A stretch of DNA of 63,995 nucleotides, filler included, from Porpidia crustulata (lineage: Eukaryota): NCBI GenBank assembly GCA_964255105.1. It is 7 parts of 7 records of this genome, joined end to end, with 100 filler letters (N's around TTAATTAATTAA, not from the genome) between each part and the next. Parts side by side here need not be neighbours in the genome. Positions count along the whole stretch, not along the records: positions 1 to 9,117 come from CAXUWE010000994.1; 6 more parts are not named here. The stretch is one strand, 5' to 3'. A model generated the notes under the pieces. The model was not told where the DNA came from and made no database searches. It worked only from the letters and a program-made list of their open reading frames with translations. Positions 1-63,995 of this stretch are shown one piece after another; within the stretch, counting starts at the first letter, position 1; each line of letters begins with the position of its first letter. The position numbers were made by a program, and so were the translations under genes.

Positions 1-53
1 TGCTCCCTCATTGCTCCCCCGTGCTCCCTCGCTGCTCTCTCGTGCTCCCTCTC
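1..53. repeat. Degenerate ~10-12 bp tandem repeat (TGCTCCCTC core)
   Basis: tgctccctca t/tgctccccc g/tgctccctc gc/tgctctctc g/tgctccctctc. Confidence 0.75.
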
Positions 54-383
54 AGCCACCTCCTATTTTCTTGCCGTTCGCACCGACTGTCAAGTTCTTG
101 CAAGTTTAAACGAGACTGTTAATTCAGCTCGAATTGGATGCTGATCAAAAGGCTCCATATATGGCTTCATCGGCCGTCCAACATGGGATCTTCTCCTCTT
201 ACCCTCTTGCCCTTTGCTCTCGTTTTCACTTACTTGCGGTAACTTGTCAGTATACCAATTGTTCTATTATCCGCGTTCTCATCGCATATTTACTCTACAT
301 ATAGCTCATACTGTCTCCCCTCGCTCTATACGTTTCAGTTCTTATTGTGATTTGAGTTATCTCTTGCTTTCACCTCGTTTCCA

Positions 384-3300
384 ATGACGAAAAAGAAGAG
401 GCCTGCTGCGCAGTTCTTCGATGATGCGGAAACGCATGGCTTAGAGCCCTTGATGAAGACCGATTTGAATAGTGACAAGGTCTCCAAGCACCTCGAGTCT
501 GGTACCGAAATCAATTATAATCGGATGTTGGTCCTTTGGGATGAGTGAGTCTTCACGTCTTTCTATACTACTACAAAACGTCGCAAAATCCTTACTGACT
601 GTGTCTCGTCTCGGTGAAACAGGTACGATAGAAGAAACCCTGGTGCCAGTCCTTATGATATTAAAACGGCAAAGCACTTCATAGAAGGTGTTGTGCGCGG
701 CTGCAGTGCCAGTAAGAAGGAGCCGTCGATGTACACCATGCTTCAAAAATGGACAGACTTCGGCGCTGGTTGGAAGCGTCGGCCTGGTAATGACAAGATC
801 CCTCCTGAAGTATCCGAATCCATCTACTTTGTTCGTTTTCCCACCCATCCTTGCTCTTCCTTGATTCGTTAAGTTTAATGATCTCCCTAGTACATACAAA
901 CGGAGCTTCGGAAGAAATTCGGACTTTCAACTACTCGACGAACCCGACATTTCATGACCGTGAACCACTTCGTCATTGTCATCAAACACATGTGGAAGAA
1001 GGATTGGCATCAATATAGACATGGACGGATCCTGGTTCAGGATCACGCTGCCTACATGCTTTTCATATATTCGTTGGCGCGAGTGGGCGAGTATTTCGAA
1101 TCCAATATGCGCAGAGGCTCTGGCCGTGGATTGCTGTACGAGGTAAGTCGATGGATCATATAGGACACTATCGATCAAGAACGCGCTTAGAACTTGTACT
1201 TACTCTTTGATCAGACTATTGACTTTGTCGTCTTCAAGAATGAAAAAGGAAAAGCGGAGATTGGTGTGCGAATCACACGGGATGCCAAAGGCTTTTCAGA
1301 AACGCCACACAAAAGGTTGCTTCACTGTTTAACGCTTCGGGAACATGATCACGAGCAATCTTTGCTGACTGTTCCGATGCGATATTAGGCCACAGCATGG
1401 CATGTATGAGGACATGGAGCCGCTATTTGCGAACCCGGTACTGCCTTTGCTGGCAATCGCCCTAGCGGACCGTGCCTTTCAGGACTATACGACTTTTGAA
1501 GAGATCGAAGCAATTCCCCCGCCCGCGGATGGCTCCTTGCATCACCTTCGAATCAAGAAGGACATGCTCCGCGTACCTTTCTTTCAGATAGTATCTGCGG
1601 ATGGACCAACGGGAAAGATTCAAGGAGCAGGCTCCTTTAGCAATCGGACAGTAGACCTAGGTCATCGTGCCGGGTACGAGGAAAACATCGGAATACATGA
1701 CATTCGAAGGGAAGCTCTCGTCAAAGCCGATGGTAAGCTCTTAAAACGGAACATTTCTGATCAGACACGCTGACTCCGTCAAGATAACGGGTACTCGATC
1801 TCCGAAAGGATGAAATTCGCAGGTCACAACAACTCGGATACCTTCTTCGGCTCATACGCGCCTGAGCTGAGTACCGTTAATGGTATGGCAAGTTACTGGA
1901 ATAAAAAACGTCGCACTATCTATCTTGAAGGTTTTCGCGAACTATCACTCCATCATCATCCCCAGCTGCTGCAATCGCTTCCCGCGAAAGTAGAAGCTGA
2001 TCTCGATAATTGTTCCGATTTCATATCTATTAACAAGGAGATCGAAGTGCTGGGAGAGAAACTCCGGGGTATCACAGCAGAAGATGAAGCCTAGCCTGCT
2101 CGAGCTCGACGAGAGGAATTGTATTGGTGGAAGCGTCAGATCGTGTCCGAGGAGCTCAGCAAATGGCAGCAGATCCAACCGCGCAAAATCGTTCTAGACA
2201 CCGAGGATGAAGCACCTCAGGTCGCGAGTCTTCCAAGCCACTTTAACCGCATTCGCCGTTTGGATCCACCACGTGATCGGCTGGAATCTTCGCTCTTCCT
2301 CAACGCTTCTCTCCGCAGTGCGCAAGGCCGTAGCGCACTTCAGGATATGATCACGCTGTGCGAAGAAAATCCGCGGGTAGCTTATCGACCAAGTTGGCGG
2401 CCTGAAAACGGTCGTTGCCCTGTACCCCAATGTGCGCGGGAGATGGATCGGTTCGTTTACTTTCCTTTTCCAATTTCCCAATTCCTCAATTGTTGCTGAC
2501 TGGCTGACAAAATGTGCTTCGGCTTTACAGCATCAATATCGCTGATAGGTGGGAACATATTTACCGTTGTCACAAGGGCGACCTTGAAAGGAAATAGGGC
2601 TTTGCCGAGCTTTGTTTTCAGTGCGACGAATGGTTCACCAGTGGGGCCGGATGGTTTGAGCACTGTCAACGCCATCTCACCGACCCCGAGACGCTCCCGG
2701 TTCAATGCAATCTCCTTGTCTTCCGCCGGACCCTCGCTACTGCTGGGCAATGTCTCTTCTGTCTTTTCGACTTAACGCTCTCACCAACAAAACGTTTCCA
2801 TCAGTTCTTCATCAAGCAGAGCTGGAAGAAGCATCTGCAAGAACATTTCTGGCAATTAGAAAACATATACAACCGATTCGTGGAAGCAGGTGAAAGCAAG
2901 GCAGTTTCATGTCCGGATCCGCGCTGCACACTTTCTTTCGACTCGATTCAAGATCTTCAGTATCACTGTCAAGATGTACACTGCGTTGAGCGGATCAAGC
3001 TCGATCCGATTAAAAGACGTCGCGGGACACATCAGTCTTCTTTGAATGTAAAGGCTTTCCCCGGGACGAGCGTTAAGCTAGAGCATCATTGTGACCTCCT
3101 AAACGAGGAAAGTCCCTACAAGCATCTCAGTAATATAGTGGACTCGCCAATTCTCGAGGTCGTTAACGTTATCGTTTCTCCAATATCAGTGGGACTGAAA
3201 GAGAAAAATAGCCCTAGTCAAAGTTACTCTCTTCCTTCGGTTAACTCAATAGCAAATCAGAAGAAGCGAAGTCCGTCCGCAGCGTCTTTCACGAGCTCTA

Positions 3301-3452
3301 AAAACCCGCTTTCGATAAGCGATTGGACCTCGGACGAGACCGCACTCGATAACCCGACACCAGCATCGTCGGTCTACTCCGACCCTCCTCTATCAATCGA
3401 TCCAAGACTGCTCCACGAGTCCGGCTCGCAGCCTATCATTCTTCCGGCATAG
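384..3452 (+). pseudogene. Starship captain-type tyrosine recombinase (DUF3435) with C-terminal Cys/His zinc-finger-like region; multi-exon; two in-frame TAG stops (2092-2094, 2595-2597)
   Basis: Manual splicing from ATG 384 (introns about 545-622, 831-890, 1143-1214, 1316-1389, 1733-1783, 2451-2530) gives the YR catalytic set in order: ARVGEYFES, RDAKG, HDIRR, KFAGH, FFGSY. These are followed by LQSLPAK, CPVPQC, ELCFQCDEW..HCQRH and CPDPRC..HCQDVH, as in DUF3435 captains. Confidence 0.88.
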
Positions 3453-4033
3453 CACATGACGCGTTCGCAGTCAAAGAGCTAGCAGTACGACCTTATCACA
3501 GTCCTTTGAGTAGCTTAAGGCCAAGAGCTGCTTCACTGACCTTTATAGAGCGGAATGAGAGTTTGTTGTATGTAACTTAAGTTCTGATCAGACAGGATTA
3601 GACAAACAAATCGAAAACATTATACTTGTAAAATACTCTCAAGTCTCACGTCTGCATATATGGGACGTATAGAAGTCTATTCAACCCACAGGCAAGCGGC
3701 TGGGCTCTAAAACTGTATTCTTAGGATAGGTCTACATTGCTTACAGCCAATTCGTGGTAATAGTAAAGCTTTGGCATAGATTGAAATAATCCTCCAATCA
3801 ACGCAGTGTGTCTAGATGTTCACCTCTCTTCCTTCGATGTGAAGCTCCAGTTTTGGCTACCCGGGAGAGAGAGCCAGAATTGGAGCCCCATGAAGAGTCA
3901 AAAGCTTCTGGCGTCCGATCCGGCTTCTGTTCATACCCAGATTCTTCAGTCTATGAGACTAAGTTCACTGGAACGATAGTCGGTAATTCCTTTGGGGCTT
4001 CTGATTAATTCACACTGCAAATAGTTCAAAGAA

Positions 4034-4781
4034 ATGACCTCTCGTCGATCTAACAATGTAAAGCGAACGGAGTGGAACAAGATATGCAGAGAGAAGCTAT
4101 CAGCGCATATATGTGAGAACCGTCATCTTCTATGATCAGACGTTGCTGACCCGAGCTAAGATAGAAGACTCGGGATCGCGATAGAAACGTCGCAGGTGCG
4201 GCTCAAAACCAACGCGGATGATCCTTACACATGGGAAAAGATGGACGAAAAAGAGCACCTGTTCTCAAAGAACCTAAGTGATCTTTCGATTGGCCAGCTC
4301 AAGGATTTGTGTGATGGTTTCGACAAATCGTCTATAGCCATCTGGAAGATCCCGTTTCAATCGGAACTTCCGGTACAGGATGGGGAAGAGTCTGTACGCG
4401 CTGCTCATCTTGATCAATTCGACGTTTAACTGACTGTCTAATAAGTTTTTGGAATTTCCCAAGCCGGAAGTCAGCTTTGTTGCAAAAATAAACAAGCTAC
4501 AACAAGACAACATTAAGTTAACTCGCGAAATTAGCAAATGGAAACATGGCGTCGTCCTAGAATCGGAAAGGAGACGAACAGCTGAACAGGAGACAAGTCA
4601 ACTGAAATCCACCATTCAGCAGCTGCAGATTGACAATGGAAAACTCGAAAAGCACATAACGGAGTGGAAACTAATAGCCGAAGAATCCAAGAGCAATGCA
4701 GACAGATATTGCAGAGAAATGAATAAGATTTTCATGGCTCTGGAGGAGGTAAAATCGGTGCTACCTTGCACCCTGCACTGA
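4034..4781 (+). CDS. Hypothetical spliced coiled-coil protein (putative Starship cargo)
   Basis: ATG 4034 MTSRRSNNVKRTEWNKICREKLSAHI, intron, RLGIAIETSQVRLKTNADDPYTWEK, probable second intron, then heptad-rich ORF 4449-4781. Confidence 0.6.
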
Positions 4782-5309
4782 AGAGTACCTCAGATAGTCA
4801 GTCATACACCCGTTTTTCAGCGGGCAATGTGAGCCAAGGAGGTAGCATAGATGCGGTAGATACTGTTGTAGCCATTTGGCAGAGCCTGCGTCTGACGTCA
4901 AAAGTTTGCATTCTACGCATACAATTTCCCCCTGATTTTCCAGAAAATCACATTTGCGTATCAGTCTGGGGATAGCCTGACAATATTCTAAATTACGGAT
5001 ACATCGTCAGCGAATATACGCGGATTAGATTATCCATTACAGCAATCTCCAAAAATAGATACTGGCAGCTTCACTCTTGGCTTCGATGATTACGATGATG
5101 ATGTTGTTGGTGAGGAAAACTCATGTGTTGAAACCGAAGCTAACATTCCACAATCCAAATCAGGTCAGTTTGCCATCCATGTCCTCCAATTGGTGGCTTC
5201 ACTATTTGGTCAGCCGGATTTTTTCCACCCTCACCAAAATCACACCCTTTTCCCTCATCCCTCAGCTCCACGTAGACCTTCCACCTTACGTTACTTTCGT
5301 CGCTTCGTC

Positions 5310-7196
5310 ATGGCTAAGCAGCGTTCTCCAGATGGGAGACTGGTCTATCTCCACTGCGCATCAATCTTCAGCGGGATAAACGCGCACGTTCGAAAAGTCA
5401 AGAAAATCTCCCAGCTTCTGGAGAAGCATAAGGCATCCATCAAAATCCTCACAAAGGAATTTACCTTGTCAGCCGTTGCTGCAGTTGCGAAAGAGTTGCT
5501 AGAAGAGCAGATTTTCGAATCCTTACCCCAGGCAAAGTTCCGTTACCCAGAGTTGTTCCAGCCGTCAGAGACGCGAGAGGCCGAAAGAGCGGCCTCGGAG
5601 GCAGAAGTCATTAGGATCGAGGCTGAGGCAGCACAAGACATAGTTCTGACTTCCGATGACGAGGGAGGAGATGAGTACCTAGACTTTGAGCAAGGCGAAC
5701 AGCGGGCTGAGCCCGAAGGAACATTAGAAGACAAAGCCGAGGCTATGGAGAATGTTCAAATCAGCGCTGTTAAACTGTGGCAAGTATAAACGCTCGAGAC
5801 AGGACAATTACGAAGCTAATCTTCTTGATAGTCAACAATCGATCTCCCAAGCACGCCACGCGCTCCCTATTCCCAGGCTTCACCCTGTTTATTTGCCATT
5901 CAAAACGCAACATAGAATTCTAGTCTTAGTTCAGTTTTTGCTTGAGAAATGCTGTCTGGAGTTCGGCAACACTTGGGTCCCAGATTTGATGAAGGCGCGG
6001 AAATGGCACGAAGCAGAGTCCATTGAACTCACTGAATTGACTAAGAGATTTTCGAAATACGCTAAGTCTTTACCGCCATCAGCCATTAAACCGATTCCCG
6101 GCAAAAGCATCGCTGAGGTTCTCTTTGGAACAAGTACCCTTCGTCACTCAGCTGTTCATCGTCTTTCAACTAGCGCGGCTGAGATTTTGAATATGCTTAG
6201 TTCAGCAATCACCTTTGCAGAAGCTCTTAATGACTCCAAACGAGCGGACAAGATAGCGGAAATCAAAACGAAGCTAGAAGCTAGCATAGAGGAAATTGTG
6301 CAGCATCAAAATCTGCTCGAATGCAAGCTCACAGATCAATTTGAAGATATTGCGCGTCGGAGAGCTGAACTTGACGAGTTAGAAAGATCTTCCATCGAAG
6401 AGATGCTGGAAACGGACGAGAAGCAACGCACTGAAGTTGGCTCTGCCTTTGAAAGCTTCCTTGTTGATTTCCAGCAGATCTTCAATCCTTGCGCTTGCAG
6501 TCATACACCGAGCTTTGACGGAGTGAAGGCGGACTCTAAGGCAGAAGAGAATATCGAGTGTAGCTGGATAGATACGTTTCTATATGCCCTTTTTTTTCAT
6601 TTCAAGTCCCGTCCGTTCCTATATCTACTTCTAACACTCCCTCTAGAACACGAACTGAAGCCAATACTCCAAACGACTTAGATGATCCATATGAATCAAC
6701 CCCAGAAGACGACGTCGCTCCAATACACAGTACCCCAGCTGAGGATGTTGAGTTCCTTGTACCGCCTCCAAGGCCTGCTCTTTGTACCGTGCGCGATAAA
6801 TCTGATTTTCATTTACCTCATCCGTCGGCGCCATCATCCACGGTAACTTTCATCCTTGAGGCTGCAGCCCCAGAGGCGCCAACGAAGGATAGTCACACCA
6901 TCACGCTCAAAATTCTGAACGGCAGCAAGGTTCTCAGATCTATTGTCTTAATCAGAGCTTGTACACGGACGGCAATCTTAAAAGAAGCAAAAGCATATTG
7001 CGTGAAATGTGCGCAAGGTGATCAAAGTTTTCGGAGGCTGCTGTTAAGGGGGTGGAATTTGACCTTGTTGCCATTAAAAATGTACGGGTATGACATGGAC
7101 TTGTCGATCTACAAGATTGAGAATTTGTCCTCTCTAATTCAGACTGTTGAGAAAACGGATATTCCGAGATTTACACTTCGAATCTCTGAGATTTAA
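5310..7196 (+). CDS. Uncharacterised protein with HEPN-like Rx4H motif (LRHSAVHR) and coiled coil; 3' exon structure uncertain, possibly damaged
   Basis: ORFs 5190-5789 and 5752-6681 join in frame through a GC-AG intron (5780-5831). RHSAVH at 6142-6159. A branch point and acceptor (ctaac..ctag, 6646) precede a last exon running into ORF 6789-7196. Confidence 0.6.
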
Positions 7197-7741
7197 AAAG
7201 CATTGAGGTAGAGGTGTTCTCCTAATCCTTGGATTTTGAGAACAAGTCTTTACATTTAGGATGAAGATTAAGTTTTTAATCTTATAATGTATATCAATAT
7301 GACGGGCGCAAATATATGCAAAACAAAGATAAAATAACGGTTTAAAACAAGTTGTCTTTACGTTAATTTCCTCCTTAACAGGGTTTAATGAAAATTCTTA
7401 TTATTTTTATCGTGAACTTTACATATAGTAAAACGCGATAAAGAGTAAGATTCTAAGAAAAGCTGACTATGACTTCAGTTAAAAATACAAACGATGAATT
7501 ATATTATCAGGTAAAATGTATATTCATATCTTTCTTCCTTCGCAGTCCGAGCATCCTCTTGATCTTTCAAGCTTCATGTTTATTCGTCATCTTCTTATAT
7601 ACGAATTTTCTCACGCTGTGACCTCGCCTTGAAGCTCCCATCTAGGAGCAGATATGGAACGAACGGGCCGTACCAATTTCCTATTCGAAAGGACTTGAAT
7701 CGTCCATCGCCAAGCTAGCCATCCTTTGGCCCCCCATCCAC

Positions 7742-7998
7742 CTTCAGCTCCGCTGCTCCACTCTTGGCTTACCCGATCCACTTCTGGCTCCCCTAATCCA
7801 ATAATGGCTAACACAATACACATCTGGATCCCCAAAAAAAATAATAAATAACCNNNNNNNNNNCCTTCGGTCTCCGCCTCTGCACTCTTGGCTCCCCCGA
7901 GCCAGCTCCGGCTCCGCTACTCCACTCTTGACTCCCCCAGTCCACTTCTGGCTCCGCTGCTTCACTCTTGGCTCTCCCGATCCCCTCCTGGCTCGCCA
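7742..7998. repeat. Degenerate ~36-bp GCTCC-rich tandem repeat spanning a 10-N gap
   Basis: Repeated gctccgctgctccactcttggctcccccgatccacttctg-like units on both sides of N 7854-7863. Confidence 0.7.
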
Positions 7999-8485
7999 AT
8001 CCGCTCTCTCTATTCGAGAATTGCGATGGGAATCTCCCGAACAATTCTAACTAGGCCTTTACTCGTCTTCGCTGACTTAAGATGATGGATTTGTTACTGA
8101 AGAACTTTTATTCTCGATGTTGATGGATGAGAATGGTCTAACGTCCATCCCTGCGTCGCGGAAAGCCCACTGTACCGGAAAATGAGAGGGGTACTTCAAC
8201 TTTAAGCGACTATGACCCTGCGCATACGTCGGGATCTACTACAATCATGTGTCAGTCGTATGCTGTGGCTACTTATAAATGTTCGAGACTCCTCCTACCT
8301 GAAAATTACGTTCGTATAGTCGCCCTTGCGCCTGATTCGCAGAGAGCTTCCTTCTGTAGCGTAATAATATCCCATCTCTATAGCACTACCGTTAAGCTCT
8401 TACCACTCAATAATACTCATGAACAATCTTATCTGAGCTCCAAAGACTTACTACGATGCTAGGAAGTCATCATCAGCCTTATATG

Positions 8486-9117
8486 TGTCATGATGCGCAA
8501 ATTCATGCAGGGTCGCTACCCTAGTTGGTACTTCAAATGAAAGCAGTTACCAACTCCGGCTAGTGTAAAACAGCCCCGTATGGCTCACGTAATCAATACA
8601 GTGTAATTTATTTGTGTCATCCGGTAAGCGGACCCTCGGAATATGAAGAACTACCCCAGTTCCATTAATCTCACCTCGCCCGGAAAAGTTCCAGGAACGC
8701 CGATGCGCGCACAGTAGTAATTAGTACTGCGCACCCATCACCCCTCCCAAGCATTCCTAGACCTCCTAAGACAGTCAGAATCAGTTTAAAATTGAAGCTA
8801 AACACGTTCAGGGACTACTCAGCTATGCCCCCGCCGCGCAATCGTCCCCCCCTGTCAGGTCCACCCAATTCTATGAGGATTTGGCCGAAAAGGTGGTCAC
8901 CAAAGCCAGTGAACCGAGCCAAAAGCCTGCTGCCGCCAAAAAGGGGGCACAAGCTCCAGCCAGAGCTGCCGTTGCTTCCGAACTACTCGGTGGTCAGGCT
9001 CAGACTCCTCAGCCAGAGGTGCGACCGTCGCCAACGCCCCCCCCGCAAGAGCTCCCTCAGACCCGACAAAACGATTGGGTACAGCTACTACCAATAGCAC
9101 AGTTGGCTTTCAATAGC
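8486..9117 (+). mobile_element. Internally deleted Ty3/Gypsy LTR retrotransposon (putative LTR from TGTCA 8486, Pro/Ala-rich gag-like start, integrase fragment), truncated at contig end
   Basis: 9064-9117 encodes RQNDWVQLLPIAQLAFNS, a typical fungal Gypsy integrase segment (QxDWxxxLPxAxFAxN). Confidence 0.6.
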
Positions 9118-9217
9118 NNNNNNNNNNNNNNNNNNNNNNNNNNNNNNNNNNNNNNNNNNNNTTAATTAATTAANNNNNNNNNNNNNNNNNNNNNNNNNNN
9201 NNNNNNNNNNNNNNNNN
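9118..9217. other. Artificial contig spacer N44-TTAATTAATTAA-N44
   Basis: Identical 100-nt structure occurs six times and has stop codons in all six frames. Confidence 0.98.
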
Positions 9218-9318
9218 GGAAACCAGCTGGGCGTCGAATTATAATCAAAGAAAAGATCGTAGCATCATCGTATCATATCAACCACCGACCATCAACCCAA
9301 ATCCCAACTCCCTCCCAC

Positions 9319-12300
9319 CTAAATCGACACGAAAAAACTCCTCTCCCCCTCCTCCGCCTCCACCCGACACCTCTCCACAATCTCATCGGCGCAGCTAATC
9401 CGAATCCTCTCCACCGTCGCCGGGCTCCGCAAACTCAGCACCTCCTCGACCCCGCACCCCTTCCTCGCCGCCTTCAACGCATCCCGGATGGCGAAGAAGA
9501 CGGCACTGCCCATGAACAGCGGCGGCTCGCCGACGCCGCGCGAGCGCTGGATCGTGCGCAGGTGCTCCCACTCGACGTCCTTGAGCAGGCTGACGTGAAA
9601 GCTCTGCGGGATGTCGCGGAAGCCGGGGATCTTATAGGTACCGGGGCCCTTGGTGAAGAGCTGGCCCGAGGCGCGGTGCCAGAGGCTCTCCTCTGTGGTG
9701 AAGAGGCCCTGGCCCTGGACGAAGGCGCCTTCGATCTGGCCGTAGTCGATGGACGGGTTGATGGAGCGGCCGACGTCCATTTTGATGTCGGCGCGCAGGC
9801 AGGTCCAGTCGCCGGTGAGGGTGTCGATTTCGACTTCGGCGGCGGTGACGCCTTGGGTGAAGTAGTAGAACATCTGGCCCGTGTTGGGGCCCCAGACGTA
9901 GCCGATGTCGGGTGTTTTGTAGAAGCCGTTGGCGGAAAGGTTGACGCGGTCAAAGTAGGCGGCTTCGGCGAGTTGTTTCATGGTGGCTTTAGTGCCAAAT
10001 TTCTCTCGATAAGGGGCGAGGCGAGTGTTTAATTGTTCGCAGGCATTATAGATGGCGTAGCCGTTCAAGTCGCTGGAGGCGGAGGCGGCGGTGGAAGAGG
10101 TGTTGGGAACGGTATTGGTCGCTGTTTCGGTGATGTGGACATCGGCGAGTGGGACGGAAAGAGCCTGAGCAGCGATCATGGTCATCTTTGTGTGGAGGCC
10201 TTGACCCATCTCGCAGCCGCCATGGGCGACTAAGACGGAGCCATCGTGGTAGATGTGGACGAGAGCGCCGGCTTGGTTGAGGAAGATTGCGGTGAAGGAT
10301 ATGCCAAATTTGGTGGGGATTATGGCGAGGCCGCGTTTATTCCACTTGTGTTTGGCATTGAAGTCTTCGACAGACTTCCTGCGCTCGGCGTAGTCGCTTT
10401 CAGAGATGACTTGCTTATACATGAGAGGGACATGCCAGTCTTTGAGCTCCTGGTTGAAATGTGTGATTTCGTTGGGTTTATACAAGTTAATTTCACGAAG
10501 CTTTTCGATAGGCATACCCAAATGATCCGCAACTTCTGACATGTACGTTTCCCCAATGAACATCCCTTGTGGCCCGCCAAATCCACGAAAAGCGGTATTG
10601 GAGACGGTATTCGTCTTTGCGATTCGCCCACGAACATGAATATTCGGTATGAGATAACAACCGTCGATGTGGGACAATGCTCTGTCAACGACGGCGCCAC
10701 TCAAGTCTTGGCTCCATCCACCGTTACAAAAGACATCTGCGTCGAGTGCCTGGAGCTTTCCATCCTTGTTGACGGCCACTTTCCACCTTGCCAGGAATGG
10801 ATGTCTTTGGCCAGATGTTACAATGTCCTCATCACGGTTTAGCATACACCGGACAGGCCGTTTAGTCTTCTTTGCGGCAACAGCACATATTGCTGAAAGC
10901 TGAATGGATCGAGTTTCTTTCCCCCCAAACCCTCCGCCAAGACGCTTCACTTTAGATACAATTTTGTTGGCTTGCACGCCGGTAACATTGGCAACATAGG
11001 ACTGCCTAGGCGGATATCAGTAATAGTCAAGTTACCTCTAGAGGCTAGACTCACGTCTCAGTGGGATTCTGTGTGCTACTCCAGACTTCAATCTCTCCAT
11101 CCTCTGGTTTCGGTATTACTACGCATGCATTGGTCTCGAGATAGAAATGCTCCTGCCCACCCATCCGGACTACACCGCTAAAAACGTGATCGGCTGTTCT
11201 GAAAGCACCCTCAGGGTCTCCTTTGTTGATGTAGCGGTAGTGCGGGAAATAGCTCTCTTGAGCGACGGCTTCTTCTATAGTGAATATCGCAGGCAATTCC
11301 TGGTATCTCACCATCACAGCCCGAGCACCAGCTTCAGCATGTGCGGCAGAATCTGCGAGAATCATCCCTATCGGTTGGCCATGACTGAATACCTCATCTA
11401 TTGCGAAGAAAGTTTCATCACAATTTGGAGCACCCCACCAATTGGCCTCTGGGTTAGGTAGATCATGACGATCAACCCAATCAATGACACCTGGCAGATT
11501 CATGGCTGGGAAGACATTGACGTCTAGAATTTTGGCATGAGCTTTACTTGACAGGACCATGACACCGTAGAGCTCATTTTTCTGTGCAGGAATATCGTCG
11601 GTATATTGTGCCTCGCCAGTGCATTGCTTCAGCGCTGCTAGATGTGGATTGGCCTGACCAACAACGCGCTGCTGGTATACTTGCGTGGCGTCATGGTCTT
11701 TCTTTCCTGTGGATATTGCACGTTCGATCTCCCCTTGTACATCTTCATCTACTTCTAAGCCTTCCGCGCGCAATTCCGAGAGAACCTCGTGATAGTACCT
11801 GTAGAAGAACCCCAAAGCAAGCGATTTCCGGTAGGTAGCCATACCACCAGGTACGCCAAAACGTAGGTCAAAGTCTTGGCCTAGAGCATTCATGGTACCT
11901 TCCAATGTCCTGGGGTCAGTCCACTTTTTGCCCTTCAGATACTTCATGGCCTCTTTCGCCATAGTGGTAGTTGCAGCCATTCCACCATATACCAGACTGA
12001 CACTTTCAACCTTATGTCCTTCATCCAAAGAGACACGCAATGCCGCATTAACGATAGCTATATCGTCATCTTTCCGCTTGGCTTGCTTGTAAGCACGCAA
12101 ATATTCTCCTTTCTCCCGAGCCACTGGGATTCGCAAGCTAGCAATAACGGCATCAGGTGGTAATGCAGTCGTTCTGTAGCCTTTGAAGAATTCGGTCATT
12201 GGTATTTCCGTTTCCTTTTCTAGCGACTTTGCTACGAGGAGAGTGTTTGTTACGACGAAAACTGGATTTAGATCTGATATAGGGGACGCAGTGGCAAGAT

Positions 12301-13564
12301 TGCCAGCAGGTGTTCCAACATTGCGAATTTGCCGACCAGCAAAATATCGAATTTGCTTATGGATTGCCGCAAACGGCTGTCCTCGGACTGGACCGTAATG
12401 TTTAATAGCTTTCACACAAATATCTTCAAGATCGGTCAGTACTACATTCCCACCAATTTCAACATAATCATCTTTCAAAGAATATTGCCGTAATTCGGCA
12501 ATGTCTCCGACATAGACTGACGCAGTATAATGCATCCCTTTGAACTTGATTTCAATTTGTGTCTCGGTACTTCCTCCAATGACCTTGGCCGACGGATGTA
12601 CGCTTTTGATTTTGAGCAATTGCTCTAGTGTGACTGGTCTGTACCACTTCTTGCGTTTGTTCCCAAATGCCAAAGGCTTGAATTTGTGATTTCTGAGCGC
12701 AGGAGGAAATATCAGTTGCGTATCTGGATTATACTCGATGAAACCAGGAGGAGTAAAACGTTTGATAGGCTGGTCCTCCTTGTCTTCCTGAGAGCCTTTC
12801 ATACAACAGCCACTTCCTGAAGCACCATTGCCCTTTTCCATACAACAACCACCTCCCCCATTCGCTGTCGATTTACCGCAAGCCTTCTTTGCACTGAAAG
12901 ATTGAGCCGCGTCTAATATAGGCCGATAGCCTGTACATCGACAGAGGTTTCCATCAAAGGCTTCTTCGACATCTACTTCAGACGGGTTTGTATCGTTCCG
13001 CAATAACGCATACAGGCTCTGTTGTAAAGATAAGCTCGATCATCCTTTAGAATAGTCAATTTCATACCATTACTATTCCAGGTGTACAAAAACCGCATTG
13101 GCTACCGTTACTTTTTGCTATACGTTCTTGTGCTGGATGTGGGTTTTTGACATTGCCAATACCCTCCACCGTTATAACATGTTTCCCGTCAACACTTACT
13201 AAAGGAGCCAGACAGGCATTTACAGAGGCATGATAGATTTTGTTCGTTGTCGGGTTTAGCTGTGATACCACCTATATATGATCCCATTAGGACAGTTCGA
13301 GTCCGGTTCGCGATTGAATTGACTAACGACAGTGCAAGCTCCACATCCTCCTTCCGCACACCCAAGCTTGGTGCCGGTTAATCCAATGCCTCGAAGATAT
13401 TCAAGTAGCGTGATCTCAGGGTCAATGGACTCATCAAGTACAACTTTGGTACCATTGAGGTAAAAGCGAAGACCGGAGTCATCGAAAGACTCTGTGACAT
13501 TTTGTAAAGAGAATAGTGAAGATCGAGACACGGCTGGCTCAGGTTCTATAAGTCCAGGAGCCAT
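9319..13564 (-). CDS. hxA: Xanthine dehydrogenase (purine hydroxylase I), about 4 exons
   Basis: Fe-S motifs [26 protein letters not shown] and [15 protein letters not shown] domain [11 protein letters not shown]; Moco domain [21 protein letters not shown] and SRGVGEPPL. Confidence 0.97.
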
Positions 13565-13700
13565 TGGTAAGATTTGGGGTATGAGAGAGATATTTGTATA
13601 CTAAAATCTGGAACAACTAGAGCTCCCACAGCGACAATTCTCGCTCACAAATAACGCACTATCATGAAATTTCTATATTGTTTTACTAGATGAAAGAAGA

Positions 13701-13757
13701 TTATCGAAAGAGAGGATCTCATGGTTTTATTTGCTTCTTATCATCGGAGTACGCCGC
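13701..13757. promoter_or_regulatory. Putative UaY-type Zn2Cys6 site (TCGG-N6-CCGC, 13744-13757) next to GATA (AreA-type) sites upstream of hxA
   Basis: TTATC at 13701-13705 and TTATCA at 13738-13743, the latter abutting tcgg-agtacg-ccgc. The A. nidulans UaY consensus is TCGG-N6-CCGA. Confidence 0.55.
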
Positions 13758-13992
13758 TCGAAGATCGTGCAAGCGCTAGCCACTATTTCTCAATGTCAAC
13801 TTGGCACAAGTGATTCAGGTTTGTCTCCGACCAATAATGGCCTTAGTGACGAAGTGTTCGATAATTCTCTTAGGAACGATATACACTAGACAGATGTATA
13901 CGAAGCCGAGAAGATTGAGATGCCAGACTTGAGACGCGACTTATCAAGGTTACATACTCATTCTCACCCCTCGACCGAACAACTAGTAAATA

Positions 13993-14007
13993 TAACCCTA
14001 ACCCTAA
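13993..14007. promoter_or_regulatory. Telobox (TAACCCTAACCCTAA), probable Tbf1-like site upstream of a ribosomal-protein gene
   Basis: 2.5 telomeric repeats about 110 bp upstream of the RSM7 ATG. Confidence 0.5.
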
Positions 14008-14115
14008 GCCTGCTGTTCCGTTGAGGGATGAGAACGAGTAACCAAGCGCGCTAAGCGAGCGAGGCCATTCTCGAATGTCGAGAGCTTCAAAATTGTTGAC
14101 AGTTCATAAATCACA

Positions 14116-15254
14116 ATGCGTCCCCGATTACAATTCTTCCGATCGGCTCAAACTTGTTCCTCTCGGCTTCTATGGCGGACTTTGTCTCCCCACCAGGCTC
14201 CTCTATCCCTTCGTGTGGTGCAGCAACGGTCCATCACTGCCGACGAAAAACCCCTACCCGAAGCCGAACAGCCAGGACCAGGGCCAAACCAGGAACAACT
14301 TCCACATGTCAGCGAAGAAGCAGCAGCTACGGGGAAAATTACGGGTGAAGGTGGACCGGAATTGAGCCAAGGGACTCCTGTGCAGGAGGTATGCGATGAT
14401 TCCTAACATCAGGTCTGAGAGCGGCGGACTGATGCCCCATGTGCAGATTCTGCAACGAGACAAGGACAGTCAGAAGAAGGCGCCAAAGGTCATGCAAGAA
14501 GAAATGAAGCAATCCTCTCCATCCGGAACTCGATCATTCTCCACTTCAGCAAGACGGCCTGCAGATGCTTTGGCCAACCCACAGTGTTTGGGAATGCAAG
14601 AGGGAACAGAGGACCTCGATCTGCCTGAGCTACCTTTACCAAGCAACGCACACATGAAATACCGCTACGACCCCGTGATCAAACAAGTCACGAACCTGCT
14701 GATGAGAGAAGGCAAACTGAGTGTCGCTCAGAGGGTAGGCCCGTCAGTTCCTCGGCTTCTCGCTCGCCAATTGAACGCTACAATCGCCAACCAATCTATC
14801 GCTAACGCTCAAGTGACAGAACATGGCAATGATTCTCACGCATCTCCAAACAGCGTCACCGCCCGCCGTCAATCCCGATCGGCCTCTCATCATCGGCGCC
14901 CCTCCTGCGTCTCATCTTCCCCTCAACCCTATCCTCTATCTCACCCTCGCGATTGATTCAGTGGCGCCGCTCCTTCGTATACGATCCCAAAGAGGAGCCG
15001 CAGGTGGTGGGATCGCTTTGCAGATCCCAGTGCCTCTGGGGGTGAGGCAGCGAAGACGTCAAGCTGTGCAGTGGATTCTCGACGCGGCCAGCAAACGGAA
15101 AACGCGAGGCAGTGGGAGAGGCCAATTTGCTCAAAAAGTAGCGGAGGAATTGATTGCTATCGTTGAAGGGAGAAGTGGTGTATGGGATAAGAGGGGCGGG
15201 GTTCACAAACTTGGAGTCAGCGCTCGAGCTAATATGTCATTTCGGCGGCGATGA
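14116..15254 (+). CDS. RSM7: Mitochondrial small-subunit ribosomal protein uS7m, 3 exons
   Basis: R/S-rich targeting peptide; RYDPVIKQVTNLLMREGKLSVAQR; AIDSVAPL; PVPLGVRQRRRQAVQWI; VWDKRGGVHK. Introns 14389-14446 and 14735-14819. Confidence 0.92.
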
Positions 15255-15720
15255 AGCGGACTGTAGATATTACGAGCTATTTGTGCATACAAAGTCATCC
15301 AACGAACCACACATGGTGTCTTAGAAGTTGCGCAGGCTTACAAAACCCCGGCACGATCAGACGCAACCTTGAGCTCTTCTACCCATGACGATTCCATTCC
15401 ATTCGCAATTCTACCACCCAACTAACTTCACCATTCACACAAAACCACCGGCAACTCACCACGCATCCCTCCGCCCACGCATCCCCGCTACTCCCCCAAC
15501 CCTCATCTCTTATAACTAGCTATACTGACGAACATTTTCAGTTCGAAGTTAGCTATCGTCGTACGTTCTCCGCACCACCCAAAAGGGGGTTTCCATGAAC
15601 AATACTGGGGCTGTATGGTGGACGAAGGACTTTCGCCGTAGGTAGCGCGGTCTTCAGAGAGCTTGAGGGTCTCACTGGGGTATGATTGGTATTATATGGC
15701 TTTCATGTTGGCTAGGAGTG

Positions 15721-15780
15721 ATTGCTGTTATTTACTTTGCATTGCTGTTATTTACTTTGCATTGCAGTGTGTTACTTTGC
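15721..15780. repeat. 20-bp tandem repeat, 3 copies
   Basis: attgctgttatttactttgc twice, then attgcagtgtgttactttgc. Confidence 0.85.
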
Positions 15781-16599
15781 GTGCAGCTATATCACCTTTG
15801 AGGGACTTAGTCTTGCGGTCACTGTCTACATACATACGCGTCAAATGATTCTATTCTATTTCTCGCATTCTAGGAAGTTGCAACTGGATATTGCCATCTT
15901 TAGGTAGTGGGTACAATTGATGTAAGCTTGAATTGTATTCAGCCATTCGTAAATATGATTCGTGAAGCCGTAGTTTTGGATTGGATGTTGAACAGAGACA
16001 ATGAAGCCCTACAGAACCAGCCACAACAGATATTGCCCATAAAAATGTGAAAGAAAGTTGGGAGGAGCAACCGTGCGGTCAAGGTGGCTTTGAGTAATTT
16101 TGCTTGGCTTTCTCGGTTAGCCCTAGGGGCCCCAGTTGCCTTGAAACAGCTGGAAGGAGGCCCCCATAAAGAGAATATCGATAATTTAGGCTCGGCCCGC
16201 TATCTTATGCTGGGGGTATGTAGCTGATTATTTTATACGACCATCGATATGATATAATTATTTACTTGGAGAACATTCTTCCTCGAACTACGATCAGTTT
16301 CCGTTTATCTCTAAAAAGCTCACGTCTAGTCATGATGTCATATGTCTCCGAAGCGTGTGATATGGCCAGTGCATACTAGGAATGTTTGGAAGTCATCAAC
16401 CTACCTGAAAGGGCAAACAAGAGGCTCAGAAATTTCTAGATCATTCAGCTGTATTCTTCAAGCCTAAAGACGCCAAACAATAAGTCTTGATTGTGGAGAA
16501 GACTGTATTTCTCTGACCGTAGATATTTGACTCTCCTTACAACGACCCTTCAAGTCTGCAGGTTGAAAGAAATAGGATTTCTTACCTGGGTTTTTCGCA

Positions 16600-18334
16600 A
16601 TGTCTCTTGAGAAGGCGCTGGATGATGAGCGACGGCATGTGATAAATGTCCTGGAGGGTCGCTCCGAGCAAAACACAGATTCAGCTCTGCCGGAGGCCAG
16701 AAGAATGCTTGATACTCATAGTCCATCATCTGTTCCTTCACCAGCTACTACTGCAGAAGTATCTAACCCTCATCCTGACTCAGCAGATGTGTCTACACCT
16801 TCAATCGCTCGGCGCTTGTCAAATACAAGTAGCTCAGCTTTGAAGCCAAGTCCTCGTAAGCAGACTACGTCCAAAACCTTTCACAAGCCGGGATTCGATG
16901 CACCAACTCGTACTGGGCGCGATTTAGAGAAGGAAGGTGTAAACCCAACTATTGATTATGACTTTAGTATGGAGCCGAGCATACAAGGCTCGGCTTCGCA
17001 AAGACGACCTTCTCAAGATGGAAAGAAGTCATTGGGGATGAAATCTATGGCAGCAATCATGCAGGGGCAGCGACTTTCGCCGTCGCCGGTTGGCGTAGTC
17101 GGAAGGAGACATGATTCGACCTCTAGTGTCCTTTCAGGAAAATCCAATTCACCAGCTTCTCAACGGAGTAATAGATCCGCATCGCCGGGAAAGGGTCTTC
17201 TGTTGAGCCCCGGAAAGTCATCAAGCCGTAATGGTAGGTCTGTCGATCCAAATGATGTACCCTGTAAGTTATCCGATGCAACGAGTCTCAGCTCTGTGGG
17301 AGATCAAGCGGGCTTGGTTAGTGGTGAATCTAGGATGCAAGAAGACAGCTACCCAGATGAACAAGCTGGGGAGAATATCGAATCCAGCGATGATGAACGT
17401 TATGGTGAAAATTCTGCTGATGATGCCCTTGAGTCTGATGGTGCCCGAGGAAGAAGGCGAGATAGACGAAGAAAGGGTTCAGCGGAAGACGATGTGAACA
17501 CAGATGGAAGTGAGGCGGACAATATAGACATTAAAAAAGGGCCCATGGCCTCAAAGTATAAGGTCAAATCATTGTTAGAGCCCACCGTCACAGTCACCGG
17601 TCCAAGGGGCGAGCGTCTCACGGTCAGAAAATCCGGGGTACACCCCAATACTAATTACGACCAATCTGCCAGCAGGAATGCAAGTCCCACGACCTCGGAT
17701 TCAGATGACCTGAATGATATCCGACGCGCACAAAGAATGCAGATCAACTCATCCCCAGTTGACACTTCCATCCCTCACCGTGTCATCCGAACCATAATCC
17801 GCGGAGACTTTGCCAAAATGCAGGAAGAAGCCGAGGAAGGCTCAAGGCGATTACGAACCTACCTCGTAGCCACCGACTTGAGTGATGAAGCCGCCTACGC
17901 CCTCGAATGGACCATCGGCACCGTCCTGCGTGATGGAGATACCCTCCTCGCGGTCTACGCCGTCGACGAAGAAATCGGCACCGGCAAGACGTCAGACACT
18001 GACGGCCTCCCAATCGGTGAGGGCGCCAAGGCCATGCGAGACACGACCGCCCTTGTGGAAAAAATGACCACGTCCGCTTCAAACGCCCAGCTCTCCGCTG
18101 TACCGTCGCCACTCTCGAACCCGGTCCTGCTGCCCGGATCCGGCCGGGGCAGCGGGGCTGGCTCGGCCGACTCGCGATACCAGTCCAAGGCGGAGCAGGA
18201 GCGCTCGCACGCCATCGAAGGCATCTCGCAGACGTGCATCAAATTTCTCCGCAAAACCAAACTCCAGGTCCGCATCGCCGTCGAAGTTATCCACTGCAAA
18301 TCCCCCAAATACATGATCACCGAAGCCGTATGCC
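16600..18334 (+). CDS. Universal stress protein (USP) domain protein with long disordered N-terminus; 3' truncated by contig end
   Basis: RTYLVATDLSDEAAYALEWTIGTVLRDGDTL ... LRKTKLQVRIAVEVIHCKSPKYMITE. Confidence 0.9.
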
Positions 18335-18434
18335 NNNNNNNNNNNNNNNNNNNNNNNNNNNNNNNNNNNNNNNNNNNNTTAATTAATTAANNNNNNNNNN
18401 NNNNNNNNNNNNNNNNNNNNNNNNNNNNNNNNNN
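18335..18434. other. Artificial contig spacer
   Basis: N44-TTAATTAATTAA-N44. Confidence 0.98.
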
Positions 18435-18493
18435 AACGCGATTTTTCGTGATTTTCGCGTTTTTGCCGAAGACTTATGCACACTAACTGCGTA
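18435..18493 (-). mobile_element. Possible Tc1/mariner-type transposon terminus at contig edge
   Basis: Reverse complement reads TA-CGCAGTTAGTGTGCATAAGTC, resembling the CAGT..TGCA.TAAGT TIR style. Only one end is visible. Confidence 0.25.
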
Positions 18494-19263
18494 CCCTTGC
18501 TAGCTTGGATTTATAGACCCGTAGGTTAGATCATGTATCAGCACTCAACTTGGCTCGCATGGCTACAACTGACGGCAACAGTCATGTTTCGAGTTCCGCA
18601 TACTTCGCTATAACAGCAAGCAGTCGATGCGAATTGCTAGTATAATTCAGAATTGCTTGGCTGCCTAGCGATCCAAACCGGTTACTGAAACTGCAGAGAT
18701 ATGCAAGATACTGTACGAGCATGCGGCTGGCGATTCATTCTAGTAGACTACAGTATATAGGCCGAAACAAATGTCTCCAAACCCTGGTTGTTGCGCCTAT
18801 AGGCACTGATATTTACCGCATGTTACAAGCGACAACCAGCGCATATCCAAATCTAAGATACAACTGGGCTGGACGACGCGGCAATCTCAAAGTCTTTGAC
18901 TGGCATTTTTCTGCCACATTTTCTGAGCTTTGGTCATATTGAGGAAGCCCTTGCACGGACATCTCGGCAATCATGACAAAAGTACAATGGGAGCTTTAGA
19001 CACCATCGCCTCTCGAGGATTGGCCGGGAGATCTTCATTATTACTGTGATCTGCTTCCTTAAAGCCCCGATTTCCAAGCAAGCCTTTGATCCGTCTAGGC
19101 ACATGCTAGGGATAACACATGGGGTCCTATCAGCCAAATACCGCTTGTAGAGTCTCACCTATGTGTCTGTCTTTACGACGACAATATCGTTCTCCAGCTT
19201 ACACCAGAGGCTTGTACACCCGTCATTTCTCTCGTATTCATTCCTCTCGTATAAGTTTGCTTT

Positions 19264-20150
19264 TCAGTCGACTTCATAGCTGCAGATCGCCATGTGACCT
19301 TCAATGCAAGCCTCATCATCTAAGATGGCATTATGAATTTTTCCGTAAGCCATGCGGATGACCCTGTTGGACGGAACTACTTGGTGGCAATTGATAGAGG
19401 ACCTCCCCACAGTCTGAGCTGTTCCTTGGAATGTACAAGACCAGAATTTTTGGTCAATATGCCCGGAATCTTGCTGGCTCCTAACGCATGATTTGCAATG
19501 AAGTCCGTGGACGAGCTTTCTGGTCTTGCCCTCGAGACGCACTCAAGCAAAAATTGAAAATGCCGTATAACAAAGCAGATCTCCAATCTCTGATTATATA
19601 ATGTTCAAGTCATTACAGCACAGCCGCTGTCACTCGACTGAACAATCGCTACCTCATGTAGCAGCGACTACGGATCCAGTTTTTGTCATCTTCGCCTCCG
19701 GGTCTTAAGATTGTCACGCGTCCTCTAGTAATATTGTCAGAAATATCAGAGCGAATTCATTAACTTGGGCCCTCTAAAAATTTGTTTGCTATTGCTAAGA
19801 TCGCAAGCAGAGTTTTGGTGTGGTTCTCGGCGCAGTATGCGCAGCACTGTTGAGACTTGATGAGGAAAACTAAGCCTTCAACTCGACCGCAGAAGGAACA
19901 TTTTGGATTGCGCAGAGTTCGGTCGATACTTTTCAACAAATTATCCTCTATCCGCCACTTACATAACGCAGCCATCACTTCGGGGACCTGTGGTACCGCT
20001 CTTCTGTATCGAGGTGCCAAATTAACGACGTTGCGGGCAGAATGCTAAGCCATCCTGCAATTCCGTATATCAAGACATGACAAAGTCTTCAGAATACCTA
20101 TCACCACTTCTGTTGGTAGACAACCCAACGTACCGAGAGACGAGCAAGTT
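19264..20150 (-). pseudogene. Decayed F-box protein gene with Cys-rich region
   Basis: SSLGTLGCLPTEVVIGILKTLSCLDIRNCRMA*HSARNVVNLAPRYRRAV...KCSFCG...QQCCAYC; internal stop; end coordinates approximate. Confidence 0.6.
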
Positions 20151-22282
20151 CAAGGCTCTATCGGGGGAGGTCCCAGACTTCGAGGACAGTTTATTCCGCC
20201 AACTTTGGAGAGGCCTTCAGAAGGTTTGGAGATCTTGAGACAATCCGCTGGCGGTGTCTGGGAGAGATATTCCACTATCTGTACATTGATGGGTTCATCA
20301 ATTGTATGACTGCCTCAACTTTTCGAAACGAGAATGAAGTAGCTGCCGAATATGATATTTCCCTTGCTCTACCGAGTCTATGGCTATCGTCCCAGAAGAT
20401 CTATGCCGCTTGTATCCGCGTTCTTCGAATACTAAATGCTAATGTTTGAAGAGGCGTAGCACTTGTATCAATGAAGAAAAAGCTAGAAGACTAAAATCTC
20501 CCAGTAATAGGAACACAGATCACGTTACATGATGCCGAAGGCAATTCGGCGTTGAGCATTACTATTTTCTAGGTGATCACTTACAATTTACTTGCGTGTG
20601 GATAACGATAGCAAACCATCTGTGAGGTATCATCGACGACGTCATCAAAGCCCGTAGTCTGATACTGCCGAAAAGACTCTAAGCATATGGCAAATATTAC
20701 CCAGAAGCTGCCGGAGCTTATTTCCAGTCTCTTTTTATTATCTATTTCATTAGATGTCTAGAGTTCAGTTAAATCCGTCAAATTATCAAGGTCTTAAATC
20801 TTTAGCATACAATTAAATTTCTTTGCTCAAATCTTCCAACAATATAAAAGTAAAGATACTTCTCAAAGAATGATACACTTAAGTAGATAGAGCGACAGCA
20901 GTCCATAGACCTTAGAAAGGTGTCGATATGGCAGAAATATAACAATTGTGAATCATTGTCCTACGCGGGGTTTTTCCTGCACTGATATGATAGAAATATC
21001 TCAAGCTTTGATAAACAGAGCTACTGCTCAAGACGTTTAGGAGCAAGGATTCAAGAATCGTGTACGAGTTCATTCTTCTATAACTCTGAATTCACAATAT
21101 TAATCACATTTATCCTTTCAATTATTTCTATATCTTTCTTATGACGGGAATATCATCATCTCTACTGCGTAAGACGCAAGCAAGTCAAATCTCTTTCAAC
21201 AGAAATCACACCTCCAATCCTTTGCCTCCATATAATTATTCCCCGCAAATTGCTCTCAACCATTCGCCGCTACACTCGAGGACAAGTCTCCGGGGCCGAA
21301 CAAAAACAGAAGAATTAGCCCCTGAGCAAGCCAGCTTTCATACACCCATATCAATGCTCTAAGAAATACTTGCCATGTACGCAAACCGTGCAGACCTCCT
21401 ATCTGCCGACCATCTATCTCAGCTCCGCGCTCCAAACTCAACAATCAATCTCCCAAATCGCCAACTCCCCAAAATCCCCTCAGACAGCACCTTCACCCAG
21501 CCAGCCCGCGAAAACGTCCTTGCCGCTCCATATCTTCAATCCCACAATCACAAGATCAGCCAAAAACGCTAATTGTCCACGGAAACCACGCTTTTTCCAA
21601 CCTGCCGATCTCAAGAAATCCGATAGCTTCATTGCCCTCCGCAGTCTTGTCGCTCAAACCCAGCTATCTACTCCTGTCTTGTTCCCCAATACCCCCCCCT
21701 TAAAGCTTCCCCCCACACACACACTAGCGTATACATTCCACCTGGACGACAATTAATACATCTATGAAATATCTATGCTGATATATACGTTCTCTCGGAA
21801 CCTTCTGTGAAATTTTTTCAAAACCGCGCAGTCTTCCATGATCCTAGCAGCGGAGGGAGAAAATGTGAGAATAGGTACCTGTTAGCTCGATGTCAGTACC
21901 AAAGCCAGAGTTTCGTTATTTTCTCTGTATACAGAACATTTGAAAAGAATGATACGAGACCCTTGATGCATTGATATTGATGCTACGAAGAGGTTGAGGG
22001 TAGGCTTATATGTGCTACGTTACGGAGCATTAAGGGGGCTTTGATGTTGGCGTACGAGAGGAGGAAAGGCAGGGTTAGCGGTTCAACTATTACAAGTGCG
22101 TATGCGCGGTACTTGAGAAGGGCCAGGAAAAACTATGGTAGGGAAGTGCTAAGCAAATGTATCTCGTTTTCGAGCTACAAGAGTCTTAGGTCTTTAGTGA
22201 CCGTCTATGACCAACGCACTGACCAAGCAAAATGGTATGATGCGCGCCTCCTCTAGCCAATTCTTTCCATTCTCATTTTCCT

Positions 22283-25049
22283 TCAGTGATCCGGCTCAAA
22301 AAAATCAACAGCTGCATTACTTTCCCTTACACCCAGTCCACGCGGCGAACAATAGACATGAACCGCATCTTCCTACGCACCCAGTCTCCGCAGAAATTCG
22401 CTCTTCTAATTGAGTCTCAAAGATAGACCGATACGTCTTCTGAAGCATTCAAAGATGCAGACCGTTCATGTTGCGCACGGCGTGAAGCTCGGACGGAGCT
22501 GCGCTACCAAACGTCAGTCATTCGGGGTCGGAAGCCTTTACAGCCTCAATGTATGAGGGGTGGTAGCTTCGATGCCGTTGGAGGTGATCTCAGGAAATTC
22601 CAGGGATCGTGTTGCTTGAGAGTCATATCTTTTTACGAACTGCACAAGGACCATGAGAGCCTACTTATTTTCTAGTTGACCCTGGGCGTCAAAGTATCGA
22701 CGATGCGACATGTTGCGCCATGGCTTTAATTTCAGACACATAGAGCTAGTTTGCGTTTCGGTTGGCCTGCCAATCCTGAACGCGAGCATCGCACTCCTCC
22801 TGGATTTCCTGTAGCACTGGCTTGCCTTCTGGTAGGCCTATAATCTTGATACCTTAGCGTTGGACATGGCGGATTCTGCGGCCCGCATTGTGGTTAAATT
22901 CGGCCACACTGCCATTCGGATCGACGCGTTCCTCCGCAGTACAAGCGAGTGTTTTCCAGCCAAAAATTACTGCAAGATTTCCTTCATCTGGCTTCCCACG
23001 AGGACCCATACAGGCCTCAAATACTTTTCCTTTTTCAACCATATGAGAAATGCAGTAGTAACCACAGCGTACTAAATTGGGTCACAGAGAGGGTTTCTTG
23101 CAAATATGGCATAGGCATCCGTTGATTTGTAAGGAATGGCCACTTCAGTCTCCATGTGACGCCATAGTTTGTATCGATCATCGATCCACGATGCGTTCAT
23201 TGCGTTACTATGAATGGCAATCAAACTCTTTGACGGCTGTAAATGGTCTTGGCTGTCGGCCGACCTTCCATACCCCTACGGTGGATTGGCTGTGCTATCA
23301 TAACTATTGCGAAGGTCAGGGCCTGATGGCTAAGCCGAAAATCTTTTGGAATCTCGAGGATAAGGAGACGCCAGTCAAATGATTCCTAGCATGAGCATGG
23401 GCATAACAAGTCTTTCCAGTCCAATTCCAGCACCTGCGTGGGTTGGAGTGCCTACTTGGAGCCCTTCCATGTAGTCCACGATTGTGCAATTCCTAGCGCG
23501 AGCATCTTTTCCTCAAGCAGCTTTGAATCGTGGATCCTCTGATCGTTTGTCGGTATTTCTTGATCACGCAAAAAGATATCGAATGGGTTACTGACTCCAT
23601 CGTCTTTAGGGTCATGCATAGTGTAACCAATCTCGGTGACGCCGAGAGCTTGCCAAGTGTATAATAGTCGGCTCTGTATTTCTTCTTGATCACCTCGCCC
23701 AACCGGATCTCATCTCTCACGGGCAAATCGCTCCTTTTCGAGGGTGGATTGCCGTATTCATCCGGCCATCCAGACTCCCATGGCATTGGGACCCCGTCGA
23801 CAAACGATATCTTTGATGTTTCCAACTTGAATCAAAATAGATCATCATCGGGATAACGTTGCCTGACGATCTGCACTTCGCGACCGAAGCGATCGTAGAT
23901 ACACTGGAATGCGTGTTTAGAAGTTGCATCAATCAGTTGTGACGCTTCATGATCGTGTTCCTCGATTAACATTTCCAAAATGAATCCAGTGTACTCTGTA
24001 GAATGCCGATGAGTGTTATTATTCCTGCACGAAAAATGGGGTTAATAAATCGACACTTTCGAAATCTGTAGCGATGCACATTTGTTTTGCTAGTTGCAGG
24101 CTTGGAGCGAGAAAACCAGGTCGCTCAAAGTCATCACGCAGTAGAACGCTTGAGCCGGACTCAATGGCTCTAGCCTGCAAGTATGGGATAGAGTTCCACG
24201 AAGTCATTAAAGGTCAAATACGAGCGAAAGAGGCTACACACGTCAAAGTTGATGGGGAACACAGCTTGCGGAACGAGAATCCTCAGATCAACCATGCAAT
24301 CTGACAGTGTCACTTGTTCTGATATCTTCTCCTTTGATATCTCAGCTTCGTATGGAATGAAGCGGATCGATTTCTCTTTCCTCTTGATTACATTGATACC
24401 TCGAATCAATATTTCTAGACTGTGGATAGAGCAGCCTCCGATGGGCACACCTCCATACTGTGAGGTGCCTTTCGTATTGACGATGAAACCTGTTGATATA
24501 CACTCTACTGACTGAAGATGAGCCCAGCGCTAAGCTTGCGAGTAGCGTGGACGGAGGCTCGAAGCGTGATTGACGGACCAGAGTCCCAGTCCAAGATAGA
24601 CTAGATGCATCAATGATCTTCCATGCTCAACCCTGAATTCCTCGACTGGATAAGCGATAGACTTCTATATCGCCTACGGAGTTATATGGCTATATGCTTA
24701 TCCTTCTCCTCCACCGTGATACAGGCTTATTCTACTTCTCGTTTCGTCTGATTCGGGCTGCATGACTGTTCTCCGTGGCAACTATCTTCTGCTGGATCTT
24801 ACTCAGTAGATTGGAGCGGTCGATAATTACTTCGGCGTTTTTGACATTGGAGTGGACTCGTAGGTTAAAAAGGTGCTCGCGTAATGATGACGTAGCTTCC
24901 TTATTCTTGCCGTCTTCGCTCCAGCCTGTCGGCAGATGTTGCTCTTTCTGTTCAGGGCTAAGCGACTTATCTTTTTGGCAAGCCGTTCCCCATCTATACA
25001 ACAACTGCTTTAGATTCAAATCGTGCTCTCGGCAATTATATGCTGACAT
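22283..25049 (-). pseudogene. erdS: Ergosteryl-3beta-O-aspartate synthase pseudogene (AspRS fused to DUF2156 transferase)
   Basis: Frameshifted AspRS motifs: ITLRASVHATRKLSAGLIF (OB fold), FLAPSLQLAKQMCIATDFE, RDEIRLGEVIKKKY, NPFDIFLRDQEI..QRIHD, PTHAGAGIGLERLVM, PRDSK. These continue into DUF2156-type text: NASWIDDRYKLWRH, NPLCDP, GWKTLACTAEERVDP, PWRNMSHRRYF, LTFGS, ending AVDFFEPDH*. Many stops and indels. Confidence 0.88.
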
Positions 25050-25427
25050 TTACGGGCCGAATACTTTCGTGGCGAGCAATTGTCATTGGCATTGACTCTC
25101 ACAGATCTTATTCGACTTGAAAAACGGTCAGAAGCCTCAAGATAGAATGACGCTCTGGCTTCCGTCAAGTAAAGTGTCAACCCACGGGAAATAAGGTAGT
25201 AAGCTTCTCTGACCACAGTACACTTGTCATTAGTATCCGGGATTGTAGATCACAGATGTTAATCTGTCCAACACATCTAGGCTACCTCGAAGAAGCTCAA
25301 ACTCATAGTCCTATACGTTCACTTCAAGAGAAAAGAGTATTGGGATTCAGATAAAGACACCGGGATAGCTCATCCTCTGGGCCTGCATTCCACATCGTTT
25401 TCTACACGACCAAGGTCCCGATATAAT

Positions 25428-26430
25428 ATGGCCGAGAAGAAATGGACCTTGCATCATCAAGCCATGTGATGGCGAACATCGGCCAAGATTGGAGCTTATC
25501 TGCATACGTTATCCAACCCAAAGCCTCTAAGGTCATTCTTAATACGATCTTTCCCCGCCTCCATTATAAGAAAGAGTGTTGGATCTATAATAAAGCTGCA
25601 CTTCTACGTTCCAAGAGATCGTGATGAACAATGTAAGGGTGGATACCGATATCCAACAATGTCAACCTACATGGTGGTGGGTTCACTTTGGGTGCTCCGA
25701 CCGACGAGCGCGCTGGGTCTGCGTCATGCTGGAAGATCTGTTTGCCGTTTCAGTTAGCATTGGAAACAATCTGGCGCCCTAATATCCTTAACCAGCTGCG
25801 GCAGAAGATGGCGCCGTTTCACCTGGCTACTCAGGCCAGCGAACATGGTATTGACTGTACCAGAACGATGCTGACTGGGAACCTAGCTTTTACAATTGCA
25901 CCGAAACTTAATGTTTACCTGTAATCTCAAGTTTACAACCCGTTCAGTGGGCAGAGTACCAAAAAACCGTGGCAAAAAGCGCTATACTACGGGTTGTCCA
26001 GATTGTATTGTTGTATCCTAATATGGACCATTCAATCTCTCACGAGCATCGCCTTGGTATCAGTAAATGCCCCGAGAAAAACCTAGCGGCATTCCTTAAC
26101 AACCTCTTCGACGGATTTATCTGTCATCTCAAGACGAAGGCAACTCGCTTTTTGTCTCACCAGCCATCGCGCCTGATAATCTACTCAAAAATTGCCTTAC
26201 CGCATGATATATAATATATACCTGTGAGTAGGAAATGTTGTACGAACAGGGTACAAAGCCTACCCGTCGGTTGAAAGGTTCGGGAAAGCGTGTGGACTTT
26301 GTTTCGATCGAGGGAAAGGCTCATGCTTTTAACAAACCACCAAACCAATTTTATGCCGACCCTTAGCTCGATATACTTTATCGAGCTGCGTGATTATCAG
26401 ACGAAAGTTCAAAGGGCAAGGGACCGGTAA
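25428..26430 (+). pseudogene. erdH: Ergosteryl-aspartate hydrolase pseudogene (HSL-like alpha/beta hydrolase), divergent from erdS
   Basis: MAEKKWTLHHQAM*WR.., IKLHFYVP, VNLHGGGFTLG (HGGGF 25670-25684), LAP*YP*PAAAEDG, RTMLTGNLAFT, YPNMD, NLFD, TCE*EML, IEGKAHAFNK. Head-to-head with erdS. Confidence 0.8.
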
Positions 26431-27549
26431 AAGTCTATCTCAGATTTAATTCTTAATAACTTGCTTTTATAACACGTCTTTCCAACCCAAGCGGTAGCAG
26501 CATTGATTATCTACCGTACCTACACGCCAAGCTTTCCACGACCACAGTCCTTGCTTGGCCTCCCATAGTTTACTTTATCACTCAAGCTCTGCGGAAGAGC
26601 GCAACTTACGCTCATTCAGATCAGTACGTCCGAACATCTTAAACCGGCGCCAGGATAGTGGGGAGGAGCTTCTCTTAGATCGTTTGGTTGACTTCCAGAT
26701 GCGGAGGGCATTATACAACCTTTTAGTTCGCTTTGGAAAGGACATTATAGGGGTAGGTAGAGTGTTCCATATGTATTTCCATTATTTATGAAGCCGTCCA
26801 AAACACAGCCCTTACTGTACAGCCTCCACATTTCCCGACTGTCTCATTCTTTTCTGCAAAACCCGCTATAAATTTCCTCTTACTGTCGTCATACGATTCC
26901 CCGGTTTACGCACGATGAACATGATCAAACTGTCCTTACTCTTGTATTCTACTTACAAGTTGATTAGCTCTCAGACTATCCAACTTGCTACACCCTGAAT
27001 CCTCAATCATCATCCACACAAGAGATTTTCCAATAGGGTGTAGATATCCTATTCGCAATTTTACCGTCTCCTTCAGGAAAGTCCAATCCTCCGATTGTTC
27101 AATTCACTTTCTCGGAATGATCACTTATCATGGTAAAAAGCAAGTCTATCGGTTCCGCCTTTCCTCCGCTTCTCCATTTACCTGCATCCCATCCTAATCC
27201 ATACATACAAAGCCAAAATTGATATACACATCTAATCCAACTCAAAGCTCCATCCCTTAAATCCACCATTCAGGAATCTTAGTTTCCATTCGAGCCTATA
27301 CTAGATTTTCATAATCCTCGTATCCCATCTTCGAGCTTCTGGGAAAGTAGCACAGAAACATCACGATACTGTACTAGACCGCCAAATTCGACTCTCATAA
27401 GTCCCTGCTCTAATAACTCCTGCCAGCCTCGAAGCTTAACTTCACTCCCCATCCCCGGTTTCTCCTGTCATGTCATCACATTCCCATGGCTTACTAATCT
27501 CCTTCCTCTTGCTAACCCCCTCCTCTCCCCTCCATGCCATCACATACCC

Positions 27550-27649
27550 NNNNNNNNNNNNNNNNNNNNNNNNNNNNNNNNNNNNNNNNNNNNTTAATTA
27601 ATTAANNNNNNNNNNNNNNNNNNNNNNNNNNNNNNNNNNNNNNNNNNNN
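27550..27649. other. Artificial contig spacer
   Basis: N44-TTAATTAATTAA-N44. Confidence 0.98.
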
Positions 27650-30094
27650 CTTGACACCCGTCCTGCTTCGCCGTCGATAATCCTACTCGCCTTATTAATA
27701 TTTGTGCTGGTGAGAGCAGAAAGGGAGCACTTACTAATCTCACTGAATTTAGGCTATGGGAGATGCTCCACGCCTCAGGTAAGTCTATGATTGAGTACTC
27801 CCTTCGAGAGTCATGGATACATATGGTGGTCCAATTATAGAGTAGCGCTCGAACTGGAGAATTAACGAAGGGATTGAAATAGCACCCATCTGTCGTTCAT
27901 GACTGTTTTCTTGCAGACTTCGCATCAGGATCTCTCTCTCCTACATCTTCCCTTCACAACGAGATCTTAGGAATCTCTTTTTCTTAAATTTTCTCCCATT
28001 TCCTACGCAATACGCGAATCATGTTCCACATTTCACTCTATGTCTATACCACCAGAAAGTACGGCCGGAATTTGGGCTTCAAGAGCCTCATAGATTGGAT
28101 CGGGGTCAGTCGACCTCGTCCAATCCACCGAGAAGCTGATGCCCATGATGAAGTCAATCCCAAGGACGAATCCTAGGCGGGATGTGATGAAGTTCTTCCC
28201 GTGTTCTACACATCATGTACTTGGTTTATAAAGTGTCCATTATACCTCGAAGCCACGATCAGCGCTCGCAAACTTTGCCCACTTGAAGTCATACCCATCA
28301 ACGCGGGACCCATTCGATCCCACTTCCATATCGTACTCTCCTATCTGACTCAATGTGAAATTGTACCTAAGCATTCCTCAGCTGTTCCATTGAGAATAAG
28401 AGAGAGAGAGGCAATAGTCAAGGTAGTAAATATCTAATCAACGCAGGGTTTTCATACAAAATGTGAAAAAAAACATAACCCTTGATGCCGGCCACTTCTC
28501 GTGTCAATGCCAATCCACCATATCCTCATCACGCTGTCACACAAGATCTATACCTTTCAATTTATGCTTATTGCGTGAGACAACATGCCTCTTTCGTGCA
28601 GGGTCTCGGGAAACGGTTCTGTATGCGTAGATTGATAGCTTTCTGAGCATTGGAAAACATCTAGTCACCTGGTCATATTGCAATGCACAATCAACAGCAT
28701 CAGTTAAACTTCTGGAGTCGAGGTGGATCAGGGATCAATGAGAATGAATGGATAGGTATGGAGAAGTTGACCGGTCACCTGACTTGATTTGGGTAACGGT
28801 CTTGTGTCAATCGTTCTTAGGACACTTGTGAACTACTACAGATTATGAGTTGAGTGGAGTTTTGACTTGATTAATGCTATCGTTGAGAGAATTACCTTAT
28901 GTATCACAGTCCATCTAACCACCATGGTTTTGATGTCGTGATTGTCAAGTCATTATCGACACGCACCACAAAATTCCGCGGCTGGATATCGAAGAAGTCG
29001 TACGAGATATTGCTGTGGCATTTCGAGCAGAAAAAGATGCGCCGTCTCCATCAATGATGACCGCGCCCGAGCAAGAACTGCGAAAAGACAGCAAAGGTCT
29101 GGTACTAAGCTTGTGGGTGTCTGAGCAGGCGTATCTATGACGGCTATGGCTTTCCCGATTCATACACTTCTAGCTCGCTACTTCAGATTGCCAATTATCA
29201 TTGGCATTGATTATCCCTTCGCTCAAAGTGCCGACGATGGTGAAGAAAAATCTACTCGATTGTTTGATGCTATGCCGAGGGTCCTATTCGAGAGCCTGGT
29301 CATTGGTATTGGGTTGCCGTTTGATATTGGATACAGCTTTGGCTCGGCGCTAGCCTATCCGTATACTTGCTAGGCCAATCGCAATTATCTCGACAGGACA
29401 GGGAGATGTCTCTTTTACTTGCTTCGAGGATTCTGCTTGTATTCTCAGATTACTCGTATTCCTCGTACATGGCCTTTTCACGCTCGAGGTCTTGAGCTTT
29501 GAAGAGCATCCAAGAATCCCGTGAAGCGGTCCCAGCCGATCTAGTAAATCGAACCGCTTTCTTCTGATGTACTAATGTTGTGACTTGTGAGCATCTAGAT
29601 CTTGAAAATGACGCAACGCTTTGGAGAACATTCTTTCGAGACGGCTTTTGGTTTCGGCGCGAGACCTGTCGACCCGAAGCGTAAGCCTGCTCGCCGAAAT
29701 ATGGGATACGTGTATCTCTTAATTTGCTGTGTTGGTATCGTGTATTTCAATATCATAGCTTTTCGAATTGGCTTCTCGCTACAAGAAGGGCTTTTGCGCA
29801 TTTCCGCAATTACACTATCTCGACTTGCACAGAACTCCGTAGGGCAGTGCTTATCGGACGATAGCAAGACTATATTCCCTTAAGACCTAGGGCATATAGT
29901 TCCAGTCGAATGAAATCACTTCGGACGGGTATTTTAGGGCGTTTGGATCAGGGTCCATTTGTCGTTCGACCTCCATGTGAAAGCTAGTCTTGTGAAACTG
30001 CAAAGGGACGGCTTGAAGGATTGTAGCATATCAGGAGTCTTAGGAGTTGTAACAGCAAGATTGCTTCAATACTCGGTGCATAAATTCATCATTT

Positions 30095-31511
30095 TCATAT
30101 CTCGTCAATCTCATCCCCTTCTCCGTCGTCGAATCCCGGATACTCTCTCACCTCCTCGTCGCCGAGCCAATTCTTGATAACGCAAGGATCACTATACCGA
30201 CCCTGACAAACCTTCCTCCTCCCTAGATTCTTGAACCGTGGGCCCAGCGGCCCACTAACATAATGATACTGCCCCGCAAATTCATACTGCCTATCATCTT
30301 CAATAGGGTAGAATCTGTCGCCCCAATGCCCGTTGAAATAGAACCATTGAGTTGGTGCATGGGGTGTCATATTTGAAGATTGTAATGTGTCGGTGTGGTG
30401 ATTGTAGGTATATGTATGTGAATTCAGGCGAGGGTCCCACAGAGGACCGCGGTCGGTCTGGTCGTGAAGGAGGCCAAGAGGGAGGACGTACGGATGGATG
30501 CCAGGGGTAGCGTACATGGCGTGCGTGCCTCTTGCTGAGTACACCACCGGCTGAGGATCCTCATTAGCTACAGGATATCCAGGAGCTGAATTTATGTTGA
30601 GAACTTACACGATTGCCGATTTTCTCGACGGCATTGTAGCTGTACGCCGAGCCAAAATTGTGCTCACTAAAGAAAACAACTTTAGGTTTGCCATCCTGAA
30701 AACGAACCAGCGAATGCTCCCAATCGCCAACGTGATTACCGAATCGGACATTGAAGACTACATTGCCAAGATTGTAGCTATAGAAGTAGAACCAAAACGC
30801 ATCAACGATTCCATTACCCTTGTTTATGACGATCAAGACCGCTGGAGCATCGCTACGACCAGGTTGGCTGTTCCCTATCCATTCTGCGCCATGAGTGCTT
30901 ATAATTTCATGAGCAGATGCGTTGGGGATATTCTTTTTACTGGCAAGCCAGTCAGGCCGCTCTTCCACATCATCGTCGCTCTTTAAATATACGTAGCGAC
31001 CGCGGCTGTACTCATTTAGATTGTCAAGATTTGTAAGGTTGAGATTTGCTGATTTTGCTTGTATGGGTGTGTAGTTGAGATTAGGTGTTACGTGAGTGAG
31101 GTGCTCGGCAATATCACTCGGCCAAAATTGCTCGCCCGAATATAAATGGACAAGAGGAGCGTAATCCAATACGTAGTCTGGTATGTCCGTTGCCATATCG
31201 GAATTGTAGGAATTATCATTCAGACCTATTTTCCCACCAGAATCTGCATCTTCCAATATCACCTGCTCTTCCGCGTTGTTGGTTTGGAACCCTATCCTTC
31301 TTCTGTATAACCAGGACCCACCGGCTTCGAGCCACTGGTGAATTCGGCCATTAGACCGTAATATTGTGTAAAGGCTTCCGCGCAGGCTCCGAGTGTACTC
31401 CTCTGCTGCGGGAACGTTACATGGACAAGGGTAGCAGTAGAGTCCCGTGAGGGTGAGACCGACGATGATAGAAATCCAACAGGCTTGGATGATATTTCGT
31501 GCTCTCGACAT
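30095..31511 (-). CDS. VPS62: Vps62/TDA6-like protein with N-terminal membrane anchor, 2 exons
   Basis: IPDYVLDYAPLVHLYSGEQFWPSD, DAFWFYFYSYNLGN, FGNHVGDWEH, YSARGTHAMY, GPLWDP, GHWGD, GPLGPRFK. Confidence 0.88.
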
Positions 31512-32359
31512 CAGCGGTGAGATTAAACACCAATTCTCGTCTCCCAGACCATGCAAACAATGCTATACTCTTCTTGCAATGTCGTTGCTATGTGCGGAAT
31601 ATTATCATTGAAGCCTCTTGAAGTAGTTTGGTTTATTCTCAGTAGTCGTAAAGTACTGGCTTCCGTAGGGTCTTTCGTCTTTCCGAATGTTATAACACCT
31701 ATGAGCTCCGTGAAATTGGCTCTAAGGAGAACAGCAAGTACGTTGTTGAGAGGATCGGCCAGTAACTCATGTTCTCCAATTACTATTAGGACGTATATAG
31801 TGTTAGCATCCATGGCTTATGAAAGGTTTGCGAATCAAAGTATAATTCAAGGACTGCACAGACCTTGATGGGTGACCAAATGGGGTTTCTAAAAGATATA
31901 CAATTACCGGAAGGAATAGGAAGAACGATGATTAGAAGTGGAAAGCGCCGCAGCCCATGTAGGAGACAACGAGAAATTGACGGCAAGTGTGGTAGCTCGG
32001 CTGGCACAATTAGATGGGCTCTTTAGGAAAGCTATATATCTCGAACGGCCAGCGACGTGATCCTGCACTGTCGAACTCCGGTGTGTATGCTCGACTGTAG
32101 GTAATGACGGAGCAGCAGTTAGTCAACAAAGTAGATACTACCTAGATGGGTGGCTTGGTGGCGTGGGTGGCTAGGTACGTGGGTGCCTTAGGTACCGAGA
32201 ATAGTAGTGCGTGGGCTGGTCGGCTTCTTGAATAACTTACATTCAAAGTGAAAATTCCACTTATTCTAATGATACATTTGTGCGCGATATCCAGACTGAT
32301 GCGATAATGTCTGCCCGATTCAAGTCCTTTTTATTCCCCGTCAAGCCATATTTCCCTCC

Positions 32360-33780
32360 ATGACCACTCTACCGAATAACATGGACAATCTCCAGCGAAG
32401 CGCTCAAGCCGATTATGATGATTCTGATTGGGAATACGAATATCATGAGATTGAGAAAGAGGTTACCGACTACTTGCTATTACGCCGATATGCAATACTG
32501 ACTTCATGTAGACCTATTATGTGACGATCGACATCTCCTCGGAATCCGCAACAATAAGACCAAAGAAAAGGTCCAAGACTACGGGCGGTCCGTCCGAACC
32601 AACACCAAAGGCGCCTAAAGTTACCTTCGAAGCTCCTCCTAACAGCGGTTTACACAATCGTTCTCAAGCCCCATCGCGGACAAGTTGGGTTAGCGGGAAA
32701 ATCACTTCAACGCCCCACGTTCAGACGTCAGATTCAGAAGCTGTAGTATCTGGGATCGAACATGCTGGAGAGATTGGCACTGCGGTGGATGAACCCGTAC
32801 TGCGAGCCAAGGTCTCTGTACCTGTGGAGAACAATGAAGGCCCCACGATTGTGAATGCTTCCTCCACACTTGATACTGAGCCTGCCTCGGTCACTGCCCT
32901 GCTCACGAACATCCAATCAAGGCCAACTGCTTCACAAACAACTGGAAATGTCTCGGTCTTGGAAGAAGCTGGATCTAAAGCTGGGAACATCCCGATTGAG
33001 ATTGTTTCAAGGAGCACCAGAGAATCAGTGACTGAGGGCTCAACCACGCCAGAACCCGACGAGCAAATCCAAATTCTTGACCTTCACACTACTCATCCCC
33101 TCATCTCCTTTCAGAAGCAACTCTATTCTTGTGCCTGGACCACCACGATCGGCACTGACCTTCTCCTGACTCCTCCCAGTATCGCCTTCTCCGATCCTCT
33201 GCTCAAACACACGACTGCATTTAATATCCTCGCAGCATCGGGCATCAAAATGTTAGGTCGCCCAGTCCGCCCAATTGCAAAGCAAGAGGCACGGTTCAGC
33301 AGTCGAAAACATGGGACGCCGCTATCTGATTGTCTCCCAAACATTAGTAGCGAACCCGAGGAAGCTGCCCGCAAACCCAAAGCTTTTACCATTCCTGTCG
33401 ATACTGGCTCCTCCATTGGTCGCCAGAACCAAGCCCATTTTCTGGAGAGACTTATGGCTATCAAAGCTGCCAAGGGTGAAAAGGACAGTGTGACTGTCTA
33501 CGCACAAAAGACTTTTACAGGAACAGGATGGCGGACTAAGCAGCGGGCAGACCGTGAAGCCATATCAAGTGACGAAGATGGATCCGGCAATGGTAATCAA
33601 GACGGGCCGTCAATTCAAGTGACTCCTAGAGGGTCTCTGAAGCCGAGGGTAAGGAGGAGAATGGCTAGAGGTTCAGGGAAACCGAGGGTCAAATCGGGCC
33701 TTTTCAGAGACTACACGCCCAGGTCGTGGGATGGGGCAGAGGCAATAAATGGGGAAGACAATTCGAGCGCTAAGAACTAG
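32360..33780 (+). CDS. TFIIIC triple-barrel (subunit 6-like) domain protein, 2 exons
   Basis: DSDWEYEY..E|TYYVTIDIS (intron 32462-32511); QIQILDLHTTHPLISFQKQLYSCAWTTTIGTDLL; QAHFLERLMAIKAAKGEKD. Confidence 0.78.
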
Positions 33781-34778
33781 GCTCGAAGTTCCTACCCACG
33801 ATGAGCATCTTCTATCAGTACCGTGTATTGAGTCCGACACCACCACATTACCGATTGCTGGTATGCTTCTTGAGCCTCATCTTCAATCGCCCTCATTCAA
33901 AATGACTAGCATTTTCCAGCAAGCGAAATATCTTCATCCAGGGATCGGACGAAGGTACAAGGACATATAGTAACCTCCTACCAATTTCTTCACCATGGGG
34001 ACGTTTGTAACACGTAACATGGCTTGGCCATGGTGTGGAAGAGGCACTCTTGCAAGATGGCTATCTGTTTCTGCATTGAGACATTGGTGTGATTACATTG
34101 CGAAGAAGTCGGTCTACGTTGTTTGCCCCAAAATGTCAAACCACGTTGTCATAATCAACTTCTTTTGGGCTTTAGGTTTTCTGGGAGGACATAGGTTACC
34201 TTAGTTCTTAAAGCTAAGGCTGTTGATGGCTTAGGCAAGTCGGTAGAGTGTGGTGTCGGTGTTGGGCCGAACCAAACAGCGGCAAGGCTCGCTCCATCCA
34301 CAGGGCACAAAAGCCATTGCAGCACTTCGACCTCAAAGCTTGGCTAATCTGCTGCAATGACTTTTGCGACCCCTGTGATCTCCATGTATGGCTCAGCAAG
34401 GCAGAACGAAGTTGTTTGCTCTGAAACCCAAGAACACCGCTTCAGGCAACCATTGCGACACCAGAGGTGCAGTTCTGTCCTGTGTCGCGGTCGTGAGGCT
34501 GTGTGTAGATAGAATTCGAGGCATGAAATGGAGTTCCAGATACCAAATTTATAAAAGAAATCTGCCCTACCCGATTTGGTCTGCTCAATACAAGCGACAT
34601 TTGATTGGTACAGAAAACGCTGCCCCTCCCGTCGCGACCGCAGTAGTCAGGCAGTCACAACCTATATCCCCAATTTGTCCCTGTTTCAATTTTCCACATA
34701 AATTCCTACTTATCATATATCTTCATTGGCTCTCGATTGTGGTTCTCAACTTTGATCCAACTCAATACGTACGACTTC

Positions 34779-36390
34779 ATGGCTTTGGCTCTCGGAACAC
34801 TCAAGACTGGTACGCCAATCTTGGACATCCTAGAAAATGGTACAGACTACTCATCTATGTACTATTTTATGACTACACCAGCCTAAAAGCCCAAACAGTC
34901 ACCGGTTCTTGGCATATGAGAAAGGTTGGTTTTGAGGAAATTCTGCAAGTAGGAGGAATCAGCTCCATGTTGCATGAAGTCAGACATTAATACTTGAAAT
35001 ATGCAGGAGAAACAAAAATTATGCTTCATGTCGGTCACACGTCTCAGAATTTGAGCCAGATGTACTAAAGAGTCGATAGATTTGCTTCCTCAAGGGTCTT
35101 CCTAGATCATGAAGACCTGCGTTCGAGTCTTTCCGTCTCCTACGCAATTCCAAGAGTCTTCTGGACTCCCATGTGTCAAGAGTCTAACGGATTCTTTGGC
35201 TGTGAGGACATGCACCATGCTGACGGAAGCATCGAGGGGCACGGTAATGTCATTCAACCCTGATTCTCCTCCATCTACTACCATATTCGCTGGTACTAAC
35301 CAGCCTAGCTACCTGGTTTCGCTATATCATCAAAAAGGTTGAACCGAAGCAGTCAACATATGCATGGGACCAGATGAGCTTTCATGCAAGATGGACGCCC
35401 GATTTCAATGCCATACTCTGTTTTGATGTACCGAAGACATCTCAAATGCGAATGTATCAGACTTTGGCATCGCGACAGCAGCGACTTGACCTCAGAGACA
35501 TTTATGCAGGCCACGCCGTGATCCTTGACGAAATGTTGGCAATGTTTGACGAGTCCGTATGGGCACTCAGAGATGAGGTTCGACACATCGAAAAAGTAGA
35601 CTTTAGCCTCAGCCTTCAGGACGTTCTTTCATGCGGGCTGATACGGCCTCATAGAGTAGAAATGTCATCGCTCGGCCGGACACGGACTACCCTTTCTTGC
35701 ACGACTTTGCAAGACATGTCATTCATTCAACCGAAACTCTAGGTGTCGCATTAGATACGACTAATGGCATGATACAGCAACACATGTTCTTTGAGGAGCA
35801 ACGATCCCAGAATAAGTCTTACCACATCGAAGTGCTGCCAAGAACGAGGCAATACATACGTTTTCAGCACGGAATGCTAGTGAGCTTACGAGCGCGTTCG
35901 GAAGCGAATCTGTCGAGGTTACAAAATGAGATCAACTTCGTCTGTTTAAATATGATACCTACATTTGGCGAGGAACACTGACCCGTTCCAGGCGTTCAAC
36001 GTCGCCGCTCAGAGTCAGAGCGGGACATTGCTACAAATCAACCAAGGAACAAGGGACGATGGAGCAGCAATGAGAGCGGTCGCACTCGTGACACTAACAT
36101 TTCTACCTGCCACGTTTGTATCGGTACGTACTATGAGATGCTCTCTATGACCCGGCAAGAAGATGAGGTTGCCGGCAAGAATATTACAAAGATCTGACTC
36201 CTACTAGGCACTGTTCAGTATGACATTCTTCAATTTCTCCCCTGGTAACGAGTCTCAGCCGGAGGCTTGGGTGGTCTCCAGCAAGTTCTGGGTCTACTGG
36301 TCAGTCACAATTCCTTTAACAATGCTGACTATGGCGAGTTGGTTCTTGTGGCGGTACTGGCAGCGACGGGAAATATTTATGGGCACGTGA
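34779..36390 (+). CDS. CorA-like membrane protein, multi-exon; 5' exons uncertain
   Basis: FDESVWALRDEVRHIEK; LHDFARHVIHSTETL; RLQNEIN; DGAAMRAVALVTLTFLPATFVS|ALFSMTFF; FWVYWSVTIPLT (two C-terminal TM helices). Confidence 0.72.
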
Positions 36391-36736
36391 AGTAACAGTG
36401 CTTACTGGCATGACGCGATGACATGGCTCAGACGAGCGAAGTATCTGAGCGGAGGTTGGAGCACTTGTGTGCGCATTAACTTTACCCATGACACGCGAAG
36501 CATTTGCCGTGTTACTTGTACGGTCATAATGACCCTTTGAGTTGGATACCTCGACTTACTCTCCTACGAAAGAGGATGTGATATGGACATATAACATCCA
36601 GAGGCAAAAGAAGTAATAAGAGAGGGAAAAGAAGAGGGTAACATGAAGGAGGCTTTCGCTTACGATCCAGTTGAAAGCCAGTTCGAAGAGCTGTAGGTTG
36701 TTGCCTTGTTCTGCCTAGCGCCGCTCCCCCACCCAC

Positions 36737-36836
36737 NNNNNNNNNNNNNNNNNNNNNNNNNNNNNNNNNNNNNNNNNNNNTTAATTAATTAANNNNNNNN
36801 NNNNNNNNNNNNNNNNNNNNNNNNNNNNNNNNNNNN
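36737..36836. other. Artificial contig spacer
   Basis: N44-TTAATTAATTAA-N44. Confidence 0.98.
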
Positions 36837-38554
36837 TCTTAGTATTATCGATAGGTATCAAAGGGTTTTGGAGCAACGAGGTCTTGAGTGATTATCAAAC
36901 GCTTCCTTCACGTCGTACCTTCCCGTATTTGCTCTTATCAGTTCGGCTTTCAAAAAGCAACCAAACTGCCGAAGCTGCACTCTTCCGCCAGTATCCTGAC
37001 AGCTTTTCCGACGACTCGCAATGCCGAACATTGTCGACCTTCTGTGCCGCTATTTCAACCTCTGTTCTTGTTTTCTGACAGCGCATTCTAATTGCCCTTA
37101 TTCTACGTTATGGATCTATCATTCCGATTATTGGCTTGATATATGTTCAAGCAAAGGGTAAATATTTAAGCTAGATGATTTCTTAGCAAACACGGAATTT
37201 ATAGGAGCTACAGAGGAGCATCGCGGCAGTAGACTGTCGAAGATGTATCGGGAGATTGGGAACAAAACTATCCGGCCGGCGAAACGTGGACGTTCTACGA
37301 AAACCAGCGGACGATAGCTGAGGTATACAAGAGAGTGTTCCATGAGTACTACATGGTATGTACTTAGAAAAGGAGACAACATCAAAGCAGCATTATATTT
37401 GCCTGCGCAACCAATGGGAAAGGAGGCATCACGATGCGGAGTAATTCTTTCCCTAGATCTGAAGAGAGGGAATCGCTTGCCCTGATGAGACGTGAGTTGC
37501 ACTCGATTTCCAGTATCACTACTTTGAAACTGGGCTTGAAGCGCGTGAGCACAAAAGGCTGCTGAATCTACAGACTTCCGGCGAACAATTCATTGGTTTA
37601 CCTGACAAGATTCCAAGCTACAGTCGGTGCGATCTCACATATCTGAGATCACTTATAATCAATTTAATTTACAGGATATCCCTGTAGACGTTAATCTCAT
37701 ACTTATGTTTAAAAAACTCTACTTTATATTTTTAATACTGTTTTTAATTTTTTGTATGTGTATTTGATTTTACGCTGACTTCCTTTTCCAATCGCATCCT
37801 TATCTTCGTCCCGACTCGTGGTATCATTTCAGATTCTGTTCAATATCATGCATTTTTGGTAATCCTTATTAGCGACCAGTGAACTTGAACATAATTTAAA
37901 TCAACTCCACTTATTGGTGTCCATCTAGCGATGGAAGCTTTGAGAATGATAAAGAGGTGACTGCTATAAAGGAGTGGTGGAAGATCCGGGTCATTATTCA
38001 GTGTCGGCAGCAAATAGGTGATTCAACGCAATAGGGACCCCATTCAATAGAAGAGCTAAGGAAGCATCCGCACATTACTAAAACCCTCATGTCTTGGAGG
38101 TTCAGTGCAACTTTTGACAATGGTGAATACGTGCATGTACCTTTTTCTGGTTGTAGAAATGGAAGGGTTAGAGTCGAGGATATTACTATAATGCCGTACA
38201 ATCAAGGCTTAGAATATACTGAGACTGTAAATCCTTCAAGTGTGCAGACCGCCCGCCAGAAGTCCGCTCCAGTCTATAAAGAAGTTGTTGCGATTGTTGC
38301 ATAGGTAATTAAGGCAGAGCAATGCACTTGAATGGATTCACTGAGGCAAGCTGTAAAGGGGCTGAATTGATACGAACGCGACTCTTAAATTCCGGACATA
38401 GTATCGCCTGTCTCAATAAACGCCGTAACGCGTGATGGCTAAATCATTCAATAAACATCATTTACTACAAAAACGCCGAATACGTCGGATGCCGGTAGAG
38501 TTCCGAGGAATCGGAACCACAGATATTTCACCGATGCCATGAATTTCCCCAAAC

Positions 38555-41500
38555 ATGGACGAGCTTTCGGATTTCCAAATTGGCCAAACAATAGAGCTTC
38601 AAGACGGCCGCAGTGCGACTGTCCGGTATGTCGGTAGTGCCCACTTTGCTGGGGGAGATTGGGTTGGAGTGGAACTGGATGATGCTACCGGCAAAAATGA
38701 TGGGGAAGTACAAGGCGAGCGATACTTCGAGTGTAGGTCCGGCCACGGGATGTTCGTACGCCCTGGGGTCACACGGATTGTTGACCAACCGAAAGAGAAG
38801 CCAACTGGACGCACTGAGGGAAAAGCCAACGGTACAGCGACCAGGAGCCGACCGCAGAGCATGGCTTCTGGAGGGTTCAGGATACAAAATGGCATGGATC
38901 CAGCCGCAATAAAGCGACAGAGCATCAATGCTGGCAGTCCTACCCCAGGAACAAAGGTAGGGCCGCCAGTGAGGCTTTTGGGAGTATGTAGACAATGATT
39001 CAAGAAGAACGTTTGGCTCATGTGAAGTAGTCTCCTAGTAAATCTCCTACCAAGCAATTGGGGTCCATCGCATCATCACGAAGCTCTACACCGCGCAACA
39101 CGGCACCCCCATCAGCAAACAAAATAGGAACAACTACTATGAAGTCCCAGCGAACATCCATGGGTCCTCCTACCTTCTCTTCGAACTCTAGAACATCACG
39201 GCAGTCGATCGCAGGTACAATGAATGGATTAGCTAGGGCTCCCAGTCAAACCTCTTCCAATTCTTCTCAGCCACCATTGAATAGGCAATCGATAAAACCT
39301 GGTAGACTGAAAGACATCGGCCCTGTCAGTGCCAAGAGAGAGGAAAGCCCAGAATCGCCGCCCGAATCCCTGAGTCCGGCGTTACTATCACCTCCAGTCA
39401 TTGACGGACAGGACGACGGGTCTATGAAAGACTTACACTCGCCACTATCATTTCAGTCCCTGGGCAGTAACGCACCCACGTTGACCCCACCGGAAACGTC
39501 ACGTGGGAGATCGCCTCCCTCGAAAACCCAGCGAGCCCCACCCATTGCCGCTACACATAGAGAAGTGGAAGATCTAAAGACCAAACTTAAGGTGATGGAG
39601 AAAAAGAGAACGGAGGATCGAGAAAAGCTCAAGACATTGGAGAAGGTGCAATCCGAACGAGATAAGTTTGAAGGGATAATCCAGAAGCTTCAATCCAAAT
39701 ACCAGCCACAACAGCAAGAGATGACAGATCTTAAGAAACGACTGACAGAGGAAGAGGCCAAGGTACAGGCTTTGGAGGCACAGCAGGCGGAGAATGACAC
39801 CATGGGTGAAATGGCGACGTTAGATAAGGAGATGGCGGAGGAGACTGTAGAGTCATTAAAGACGGAATTGGATGCACTTCGCCAGAAGAACCAAGAGATG
39901 GAACTCGAGCTCGAGATACTGAAAGAAGAGAACCAGGAGCTTGGAACCGAGATGAGCCCCGAGGAAAAAGCCAGTCAGGGTTGGTTGCAGATGGAGAGGA
40001 GCAACGAACGTTTGCGGGAGGCTCTGATGCGTCTTCGAGATATAACGCAGGAACAAGAATTGGACTTGAAGCAACAGGTGCAAGAACTCGAGAAGGATGT
40101 TCAAGATTTACGAAGTGTCAAGGAGCAATACTCGCAAACGAAAGCCAAATTGGTCCACTCAGAATCTATACTTGAAGATCTCAGGCAACAGTTGGACACG
40201 ACCCTTGGTGCTGAGGAAATGATTGAGGAGTTAACTGACAAGAATATGGCGCTCAACGAACAAGTCGATAAGCTAAGAGCAACTATCGAAGATCTAGAAA
40301 GCTTGAAGGAATTAAACGATGAGCTCGATCTCAATCATACCGAGACCGAGAAGCAGCTACAAGACGAAATCGACTTCAACGAATCAGTCATTGCGGAAAA
40401 TGCTAGGAAAAGTGCTCTCAAAGATGAAACTGTCCAGGACCTCGAGTACACAGTCTCTCGTTTCCGTGACCTTGTTGCAAACATGCAGAGCGACCTTGAA
40501 GATATGAGGGCTTCACAGCAAATCACCGAGACTGAAGCGAACGATATGACTCATCGTTCGAAAGCCATGATGGACCTGAATCTTCGCCTGCAGGCCTCAG
40601 CGTCCAAGGCGCAAGTCAAGGCCATTGACTTGGAATTGAGGAAAATGGAATCCCAAGAGTCTTCCGAACATCTAGCTATAGTACAGCTATTTCTCCCTGA
40701 GCAGTTCAAGATCGAAAGAGATTCCATCCGTGCCCTTCTTCGGTTTAAGCGAATCAGATTCAAGGCCAATCTGATGCACGACCTCATCAGGGAACGCCTA
40801 ACCGGCCAACAGACTCCGGGACATGAGGAGGATATCTTTGCTTGCTGTGAACTTTTGGAGAAGCTGTGCTGGATATCTGCCACATGTGACCGGTTTGCAT
40901 GTTCTGTCCAGACCTGCAGCCTGGAAGCATTCCTGAAGCTGGAAGGTGCCTTGTATGACGCTGAGCCGGTGGAGCGTGCTTTCAATGGATGGATTGAGGC
41001 TCTGAAGAGGGACGATCTGAAAGAAGGCCAATGCGCCCAGGAACTTCAGCGGTCTATTGCCTTGATGGCACACCTTGCGGAAATTCATATTCCTGAAGGT
41101 CTCGAGCGATTTGCTGATGACATTCACATGCGTGCTTCCATGATGCAAACCCACCTTGAGAGCGCTACTTCAGCTCTATCTCACATCAAGATAATATCGC
41201 AGACAAGGTTACCCACGCCTGGTGATATCGAGGTGGATGATGATATGGAACCTAGTGGGTTTCTCCAAAAGGTCGATGCTCTAATTTCACAGACTCGGAG
41301 TGCAAAGGTCGTCACTAGCAAAGCGATTCGCGAACTCGAGGAATTAAGATCACGCTCATTGACGCTTGACCCCTCTACGCTGGCTACCATTGAGCAGTCA
41401 CAGAATCTGACATCTGATTTTGCTTTGTCTACACGTACTGCAGGGGTCTCTGTCGCCCGCCTTATGAACGAAGAAGGTCGAACCATACCCTTCACCTTTT

Positions 41501-42600
41501 CCGAAATAGCTCATGCCATTACGCCTTCTGATACCACACCTTTATCAGACCTGTCTACTAAACTCCAGAATACCTTTAGCCAATTACAGACTTTCTACAA
41601 TCTAACGAATAGCCTCTCCCAAACCATCGAGTTCTCTTCTCCACCGACTCCACCACCTTGGGAGGTCCTTGCTGAGAATCTTCATGTCGCTTCTACCACA
41701 TCAGTCTCGCATGAGACAGAAATGCTGCGTCTAAAAGGCGAAGCGGTAGAGAAGAATACTGCCCTCGCCATGAAGGACAAGCTAGTCGAAGAGATGAGCG
41801 TCAAGGTTGAGGTGCTTGAGAAGCGTGTGAGTGAATCGGGTGGCCGAAAGGAGAAGGTCAGAGAGCTTGAAACGGTTGCGGAAACGGCCAGGTTAAAAGA
41901 AAAGGAACTCATCAGCAGGCTCACACGAGCCCAGAACTCTCTCCGTGAACTTGAGACTGAGCGGGAGACTTGGCTAGATGTGTCCCAAGCTACTACTACT
42001 CAGGCAAATGGCCATGTCCATCTACCTCCTAGCGGAGAAATTACGTCCGAGTCTGCTCTTTTCGAAATCGCCACCTTGAAATCCGAAATCTCGACTCTGC
42101 AATCGTCCATCCGCTTCCTTCGGTCGCAATCCCACACAAGCAACTTGTTGGCCTCGCTCTCCTTCCTATCCACCCCCATTGCAACCCCGCAGCCCGCTGG
42201 TCCAACGCTTGCACAACAAGAAGCGCAGGATGTACTGAAGGAGATGCTGGGGATTATTACAAACGACGCCAACAGGATCGTGCATTTAAAGGAGATGAAG
42301 AAAGAGGAGCGTTTAGCATGGCGACCCGTGAAAGAAAAGAGCAGCTGGAAGGCGGGAAGGATGAGGGAGGAGTGGGAAGGATGGCGAGACTGGATGGATA
42401 GTCTGGGGAAAGAAGTGACAAGGGCGGAGGCAAGGAGGACTGTTGCTGGACGCCATGCAAGCAGCAATGGCGATGCCTTGGCCCGGTCGCAGGTGCGGTT
42501 ACCGGAACGGGACCGAGGAAAGATAGGGGACGTCAGGGAGCTGAAGATTGTGGGACCAGGGGAGTGGGATGATGTGAGGGAAAGACTTGGCATTGCATAG
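38555..42600 (+). CDS. nudM: Dynactin subunit p150Glued, 2 exons
   Basis: CAP-Gly motif WVGVELDDATGKNDGEVQG; coiled coils; EMATLDKEMAEE; LGAEEMIEELTDKN; KAIDLELR. Intron 38984-39030. Confidence 0.95.
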
Positions 42601-43840
42601 AACGCCTTGTTTCTGTCCATTTGGACTGATAGAGTGGCCGCGTTGATGATACCCTGTTGCTGGTCTGAATTGAGAAATGGCATATAGTGTCAATGGGAAT
42701 GCTAAAACCTTCAAGGTAGTGCGGTCTGATCATTAATTTGGCCCTGCTGTCTCTACTCTCTGCACCAGTGCGACGAATACCCTCGGATTCTCGGTCAAGA
42801 TGTAAACCGCAATTGGGAGAAAGAAATAAAATCATCGGAACCCCGCCGACCCGTTTCTCCCCGCTCGATGCTCGACGCTCCTTGCAATTTGCAATTCGCA
42901 ACTCACAATCCGAATGATTAGACAAACACGACTTGCTTTTGCCGTTGTACTTTGAATCCCGTTATGATCAGGAATAGAATAATCCAGATCGACATAGTAG
43001 GTCGGTCAGGCGTAGATGTTCATCACAGTATGACCGCATCGCTCTTTATTCGAAACACTGAGACACCTCTACTATTTGTGATTATATTCTTTAGCTTTCA
43101 TTGTCAGCGGAGTAGCAATAGTAGTAGCAATTGGTAACTAAAATAACGACAGAGAGCAGATGGGAATTTCCATAGTAGATGATTGACTATTGACGTTAAT
43201 TTAAAACCGGGCTAGCGTAGCGGCGTAACCGGCCGCCCCCCGGCGAGCCTCGGGGGGCAGGAATAGAAATCCCCAGGATTCTGCCAAGGAAAAGAACAGC
43301 AACGACTTCTATATGAACACACGCACACCTGCCAGTAGAGTGGCGATTGAATCAGAGCACATGATGAGATTGCCATGTCGATGTATACTTCTTTCAGCAG
43401 GGTCGCGCAAGAACATGCAGCTATTCGCAGGATAGACGTTGTCGCAAAAAAACAAGGCATCACCTCGCTGGCGTGTCCAGCCAGTATGATTGCGACGGCA
43501 TCAAGAAATCACGACAAACAAGAACCAAGAAATCTCCCTTGTTCTCACGCTTGATCAAGTTATTTTCATTCAATTGTCACTATCATTCACTTTGGTCCAG
43601 TAATCTGCTGTAATCTGTCGCTGTCCACTGTGCACTTGTTTCCCGCCACGTCTTGGGCGTAAACAAAAAGGCTGGTGATGTTTTCCAGCCACACATCGTC
43701 AATAACCACATATTTCAACCACCACCCAGTTTACTTCTCTACTTTTCGTGCTCTTCATTTTGCATTCCTCTCTTACTCTATCAATATTAATCCATAACTG
43801 AACTCTGCGGAACTATCATACTCGCGCGCACTTCTGCAAA

Positions 43841-44929
43841 ATGTTCACCTTACCTCGCTTCGCTGCACTAGCGGCCCTGCCGGTCCTCGTTCGCGCCCAA
43901 AGCCTCACCTTCTATCAAATTACCATGGACGGCAAGGTCACTGCAATTCAAGTTCCCGCCCCGTCCGTCGCCACGGTCACTGTCTACACGACTTTGGAAG
44001 CAGCAACTGTAACCATGAGTCCGGCGCCTAGCATCCAAACCACTACTCTCGTCATCGCAGGCCCAGGATCACAACTCACTTCCATCGCCAGCAACATCCC
44101 AAGTTCAGTTCAGGAGCCTGCACCATCCGGACCGATCCTACCAATTGCCATCAGCGGATACACCACGTCCATTGTCATTCCAGCCAGCGCGTCTGTATCA
44201 ACCGGAACAGTCACTCTATCCCCTGTGATCGTACCTTTTGCCACAACCTCCGCATCCATCGACACCGCCGCTCTCGCTGCATCCTCGGCTTCAGTCGCCT
44301 CTGCCATCTCCTCCACCGCGAGTTCCCTCTCCTCCGCTGCCGCATCCATGGCCTCTGTCTTTACCGACTCCGCGGCAACGCTCTCAACCCATGTTCCAAT
44401 CCCCGTGCCCAACGGTCTCTCCACCACTTCCACCACCGTCACCGCAGAAAGCTCCACCACCTCCACCACCGCAGCGGCAGCAACAACTACCGAGTCCGCC
44501 TCAACAACAACCGGTGAACCAACTATTCTCCCCTACCCCACCCCTGCCACCACCACTAATAACATCCCCACCTCTAATGACACGGGTTCCAAAACCCCCC
44601 AACCCACCAGCACCGATACTGTACTCACTCCTATCCCCGTCCCTACGTCCATTGGCGCAAATACCACTCTCCCCACCTCAATAACCACCGACACTTCCAT
44701 CCTCTCCTCCGTCACCAACACCACCCTCCTGACCTCTACCACCGCATCCACCAGCATCGCGGCTTCCACCACCACCAGCAGTAGTACCGTACCTCCTTCG
44801 AGCAGTTCCAGCGCTCCAGCGCAAACGAGCAGCACCGCCGCGCCCAAGTCCGGCGCATCGCTTAGCCGGAACTTCAGCGGTGTGTTGGCAGTGGGCGTGG
44901 TGGTAGTTTGTGGGTTGGGAATGTTGTGA
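43841..44929 (+). CDS. Secreted Ser/Thr-rich, probably GPI-anchored cell-surface protein
   Basis: Signal peptide MFTLPRFAALAALPVLVRA, S/T/A/P-rich body, SGA omega-like site and hydrophobic C-terminus. Confidence 0.85.
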   Translation: MFTLPRFAALAALPVLVRAQSLTFYQITMDGKVTAIQVPAPSVATVTVYTTLEAATVTMSPAPSIQTTTLVIAGPGSQLTSIASNIPSSVQEPAPSGPILPIAISGYTTSIVIPASASVSTGTVTLSPVIVPFATTSASIDTAALAASSASVASAISSTASSLSSAAASMASVFTDSAATLSTHVPIPVPNGLSTTSTTVTAESSTTSTTAAAATTTESASTTTGEPTILPYPTPATTTNNIPTSNDTGSKTPQPTSTDTVLTPIPVPTSIGANTTLPTSITTDTSILSSVTNTTLLTSTTASTSIAASTTTSSSTVPPSSSSSAPAQTSSTAAPKSGASLSRNFSGVLAVGVVVVCGLGML

Positions 44930-45235
44930 TGCCAGAAGCGGCATTCCAGGGTTGTAATCAAGAAAGGAGGCGGTTCACTGTCGGTTCTTTGTACATTCTT
45001 TCGGAGTTGGTTTTACGGTTATGATATCCCAAGAGCGATGATGTTTTTTATGCGGTTTTAATGATTTCATGGAGCTAGGGGGGAGGGGATTGGGAATTAG
45101 GTATATACGATGAGTGGTCAGGGGAGAGAAGAGGAAAGGGAAGGGGATGTAATTAGCTGAGGATACCTTTCTCTGTAAATACTGCTGAGCTGGCATGATG
45201 CACAAATATTGTCCAAGAATCAGAAAGAGGGTGAT

Positions 45236-45509
45236 CACAGGGGGTGCCATAAGTCAATGGAGTCAGCCCTACCGAGGCATTTTCAGCCCCACCAAAACAT
45301 GGAATAGCTACTTACATAAGGCCATCATCATAAATCTGATTTCAGGGGCTTATCATCAAATTTTATGAGACGAGCGCATCGCCAGGGCATTCTTGAACGC
45401 GTGACCGTATTCCCTCCATGTTAATTTGGTCTCATTCGGATTTGATGTTTTGATGGAACTGGAGATACCTCGGTAGGGCTGACTCCATTGACTTATAGCA
45501 CCCCCTATG
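45236..45509. mobile_element. MITE A, 274 bp, ~45-bp TIRs, flanked by GAT/GAT
   Basis: Left TIR cacagggggtgccataagtcaatggagtcagccctaccgaggcat; right TIR (reverse complement) catagggggtgctataagtcaatggagtcagccctaccgaggtat. Confidence 0.85.
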
Positions 45510-45611
45510 GATTGGTGACTATTGCTAATGTGGTCGGAGGCTGTGAGTTGCATTTCCCGTTGTATGTCTCTATCGAGGGAATGGGGAAAACGTCCGAACA
45601 TAGATGACGAC

Positions 45612-45875
45612 CACGCGCCAGGCAAAAAAAAGCCGCGCACCCAAATTTTCCCCACCAAATTTACTACTGAATTTCAGGAGAATCATGAAAACAAAAAATC
45701 ATTATTAACATCATGAAATCCCTACTGAGGCCAAATTCCAGAGGGCTATAAGATTGAGAGCTGTAATAGACGGCGAGGATAAAATGACGGGTTATTAGAA
45801 CAATAAATCTCTGAAATTTAGTAGTAAGTTTGGTGGAGGAGATTTGGGTGCGCGGCTTTTTTTGCCTGGCGCGTG
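45612..45875. mobile_element. MITE B, 264 bp, ~65-bp TIRs, CAC...GTG ends, flanked by ACGAC/ACGAC
   Basis: cacgcgccaggcaaaaaaaagccgcgcacccaaat... mirrored at about 45811-45875; ACGAC at 45607-45611 and 45876-45880. Confidence 0.88.
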
Positions 45876-45914
45876 ACGACCAACGCAACTGCTCTTCCAA
45901 CCCAACTCCTTACT

Positions 45915-46014
45915 NNNNNNNNNNNNNNNNNNNNNNNNNNNNNNNNNNNNNNNNNNNNTTAATTAATTAANNNNNNNNNNNNNNNNNNNNNNNNNNNNNN
46001 NNNNNNNNNNNNNN
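45915..46014. other. Artificial contig spacer
   Basis: N44-TTAATTAATTAA-N44. Confidence 0.98.
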
Positions 46015-48250
46015 GGGTGATATGACACACGTTTTTGCAAATTCGCCTCGGAATCACTGAACCGGTCTACTTCAGTAAAGGAACAATTAGTCTAACATTT
46101 GAAAGCTAAATAGATTTATACATAAAGTATATAAAGGAGTTTATCGTCACTCGCGCATCCTCACCTTCATACCTCCGTGAGCCCTAGATCGAAATACTTC
46201 TGATCAAGTTACATCGGGGGCTTTGCATAGAGTTCATTGCCACAAAGTTAATGTGAACGATCGGGAGATTAGAGCTCAGAGGATGAGGAATTCGGCACTG
46301 GTTTCATCATTCAAGACCGCTTTTAGAACACGAACCTGCTTGTGCTCTCGTCCGAGCTTTCCTGATGTTCCTCGCTGATGGTAGAGCTAATGTTTGTCCA
46401 CTGCGATCAAGCTCTACCCCATGGCAGGGCTCCGATGCAGATATTCATCGCTCAAGCTTTGTGTAAACCAATACAAGGACTGTGTTGTTCCTGGCATTTG
46501 TCGATATACTTCGACTCAACGTTTTGCTCTGATTATGCTTTTAACATCTCCTTGAAAGACATCGTAAGTCCTGTTATACAAAAGAAAGCGTTTCCCTGCA
46601 TTTCGGCAAGCACTGAATATTACTACGACTATAATCCCTTTCTTTGAGTGGCCTTTGCTAGGGTGTCATTCATTGTTGGTCCTACTCAGAAAGACGCGAT
46701 CATTTAATCGATACGTGGCCTCAGCTATTGCCACGGTCCAGTAGGTCTTGTACTCACAGTATGCGTTATGTTGCTATGTTCAAAGAAAATCTTGAGTGGC
46801 ATGAAGTGTTGTGAGAAGGAGAGTCTCGGACAGCTTTGCTGTAAATCCAAGTCCTTGTAAGGCAAATCGACTCTATAGACAGTCACGTAGAAACCGTCTA
46901 ATCATTTGATATGATAAACAATGAGATGTTGACACTTAAATGGTCGGCGTGTTAGTTGTGATTGAGATCAACACTGTGAAAGCCTGGATCATGAGCACTG
47001 GATATTTGTCGTATGACTGCAGCACACTTAAGTATCGTCTCCTGAGCTCCATGCGATCTTCCGATCAGCAGTATGTCTAGGTCTTCATCCATGTCGTCCG
47101 ATAAGATGTTCTCATGTTCGTCTATCAGATCATCGTCTGAAGCCGATACCGAGCGCAAAACTCCGGTGATGACACCCGACGATTCTGACGACTCATGCGA
47201 CAATGAATCTACCACTTCAACAGAAATCGTTGTGGATGGATTGGAACAGATGAGCTTAGCAAATCCTCTGCGTACCATCAAGGAAACAAAGGAGTGTCGA
47301 GGTGAGGAATGCCACCGTTGTTCCCAGCATGTTCTATGCAGGTCGCCATGCAACTTCTTCTCAATTCACCGCATCGTTTGTTTTCATAGTAAGCTGATGG
47401 TACTTATATTTCGGTGATTCTCTGTACTTCTCAACAGTATCTGATTAACAGTGTGACCTCGTTGTTCAAACTCTCTTTTCTAGAACACAAAACTAAAAAC
47501 TTGGGAGGCCGAACAGCAGTATCATAATTTCTGGCAGCTAAAAAGGATAAGAGCCATGACCTAGCACATGCTAAGGTATCATTACCGACAATCACGTAAT
47601 ACTATCTATATAATACGTTAACTAGAGTAACTTATAAGTGGAAGTAACTATCTCAACCATCACTTTAATCGCTCTTTCTCACTACGGCCTCATCATCACC
47701 ATGATTCATAAGACGGATCTCGAAGCTGCAGTCTCCCCCTCAACATCACATACATTTAACATATACGATCAACGTTATATCATGGCAAATATCCCGTCAG
47801 GATCAATCATCCCGTTCAACAACCCGCTCACAGCGTGCAATGGCACACTCGAAATTTTTACCCCCCATCAAAAAGCCCCGGGACCTAGAGAAAGAATGCT
47901 GGGCCTCATCGCGAAAGCAGTAATCGCTATTGCGATAGCTTTCGCAATATGCGGAAGTCTAGCATGGCTATTTTCACTATCATGGCTTTGGCATTCGGTA
48001 TGTACTTACGAATTAATCCACTCAAATCTCTTCATGATTCTAATAAGCAGTTATAGATCAAATCAAGCACCTTGTCAGATTCCTCAAATCCCTTCTCTCT
48101 TTTCAATTAATTGTAACTACTCATAGATCGGGATAGGAAAGAAGCAGATGGGAGGCAGAGGAGATCAATAGGCTGTTGTGGACTTGGCGGGCTGCAAGGG
48201 GGAAAGTTAGATCGTATACATAGGCTCAGGAATTATTACTACTTGCTGGC

Positions 48251-49579
48251 ATGGTTTTTCACTACGACAAGTTCTCAAGCTTCGCAAGCAGCCAATTTTG
48301 CGAGGTGGCATATCTCTATTCTTCCAATATACCTGTAAGGGTAATGTTCTCACATAGCAATTTCCATCGTATGGAAAAGCTGTACAAGAATTTGCCAGGT
48401 ATTGGGGAAGTTAGCAACCTGGAGGTTGTGCCACTCTTCCTAAAAGAATCTCAGCTCACTGTTGAGCGGATGATGAAACTTATGGCAGTCGCCGAGAAGG
48501 AAGGGCCAATGCCTTTGTACATGGAGGTGAAAAATATGCTAGCTTTAGCGTTTGCATATTCTTCCGGAATATGGAACCAATAGCAAGACCATTGTTAATT
48601 TGTTCACAGATTGTAAGCAAAGTCCTCCGAGAAATCGCGTTGGAGCGGAAAGATGAACCAGGTTTGGACTATGCAGCCCTCAAGGAACGTCTATCCGCTC
48701 AAAGGTTCAACGAGGCCCAAAAGGGATTGTTGGACACCCGACTTCAACTATTAGAAAGCTTCATGGATGTCCCCAGCTTACCAAAAGCCCCTTTACTATC
48801 GGAAGTAAATATGAAAGTGGCCACAGAAGAGAAGAGAAAGAAGGCATTGTTGCGAAATTCACATGAGACCTATCAACAGAACAAACGTGCACTTATCAAG
48901 GGCGGGGATATCTGGTCGTTTGAGGCAGAATCGTTGACAATTGTTGACTTGAGTTGCCCTTTCGTCGACGAAAGCGCTGCATGTCTCTTATTCAATATAT
49001 GCATTGCCATCTTCTTAGAGGACCGAGGCGACGTCGGTCGAATAGTGGTTTTGGATGAGGCACATAAGGTATGAATAAACTTAAGAAGCTTCCATCACTT
49101 GTTCCTTCATCGCTAATATCAACTTGTCATAGTTCATGTCCGAAAGCAGCGCAGCGAATGCTTTCACAGAAAGCTTATTGACCATCATCCGCCAACAACG
49201 ACATTTGGCAACCCGAATCATCGTTGCGACACAAGAGCCAACAATCTCACCAAAGTTACTCGACCTGAGTTCGATGACAATCGTTCACCGTTTCACATCG
49301 CCAAGCTGGTTGCACGCTCTGAATACCCATATCGCGGGTATATCGGGTGATCACGAGTCAACAAAACGAAACCTTGCGAAGATTTTCGAACAGATTGCTG
49401 ATCTTGAGACCGGCCAGGCTTTGCTCTTCTCGCCATCCGCTGTATTGGACATCGTAGACGATCACGAGGATCAAACTGGTGCCGACTTCAAGACCAAGAA
49501 ACTAGGACTCCGATATGTACAGATGAGAGTTAGGAACAGGATGACGGCTGATGGCGGAAGAAGTATTCTCGCTGCCTAG
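48251..49579 (+). pseudogene. 5'-truncated fungal HerA/VirB4-like P-loop ATPase, 3 exons visible
   Basis: VFHYD, MPLYME, LTIVDLSCPF, Walker B IVVLDEAHK, IRQQRH, ATQEPT, HRFTSP. No Walker A found upstream on the contig. Confidence 0.7.
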
Positions 49580-49595
49580 GAATTTTGGGGGGCAG

Positions 49596-49933
49596 CTAGC
49601 GACAGTGGTTGACTATTTCACGTCTTGAAAGGAAAGGAGTTGTTGTGTCAGGGTAAGGGACTAGATAGCATGCTTCTTCAATATGAAATCCTGTGATAGT
49701 ACAAGATGATCTCTCTAGGCTCAGGCCTTCGTAGTATTCTTTTCGCCATTGAGACGGCCATGCGACTCGCCGTGGGGATTTGAAAACCTTAGGATGCAGG
49801 TACTCGGTAGGCAACCCAGACTGCCGTGTACTATGTATGGAAGGTCTGGATCGCCTTGCTGCGTCATCTTGGAGACTCTAATACTTGAGTGATCGACACT
49901 TTCGCTAGCACGCCAATTAGTCATCGCGTCCAT
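49596..49933 (-). pseudogene. Possible relic of a fungal HNH-domain gene
   Basis: ERSSCTITGFHIEEACYLVPY resembles the R..C.ITG...EAAH.VP start of fungal HNH domains; frames are broken. Confidence 0.25.
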
Positions 49934-50331
49934 TTCGTCTGCTTAGGTAATACATACTCGAAAATGCGATTCTTTAATCCCGGTGGCTCCATCTCGCCTT
50001 TCATCTCTCAACTCCATTCGGCCATATGCACCATCTGCAACTACGGATACTACGGATATCATGGATTTGATCTCCCCTCAACCGCGCGGAGTCGGCGACG
50101 CTTTACATCATCATGGCCCCTCCATCCATATCGAGGGGTCTAGAACGTGGGTGGGATGTTTGGAGCGAGAAAAGAACGAACAGTCTCCGACATGTTCGCC
50201 GCGAATCCTTCCGTCCGCCTCCTAGTATCTCCAACTCGGCTTTGCCAGGTCAATACCCGTAAAGACCTTCAATCTTCCTTCCAGCGCTCCAATCTTCTGG
50301 AAGAACGCAATCCACATCACCCACTCCCATC

Positions 50332-51085
50332 ATGCCCACCACAAAGAAATACGGTTCGCCCGGCGAGGCCAATAAGGCCATAGGCGGTCTACCAACCATG
50401 CATTACTTCGATTTCGCCTCCCGTGGCCGTGGTCAAGTCGTGCGCCTGCTGTGGGAGGACGCCGGCATCGCCTATGAAGACGTCCGCTACACCTTCGAAG
50501 AGTACCCCGATTACAAGAAATCCCGCATCCAGCAGATGAACCCCACGGCCACGATCCCCGTCATCGAGCTGAACGGCAAGATCCTGACGCAGAGCTATGC
50601 CATCTTGAGGCACTTTGCAAGACTGTTGGGCAAATACGACGGACAAACGGAGGACGAGAAATACTGGGCCGACGCCATGTGCGACATCGCCATCGACTGT
50701 TCGTCTCTCCCCATCTCTTCCTCATCCTAGCAATCTCAACTCACAAACACCCATCACAGGGCGTACGCTCTTCATCCAAGCTTTCTTCTCCCCCAACAAA
50801 GACGAAACCTACCCGAAACATGCCCAAGGCGACCGCGCTCACTTCCTCCAAGCCTTGGAAACTCACCTCAAATCCAACGAGCTCTCCACCCGTGGTCCCT
50901 TTGTCATTGGCAAGGAAATCACCTATGCGGACATGGTCATCTACCAGGTGTGCCACGACGAGAATCTGACGCAGGAGGGGCGGAAGGGGTTGAAGGAGTA
51001 CCCGCGGCTGACGCAGCTGGTGGATGCGGTGGAGGCGAGGCCGAATGTCAAGGCGTTTTTGGGGAGTGAGCGATACCTTGGGTAG
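50332..51085 (+). CDS. Glutathione S-transferase, 2 exons
   Basis: HYFDFASRGRGQVVRLL, NPTATIPVIE, LTQSYAILRH, ITYAD, YPRL. Intron about 50699-50759. Confidence 0.9.
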
Positions 51086-51805
51086 AAGGTTGATTGGATG
51101 GAAGAGTAATCTTAGTTAGGTACCGGATCAGATATCGAGGTTGACGAAGTCAAAGGGCTTTTCATTTGTAGAAAATGTGATAAAAGGTCCGGTGTTGGCC
51201 CGGCCGGGTTGGCGTCCCGCCGATCGGGGAACGCGTACGCGCCCAGCCCTTCGCCGCCTTCCCAACAAATAAAAACCGCTCTCCCCTCGCTGTTCTTCAA
51301 GTTTCTTCTACATCCCTTGCTCATTCGCGTAGGCTTGCGCTCCTGCTGCCTCCTCCTTTTCCGTCTCATGACTGCTCGCTCGGACCTCGACCTTCCATCG
51401 GGAAACTAGGCTACTCAGCCGCGACGGTCGATATCAGCTTCAACGCCGTCGACTCCCAGCCAAGAGTTCACTTCCCTCGATCGCGATTTCTGATGCTTCT
51501 ACGATGTCGGCAATTAGAACATGTGGTGACTCACATGGCTGTCCATACATCCCTTCCCTTTTGAAGCTGGTCCAAAATCTTGTCACCAGCATTGCCGCAC
51601 AATTGTAGACCGACCGATGGCGTAGCAGAAGCCGAGTGGAGAAGCCGTGCGGTGGGACGCATTTTCCCAAAGGAAGAGGGGTGACGTGGCGAGGCATGAA
51701 AGTCAAGCAATTATAAAATGCTTCCGGTTAGGAGCTGACATGCATGCATGTTGCTCCTATGCCAGAGGGCCTTTTTGTCCGTCTGCGGTATACAGATGTC
51801 TCTGC

Positions 51806-52970
51806 TCAAAGATCGTGGAACCATTTATGCGAGAGGGCTTCGGCGGCCGTGAGCCTTTTCCCAGGGTCAAAGTTTGTCAGGCCTCCGATGAGATCCTTGA
51901 GGTCCGAGTCAAGGGGCTCCATGTTCCATCGGACGAACGGTTCACGCGGATTCTCATCGTTAAATCCGTCCCGAAGCGCTTTCAGCACTTGGCGCCAAGG
52001 GCTGTCGCCGAGGTGCCTCAACAACCCATCGAAACTTTCCAGGTCCGCAAAGTACGAAATCTGGCGTTCAAGTATATGGGCCAGGGCTAACTCACCTTCC
52101 GGAAGCGCCTCTTCATCAACATAAAAGATAACGTGCTTCAGCACAGCATATATACACTATTCCACGCTGTCAGCAGCCATCCATACCGTGCGGGAGCCAA
52201 TGTTGAACATTTTCAACATACCACAATGCCAAAAGAGAAAATGTCGGAGGGCTTGTTGACACGGCCTTCGGCATGAGCTTCTGGACTGCGCCAATTCTGG
52301 TTGCCCACTTGTCTTCCCCGAATATTGCTCCCTGGTGGAACGTAGGCTGAGTCTTCGAGATCACCGAGACGGACCTCATGAATGATCATTCCATGATTGG
52401 TTTGGCTCCAATGGACCAGGATATTGTTCGGTTTGATGTCTATAACGTCTTAGCGATTATCATAAAGCAAGCTGGGCGTATATAAAGATCCGCCTAACCA
52501 GTATGCACAATGTTCTGATGGTGCAGCTCAGCAAGACCCTGCAATGCGTCTTTCAGAATCCGCTTGATGAGTGGCAGAGGCAAATCTTTTTGAGCCAGAG
52601 AAAGCAAATGGTCTTTGAGATATTTGTAAACGAACATTGACCTGTCGGGAATCGTATCTTGCACGAGACGCAGATAACGACTAGTGCCGAGTGCCCGTTG
52701 CATGTCTTCATAGTATTTAAAGTCGGCCAGGACGGTCTTGACGACGAACTTCTGCTTCCCATTTCTGGCACAAAAATGTCAGCATGTCTTCCCATGCTGG
52801 CAACATAACTTGTTGGACACCTACGTTGCAAGATAGACGTGGGCCGGCGGCACTTCTTTCGATTGAAGGACTCGCTCGATGAGATAGTGTCGGCCGGACT
52901 GCCCTAGCAGTTTCTCATTCGCAAGTATTGTAGATTGCGCTTCATGCTGTGCCAAGTCGCCCCCCGACAT
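51806..52970 (-). CDS. Lineage-specific Ser/Thr protein kinase, 4 exons, DLE in place of DFG
   Basis: FVVK; IVHT|DIKPNNIL; RLGDLED; GNQNWRSPEA; SDIFSFG; FDPGKRLTAAEALSHKWF. An upstream in-frame ATG at 53135 is also possible. Confidence 0.85.
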
Positions 52971-53702
52971 AGTGCTGTTCTGGCGGGCGAGTCCGACAGC
53001 AGTTAGAAACAGAGTGTAGGTTGGTTTAGATGCCCTCGCACACAGTAGTAACCTATTTGCCGGCAAACGAAACGTGTTGCAGTAGGTATGCAGTAACGAA
53101 GGAACGCATCCTGAAAACAAATCGCAAGCCATCATACGAAGACTTGCATGTGATGCGCGTCTCAGCTAATCTCGGCGACTTTGAAGCCAATCGTCAAAAC
53201 GTAGGTAGCCAAGTAGCCTATATTTACGCGCTAGAGGTATCCTACACGCGCGGTTACAACGGGCGCCTTATCAAGGTCCTTCAAGAACTCTCGAGGCGGG
53301 ACCTTGGCATTTGACCGAATTCAAGCCTATACAACCTCGTACGTAAAATTTGCGTTATGCATGTCAATCGCACTTTGCCCGGGAATATCCTTGGGGTCTC
53401 TCGCTTTGCATACTGGGAATAACATAAAAGTCAGCTGTGTCCATTGCAATGAAAGGACACAATCAGACCTTCCATAGCAATTTGACTGTGGATGACAAAT
53501 CGTCAAATCTAGTATTATCCATACACTTCTACTTCGATCTTAGATCTCCAATCACGGCAAGTCCATCCTTTAATTACAACCTACACCATCTACTGCAAAT
53601 TGAATATGTCACAGCTAACCTTTCCGCAACTAGCAGCGACTTCGTTTATCACTGCCGCTTACAATCCTTTAGCATTCAAAGCGCTATCAACGGCGTATAG
53701 CA

Positions 53703-54076
53703 ATGTCGGTAAGATATGTGTCCAGTCAATTTATCAAGAATATTCAGAAGGGTAAGAAGAGTATTGCAGTGGAGTACGTCGATCAAACAACTGCGTGGAA
53801 ACGACCTCAAGGCTATCCTTCGGCAAGCACCAAAGAGGTATTCAGTGATGTCGTCGATAAGAACTCCGATTCCTTTAAACCTGAAACAGTCAAGGTCGCC
53901 ATGAAGTAAGCTTGGAGCTTGAGATCTCGTTCTTCAATCTCGAGCTATACGCCTGACATTCAACTAGGGAGTCGCAGCATCAGAGCGACAAAGATAAGCG
54001 AATGCATTACACCGCTTATGAACTAGACAAGGGCGGTAGTGTGATCGGTACGAAACACATTGTTGATGAAAAATAG
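53703..54076 (+). CDS. Small (~103 aa) hypothetical protein, 2 exons
   Basis: GT-AG intron 53906-53967 with ctgac branch point restores the frame: ...VKVAMK|ESQHQSDKDKRMHYTAYELDKGGSVIGTKHIVDEK*. Confidence 0.7.
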
Positions 54077-54848
54077 CGCGGAGATTATCTCCTGTGGCAT
54101 ACTGCTTGATCCTGCTGGGAGATGAGTCCTTAAAGCAGCCGCTGCGCAACCCCGAGGCCAGAAGCGGAAGAGACGATCTCGTGATCATGTCTAGTACGGG
54201 AGACGTGAAGTTTGCTCTGCTCAATACATCCATCGTGTTCCCTATCAACAAACACCGTATCTCGTAAGCGGGTTTGCCAGCGTCCAAGAACTTGCTAATC
54301 TTCCCATCTTTCCTCTGTGTCGCCAACTCCTTAGCAACTATGGGCTTTGCTTCTACTTGGGTGATATGGGCTGATAGCTTCGAAGCTGCCAAAATTTGAA
54401 ATACATGCTTGATCAATCGGGCTTCGATGAGACAGGGAGCTCAGGATGGATGGGGGGATTTTGAAATGGAATCTACGGTGTACGTCTTGCTCATGAAATT
54501 ATTGGAAGAGAGAAAAGCCTTGGCAAGAGCTTTTTAGATTATTTACATTCCAACCATACTGAAGTTGACACCGTTGGGAGATAGCTCGCGTGCTCGTAGA
54601 TTTTGGGTTGGGAGTATATTCAGTACTCGTAGTCAATTCTTCGTCGTATTTTAGAAATTCGATGTTGCGCAATACGGAACCTATATCACATGACGTATAA
54701 TGCGCGAGCACATTATCAATCGCGTGATCCCTCGAACGATATAAGACTGTCAGAGCTTCAATGCCTCTGATCCTGCGAGTGAATTATTTTTTCATCTGTA
54801 TCATCGATCAATTGTAGAAGCTCGATCTTGTTTTGATTAAGGAGAACG

Positions 54849-55037
54849 ATGCTGAGTCGTTAACTTTTTTTAACCGACTGATTTTATTACATCTGAACAC
54901 AGAAATATCATATTATGTTATACTTAGCGAAAGCCAAGTCGCAACAATTTATTAGAAGAAAATCTAATCTTGTGAAAAAAGTAGACGAGCTGACACGCTT
55001 ATGTCACGCGGATCTTGTGTTGATTATTCACAAGAAC
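54849..55037 (+). pseudogene. SRF-type MADS-box gene fragment, interrupted
   Basis: ML|TKAKSQQFIRRKSNLVKKVDELTRLCHADLVLIIHKN, then an abrupt break at TGTTG (55038). Confidence 0.7.
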
Positions 55038-55091
55038 TGTTGAAAACAGAGCATCTAGGTCCTACGACTAGGTGTTCGGGGTGCTTACGCT
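55038..55091. mobile_element. Probable LTR start (TGTTG) inserted in the MADS-box gene
   Basis: Homology stops exactly at TGTTG and the contig ends 54 bp later, as expected at a repeat. Confidence 0.4.
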
Positions 55092-55191
55092 NNNNNNNNN
55101 NNNNNNNNNNNNNNNNNNNNNNNNNNNNNNNNNNNTTAATTAATTAANNNNNNNNNNNNNNNNNNNNNNNNNNNNNNNNNNNNNNNNNNNN
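55092..55191. other. Artificial contig spacer
   Basis: N44-TTAATTAATTAA-N44. Confidence 0.98.
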
Positions 55192-57835
55192 GGTTGGTGA
55201 GGGTGGGGGAGATGCGGTTTTCGTGGTGGTGTAGTTGTAGATGTGGTGTTCAAGGCGGACCCAGGTGACGAGGGTGGCGCAGAAGGCGAAGTAGAAGAGG
55301 CCTTCGTAGGAGATGGTGAGGATGATGAAGATGGGGGAGAAGGTGAGGAACATGATGGCGAGGCGGTGGAGGTAGTGGTTTTTTGGCTGGAGGCTGTGGA
55401 GAAATGGGATGGCGAGAGATGCGACTTTTGCTAGGTTAGGAGGTGGTGATCTATTTGGGGCTTGGAGCGACTTACTTAGGACCAGCCACCCAACCACTTG
55501 GTTTCCTAGGGGTAGGCCATGCTTCGCTTGTAAAGAAATGCTACTGGACCGTGTAACGATCATGGCCAGCACGATCAAACCAGTCTGAACGCCAAATATG
55601 CTTCGTGATATGCCGTTCCTTGTAGCCGAAGCTTGCTCACTGTTTCCGGACGCAGGAATTATGCTTTGCTCGAAAAGAAGGTATAGAACTCCAACAAAAG
55701 CCATAAGGAGGCCTCCAAGTAATCTGGAGATTCATGAGTTAGTTTGTTGTCGACTCAAATGTAGAAATACGATTATAGTACTCACATTACATTAATGCTT
55801 TCCACCTTGATCACAGGCAGTAGAGTAAATATGCTCATAGAATTACACGCCGCATCCCACGTCACGATTAAGACTTTGTTATTTGAAATAAAATCTCGTC
55901 CATAGAAGAATGGCCACGAAGCCGCGGCAAGAAAGCAGATCGTATAGACCGAACGGTGGAAATATGATAGTACCTACAATCCAAGTCAGCTGGGGCGCAG
56001 CTACAGTTTGAGATGCTTCTGGGAGACATTTACAAGAGCCTCCAATAGCCCAAAAAAAGCTAATGATTTTAAACCGAGTAACAACATCTCTTTCTTCGAT
56101 TCTATTTCTCTGAACAGTTGACGACTTCCAGCAACCAGAGCTCGCCTACTTGCGAATACTTCTTCCCAAAATATGAAAGGGAATACAGTGTATAAATAAT
56201 ATGTGTAAGGAGATCTACGGATCCACAGAGCAGCAAATGCACCAACGAGCAGTGCGCCGAACCCAATAGTTGTTGCGCTTGATCTTGAGGTTTGAATTTT
56301 GCCCTGCAATACATGCATGTCAATGACAGTTGTGATAGCAAAGGCAATCCAGCCCATGTAACCAAGTGTTACAAGCAACCGTAAGAAAAGCCAGTCGTAA
56401 GTTTGAAGATAGCGCAATCCTTGAAGGCCAAGGTCAAGGAGCTCCTGACTCATCATTATTGCTTGATCAAAAAGACCCTGGCTTATTAGAAGGTGTATTT
56501 CTTTTACGCGATGTTCCACTGAATGTTGCTCATCACCTAGCCGTGGGAACGGCTTATATTGCAGTTGGGTGGCCTTTTTTTCTTCTTCTTTCACCCGATA
56601 CATTTCAAGCACTCCTCGGGCGTTCACTAGAGCTGCCTCGGCCTTCTCTTTGGAGTTTCCTGCAACATATGAGAGCGGTAGCGCACCAACTGAGTTCACT
56701 GGAAATTCTAGTCCAGCAAGATATGCCATCAACGCAGCAACATCGGCCTGGTCAACGTCATGCCTTTGGACTTGGTCGAGTCCCCAATCAGAAGAGAAGC
56801 CGTCTTCGTGACCCAGAGCTTTGCCTGAGCCTTTGACGTTTGGCTTTGCGACTCCAGAGCCCCATGCAATTAATGGAGTTCGGGTGTTGTCTGGATGGCC
56901 ATCTCCATGACTGCCCCAATCACTCATACCATGATCCGCGGTGAAAACGAATGCCGTTTTACCATCCCCGTAAAAGTTTTCAATAAGGCTGGTGATCTCC
57001 TTGACACCTTGATCAACAATCTTGATATTATGGAGATATTCCTTTGAGTATGGTCGATAAGCATGACCAGTAGTATCAAGACCAAGAAGATGGAGGAAAA
57101 AGACATTCTTGTCTTGTCGCAGTGCAGTGTCGAGGGTAGTGTTCCTTGCAGCCTCGTTGAACATGTTCTTGACTTTATCAAACACCCAGGTATCCAGCTG
57201 GGTTGCATCTGCCTCTAATCAGCTGTCTGTTGGAACATGCACCGTCTGCCTAAACTCCTACCCTTTGTATAATCCTCAAACTCTTCTTCGTAGGTCTCGG
57301 CATCTACCCTCCCTCTGACCGCCCCCTCCTTGAACATTGGTAGTATGTCTGGGCTCCCCCAGCTCCACGTGTGTCTACTCCTGTTGAAAACGCTGTCAAA
57401 GTTGACGGGGTTAAGCTTCCAACCAGTCGTGACGGCGGAGACGTCCTCATAAAGCCCAGCTATCAGCGCAACATGTCCAGGCCTTGACTCCGTAGGCACC
57501 CGTGTATGAGACACCCCGAACGTGCCTTTTTCAAGCACACATGAGCGAAGAAATGGTGCCAAAGGCTGGGGCTCCAGGGCTCCAGGCGCATTGGGTGTTG
57601 CTGGTGATGGGTCGGGAAAGCTTTGAAAGGCCTTGTCCGCACGAAGTCCGTCGCCCACATACAGGATAAGCCTCCTAGCGGGAGCTTCAACACCGTTACT
57701 TCTATTGACGGCAAAGGACTGCATGCCACTAACAATAGGACTAACGAAGTAGATATCGAAGATGGAGTATATGTACACAAGGTGAAATATCACCGCAACG
57801 CCCAAGAATCCAAACCTGCCAAGGCGTGCCATCAT
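55192..57835 (-). CDS. MCD4: GPI ethanolamine-phosphate transferase 1, multi-exon, 3' truncated
   Basis: [79 protein letters not shown]. Confidence 0.96.
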
Positions 57836-58641
57836 AAAGAGTGGATGATGGCACCTAGGTTCGAAACACTGTAAGATAGTTGCGGCTGGTGTAAATAGTT
57901 AATATTTTGGGTGATGCCAGGCGTCATCCAGATTTCTGTATGCTTGCGGTAATTTTACGAAGAAGCGATTTTAGCCTTCAGCTGAAAGATTACGCTATGA
58001 TATCACTAACGGAACATTCCGCCTTATACTCTGTTCGTATCTCTTTTCCATGATTACTCTACACCAAAAGGTTGGGAGCTTTTCAACTTGCTGTAATACT
58101 ATCCCGCTACATCAATATGCATAGCAGCATTCCCGTTGCGTCTCATACGTCTCACCTTTTCTCTCTCACTATTGCCGCACTGACGTTGTGCTCGGTTTTC
58201 TCACCCATTTCTCTCTCTCGCTCTCTGATCATTCCTCCTTCTCAAATCTATGCGAACAGCATGATCGCCAACTTTCACATGGATACATCGACGATAAAAT
58301 GACTGAGATACGCAATAGCGGAATAGTTGAGCAGCTAGCTAATAGAAGGAGTGATAAGAGACTTGTATAGGTAGTAAGATGGGGATCTGAGTGCAGGAGC
58401 TCAAGGATTCGACAAGGTTTCAGATAGAGGATTGATTGTGCTTGCACAATTTTTTTACCAACTGGTACTGGATCCATCGCATCGTAATTGATCCACGAGC
58501 AGTGCAAAACAGAGGATATCATGCTATTTCCGTTCTCTTATAATGTTCGCTGGTTGTATTCTATGAAGGGAATTGAGGTCCTACATTGTGTAAGACCAAG
58601 TCTAACATTAAATTGTGTATAAATCTCTTATGAATGATTTC

Positions 58642-60793
58642 TCATGGACCGCTTGAGACGGTTTCTGCTCCGTCCTTCCCATTGTCCTCGACTCCAGCAG
58701 CCAACCATGCCGCCACGAAGCCAGCTAGGCCTCCAGCTCTGATCACCCACCCTACCGCCTCTCCATCAACAATATCCCATCGCCCCAAAATCCAGAAGAG
58801 TGCACTACTGCCGACCGCCGCTATGATTTGTGGCGTCGCAATTGCCATATTGTGCACTCCCAAGATAGTTCCTGCTTTCGATTCGGAAGACCCGAACTCG
58901 ACGTTTCCTGATTCCCTTTGTTCGTTATCATCGTCGGTATCCGAGAATCGTAGGTAAGGATCAGCTCTGGCTATCTCGGCACTGATCAATGCATAGGGAG
59001 CCCATTGCGTCAGTGCCCAGGATATGCCGAGAAGACCCACCAGGAATGTTGATGAGATGCGTGAGTGGATTAGAGCGGTAGATAGCAAGATAATCGACGT
59101 GAGAATATGAGATGCCATCCAGGCTCGGGGAAGAGTTAACCAAGAAATAGAGAGCACCGATCTAAGCCCAGGATGATCACTAGTAGGACTTGAGATTGCT
59201 CCTTCGGTCGGAATACTAGAAGTAGCCACTTCTACCTCAACTAATTCAGCATCGGGATGAGGCACAATCTGTTCATCGCGCAATATGGACCTTGCCTGGG
59301 AGCCACTGGGGTAGAAGACAAAGAGGGGGAGGACGAGATTTGTAACAAGGGCAATGATGGCGAAAAAGGTCATGGCAAGTGTGCCTTGGCGAATTGAATC
59401 TGGACGGAGCGAGAGTGGCGTCTGGAGGGGACTCGGGTGGTGGATGGTCATCGAAGGTGCTTCGGCTTGATCTTCAAGACATCAGTGTTACACGGAGGAC
59501 ATTTAAGGTGTCAAAAAACTTACAGAGATTTCCGATGTAGCTACCACAAAGCCAACAGGATTAGTACGATATCTCAATACCAAGGCACAGCACCCTCAGT
59601 CATTCACGTAATTAGAGAGAACTCACGTTGTGACGTAAAACAGGAAAGGGAACCAACAAAGCCACGCGAAGAACTGTACCATACAGACTCTTCTAATTTT
59701 TATCGGCATTTGACTCGCTGTGCCGATAATGTGGCGGAAAATTGTAACGAGGCCAGGTCTGCTCTCTAGATTTTCCTTGTCCATGACTGCTGTTTTCTCC
59801 TCTGCGACAAGGCAAGTGACCAATACAGTCAAACTCAAAGCTACAGAAGCAACTGCACAAAGCCCCTTGAATTGGGTATCTCCGAGCCACGGCAGTATAT
59901 CTGGCAGCGAAACGAGTCCAGAGGCATATCCCAAGACAGTCCCAAGGCCTATGATGCAGCTGGCGTATGCATTTACTTGTACTTGCTGCTCTGGCTGGCA
60001 ACAATCGACGATCAGCGCCCTTATTCCCGTCTGCACAGGCTGGATCACTATGTTGAGCGCCCAGACCAATGCTGATGCCAGAACTTTGATGAATATCGAC
60101 GCTGACCGCGTTCCGGTATCGCGACCGAAGGATGATAAGATGAGCTTGCCAGTTTCGGTCGTCCGCGGAAGAATTGCCAGACAGATTGTAGTCGCTATGG
60201 TACCGCAAATGATAAAAGGCTTACGGCGACCCCAGGAGCTTTGATTGCGATCACTGAGAACTCCCACATACGGCTGGATGAACGTTCCACAAAGCGGGCC
60301 AGCCAGCCAGATGAGAGATATCAAATAGGCTGGAAGACCAAGGGATGAGAGGTAAGGCTGAGGATTACGGGCGATTATTATGGAGACCTATAGAGCACAA
60401 TGGAGAGTGCGGAAAAGAGAGTGAAAGACGACCGAGGAGAGAAGAGAGAAGAGAGAATTACAGAGCCCTGCGACATGATGGCTGTCCAAATAACCTGGAG
60501 GCTGTATGTAGAATTAACGTCCACTAATTATACCCCGAGTCTGGCCCTCCTGCTCTTACTTCCCGGAAGACTTACCCTCCAGCACTGATGGTGACAGCAA
60601 TGAGGTACAGCGGACTGGCGTGTTGTGCTCTACTCCCGTACCGACTGACCTGACCCTTTGTCTTGTTCGAAGGAGCCGGCCATTGCGAATTTAAACTGCT
60701 TGAGTGTAGCCTCGAAGTTTTACTTTTATCTTGATTTGCGTCAGACAAGAGCTCCTCCCTACTGACATAGTTCATCGCCTCTGCTATTTCCAT
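58642..60793 (-). CDS. GPH-family sucrose/alpha-glucoside transporter (SUT1-like), multi-exon
   Basis: GG|LQVIW; WLAGPLCGTFIQPYVGVLSDR..WGRRKPFI; RALIVD; QFFAWLCWFPFLFY; WAPYALI; GTILGVHNMAIATPQ. Confidence 0.9.
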
Positions 60794-61276
60794 TGTCGAT
60801 GATCTCGAGATGAGACGAGGGATTATGGGAATTTCGACTCGAGGTCATGCTGCTTGCTAGCCCTCTCGACCAAAGGAAGTTTATTCTGACCAAGTGTATA
60901 GGTCAACGGCCGATATTGCCAGCGCGCCAATGAGAGAAGATGACATCGTGTATTGATTGAGAAACAAGAAGTGGAATAATAGTAATGAAGAGTTTGTAAG
61001 TATCTGCAGGCAACTATAGAATTCTGAGGAGGTGATACGAGAGGCAGGAAGAGTGCGCGTCATTGAATCGAAATGGCTTAGGCTGTGGACTCGTACACTC
61101 ATTCCCCTTCTCACCTCTCTCATCCATCTTCATATTTTGGGCAGATACTCGTCTCAATTTAGATATCTATATCTACTTACCTGACCTATATTATTACTAT
61201 GTGCGTCGGTTTGATTATCAAGGCATTGAAAAGCGAAGGATAGTATTGTCGTCATCCCTCAACGGAACAGCTGGAC

Positions 61277-61290
61277 TAGGGTTAGGGTTA
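61277..61290. promoter_or_regulatory. Telobox (TAGGGTTAGGGTTA) in the divergent intergenic region
   Basis: About 2.3 TTAGGG repeats between the transporter and the P450. Confidence 0.4.
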
Positions 61291-62306
61291 TCTTCACTAT
61301 TTTGACCGAGTCAGGAGTATTGGATTGGTGGATGTTACTCACCAAGGGGGTGCCATACACCAACCCGTAATGCGATGCCAATAATAATTGAGTACCGGAT
61401 TACCATCTGATAGCCTTTCCTGGTTATCGAAGTAACATAAAAAAGTTGGAATGGCATTTCAAAGGACACGCTGTCGTCCAATCTGTTGGAAATACTGACG
61501 ATCATCTGTAAGTATCATGCTGGTAGTTGCGTTGCAATGCGTCCGTTCACACTAGAGGATACTATATGCGATCTACGACTCGGCCAATGATCGAAAATTG
61601 TTTACACAGACGTCGATGCTCGGAAATTCTACCAGCTCCATTATGAGAAGACTCAACTAGCAAGCAATAGTGCTATTGACTTACGGCCAAGGCCGATCTG
61701 ACGGGTCCAGTGTTCAGTCTCTTACCAGACAGAGCAAGGCGGTACATCAATATACCCATGAGCTGCTTAAAGATCAAAACGCTGACGTCTTTGTGCACAC
61801 TCAGATCGAGAAGCTTTCATGGTCTCAAAATCTACTTTCCTCTCCTCTACCCAAAACAATCTGCGAGATTTCCCCTCTTTGAATCGCAACCAATTTCCAA
61901 TCATTTCCACTTTCAGTCAATTGTGCCATCTTGTTGAGTGCCGGGCACAGATTCAAGCGTGATATGCCTTGTTCCGAGCCTCTCGAATTCTTCCACATCA
62001 TGATAGATGCCTCCTTCCTGTATGCATGCATTTTAGCGAACCTAGATGATCCCTTATCGGGTTGAGACCGAACATCTCCGATTGAGATCGAGACAGCCCG
62101 AAAAGATAGAAGTCCATACGTCGAGTGATGATGAATGGAGCGATTATAAATTCTTCATCATTGATCACTATGATGCTGGGACTTTTATATAGGATTGAGG
62201 TCATGCCTTTAAATTTCAAATCAAGCCAGCAGGATAAATTTTACCTGAATAACTCTGACCGATAGACTTTGGAAATTTCGTTCAGAGAATATCCGAGCTA
62301 GCAATT

Positions 62307-63932
62307 ATGGTCTTTGTTGCCTTGACTGGTGGAAGCTTCTCCGTTCTTTGGCTAATCCCTCTGCTGGCAAGTAAAATGACATCGATGAGGGTAGCAGTCC
62401 TGACTTTCATCGACGCAGCTTCTGCTATACCCTTTAGTCAAGGCTTTCTACAGCATCTACTTCCATTCACTCTCCAAGTTCCCAGGTCCTAAACTCGCTG
62501 CGGCAACCAACATTCCAATTGCTTGGGTTTCCTGGAACGGTACTCTATCCCAATGGCTGACAGCGCTTCACGAGCAATATGGCAGTGACGTAGTTCGGAT
62601 CTCACCCGAACAGCTTTCCTTCATCTCGCCATCAGCATGAAACGATATCTACGGCAATCGACAGGGCCACACCAAATTCCCAAAAGATCTACGCTTATGG
62701 GGAGAGATTGGAGGAATTCTTACCGCCCCTCATGCCGACCACAGTCGCATGCGCCGACTCCTCAGCCACGCCTTCTCGGATAAGGCGTTGAGGGAGCAAG
62801 AATCTCTCATTCAAACACACGTGCACAAGCTCATTACTGGGCTTAAGGAACGCATTCAAAACCATACTGGGGCGCTGATCGACCTCACAGACTGGTATCA
62901 TTGGACATCCTTCGATGTAATTGGCGACCTCTCGTTCGGAGAATCCTTCAACTGCTTGAGAGACACAATGTATCACCCATGGGTAACAATGCTCATGAGC
63001 AGTATTAAAATAGTCACCATGAACAGCACGACGCTGCGGTTTCCTCGCTTACAAAAGCTGCTCCGTCTTTTCGTTTCCAAGCAAATGAAGCAAGAATACG
63101 CCGACCATCGGAGACTCTCCACCGAGAAAGTCGAACAGCGCATGGGCTTGGAGACTTCAAGACCAGACTTCATGTCCTACATCCTAGCAGCGAACCCGAC
63201 CAAAGGCGGCATGACCCGTGAGGAAATCCACTGGAACTCCGCAACCTTCATCTCCGCCGGCAGCGAAACCACCGCCTCGGTCCTGGCGAGCGCAACCTGG
63301 CACCTGCTCAAGAATCCCGAATGTCTCGCCAGACTTGTTACCGAACTCCGTACCGCCTTTGAATCCGCCGAAGAAGTCAATCTTGCCAATACCGACGGCC
63401 TGAAATACCTCCACGCCGTCATCGACGAGAGTCTCCGCATCTCCACTCCCGCTTTATCGGGACAACCTCGTCTTTCTCCTCCGGAAGGCGACACCATAAG
63501 CGGCTACTGGATCCCCGGTGGCACCGGCGTCCAACTAAACCAGCTGGCCGCTTTCCGCTCAACTCTAAATTTCAACTCCCCCGAAAATTTTGCGCCTTCC
63601 CGCTGGCTCGGCGATCCCCGGTTCGCCTCCGATCGGCTTGACGCCATGCAACCGTTTTCCGTCGGACCGAGAAACTGCATTGGGAAAAAGTAGGTCCCCG
63701 CATCATCATCAAATCATCAATAACAGTGACGGTGGGTAAAGTACTTTGCTAATATCCCTGTTCGCCCGAAAGTCTCGCCCTCGCCGAAATCCGCCTCGTC
63801 CTCGCCCACATGCTCTACGAATTCGACATCGAGCTCGACAACAAAGCCCAAGCCGACTAGCCGAACCAGAAAGCATGGTTCACGTGGGACAAAGCGCCGC
63901 TGTTCGTCAAGTTGACGGCCCGGGCCCATTGA
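62307..63932 (+). pseudogene. Cytochrome P450 (CYP65/Tri11-like) with in-frame stops at two Trp positions
   Basis: FPGPKL, VRISPEQLSF, AGSETT, ESLR, FSVGPRNCIG. TGA at 62638-62640 in SA*NDIYG and TAG at 63858-63860 in D*PNQK. Confidence 0.85.
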
Positions 63933-63995
63933 GGGAAGTGTGTTCCCTTTAATGGAAACCGGGGAGGAGGGAATGCAAGGAGTGGGGAGGGAAGG

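Follow-up and report, generated by a model that had tools for sequence, protein, structure and literature searches.

A damaged and probably chromosomal copy of an uncharacterised gene family with a HEPN-like domain lies behind a recombinase unit in Porpidia crustulata

Results

The window analysed here is a stretch of 63,995 nucleotides of Porpidia crustulata (GCA_964255105.1), of which positions 1 to 9,117 come from CAXUWE010000994.1; all features described below lie in that part and on the plus strand. Alignment of orthologue proteins, which map onto 5310-5783, 5833-6573 and 6672-7193, reveals a single gene of three exons and two introns over 5310-7196. Exon 1 (5310-5776; 91% to residues 1-158 of protein P0006 from Lepraria neglecta) encodes an N-terminal helical domain followed by an acidic linker, and residues 1-118 are helical with a pLDDT of 86-98 in an orthologue structure model. 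Intron 1 (5777-5831) spans 55 nt with GT..AG borders and its removal yields ...AVKLQQS... at the junction (compare proteins P0013 and P0021). Exon 2 (5832-6571; 87% to P0006 residues 158-404), which ends at the orthologous splice position 6571 or, if an upstream GT is used, at 6557, encodes a four-helix HEPN-like domain (5884-6237, exon-2 residues 18-135) and a long single helix that is read as a coiled coil (6235-6483, exon-2 residues 135-217 in the structure model). Intron 2, at its orthologous position (6572-6646), has AT instead of GT as its donor. Exon 3 (6647-7196; 74% to P0006 residues 628-785) encodes a C-terminal domain, for which a DUF2420 lead from the protein atlas (0.76) was weak and was set aside. 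The lichen orthologues have an extra disordered linker of ~220 residues and a small C-terminal domain. The 3' flank (7197-7718) aligns at 75-77% to loci L006, L007, L011 and L017, with alignments ending at 7712-7718, and is common to these otherwise non-syntenic gene copies.

Upstream lies a DUF3435-type tyrosine-recombinase gene with a C2H2-like C-terminal region (384-3452), called the captain in the initial annotation, with several introns and one premature stop. Pfam detects DUF3435 on 1369-1773 (E 1.4e-4), and homologues of 800-1000 aa carry PF11917 and are named C2H2-type at their sources. Identity is 92-93% in lichen fungi and 76-79% in Exophiala and Aureobasidium. The idea that this gene is heavily pseudogenised was dropped because most of its frame breaks, bearing branch-site and acceptor-like motifs, look like introns; the only clear lesion in the window is the TAG at 2092-2094, where L015 and L019 read CAG (Gln) in an open frame. 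Different lesions inactivate the recombinase gene in every copy seen (elsewhere a frameshift or stops made by repeat-induced point mutation, RIP). The small coiled-coil gene of the initial annotation corresponds to ORF pieces at 4160-4781 (4160-4429 and 4434-4781), which gave only coiled-coil noise in Pfam. It is conserved only in loci that also have the DUF3435 gene, and in related loci it lies inside a RIP-marked zone; these predicted coiled-coil ORFs belong with the recombinase unit. The window's homologue of the RIP-marked repeat unit, with recombinase and coiled-coil ORFs, covers 250-4750 and is not RIP-like here (indices TpA/ApT 0.68 and 1.18). The window starts ~40 bp inside the shared block, and position 3753 of L015 aligns to its position 1.

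The elements from which a HEPN-type RNase had been proposed are all encoded in exon 2: LLEKCC at 5938-5955 with its Glu at 5944-5946, LRHSAVHR at 6139-6162 with Arg at 6142-6144 and His at 6157-6159, and the coiled coil behind them. RHSAVHR (6142-6162) holds an Rx4H motif, in which the residue directly behind the Arg is a polar His, and closes with an invariant Arg. Such a match alone is uninformative, because Rx4-6H is present in 1834 of 2000 shuffles of the gene product, which itself has three matches. It is conservation, not mere presence, that raises the putative motif above chance. In a phmmer alignment of 210 rows, 203 of which span the motif, the residues are kept at R 0.98, H 0.95 (the polar His105), A 0.96, V 0.99, H 0.98 and R 1.00, so the proposed Arg and His are both conserved in homologues, and the upstream Glu (E38) is kept in 171/171. 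Alignment A1 (102 sequences) has Q34, E38, L66 and R110 invariant and R104, H105 and H109 each at 90% or more; E65, at the start of helix 2, is also at least 90% there and, as is E38, invariant in alignment A2.

The domain is modelled with confidence (structure model 1, pLDDT 91) as a four-helix up-down bundle of two alpha-hairpins, a HEPN feature. In the model E38 is located in helix 1, and R104-x4-H109 lies where helix 93-108 ends and the next loop starts. PMC3710099 places the HEPN motif where helix-3 finishes and the loop leading to helix-4 starts and includes in the HEPN definition a polar residue after the R, an acidic residue upstream and an insert that separates helices 2 and 3; the domain appears to show all five sequence and topology features of the definition, the acidic residue by its place in the sequence. 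HEPN structures account for ~14 of the top 35 fold-match rows for one model, including 2hsb, 3o10, 4nqf and 7ae2 (titled HEPN) as well as 5yep, 1ylm and 3c8g, all at rmsd 3.0-4.1. HEPN structures from many different families, at lower rmsd, dominate both fold-match lists, and the long helix at 6235-6483 draws many coiled-coil matches. The top structural match is the Swt1 C-terminal domain, with 9-10% identity in the structural alignment.

The comparison with HEPN and Swt1 folds is nevertheless mixed: HEPN structures are prominent among the matches, but Foldseek against the PDB returned none at E<=0.001 for either of two models. A PDB sequence-profile search gave four matches at E<=10, none of them HEPN. 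Over 102 members, Pfam matched no family in more than 5, with weak HEPN_RiboL-PSP matches in 3/102 (best E 0.033), and PADLOC gave coiled-coil-type matches only (ZorA, LmuB, JetC). Across all three exons and the ORFs upstream, Pfam matches were limited to coiled-coil noise and a single weak one to DUF3435; neither the exons nor 16 full-length relatives showed any Pfam domain, PIN included. The lack of a significant Foldseek match and of profile-level similarity to HEPN families would suit a generic four-helix bundle unrelated to HEPN, with the motif kept for a different task, for example to bind a ligand or a metal. However, the dominance of HEPN structures of many families in both fold lists and the apparent presence of all five definition features make this very unlikely. 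Hence the domain looks HEPN-like, which upholds that part of the initial annotation through the fold matches, the position of the Rx4H motif, the polar residue and the invariant Glu.

The proposed RNase activity is a further step. By analogy with known HEPN RNases, the protein may be a metal-independent endoribonuclease in which two HEPN domains are brought together by the coiled coil and their two Rx4H motifs jointly build the active site. The domain might instead have a HEPN fold without being an enzyme, serving as an RNA- or protein-binding module in a coiled-coil protein whose job is structural or regulatory, in the manner of Swt1's HEPN, which is probably inactive. That Swt1 domain, described as possibly inactive by Anantharaman et al., does rank first among the structural matches, and a long coiled coil with disordered linkers is typical of scaffold proteins. 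Inactive HEPN domains, however, have lost the motif according to PMC3710099, whereas here hundreds of representatives keep the R, the polar H, the H and two Glu almost without exception, and we regard a non-enzymatic role as unlikely. Swt1 of yeast (PDB 4pqz; Abi2/Swt1 branch of the HEPN superfamily), the closest fold, also differs in that it has a PIN domain and a partly lost HEPN motif, according to the same source, while the window's family has neither PIN nor any other Pfam domain and a near-invariant motif.

The gene belongs to a large family. Protein searches recovered 79 relatives of 423-2000 aa and 93-40% identity from many named lichen fungi, and 906 cluster representatives at E<=1e-3, 545 at 1e-10 and 87 at 1e-30. 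Members occur in Colletotrichum, Microsporum, Thelonectria and Trichoglossum; all named members found are Pezizomycotina, the nearest clusters in the protein atlas are mostly Ascomycota, and exon 2 leads there only to unnamed Ascomycota clusters. Some members are labelled 'ubiquinol-cytochrome-c reductase cytochrome c1' or 'BAH domain-containing' at source, labels without Pfam support. Among the papers retrieved on HEPN in fungi, each of which uses the term HEPN 0 to 2 times, none describes the family. The family is evidently under purifying selection, with exon 2 dN/dS at 0.22-0.38 in most comparisons and three near-identical pairs outside this range. The gene tree is star-like, and a test of monophyly for the Teloschistaceae rows falls just short of rejection (AU p 0.059). 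As a yardstick of divergence, XDH (best identity 88%) proved too saturated for calibration, since it reaches 82-85% even to other fungal classes.

Captain, coiled-coil gene and HEPN-like gene had been proposed as one carried module, which would make them an addiction, drive or defence unit moving on a Starship-like element between lichen fungi. Several observations fit such a module. The same order and spacing recur in L012-15, L019, L020/21, the window and run X2 (three locus types besides the window and the run) at 55-96% identity, and the flanks of a shared block of ~9.5 kb differ between L014 and L019. The recombinase keeps its 76-79% identity across fungal classes, as horizontally moving elements do. 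One sample holds two divergent gene versions, the element-linked one decaying. The gene is also found in seven or more unrelated contexts with dS values of only 0.2-0.65, and homology among these contexts is limited to the gene, 20-140 bp upstream and 30-520 bp downstream. Moreover, Starships exist in lichens, and PMC13486527 describes in Tangerine of Xanthoria a 5'-side DUF3435 recombinase, a lichen-fungus host and RIP within the element, all of which resemble the present loci.

Against this, co-occurrence with DUF3435 breaks down across loci. Among the 17 scorable loci, defined by at least 2 kb of upstream DNA (five with too little were excluded), a DUF3435 recombinase stands beside the gene in 7 (3/9 locus types). 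The other 10 (6/9 types) have neither DUF3435 nor the coiled-coil ORF and are surrounded by ordinary genes, e.g. Kei1, NAD synthase, XPA, Spo11, Sdh and ferric reductase. RIP footprints delimit the repeated unit: L015 shows 359 RIP-type C>T/G>A changes against L012 and 371 against L014 within 4000-8500 and almost none outside, falling to 1-5 in each 500 bp across the gene (L015 9467-12006). In loci sharing the window's arrangement the footprints end ~0.5 kb before the gene. From the end of the zone through the gene, only ~9 (L012) or 11 (L014) RIP changes occur in 3.5 kb, and therefore the gene lies outside the repeated unit. The recombinase is broken in every copy, and the gene family is large, old and under purifying selection. 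These results oppose the single carried module, which we consider quite unlikely.

There is likewise only a slim chance that a compact DUF3435 element took up one paralogue of the HEPN family and carries it from one lichen-forming fungus to another, as an RNase module of selfish or defensive kind that the coiled-coil ORF regulates. Such shuttling would explain the many unrelated positions with low synonymous divergence and the star-like tree, as well as the two divergent versions in one sample and the decay of element-linked copies, seen in the window's deletion and in an R-to-C change in P0005, another element-linked copy.

As a whole, the best explanation, which we hold with moderate confidence, is that 5310-7196 belongs to a nuclear gene family, uncharacterised and Pezizomycotina-wide, and that this copy is chromosomal and not cargo. 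A DUF3435/C2H2 recombinase element of 4.5-5 kb, coiled-coil ORFs included, would have inserted ~0.4-0.5 kb upstream in one lineage and now be decaying, and its position there would account for the gene's place behind the 'captain'.

As read from its sequence, the window's copy is damaged by an out-of-frame deletion of ~0.6 kb, loss of the intron-2 donor and W69L. TTG (Leu) at 6037-6039 replaces a near-invariant Trp (W in 0.96 of 196). Among 19 close sequences only the window carries this change, and every other version compared has G at 6038, including the second version of run X1. At the intron-2 donor the window reads GATAG|ATACGT where L012 has GATAG|GTATGT; P0004 reads ..WIGMF.. through intron 2 and must therefore have GGTATG there. 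The deletion junction (6659-6662) marks the loss of 589 nt (3n+1) that removes the disordered linker, leaving P0006 residues 405-627 without counterpart. Where the window has 2 letters, contigs from runs X2 and X14 show 591, and the corresponding region measures 612 nt (L006) or 651 nt (L012). The junction itself is crossed without mismatch by a 618-nt contig of X1.

In the orthologous frame, or with intron 2 retained, the first stop is codon 414 (6679-6681). Exon 3 is in frame only via a weak donor, GTGTAG at 6558, a splice model that gives 580 codons and a single terminal stop. At best, the predicted product is truncated (~413-438 aa) or linker-less (580 aa). Long decay of this copy was rejected because its 2 private exon-2 changes at columns invariant in 18 close relatives are within the 1-5 range of other relatives. 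The source sample (run X1) holds a second version of the gene, ~89% alike and at equal depth.

Discussion

If the fold holds, filamentous ascomycetes have a large predicted family of HEPN ribonucleases that is unnamed in domain databases and has a new architecture of N-terminal helical domain, HEPN-like domain and coiled coil. The strict conservation of the motif provides a testable enzymatic hypothesis for a gene that pathogens of plants and animals share with model fungi and lichens. The candidate for a new Starship addiction system falls away, given that the adjacency is best read as a transposon insertion, and the transposon limits are marked by polymorphic RIP footprints.

Among known HEPN proteins, Las1 has a motif of the R-H-x-h-T-H type, close to RHSAVH. 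PMC3710099 describes it as a eukaryotic HEPN endoribonuclease in rRNA processing, and the likeness is that of a conserved housekeeping HEPN of eukaryotes whose catalytic residues are intact. In contrast to the window's family, with its N-terminal helical domain, coiled coil and Pezizomycotina-only named members, Las1 is pan-eukaryotic and of different architecture, and Las1 structures are absent from both fold-match lists. HepT/SO_3166, AbiF/AbiD, the AbiA C-terminal domain and Cas13 are prokaryotic HEPN proteins of toxin-antitoxin or defence operons, whereas the gene studied here has no co-travelling partner, the PADLOC matches being coiled-coil noise.

Spok killers are known as Starship cargo. 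Unlike such cargo, the HEPN-like gene lies outside the repeated unit of recombinase and coiled-coil ORFs. At ~4.5 kb, that unit is nearer in size to Crypton-like elements than to Starships.

Results and discussion

We propose that the three-exon gene at 5310-7196 (+) is a damaged member of an old, widespread host family and sits beside a decaying recombinase transposon. The window DNA comes from a eukaryote: introns in its genes are short and of the GT..AG type, and its proteins have their closest relatives among lichen-forming Lecanoromycetes. The gene model is fixed by orthologue proteins that align exon by exon: P0006 (Lepraria neglecta, 785 aa) matches 5310-5783 with its residues 1-158 (91% identity), 5833-6573 with residues 158-404 (87%) and 6672-7193 with residues 628-785 (74%). 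Intron 1 lies at 5777-5831, where the junction yields ...AVKLQQS..., the same as in the related proteins P0013 and P0021. Positions 5938-5955 code for LLEKCC and 6139-6162 for LRHSAVHR, with a long helix 3' of the latter motif. The initial annotation had proposed a HEPN-type RNase from the Rx4-6H signature, but a match to this pattern by itself is worthless evidence, because 1834 of 2000 shuffles of the gene product contain one and the real product contains three.

A search with the exon-2 protein (241 aa) gave 79 longer proteins at 93-40% identity, nearly throughout from named lichen fungi, plus Trichoglossum, and a search of all cluster representatives gave 906 hits at E<=1e-3, of which 545 remain at E<=1e-10 and 87 at E<=1e-30. 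Ten distant family members that were looked up include proteins from Colletotrichum, Microsporum, Myotisia, Thelonectria and Trapelia. Some distant members have the source names 'ubiquinol-cytochrome-c reductase cytochrome c1' or 'BAH domain-containing', but Pfam backs neither among 16 long members (no families in 15, one sub-threshold match in the remaining one), so these names are unsupported. Each exon of the window gene, searched against Pfam, matched no family. The R and H of Rx4H are conserved in homologues; over the 203 sequences covering the motif, the positions score L 0.77, R 0.98, H 0.95, S/T/A, A 0.96, V 0.99, H 0.98 and R 1.00. The Glu of LLE is found in 171 of 171 sequences. In family alignment A1 (102 sequences; window exon-2 numbering), Q34, E38, L66 and R110 are invariant and Q26, H27, C41, W58, E65, W69, R104, H105, A107, V108, H109 and D134 reach at least 90%, and alignment A2 (66 sequences with the full N-terminal part) has a similar pattern. 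Conservation in the family is focused on few residues. P0005 (697 aa, ~92% to exon 2), another protein of the window's close lineage, reads ..TLCHSAVHR.., with Cys replacing the near-invariant motif Arg, and its active site may be in the course of being lost. A full-text literature search found no paper that describes this family, and the available part of the HEPN census of 2013 (PMC3710099) does not mention it. The HEPN-like family merits a name and an assay.

An AlphaFold2 model of window exon 2 built with A1 (pLDDT 91.0, pTM 0.76) has helices at 23-48, 50-55, 66-77, 93-108, 115-131 and 135-217. Foldseek found no match to this model in the PDB at E<=0.001. VIA-align compared it with 48,161 representative chains, and a second, independent model, of the orthologue P0025 (444 aa, pLDDT 80.8), gave a similar match list. 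Entries titled HEPN on the P0025 list are 2hsb, 3o10 (sacsin), 4nqf and 7ae2, and we take Roquin, AbiA and AbiF to be HEPN domain-containing. By our own count HEPN domains make up ~14 of the top 35 rows for the P0025 model (rmsd 3.0-4.1); the competing group, the acyl-CoA dehydrogenase-type C-terminal helical domain, has 11 rows at rmsd 4.2-6.1. In the P0025 model the N-terminal 118 residues form a separate, confidently modelled helical domain. The abstract of PMC4621449 terms 5yep (SO_3166) a HEPN toxin, and PMC3710099 places 1ylm and 3c8g among HEPN structures. The latter paper (Anantharaman et al.) gives as HEPN features a polar residue after R, an acidic residue upstream and, often, inserts between helices 2 and 3. 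In the exon-2 model, R104...H109 ends helix 93-108, the residue after the Arg is His, and residues 78-92 are an insert between core helices two and three; E65, at least 90% in A1, is invariant in A2. As modelled, this topology would be the decisive addition to the fold matches. The structural guess of the initial annotation thus gains support from the fold matches, Rx4H at a helix end, His after Arg and the invariant E38. We regard a HEPN identity of the exon-2 domain as likely, and lean modestly towards predicting an active RNase.

The window's own copy carries three lesions. The intron-2 donor is lost (GATAG/ATACGT in the window versus GATAG/GTATGT in L012, a related locus on a metagenome contig). 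At 6659-6662 a stretch is absent that is present in all other copies; its length is 612 nt in locus L006 and 651 nt in L012, and the closest relatives (contigs of sequencing runs X2 and X14, ~96% identical) have 591 letters where the window has 2, so the loss is 3n+1. The third lesion is TTG (Leu) instead of the near-invariant Trp69. With the orthologous splice position, or with intron 2 retained, a stop falls at 6679-6681 (codon 414); the weak upstream donor GTGTAG at 6558, if used, restores the frame and gives 580 aa without the linker. An artefact of the window assembly was ruled out as the source of the deletion by a 618-nt contig of run X1 that crosses the junction with zero mismatches. 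At exon-2 columns that do not vary in 18 relatives, the window copy has 2 changes of its own, and the other sequences have 1-5; at the protein level the copy is not unusually diverged apart from its lesions. This low count suggests that the damage may be recent, or that the truncated N-domain/HEPN/coiled-coil product may still be functional; most family members have that architecture.

Run X1, probably the sample from which the window derives, contains 87% of sampled words. Two versions cover 5237-6314 and 6950-7136 in X1 at similar depth (~16 and 16), and the transposon zone has one version only. The first matches the window exactly; the second has 61 differences in 538 positions (~89% identical) and carries family-consensus states that it shares with every other run, among them the G at 6038 that gives back the Trp. 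It may be a paralogue or may come from a further fungus in the thallus. Of the 31-letter words in 5200-7300, 16-23% per run recur exactly in runs X2-X16 (15 metagenome runs from lichen, rock and unlabelled samples in five studies), so near-identical stretches of the gene are widespread; in three of these runs that were examined, gene copies are 90-96% identical.

The initial annotation had also suggested that the gene, the captain and a small coiled-coil gene may form one addiction, drive or antiviral module; here the captain is a DUF3435-type recombinase gene (384-3452, +) and the coiled-coil gene corresponds to ORFs at 4160-4429 and 4434-4781 (+). A metagenome contig scan gave 22 loci with the gene, against which the window-neighbour proteins were searched; 17 were scorable, having 2 kb or more of DNA ahead of the start codon, and five shorter loci were excluded. 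Seven of the 17 (L012-15, L019, L020, L021) share the window's upstream genes in the same order and spacing, namely DUF3435 pieces, a C2H2-like region and the 4160 and 4434 ORFs; in L020 the DUF3435 pieces would lie beyond the upstream limit of its available DNA. The other ten (L001-3, L005-7, L009, L011, L016, L018) have none of these genes, and regular co-occurrence with DUF3435 does not hold up. Grouped by common flanks, three locus types have the arrangement and six lack it. Neighbours in the latter are ordinary genes: Kei1, NAD synthase, sulfite reductase, XPA, a WD40 protein, Spo11, an Sdh subunit, scramblase, ferric reductase and a copper transporter. Similarity across locus types is limited to the gene, ~20-140 bp upstream and 30-520 bp downstream. 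NLR-type genes flank two related loci (L014 2736-3203 (-) and 18599-20393 (+); L007 14137-17027 (-)), with TPR_10, PNP_UDP + NB-ARC and SesA + ankyrin domains.

L012, L014 and L015 are one locus in different samples, 97-98% identical across 14-20 kb. Their differences are C>T or G>A almost throughout and lie only within L015 4000-8500 (359 of 401 mismatches for L015 versus L012; 371 of 401 versus L014, mostly at other sites), and the gene at L015 9467-12006 has 1-5 changes per 500 bp. TpA/ApT is 1.5 in L012 and L014, 1.2 in L019, 1.6 in L021, 0.85 in L015 and 0.68 in the window, and these RIP indices are consistent with the footprints. The equivalent zone in the window is ~250-4750, spanning the recombinase gene and the coiled-coil ORFs. 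RIP targets duplicated DNA and the marks are confined, so the repeated unit is a 4.5-kb element with the HEPN-like gene outside. The coiled-coil gene is part of the transposon, not a partner of the HEPN-like gene. The system-level part of the initial annotation is not supported; its HEPN guess stands. The change sets at this one locus are independent in the different samples, so a single transposon copy is polymorphic in its RIP state among individuals or populations.

That the gene moves between genomes with the recombinase and coiled-coil unit as a mobile module is improbable, given that the RIP zone ends before it and that ten scorable loci lack both captain and coiled-coil genes. We keep a small probability for it because some observations are not explained away: copies that lie in unrelated contexts have a dS of only 0.2-0.65, and named lichen fungi form a star-like gene tree at odds with taxonomy (quick trees). 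Such a pattern may result from slow substitution in lichens together with scrambled synteny in ascomycetes. dN/dS is 0.22-0.38 in most comparisons, with three near-identical pairs outside this range, and an AU test did not reject monophyly of 13 tree rows that we take to be Teloschistaceae (p 0.059).

Recombinase homologues (P0355-P0364) are 800-1000 aa long, carry PF11917 and have the source name C2H2-type. Identity is 92-93% in lichen fungi, and the piece tested (1390-1770, 127 aa) still shares 73-79% with proteins of Exophiala, Aureobasidium, Aspergillus thermomutatus and the Geoglossaceae; such values across fungal classes, far above expectation, suggest horizontal movement of the recombinase. 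Most frame breaks in the window recombinase gene coincide with CTGAC-like branch-site and AG acceptor motifs, and we read these as introns. At 2092-2094 the window has TAG, and L015 and L019 have CAG within an open frame. A 2-nt gap at window-equivalent position 1488 marks the L015 lineage, and stops are numerous in the RIP-affected copies; all copies seen are thus inactivated, by lesions that differ.

The xanthine dehydrogenase (XDH) gene lies at 9319-12841 (-). Its C-terminal 508 aa have a best identity of 88% (Villophora microphyllina) and 82-85% even to Dothideomycetes, and XDH was rejected as a divergence yardstick as too conserved. The HEPN-like gene and XDH are separated by N runs at ~9100-9230 and 7852-7863, which are assembly gaps or withheld stretches, so gene-XDH linkage rests on scaffolding. 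Period-40 tandem repeats (2.0 and 3.2 copies) occur at 7765-7994, either side of the N run at ~7852-7863, and related contigs skip 84-126 nt there. The gene's 3' flank has mosaic similarity: the window shares 7289-7718 with L006, L007, L011 and L017 (without the transposon) but not with L012-15, and 7910-8138 with L012-15 only.

Follow-up and report, generated by a model that had tools for sequence, protein, structure and literature searches.

Remains of a divergent erdS-erdH gene pair in a genome assembly of Porpidia crustulata

RESULTS

The decayed remains of two divergent genes, erdS and erdH, and of a third, F-box-like gene lie on a 9115-bp contig (18435..27549) of Porpidia crustulata. The contig is one of several separate contigs of about 9 kb that are chained in the window, by which we mean the whole 63,995-nucleotide stretch of DNA that was analyzed. 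Artificial linkers (N44-TTAATTAATTAA-N44) flank it on both sides, and Logan contigs stop close to both borders. A stretch of 11.7 kb that lacks ORFs (18.4-30.1 kb) could be taken for one gene desert flanked by XDH and Usp-like genes, but that reading and those flanks were dropped because the linkers place them on different contigs. Contig 18435..27549 itself holds no stop-to-stop ORF of ≥150 aa and no intact gene. ORFs are short throughout 20000-29000, and all 44 ORFs of ≥150 aa in the window fall outside 18391-30094, which bears out the remark of the initial annotation that the locus has no long ORF; ORFs of up to 1189 aa occur on other contigs of the window. Pfam gave nothing above cut-off for 65 fragments of ≥50 aa from the remainder of the contig and the start of the next one, the best being one weak match to DUF3931 (E 0.004), and a transposon relic was not seen among them. 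A repeat scan of the window returned only the artificial linkers, and no tRNA genes were found in it.

The sequence of the locus was recovered by a second assembler. The Logan assembly of public run X1 contains a single 5750-bp contig across 21753-27502 that agrees with the window at every position and has no gaps. The X1 data are probably from the same sample as the window and thus provide a second assembly rather than a second specimen. The stops and frameshifts in the erdS and erdH relics are not assembly error. Runs X2 and X3, from the same study as X1, had no match to the window at 80% likeness.

A full-length erdS pseudogene can be traced on the minus strand at 22283..25049; its terminal stop occupies 22283-22285, and 25047-25049 is a possible ATG. 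When compared to ErdS of L001, a metagenome contig with a related locus, positions 24567..22286 aligned with residues 178-954 over 754 codons, 424 of them identical (56.2%). Those well-aligned codons contained 10 frameshifts and 11 in-frame stops, among them TGA at 23832-23834 and TAG at 23276-23278; such counts, here and below, come from a purpose-written frameshift-aware alignment script and vary with its penalties. When compared to ErdS of Psora testacea (P0004), 367 of 739 codons were identical, with 11 stops and 9 frameshifts. Alignment to residues 178-954 of L001 and 172-933 of P0004 was continuous and without large gaps. The N-terminal 177 codons aligned weakly, reaching 25016 with a score of 127 versus a shuffle maximum of 104 (n=20), and held about 3 more stops and 4 more frameshifts.

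Both domains of an AspRS-DUF2156 fusion are present in the erdS relic. The class II AspRS catalytic core lies at 23351..24298 on the minus strand (PF00152, residues 252-576 of P0004); motif 3 is retained (GAGIGLER, 23411-23434), and a frameshift falls within the motif-2 region (FRA!NNNTHRH, about 24003-24030). The DUF2156, or aminoacyl-tRNA transferase (ATT), domain lies at 22413..23203 on the same strand and is broken by stops and frameshifts; the alignments spanned the corresponding PF09924 at residues 625-889 of P0004. Pfam matched 2 of 23 raw stop-to-stop fragments of the minus strand, both to the AspRS core PF00152, and none of the frames of the window gave a direct match to PF09924. Thus, the basis for assigning DUF2156 is alignment to ErdS proteins in which PF09924 is present. 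Relatives taken from the protein database carried PF00152 plus PF09924 in 6 of 6 cases, and a protein search for longer homologues with a 112-aa fragment gave no matches.

The closest structures to the erdS relic are those of ErdS. A PDB search with three minus-strand read-through frames of 22200-25300 matched 9W9E/9W9F/9W9G, which are A. fumigatus ErdS according to PMC13219428, at E values of 5.6e-67, 1.2e-15, and 6.6e-57. The same frames matched canonical yeast AspRS (1EOV/1ASY) at 4.4e-14, about 3e-11, and 1.5e-15. The 9W9E-type alignments took in the AspRS region as well as the C-terminal transferase region (chain residues 437-861). The initial annotation had proposed that stitched minus-strand frames give a full-length AspRS-DUF2156 fusion, and with 9W9E as the best PDB match and both domains aligned, the proposal holds. 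It had also asked whether the best matches would be to canonical DPS1; they were to ErdS, and 22286-23200 aligned to the transferase domain. Moreover, a canonical AspRS of the DPS1 type was rejected, as homology continues for about 350 codons beyond motif 3. ErgS, a free-standing DUF2156 protein that is the Erg-Gly synthase (PMC8913301), was also rejected, as the AspRS and DUF2156 parts here form one contiguous unit. We conclude that, judged by its sequence, 22283-25049 is a pseudogene of the ErdS family and not a working member.

An erdH pseudogene, derived from a gene for a hormone-sensitive-lipase (HSL)-type alpha/beta hydrolase fold-3 protein, lies on the plus strand at 25428..26449 (ATG, 25428-25430; end stop, 26447-26449). 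The divergent intergenic spacer between erdS and erdH (25050..25427) measures 378 bp, versus 880 bp in L001. Positions 25428..26437 aligned with residues 1-347 of the 348 in L001 ErdH over 332 codons, 195 of them identical (58.7%). The start ATG is retained, but the alignment contains 5 stops and 8 frameshifts. The HGGGF motif is found at 25670-25684. A five-codon in-frame deletion, located within 25865-25891, has taken out the GFSAG nucleophile motif. Glu stands in place of the catalytic Asp, downstream of a stop (26223-26240), and the catalytic His is retained (26313-26330). Thus, the Ser-Asp-His triad is not intact in the relic; in L001 ErdH it is complete (Ser156/Asp278/His308). The read-through frames of erdH are so broken that the gene could be recognized only via its intact neighbor in L001: none of 14 raw plus-strand fragments matched Pfam, one window frame reached PF07859 at E 2e-4, below the Pfam cut-off, and the read-through frame with HGGGF (P0011) had 0 matches in PDB and 0 in an exhaustive representative search of 1.84 billion proteins. 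An HGGGF alpha/beta hydrolase placed 378 bp head-to-head from erdS had been suggested beforehand, and both the coordinates and the homology to L001 ErdH agree. The limits first given for the locus, 22283..26430, were right at the start, where the erdS stop begins, and a little short at the end, as the erdH stop lies slightly further on.

A third relic, F-box-like, lies on the minus strand at 19811..20173 (37% identity over 122 aa; E 8e-19), with an in-frame TAG at 20045-20047. It is colinear with an F-box ORF downstream of erdS in L001, such that the order erdH<->erdS->F-box is common to both contigs in the same orientation, at an erdS-to-F-box spacing of 2.1 kb in the window versus 6.4 kb in L001. 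Two of the related loci, L001 and L016, extend far enough upstream of erdS to show its neighbor, and in both an intact Abhydrolase_3 gene sits divergently beside erdS; in L001 the divergent neighbor matches PF07859 at E 4e-42. The erdH gene of L001 is intact and its erdS has a single in-frame TAG, at positions 12275-12277 of L001; ErdS of P. testacea is intact with PF00152 and PF09924. L001 and P. testacea are the nearest relatives found. ORFs that flank the pair in L016, L002, and L062 had no counterpart in the window outside the erdS/erdH pair. L016 and L001 have only the pair in common, and therefore wider synteny is uninformative at such a distance.

Decay is extensive and alike in both genes. 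TAA, TAG, and TGA all occur in the erdS and erdH relics, together with 18 frame changes caused by indels of 1 and 2 nt, and neither gene is predicted to be able to make a protein. The initial annotation had called the pair full of stops and indels, and the counts of 11 stops and 10 frameshifts in erdS and 5 stops and 8 frameshifts in erdH agree. Relative to L001, dN was 0.287 for erdS and 0.290 for erdH, and second-position differences were 0.220 and 0.217. Disabling lesions were of similar density, with 13 of 34 in erdH (binomial p 0.35). Thus, the claim that the two genes decayed together is supported within the resolution of these measures. Synonymous sites, however, are saturated (dS about 2.35 versus L001), such that the timing of decay is rough and the dN/dS of 0.12 mostly reflects a long functional phase.

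Constraint on the relic's own lineage is relaxed. In a tree built from ErdS-type sequences only, the relic sat among ErdS sequences as sister to L001 (SH-aLRT 99), with Psora next (100), and its end branch, at 0.71, was about 9-fold that of L001 (0.08). With Psora as the outgroup, 730 sites gave 197 window-only changes versus 35 changes only in L001. Six intact homologues had an invariant residue at 217 sites; the window deviated from it at 71 of these (67 alone and 4 with L001), and L001 deviated alone at 2.

Repeat-induced point mutation (RIP) is indicated by TpA/ApT above about 0.89, (CpA+TpG)/(ApC+GpT) below about 1.03, and low GC. The values were 0.63, 1.35, and 0.475 for erdS and 0.84, 1.16, and 0.459 for erdH. 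These indices (TA/AT, 0.63-0.84; (CA+TG)/(AC+GT), 1.16-1.35) are similar to those of the rest of the window. We rejected RIP as the cause of decay, as both genes lie outside the RIP range and resemble their surroundings.

DISCUSSION

Contig 18435..27549 probably carries the non-functional remains of the divergent erdS-erdH pair of a lichen-forming Lecanoromycete, left at the ancestral locus when the Erg-Asp cycle was lost from the lineage. In the most likely history, the cycle would have been lost in the P. crustulata lineage at that locus, and both genes would have been freed from selection at about the same time. They may since have drifted neutrally by about 0.12-0.2 substitutions per site, through ordinary mutation and not RIP. 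ErdS is ergosteryl-3beta-O-L-aspartate (Erg-Asp) synthase, which attaches aspartate to ergosterol, and ErdH hydrolyzes Erg-Asp, the product of ErdS (PMC7334510). The erdH gene may decay along with a dead erdS because it would then have no substrate. Consistent with loss, the source organism belongs to the Lecanoromycetes, which according to a 2020 report (PMC7334510) are without complete ErdS and also without ErdH; the supplement of that paper does not list which Lecanoromycetes were sampled. Moreover, a protein search with the transferase part of the relic, in a database that includes the assembly's proteins (e.g., P0013), found no ErdS closer than that of Psora. The search was word-seeded and covered database entries 568-1808 aa long, and in a fragmented assembly such as this one, a split ErdS gene could escape it.

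Other histories of the locus are less probable. That sequencing errors, introns, or an unusual genetic code mask a working pair is scarcely credible: the retained erdH ATG and erdS terminal stop are all that would speak for it, while homology continues through stops of all three kinds, frame changes are of 1 or 2 nt, and ErdH has lost its catalytic Ser motif to an in-frame deletion. We rejected the idea in practice, as the second assembly is identical and long clean ORFs are present on other contigs. Perhaps the relic instead derives from a second fungus in the sample, such as a lichen-inhabiting one, and is uninformative on the Porpidia lineage. Lichen samples contain several fungi, and the window chains unlinked contigs from a fragmented assembly. 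A foreign origin is nevertheless very unlikely, as the ErdS relic groups with P. testacea, a Lecanoromycete, and with L001. Every source-named match listed for the protein of the dynactin contig was from the same class, the closest relatives (P0014-P0019) having a dynactin of 73-76% identity. GC and dinucleotide indices of the relic agree with those of the other contigs.

A dead segmental duplicate is a more serious alternative, in which duplication of a block with erdH, erdS, and the F-box gene was followed by decay of the entire redundant copy, with a working pair surviving elsewhere in the genome. No gene on the 9115-bp contig is intact: the three that can be recognized are all decayed, erdS and erdH equally so, and stop density in the F-box relic is similar, though over few codons. 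A contig without an intact gene and with a decayed F-box neighbor fits such a duplicate at least as well as it fits targeted loss, and the gene order common with L001 does not separate in-place loss from duplication. Repeats in many ascomycetes, however, are expected to attract RIP, the signature of which is absent here. F-box genes turn over rapidly, and the third relic may be a coincidence. Furthermore, the protein search that included the assembly's own proteins yielded no ErdS closer than that of Psora, and Lecanoromycetes are reported to lack ErdS and ErdH (PMC7334510). We therefore think a duplicate improbable, and of the two, pathway loss is likelier.

If the pathway was lost, the relics would be physical evidence of how a sterol-aspartylation cycle disappears: in place, both genes together, and without RIP. 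The relic is clear but unsurprising in a class already reported to be without the pathway. The reported absence is refined, however, as ErdS is intact in P. testacea, at most one mutation from intact in one relative, and a fossil here, on a contig that ORF-based annotation would read as empty. A full-text literature search found no description of erdS/erdH pseudogenes, and the word "pseudogene" has 0 occurrences in PMC7334510, PMC8913301, and PMC13219428. The value of the locus as a natural knockout, which the initial annotation had put forward, is limited, as pathway loss is not proven, lichen fungi are difficult to culture, and laboratory deletions exist in Aspergillus, Neurospora, and Magnaporthe.

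We speculate, with considerable doubt, that the Erg-Asp cycle may be in the course of being lost from Lecanoromycetes, repeatedly and independently, and each time with erdS first and erdH second. Under an erdS-first reading, the series would run from the intact ErdS of Psora, through L001, whose erdS is constrained apart from a single nonsense codon and whose erdH is intact, to the window, where both genes are long dead and equally decayed. The order would be forced because loss of the hydrolase first lets Erg-Asp accumulate. A 2026 study reports that build-up of Erg-Asp is harmful in Aspergillus and that erdH deletions were unobtainable. If true, lichen fungi could be a comparative panel for the role of Erg-Asp, such as its link to conidiation and hyphal growth.

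The erdS relic resembles A. fumigatus ErdS, its best PDB match over both domains, in having anticodon-binding and catalytic AspRS parts followed by DUF2156/ATT on one strand. Motif 3 of class II synthetases can still be read in it, as can the transferase-domain stretch "SW.D", which corresponds to S644/W645/D647 of PMC13219428 when counted on the 9W9E alignment. Unlike A. fumigatus ErdS, it has at least 11 stops and at least 10 frameshifts, and its lineage has a branch about 9-fold that of its nearest relative. The erdH relic resembles ErdH of A. fumigatus and Neurospora crassa in its divergent position beside erdS and in its HGGGF/GxSxG hormone-sensitive-lipase-type fold (PF07859). The A. fumigatus triad is S153/D277/H307 (PMC7334510), and by published residue numbers, the S156/D278/H308 of L001 has nearly the same spacing. 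Unlike ErdH, the relic has its nucleophile motif deleted, Glu in place of Asp, 5 stops, and 8 frameshifts. Finally, yeast DPS1 (1ASZ/1EOV) is homologous to the relic in the AspRS core, at E values of 4e-14 to 1.5e-15, but the canonical enzyme stops after motif 3, and in best-frame scores, ErdS is ahead of canonical AspRS by some 40-50 orders of magnitude.

RESULTS

The loci at 22283..26449, on piece 3 of the window, are erdS and erdH pseudogenes. When 22200-25300 was read through in three minus frames and searched against the PDB, the read-throughs matched 9W9E, 9W9F, and 9W9G, described in the available text of PMC13219428 as cryo-EM structures of Aspergillus fumigatus ErdS, with E values of 5.6e-67, 1.2e-15, and 6.6e-57; canonical yeast AspRS matched the same read-throughs at 4e-14 at best. 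The ErdS matches jump between frames and include synthetase sequence as well as the C-terminal transferase domain (chain residues 437-861). Moreover, a query with the transferase part against a set of 5.8 billion proteins returned six proteins, all carrying PF00152 and PF09924, with a 933-amino-acid Psora testacea protein at the top. Matches of these six proteins to the window by tBLASTn were confined to 22245-24529, in three frames. Finally, a metagenome scan returned 80 loci, four of which (L001, L002, L016, and L062) encoded a full two-domain ErdS, and the nearest, contig L001, was identical to the window at 68% of nucleotides in erdS and 64% in erdH.

Both genes are heavily damaged, as counted with a frameshift-aware protein-to-DNA aligner written for this analysis. 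Aligned to L001 ErdS residues 178-954, 24567..22286 gave 56.2% identity over 754 codons with 11 in-frame stops and 10 frameshifts, and alignment to Psora ErdS gave 49.7% over 739 codons with 11 stops and 9 frameshifts. The low-complexity N terminus aligned weakly, reaching 25016, and class II motif 3 (23411-23434) and the terminal stop (22283-22285) survive. In L001, an intact 348-amino-acid hydrolase gene (PF07859, E 4e-42) is divergent from erdS, and 25428..26437 aligned to residues 1-347 of its product at 58.7% identity, interrupted by 5 stops and 8 frameshifts. The ATG and the catalytic His of erdH survive and its reading frame closes at 26449, but the GFSAG nucleophile motif was removed by a clean five-codon deletion and the position of the catalytic Asp is Glu. 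The initial annotation had placed the two genes correctly, and its 378-bp spacer and HGGGF motif (25670-25684) were also correct on rechecking.

Might an intact pair be hidden here? An alternative genetic code, introns, and sequence errors were all rejected, as all three stop codons are present, homology is continuous through them, and there are 18 frame changes of one or two bases. The GFSAG deletion and the Asp-to-Glu change in erdH further counter any hidden pair. An independent Logan assembly of run X1, a public sequencing run probably of the same sample, had zero differences over 21753-27502.

The 63,995-base window is divided by six artificial 100-base linkers, N44-TTAATTAATTAA-N44 (9118-9217, 18335-18434, 27550-27649, 36737-36836, 45915-46014, and 55092-55191), into pieces of 9117, 9117, 9115, 9087, 9078, 9077, and at least 8804 bases, which are contigs of a fragmented assembly placed end to end by descending size. 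In agreement, the dynactin protein of the window is on record with a contig of 9078 bases, the length of piece 5. Sequences on either side of a linker need not adjoin in the genome, and any neighborhood-based finding in this window is affected accordingly. The relics are confined to piece 3 (18435-27549), and genes on separate pieces are not their neighbors: a minus-strand xanthine dehydrogenase/aldehyde oxidase gene (9319-13039; 2Fe-2S, FAD-binding, and molybdopterin domains), and genes for a TFIIIC subunit (32512-33780), dynactin (39031-42600, piece 5), and a P450 (62641-63693). The first of these appears intact, in two long exons. Clean open reading frames of up to 1189 amino acids on other pieces indicate that the assembly yields long intact frames; piece 3 has no stop-to-stop frame of at least 150 amino acids.

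Elsewhere on piece 3, the minus strand carries a decayed F-box-like gene at 19811-20173 that may extend over 19210-20266, and its frame is broken by a TAG at 20045-20047. An F-box open reading frame (PF00646) occupies the colinear position in L001, 6.4 kb downstream of erdS, and homology dwindles beyond about 120 residues. No recognizable coding remnant was found in 20200-22280 or 26450-27549 (about 3 kb of the contig), and the PAN-domain gene of the equivalent L001 interval had no match on the contig. Within 21000-22000, C strongly outweighs G (GC skew -0.31), and the frames are of low complexity and rich in Pro, Ser, and Thr.

In a quick maximum-likelihood search (LG+G4, SH-aLRT support only, 11 rows by 766 columns), L001 was sister to the erdS relic (99) and Psora testacea was the next branch (100). 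The end branch of the relic was 0.71 changes per site versus 0.08 for L001, and with Psora as outgroup, 197 of 730 sites were changed uniquely in the window and 35 uniquely in L001. Six intact homologues are invariant at 217 sites; of these, the window deviated at 71 (67 alone and 4 at which L001 differed too), and L001 deviated alone at 2. Converted by standard codon arithmetic, the invariant-site fraction would correspond to neutral drift of about 0.18 substitutions per site and the density of stops to about 0.12. Relic and L001 differ more at third positions (0.54) than at second positions (0.22), and dS is saturated (about 2.35). Thus, the gene appears to have been mostly functional since the L001 split and lost later. 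RIP indices were normal in the relics, which points to ordinary drift as the cause of decay.

The initial annotation held that erdS and erdH decayed together. dN against L001 (0.287 for erdS, 0.290 for erdH) and second-position difference (0.220 and 0.217) were matched, and the two genes were alike in their density of disabling lesions (21 in 754 codons and 13 in 332 codons; binomial p 0.35). As far as the data can resolve, these equal figures support joint decay.

DISCUSSION

ErdS is patchy in the class of this fungus. Source-named relatives of the piece 5 dynactin were all Lecanoromycetes (50-58% identity), including Alectoria, Cornicularia, Lepraria, Pseudocyphellaria, Lecanora, Xylographa, and Psora, with further relatives up to 73-76%, and the position of the relic with Psora testacea in the tree agrees. 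A 2020 survey listed Lecanoromycetes without complete ErdS, its supplement text not naming the species sampled, and, in the available text, fungi lacking erdS also lacked erdH (PMC7334510). The Psora protein (P0004), however, is an intact AspRS-DUF2156 protein (PF00152, PF09924, and PF01336), and thus Lecanoromycetes are not uniformly without ErdS.

The Erg-Asp pathway was probably lost in place. The published absence of ErdS from the class, so far as the available text of PMC7334510 reports it, argues for such a loss, as does the gene order common to the window and L001, in which erdH and erdS are divergent and erdS is followed by the F-box gene. Moreover, no ErdS nearer than that of Psora was found in a protein set that includes the proteins of this assembly. 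That the relics instead belong to a dead duplicated block seems unlikely, even though their contig lacks any intact gene and its third recognizable gene, the F-box-like relic, is also decayed.

L001 may bear on the order of loss. Its erdS is otherwise intact (954 codons) and slow-evolving and adjoins an intact erdH, but a single in-frame TAG (L001 12275-12277) occupies a codon that is Leu in other ErdS and Gln in the window. Very recent inactivation, polymorphism, or faulty assembly of the metagenome contig could each account for this TAG. If that one unverified stop codon is real, intact Psora, L001 with its one TAG, and the window with both genes dead could represent three stages of a loss that has happened repeatedly, with erdS the first gene to die. 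Such an order would fit the available text of PMC13219428, in which erdH deletions were unobtainable in Aspergillus and excess Erg-Asp was more harmful than its absence.

No description of pseudogenes of erdS or erdH came up in a full-text literature search, and the word "pseudogene" occurs zero times in the available text of the ErdS papers PMC7334510, PMC8913301, and PMC13219428. The parts of the relic match the published ErdS/ErdH system exactly, and only integrity, of the reading frame and of the catalytic triad, fails. We conclude that the locus is a gene-loss relic of an already known system, in a class whose lack of ErdS was previously noted.
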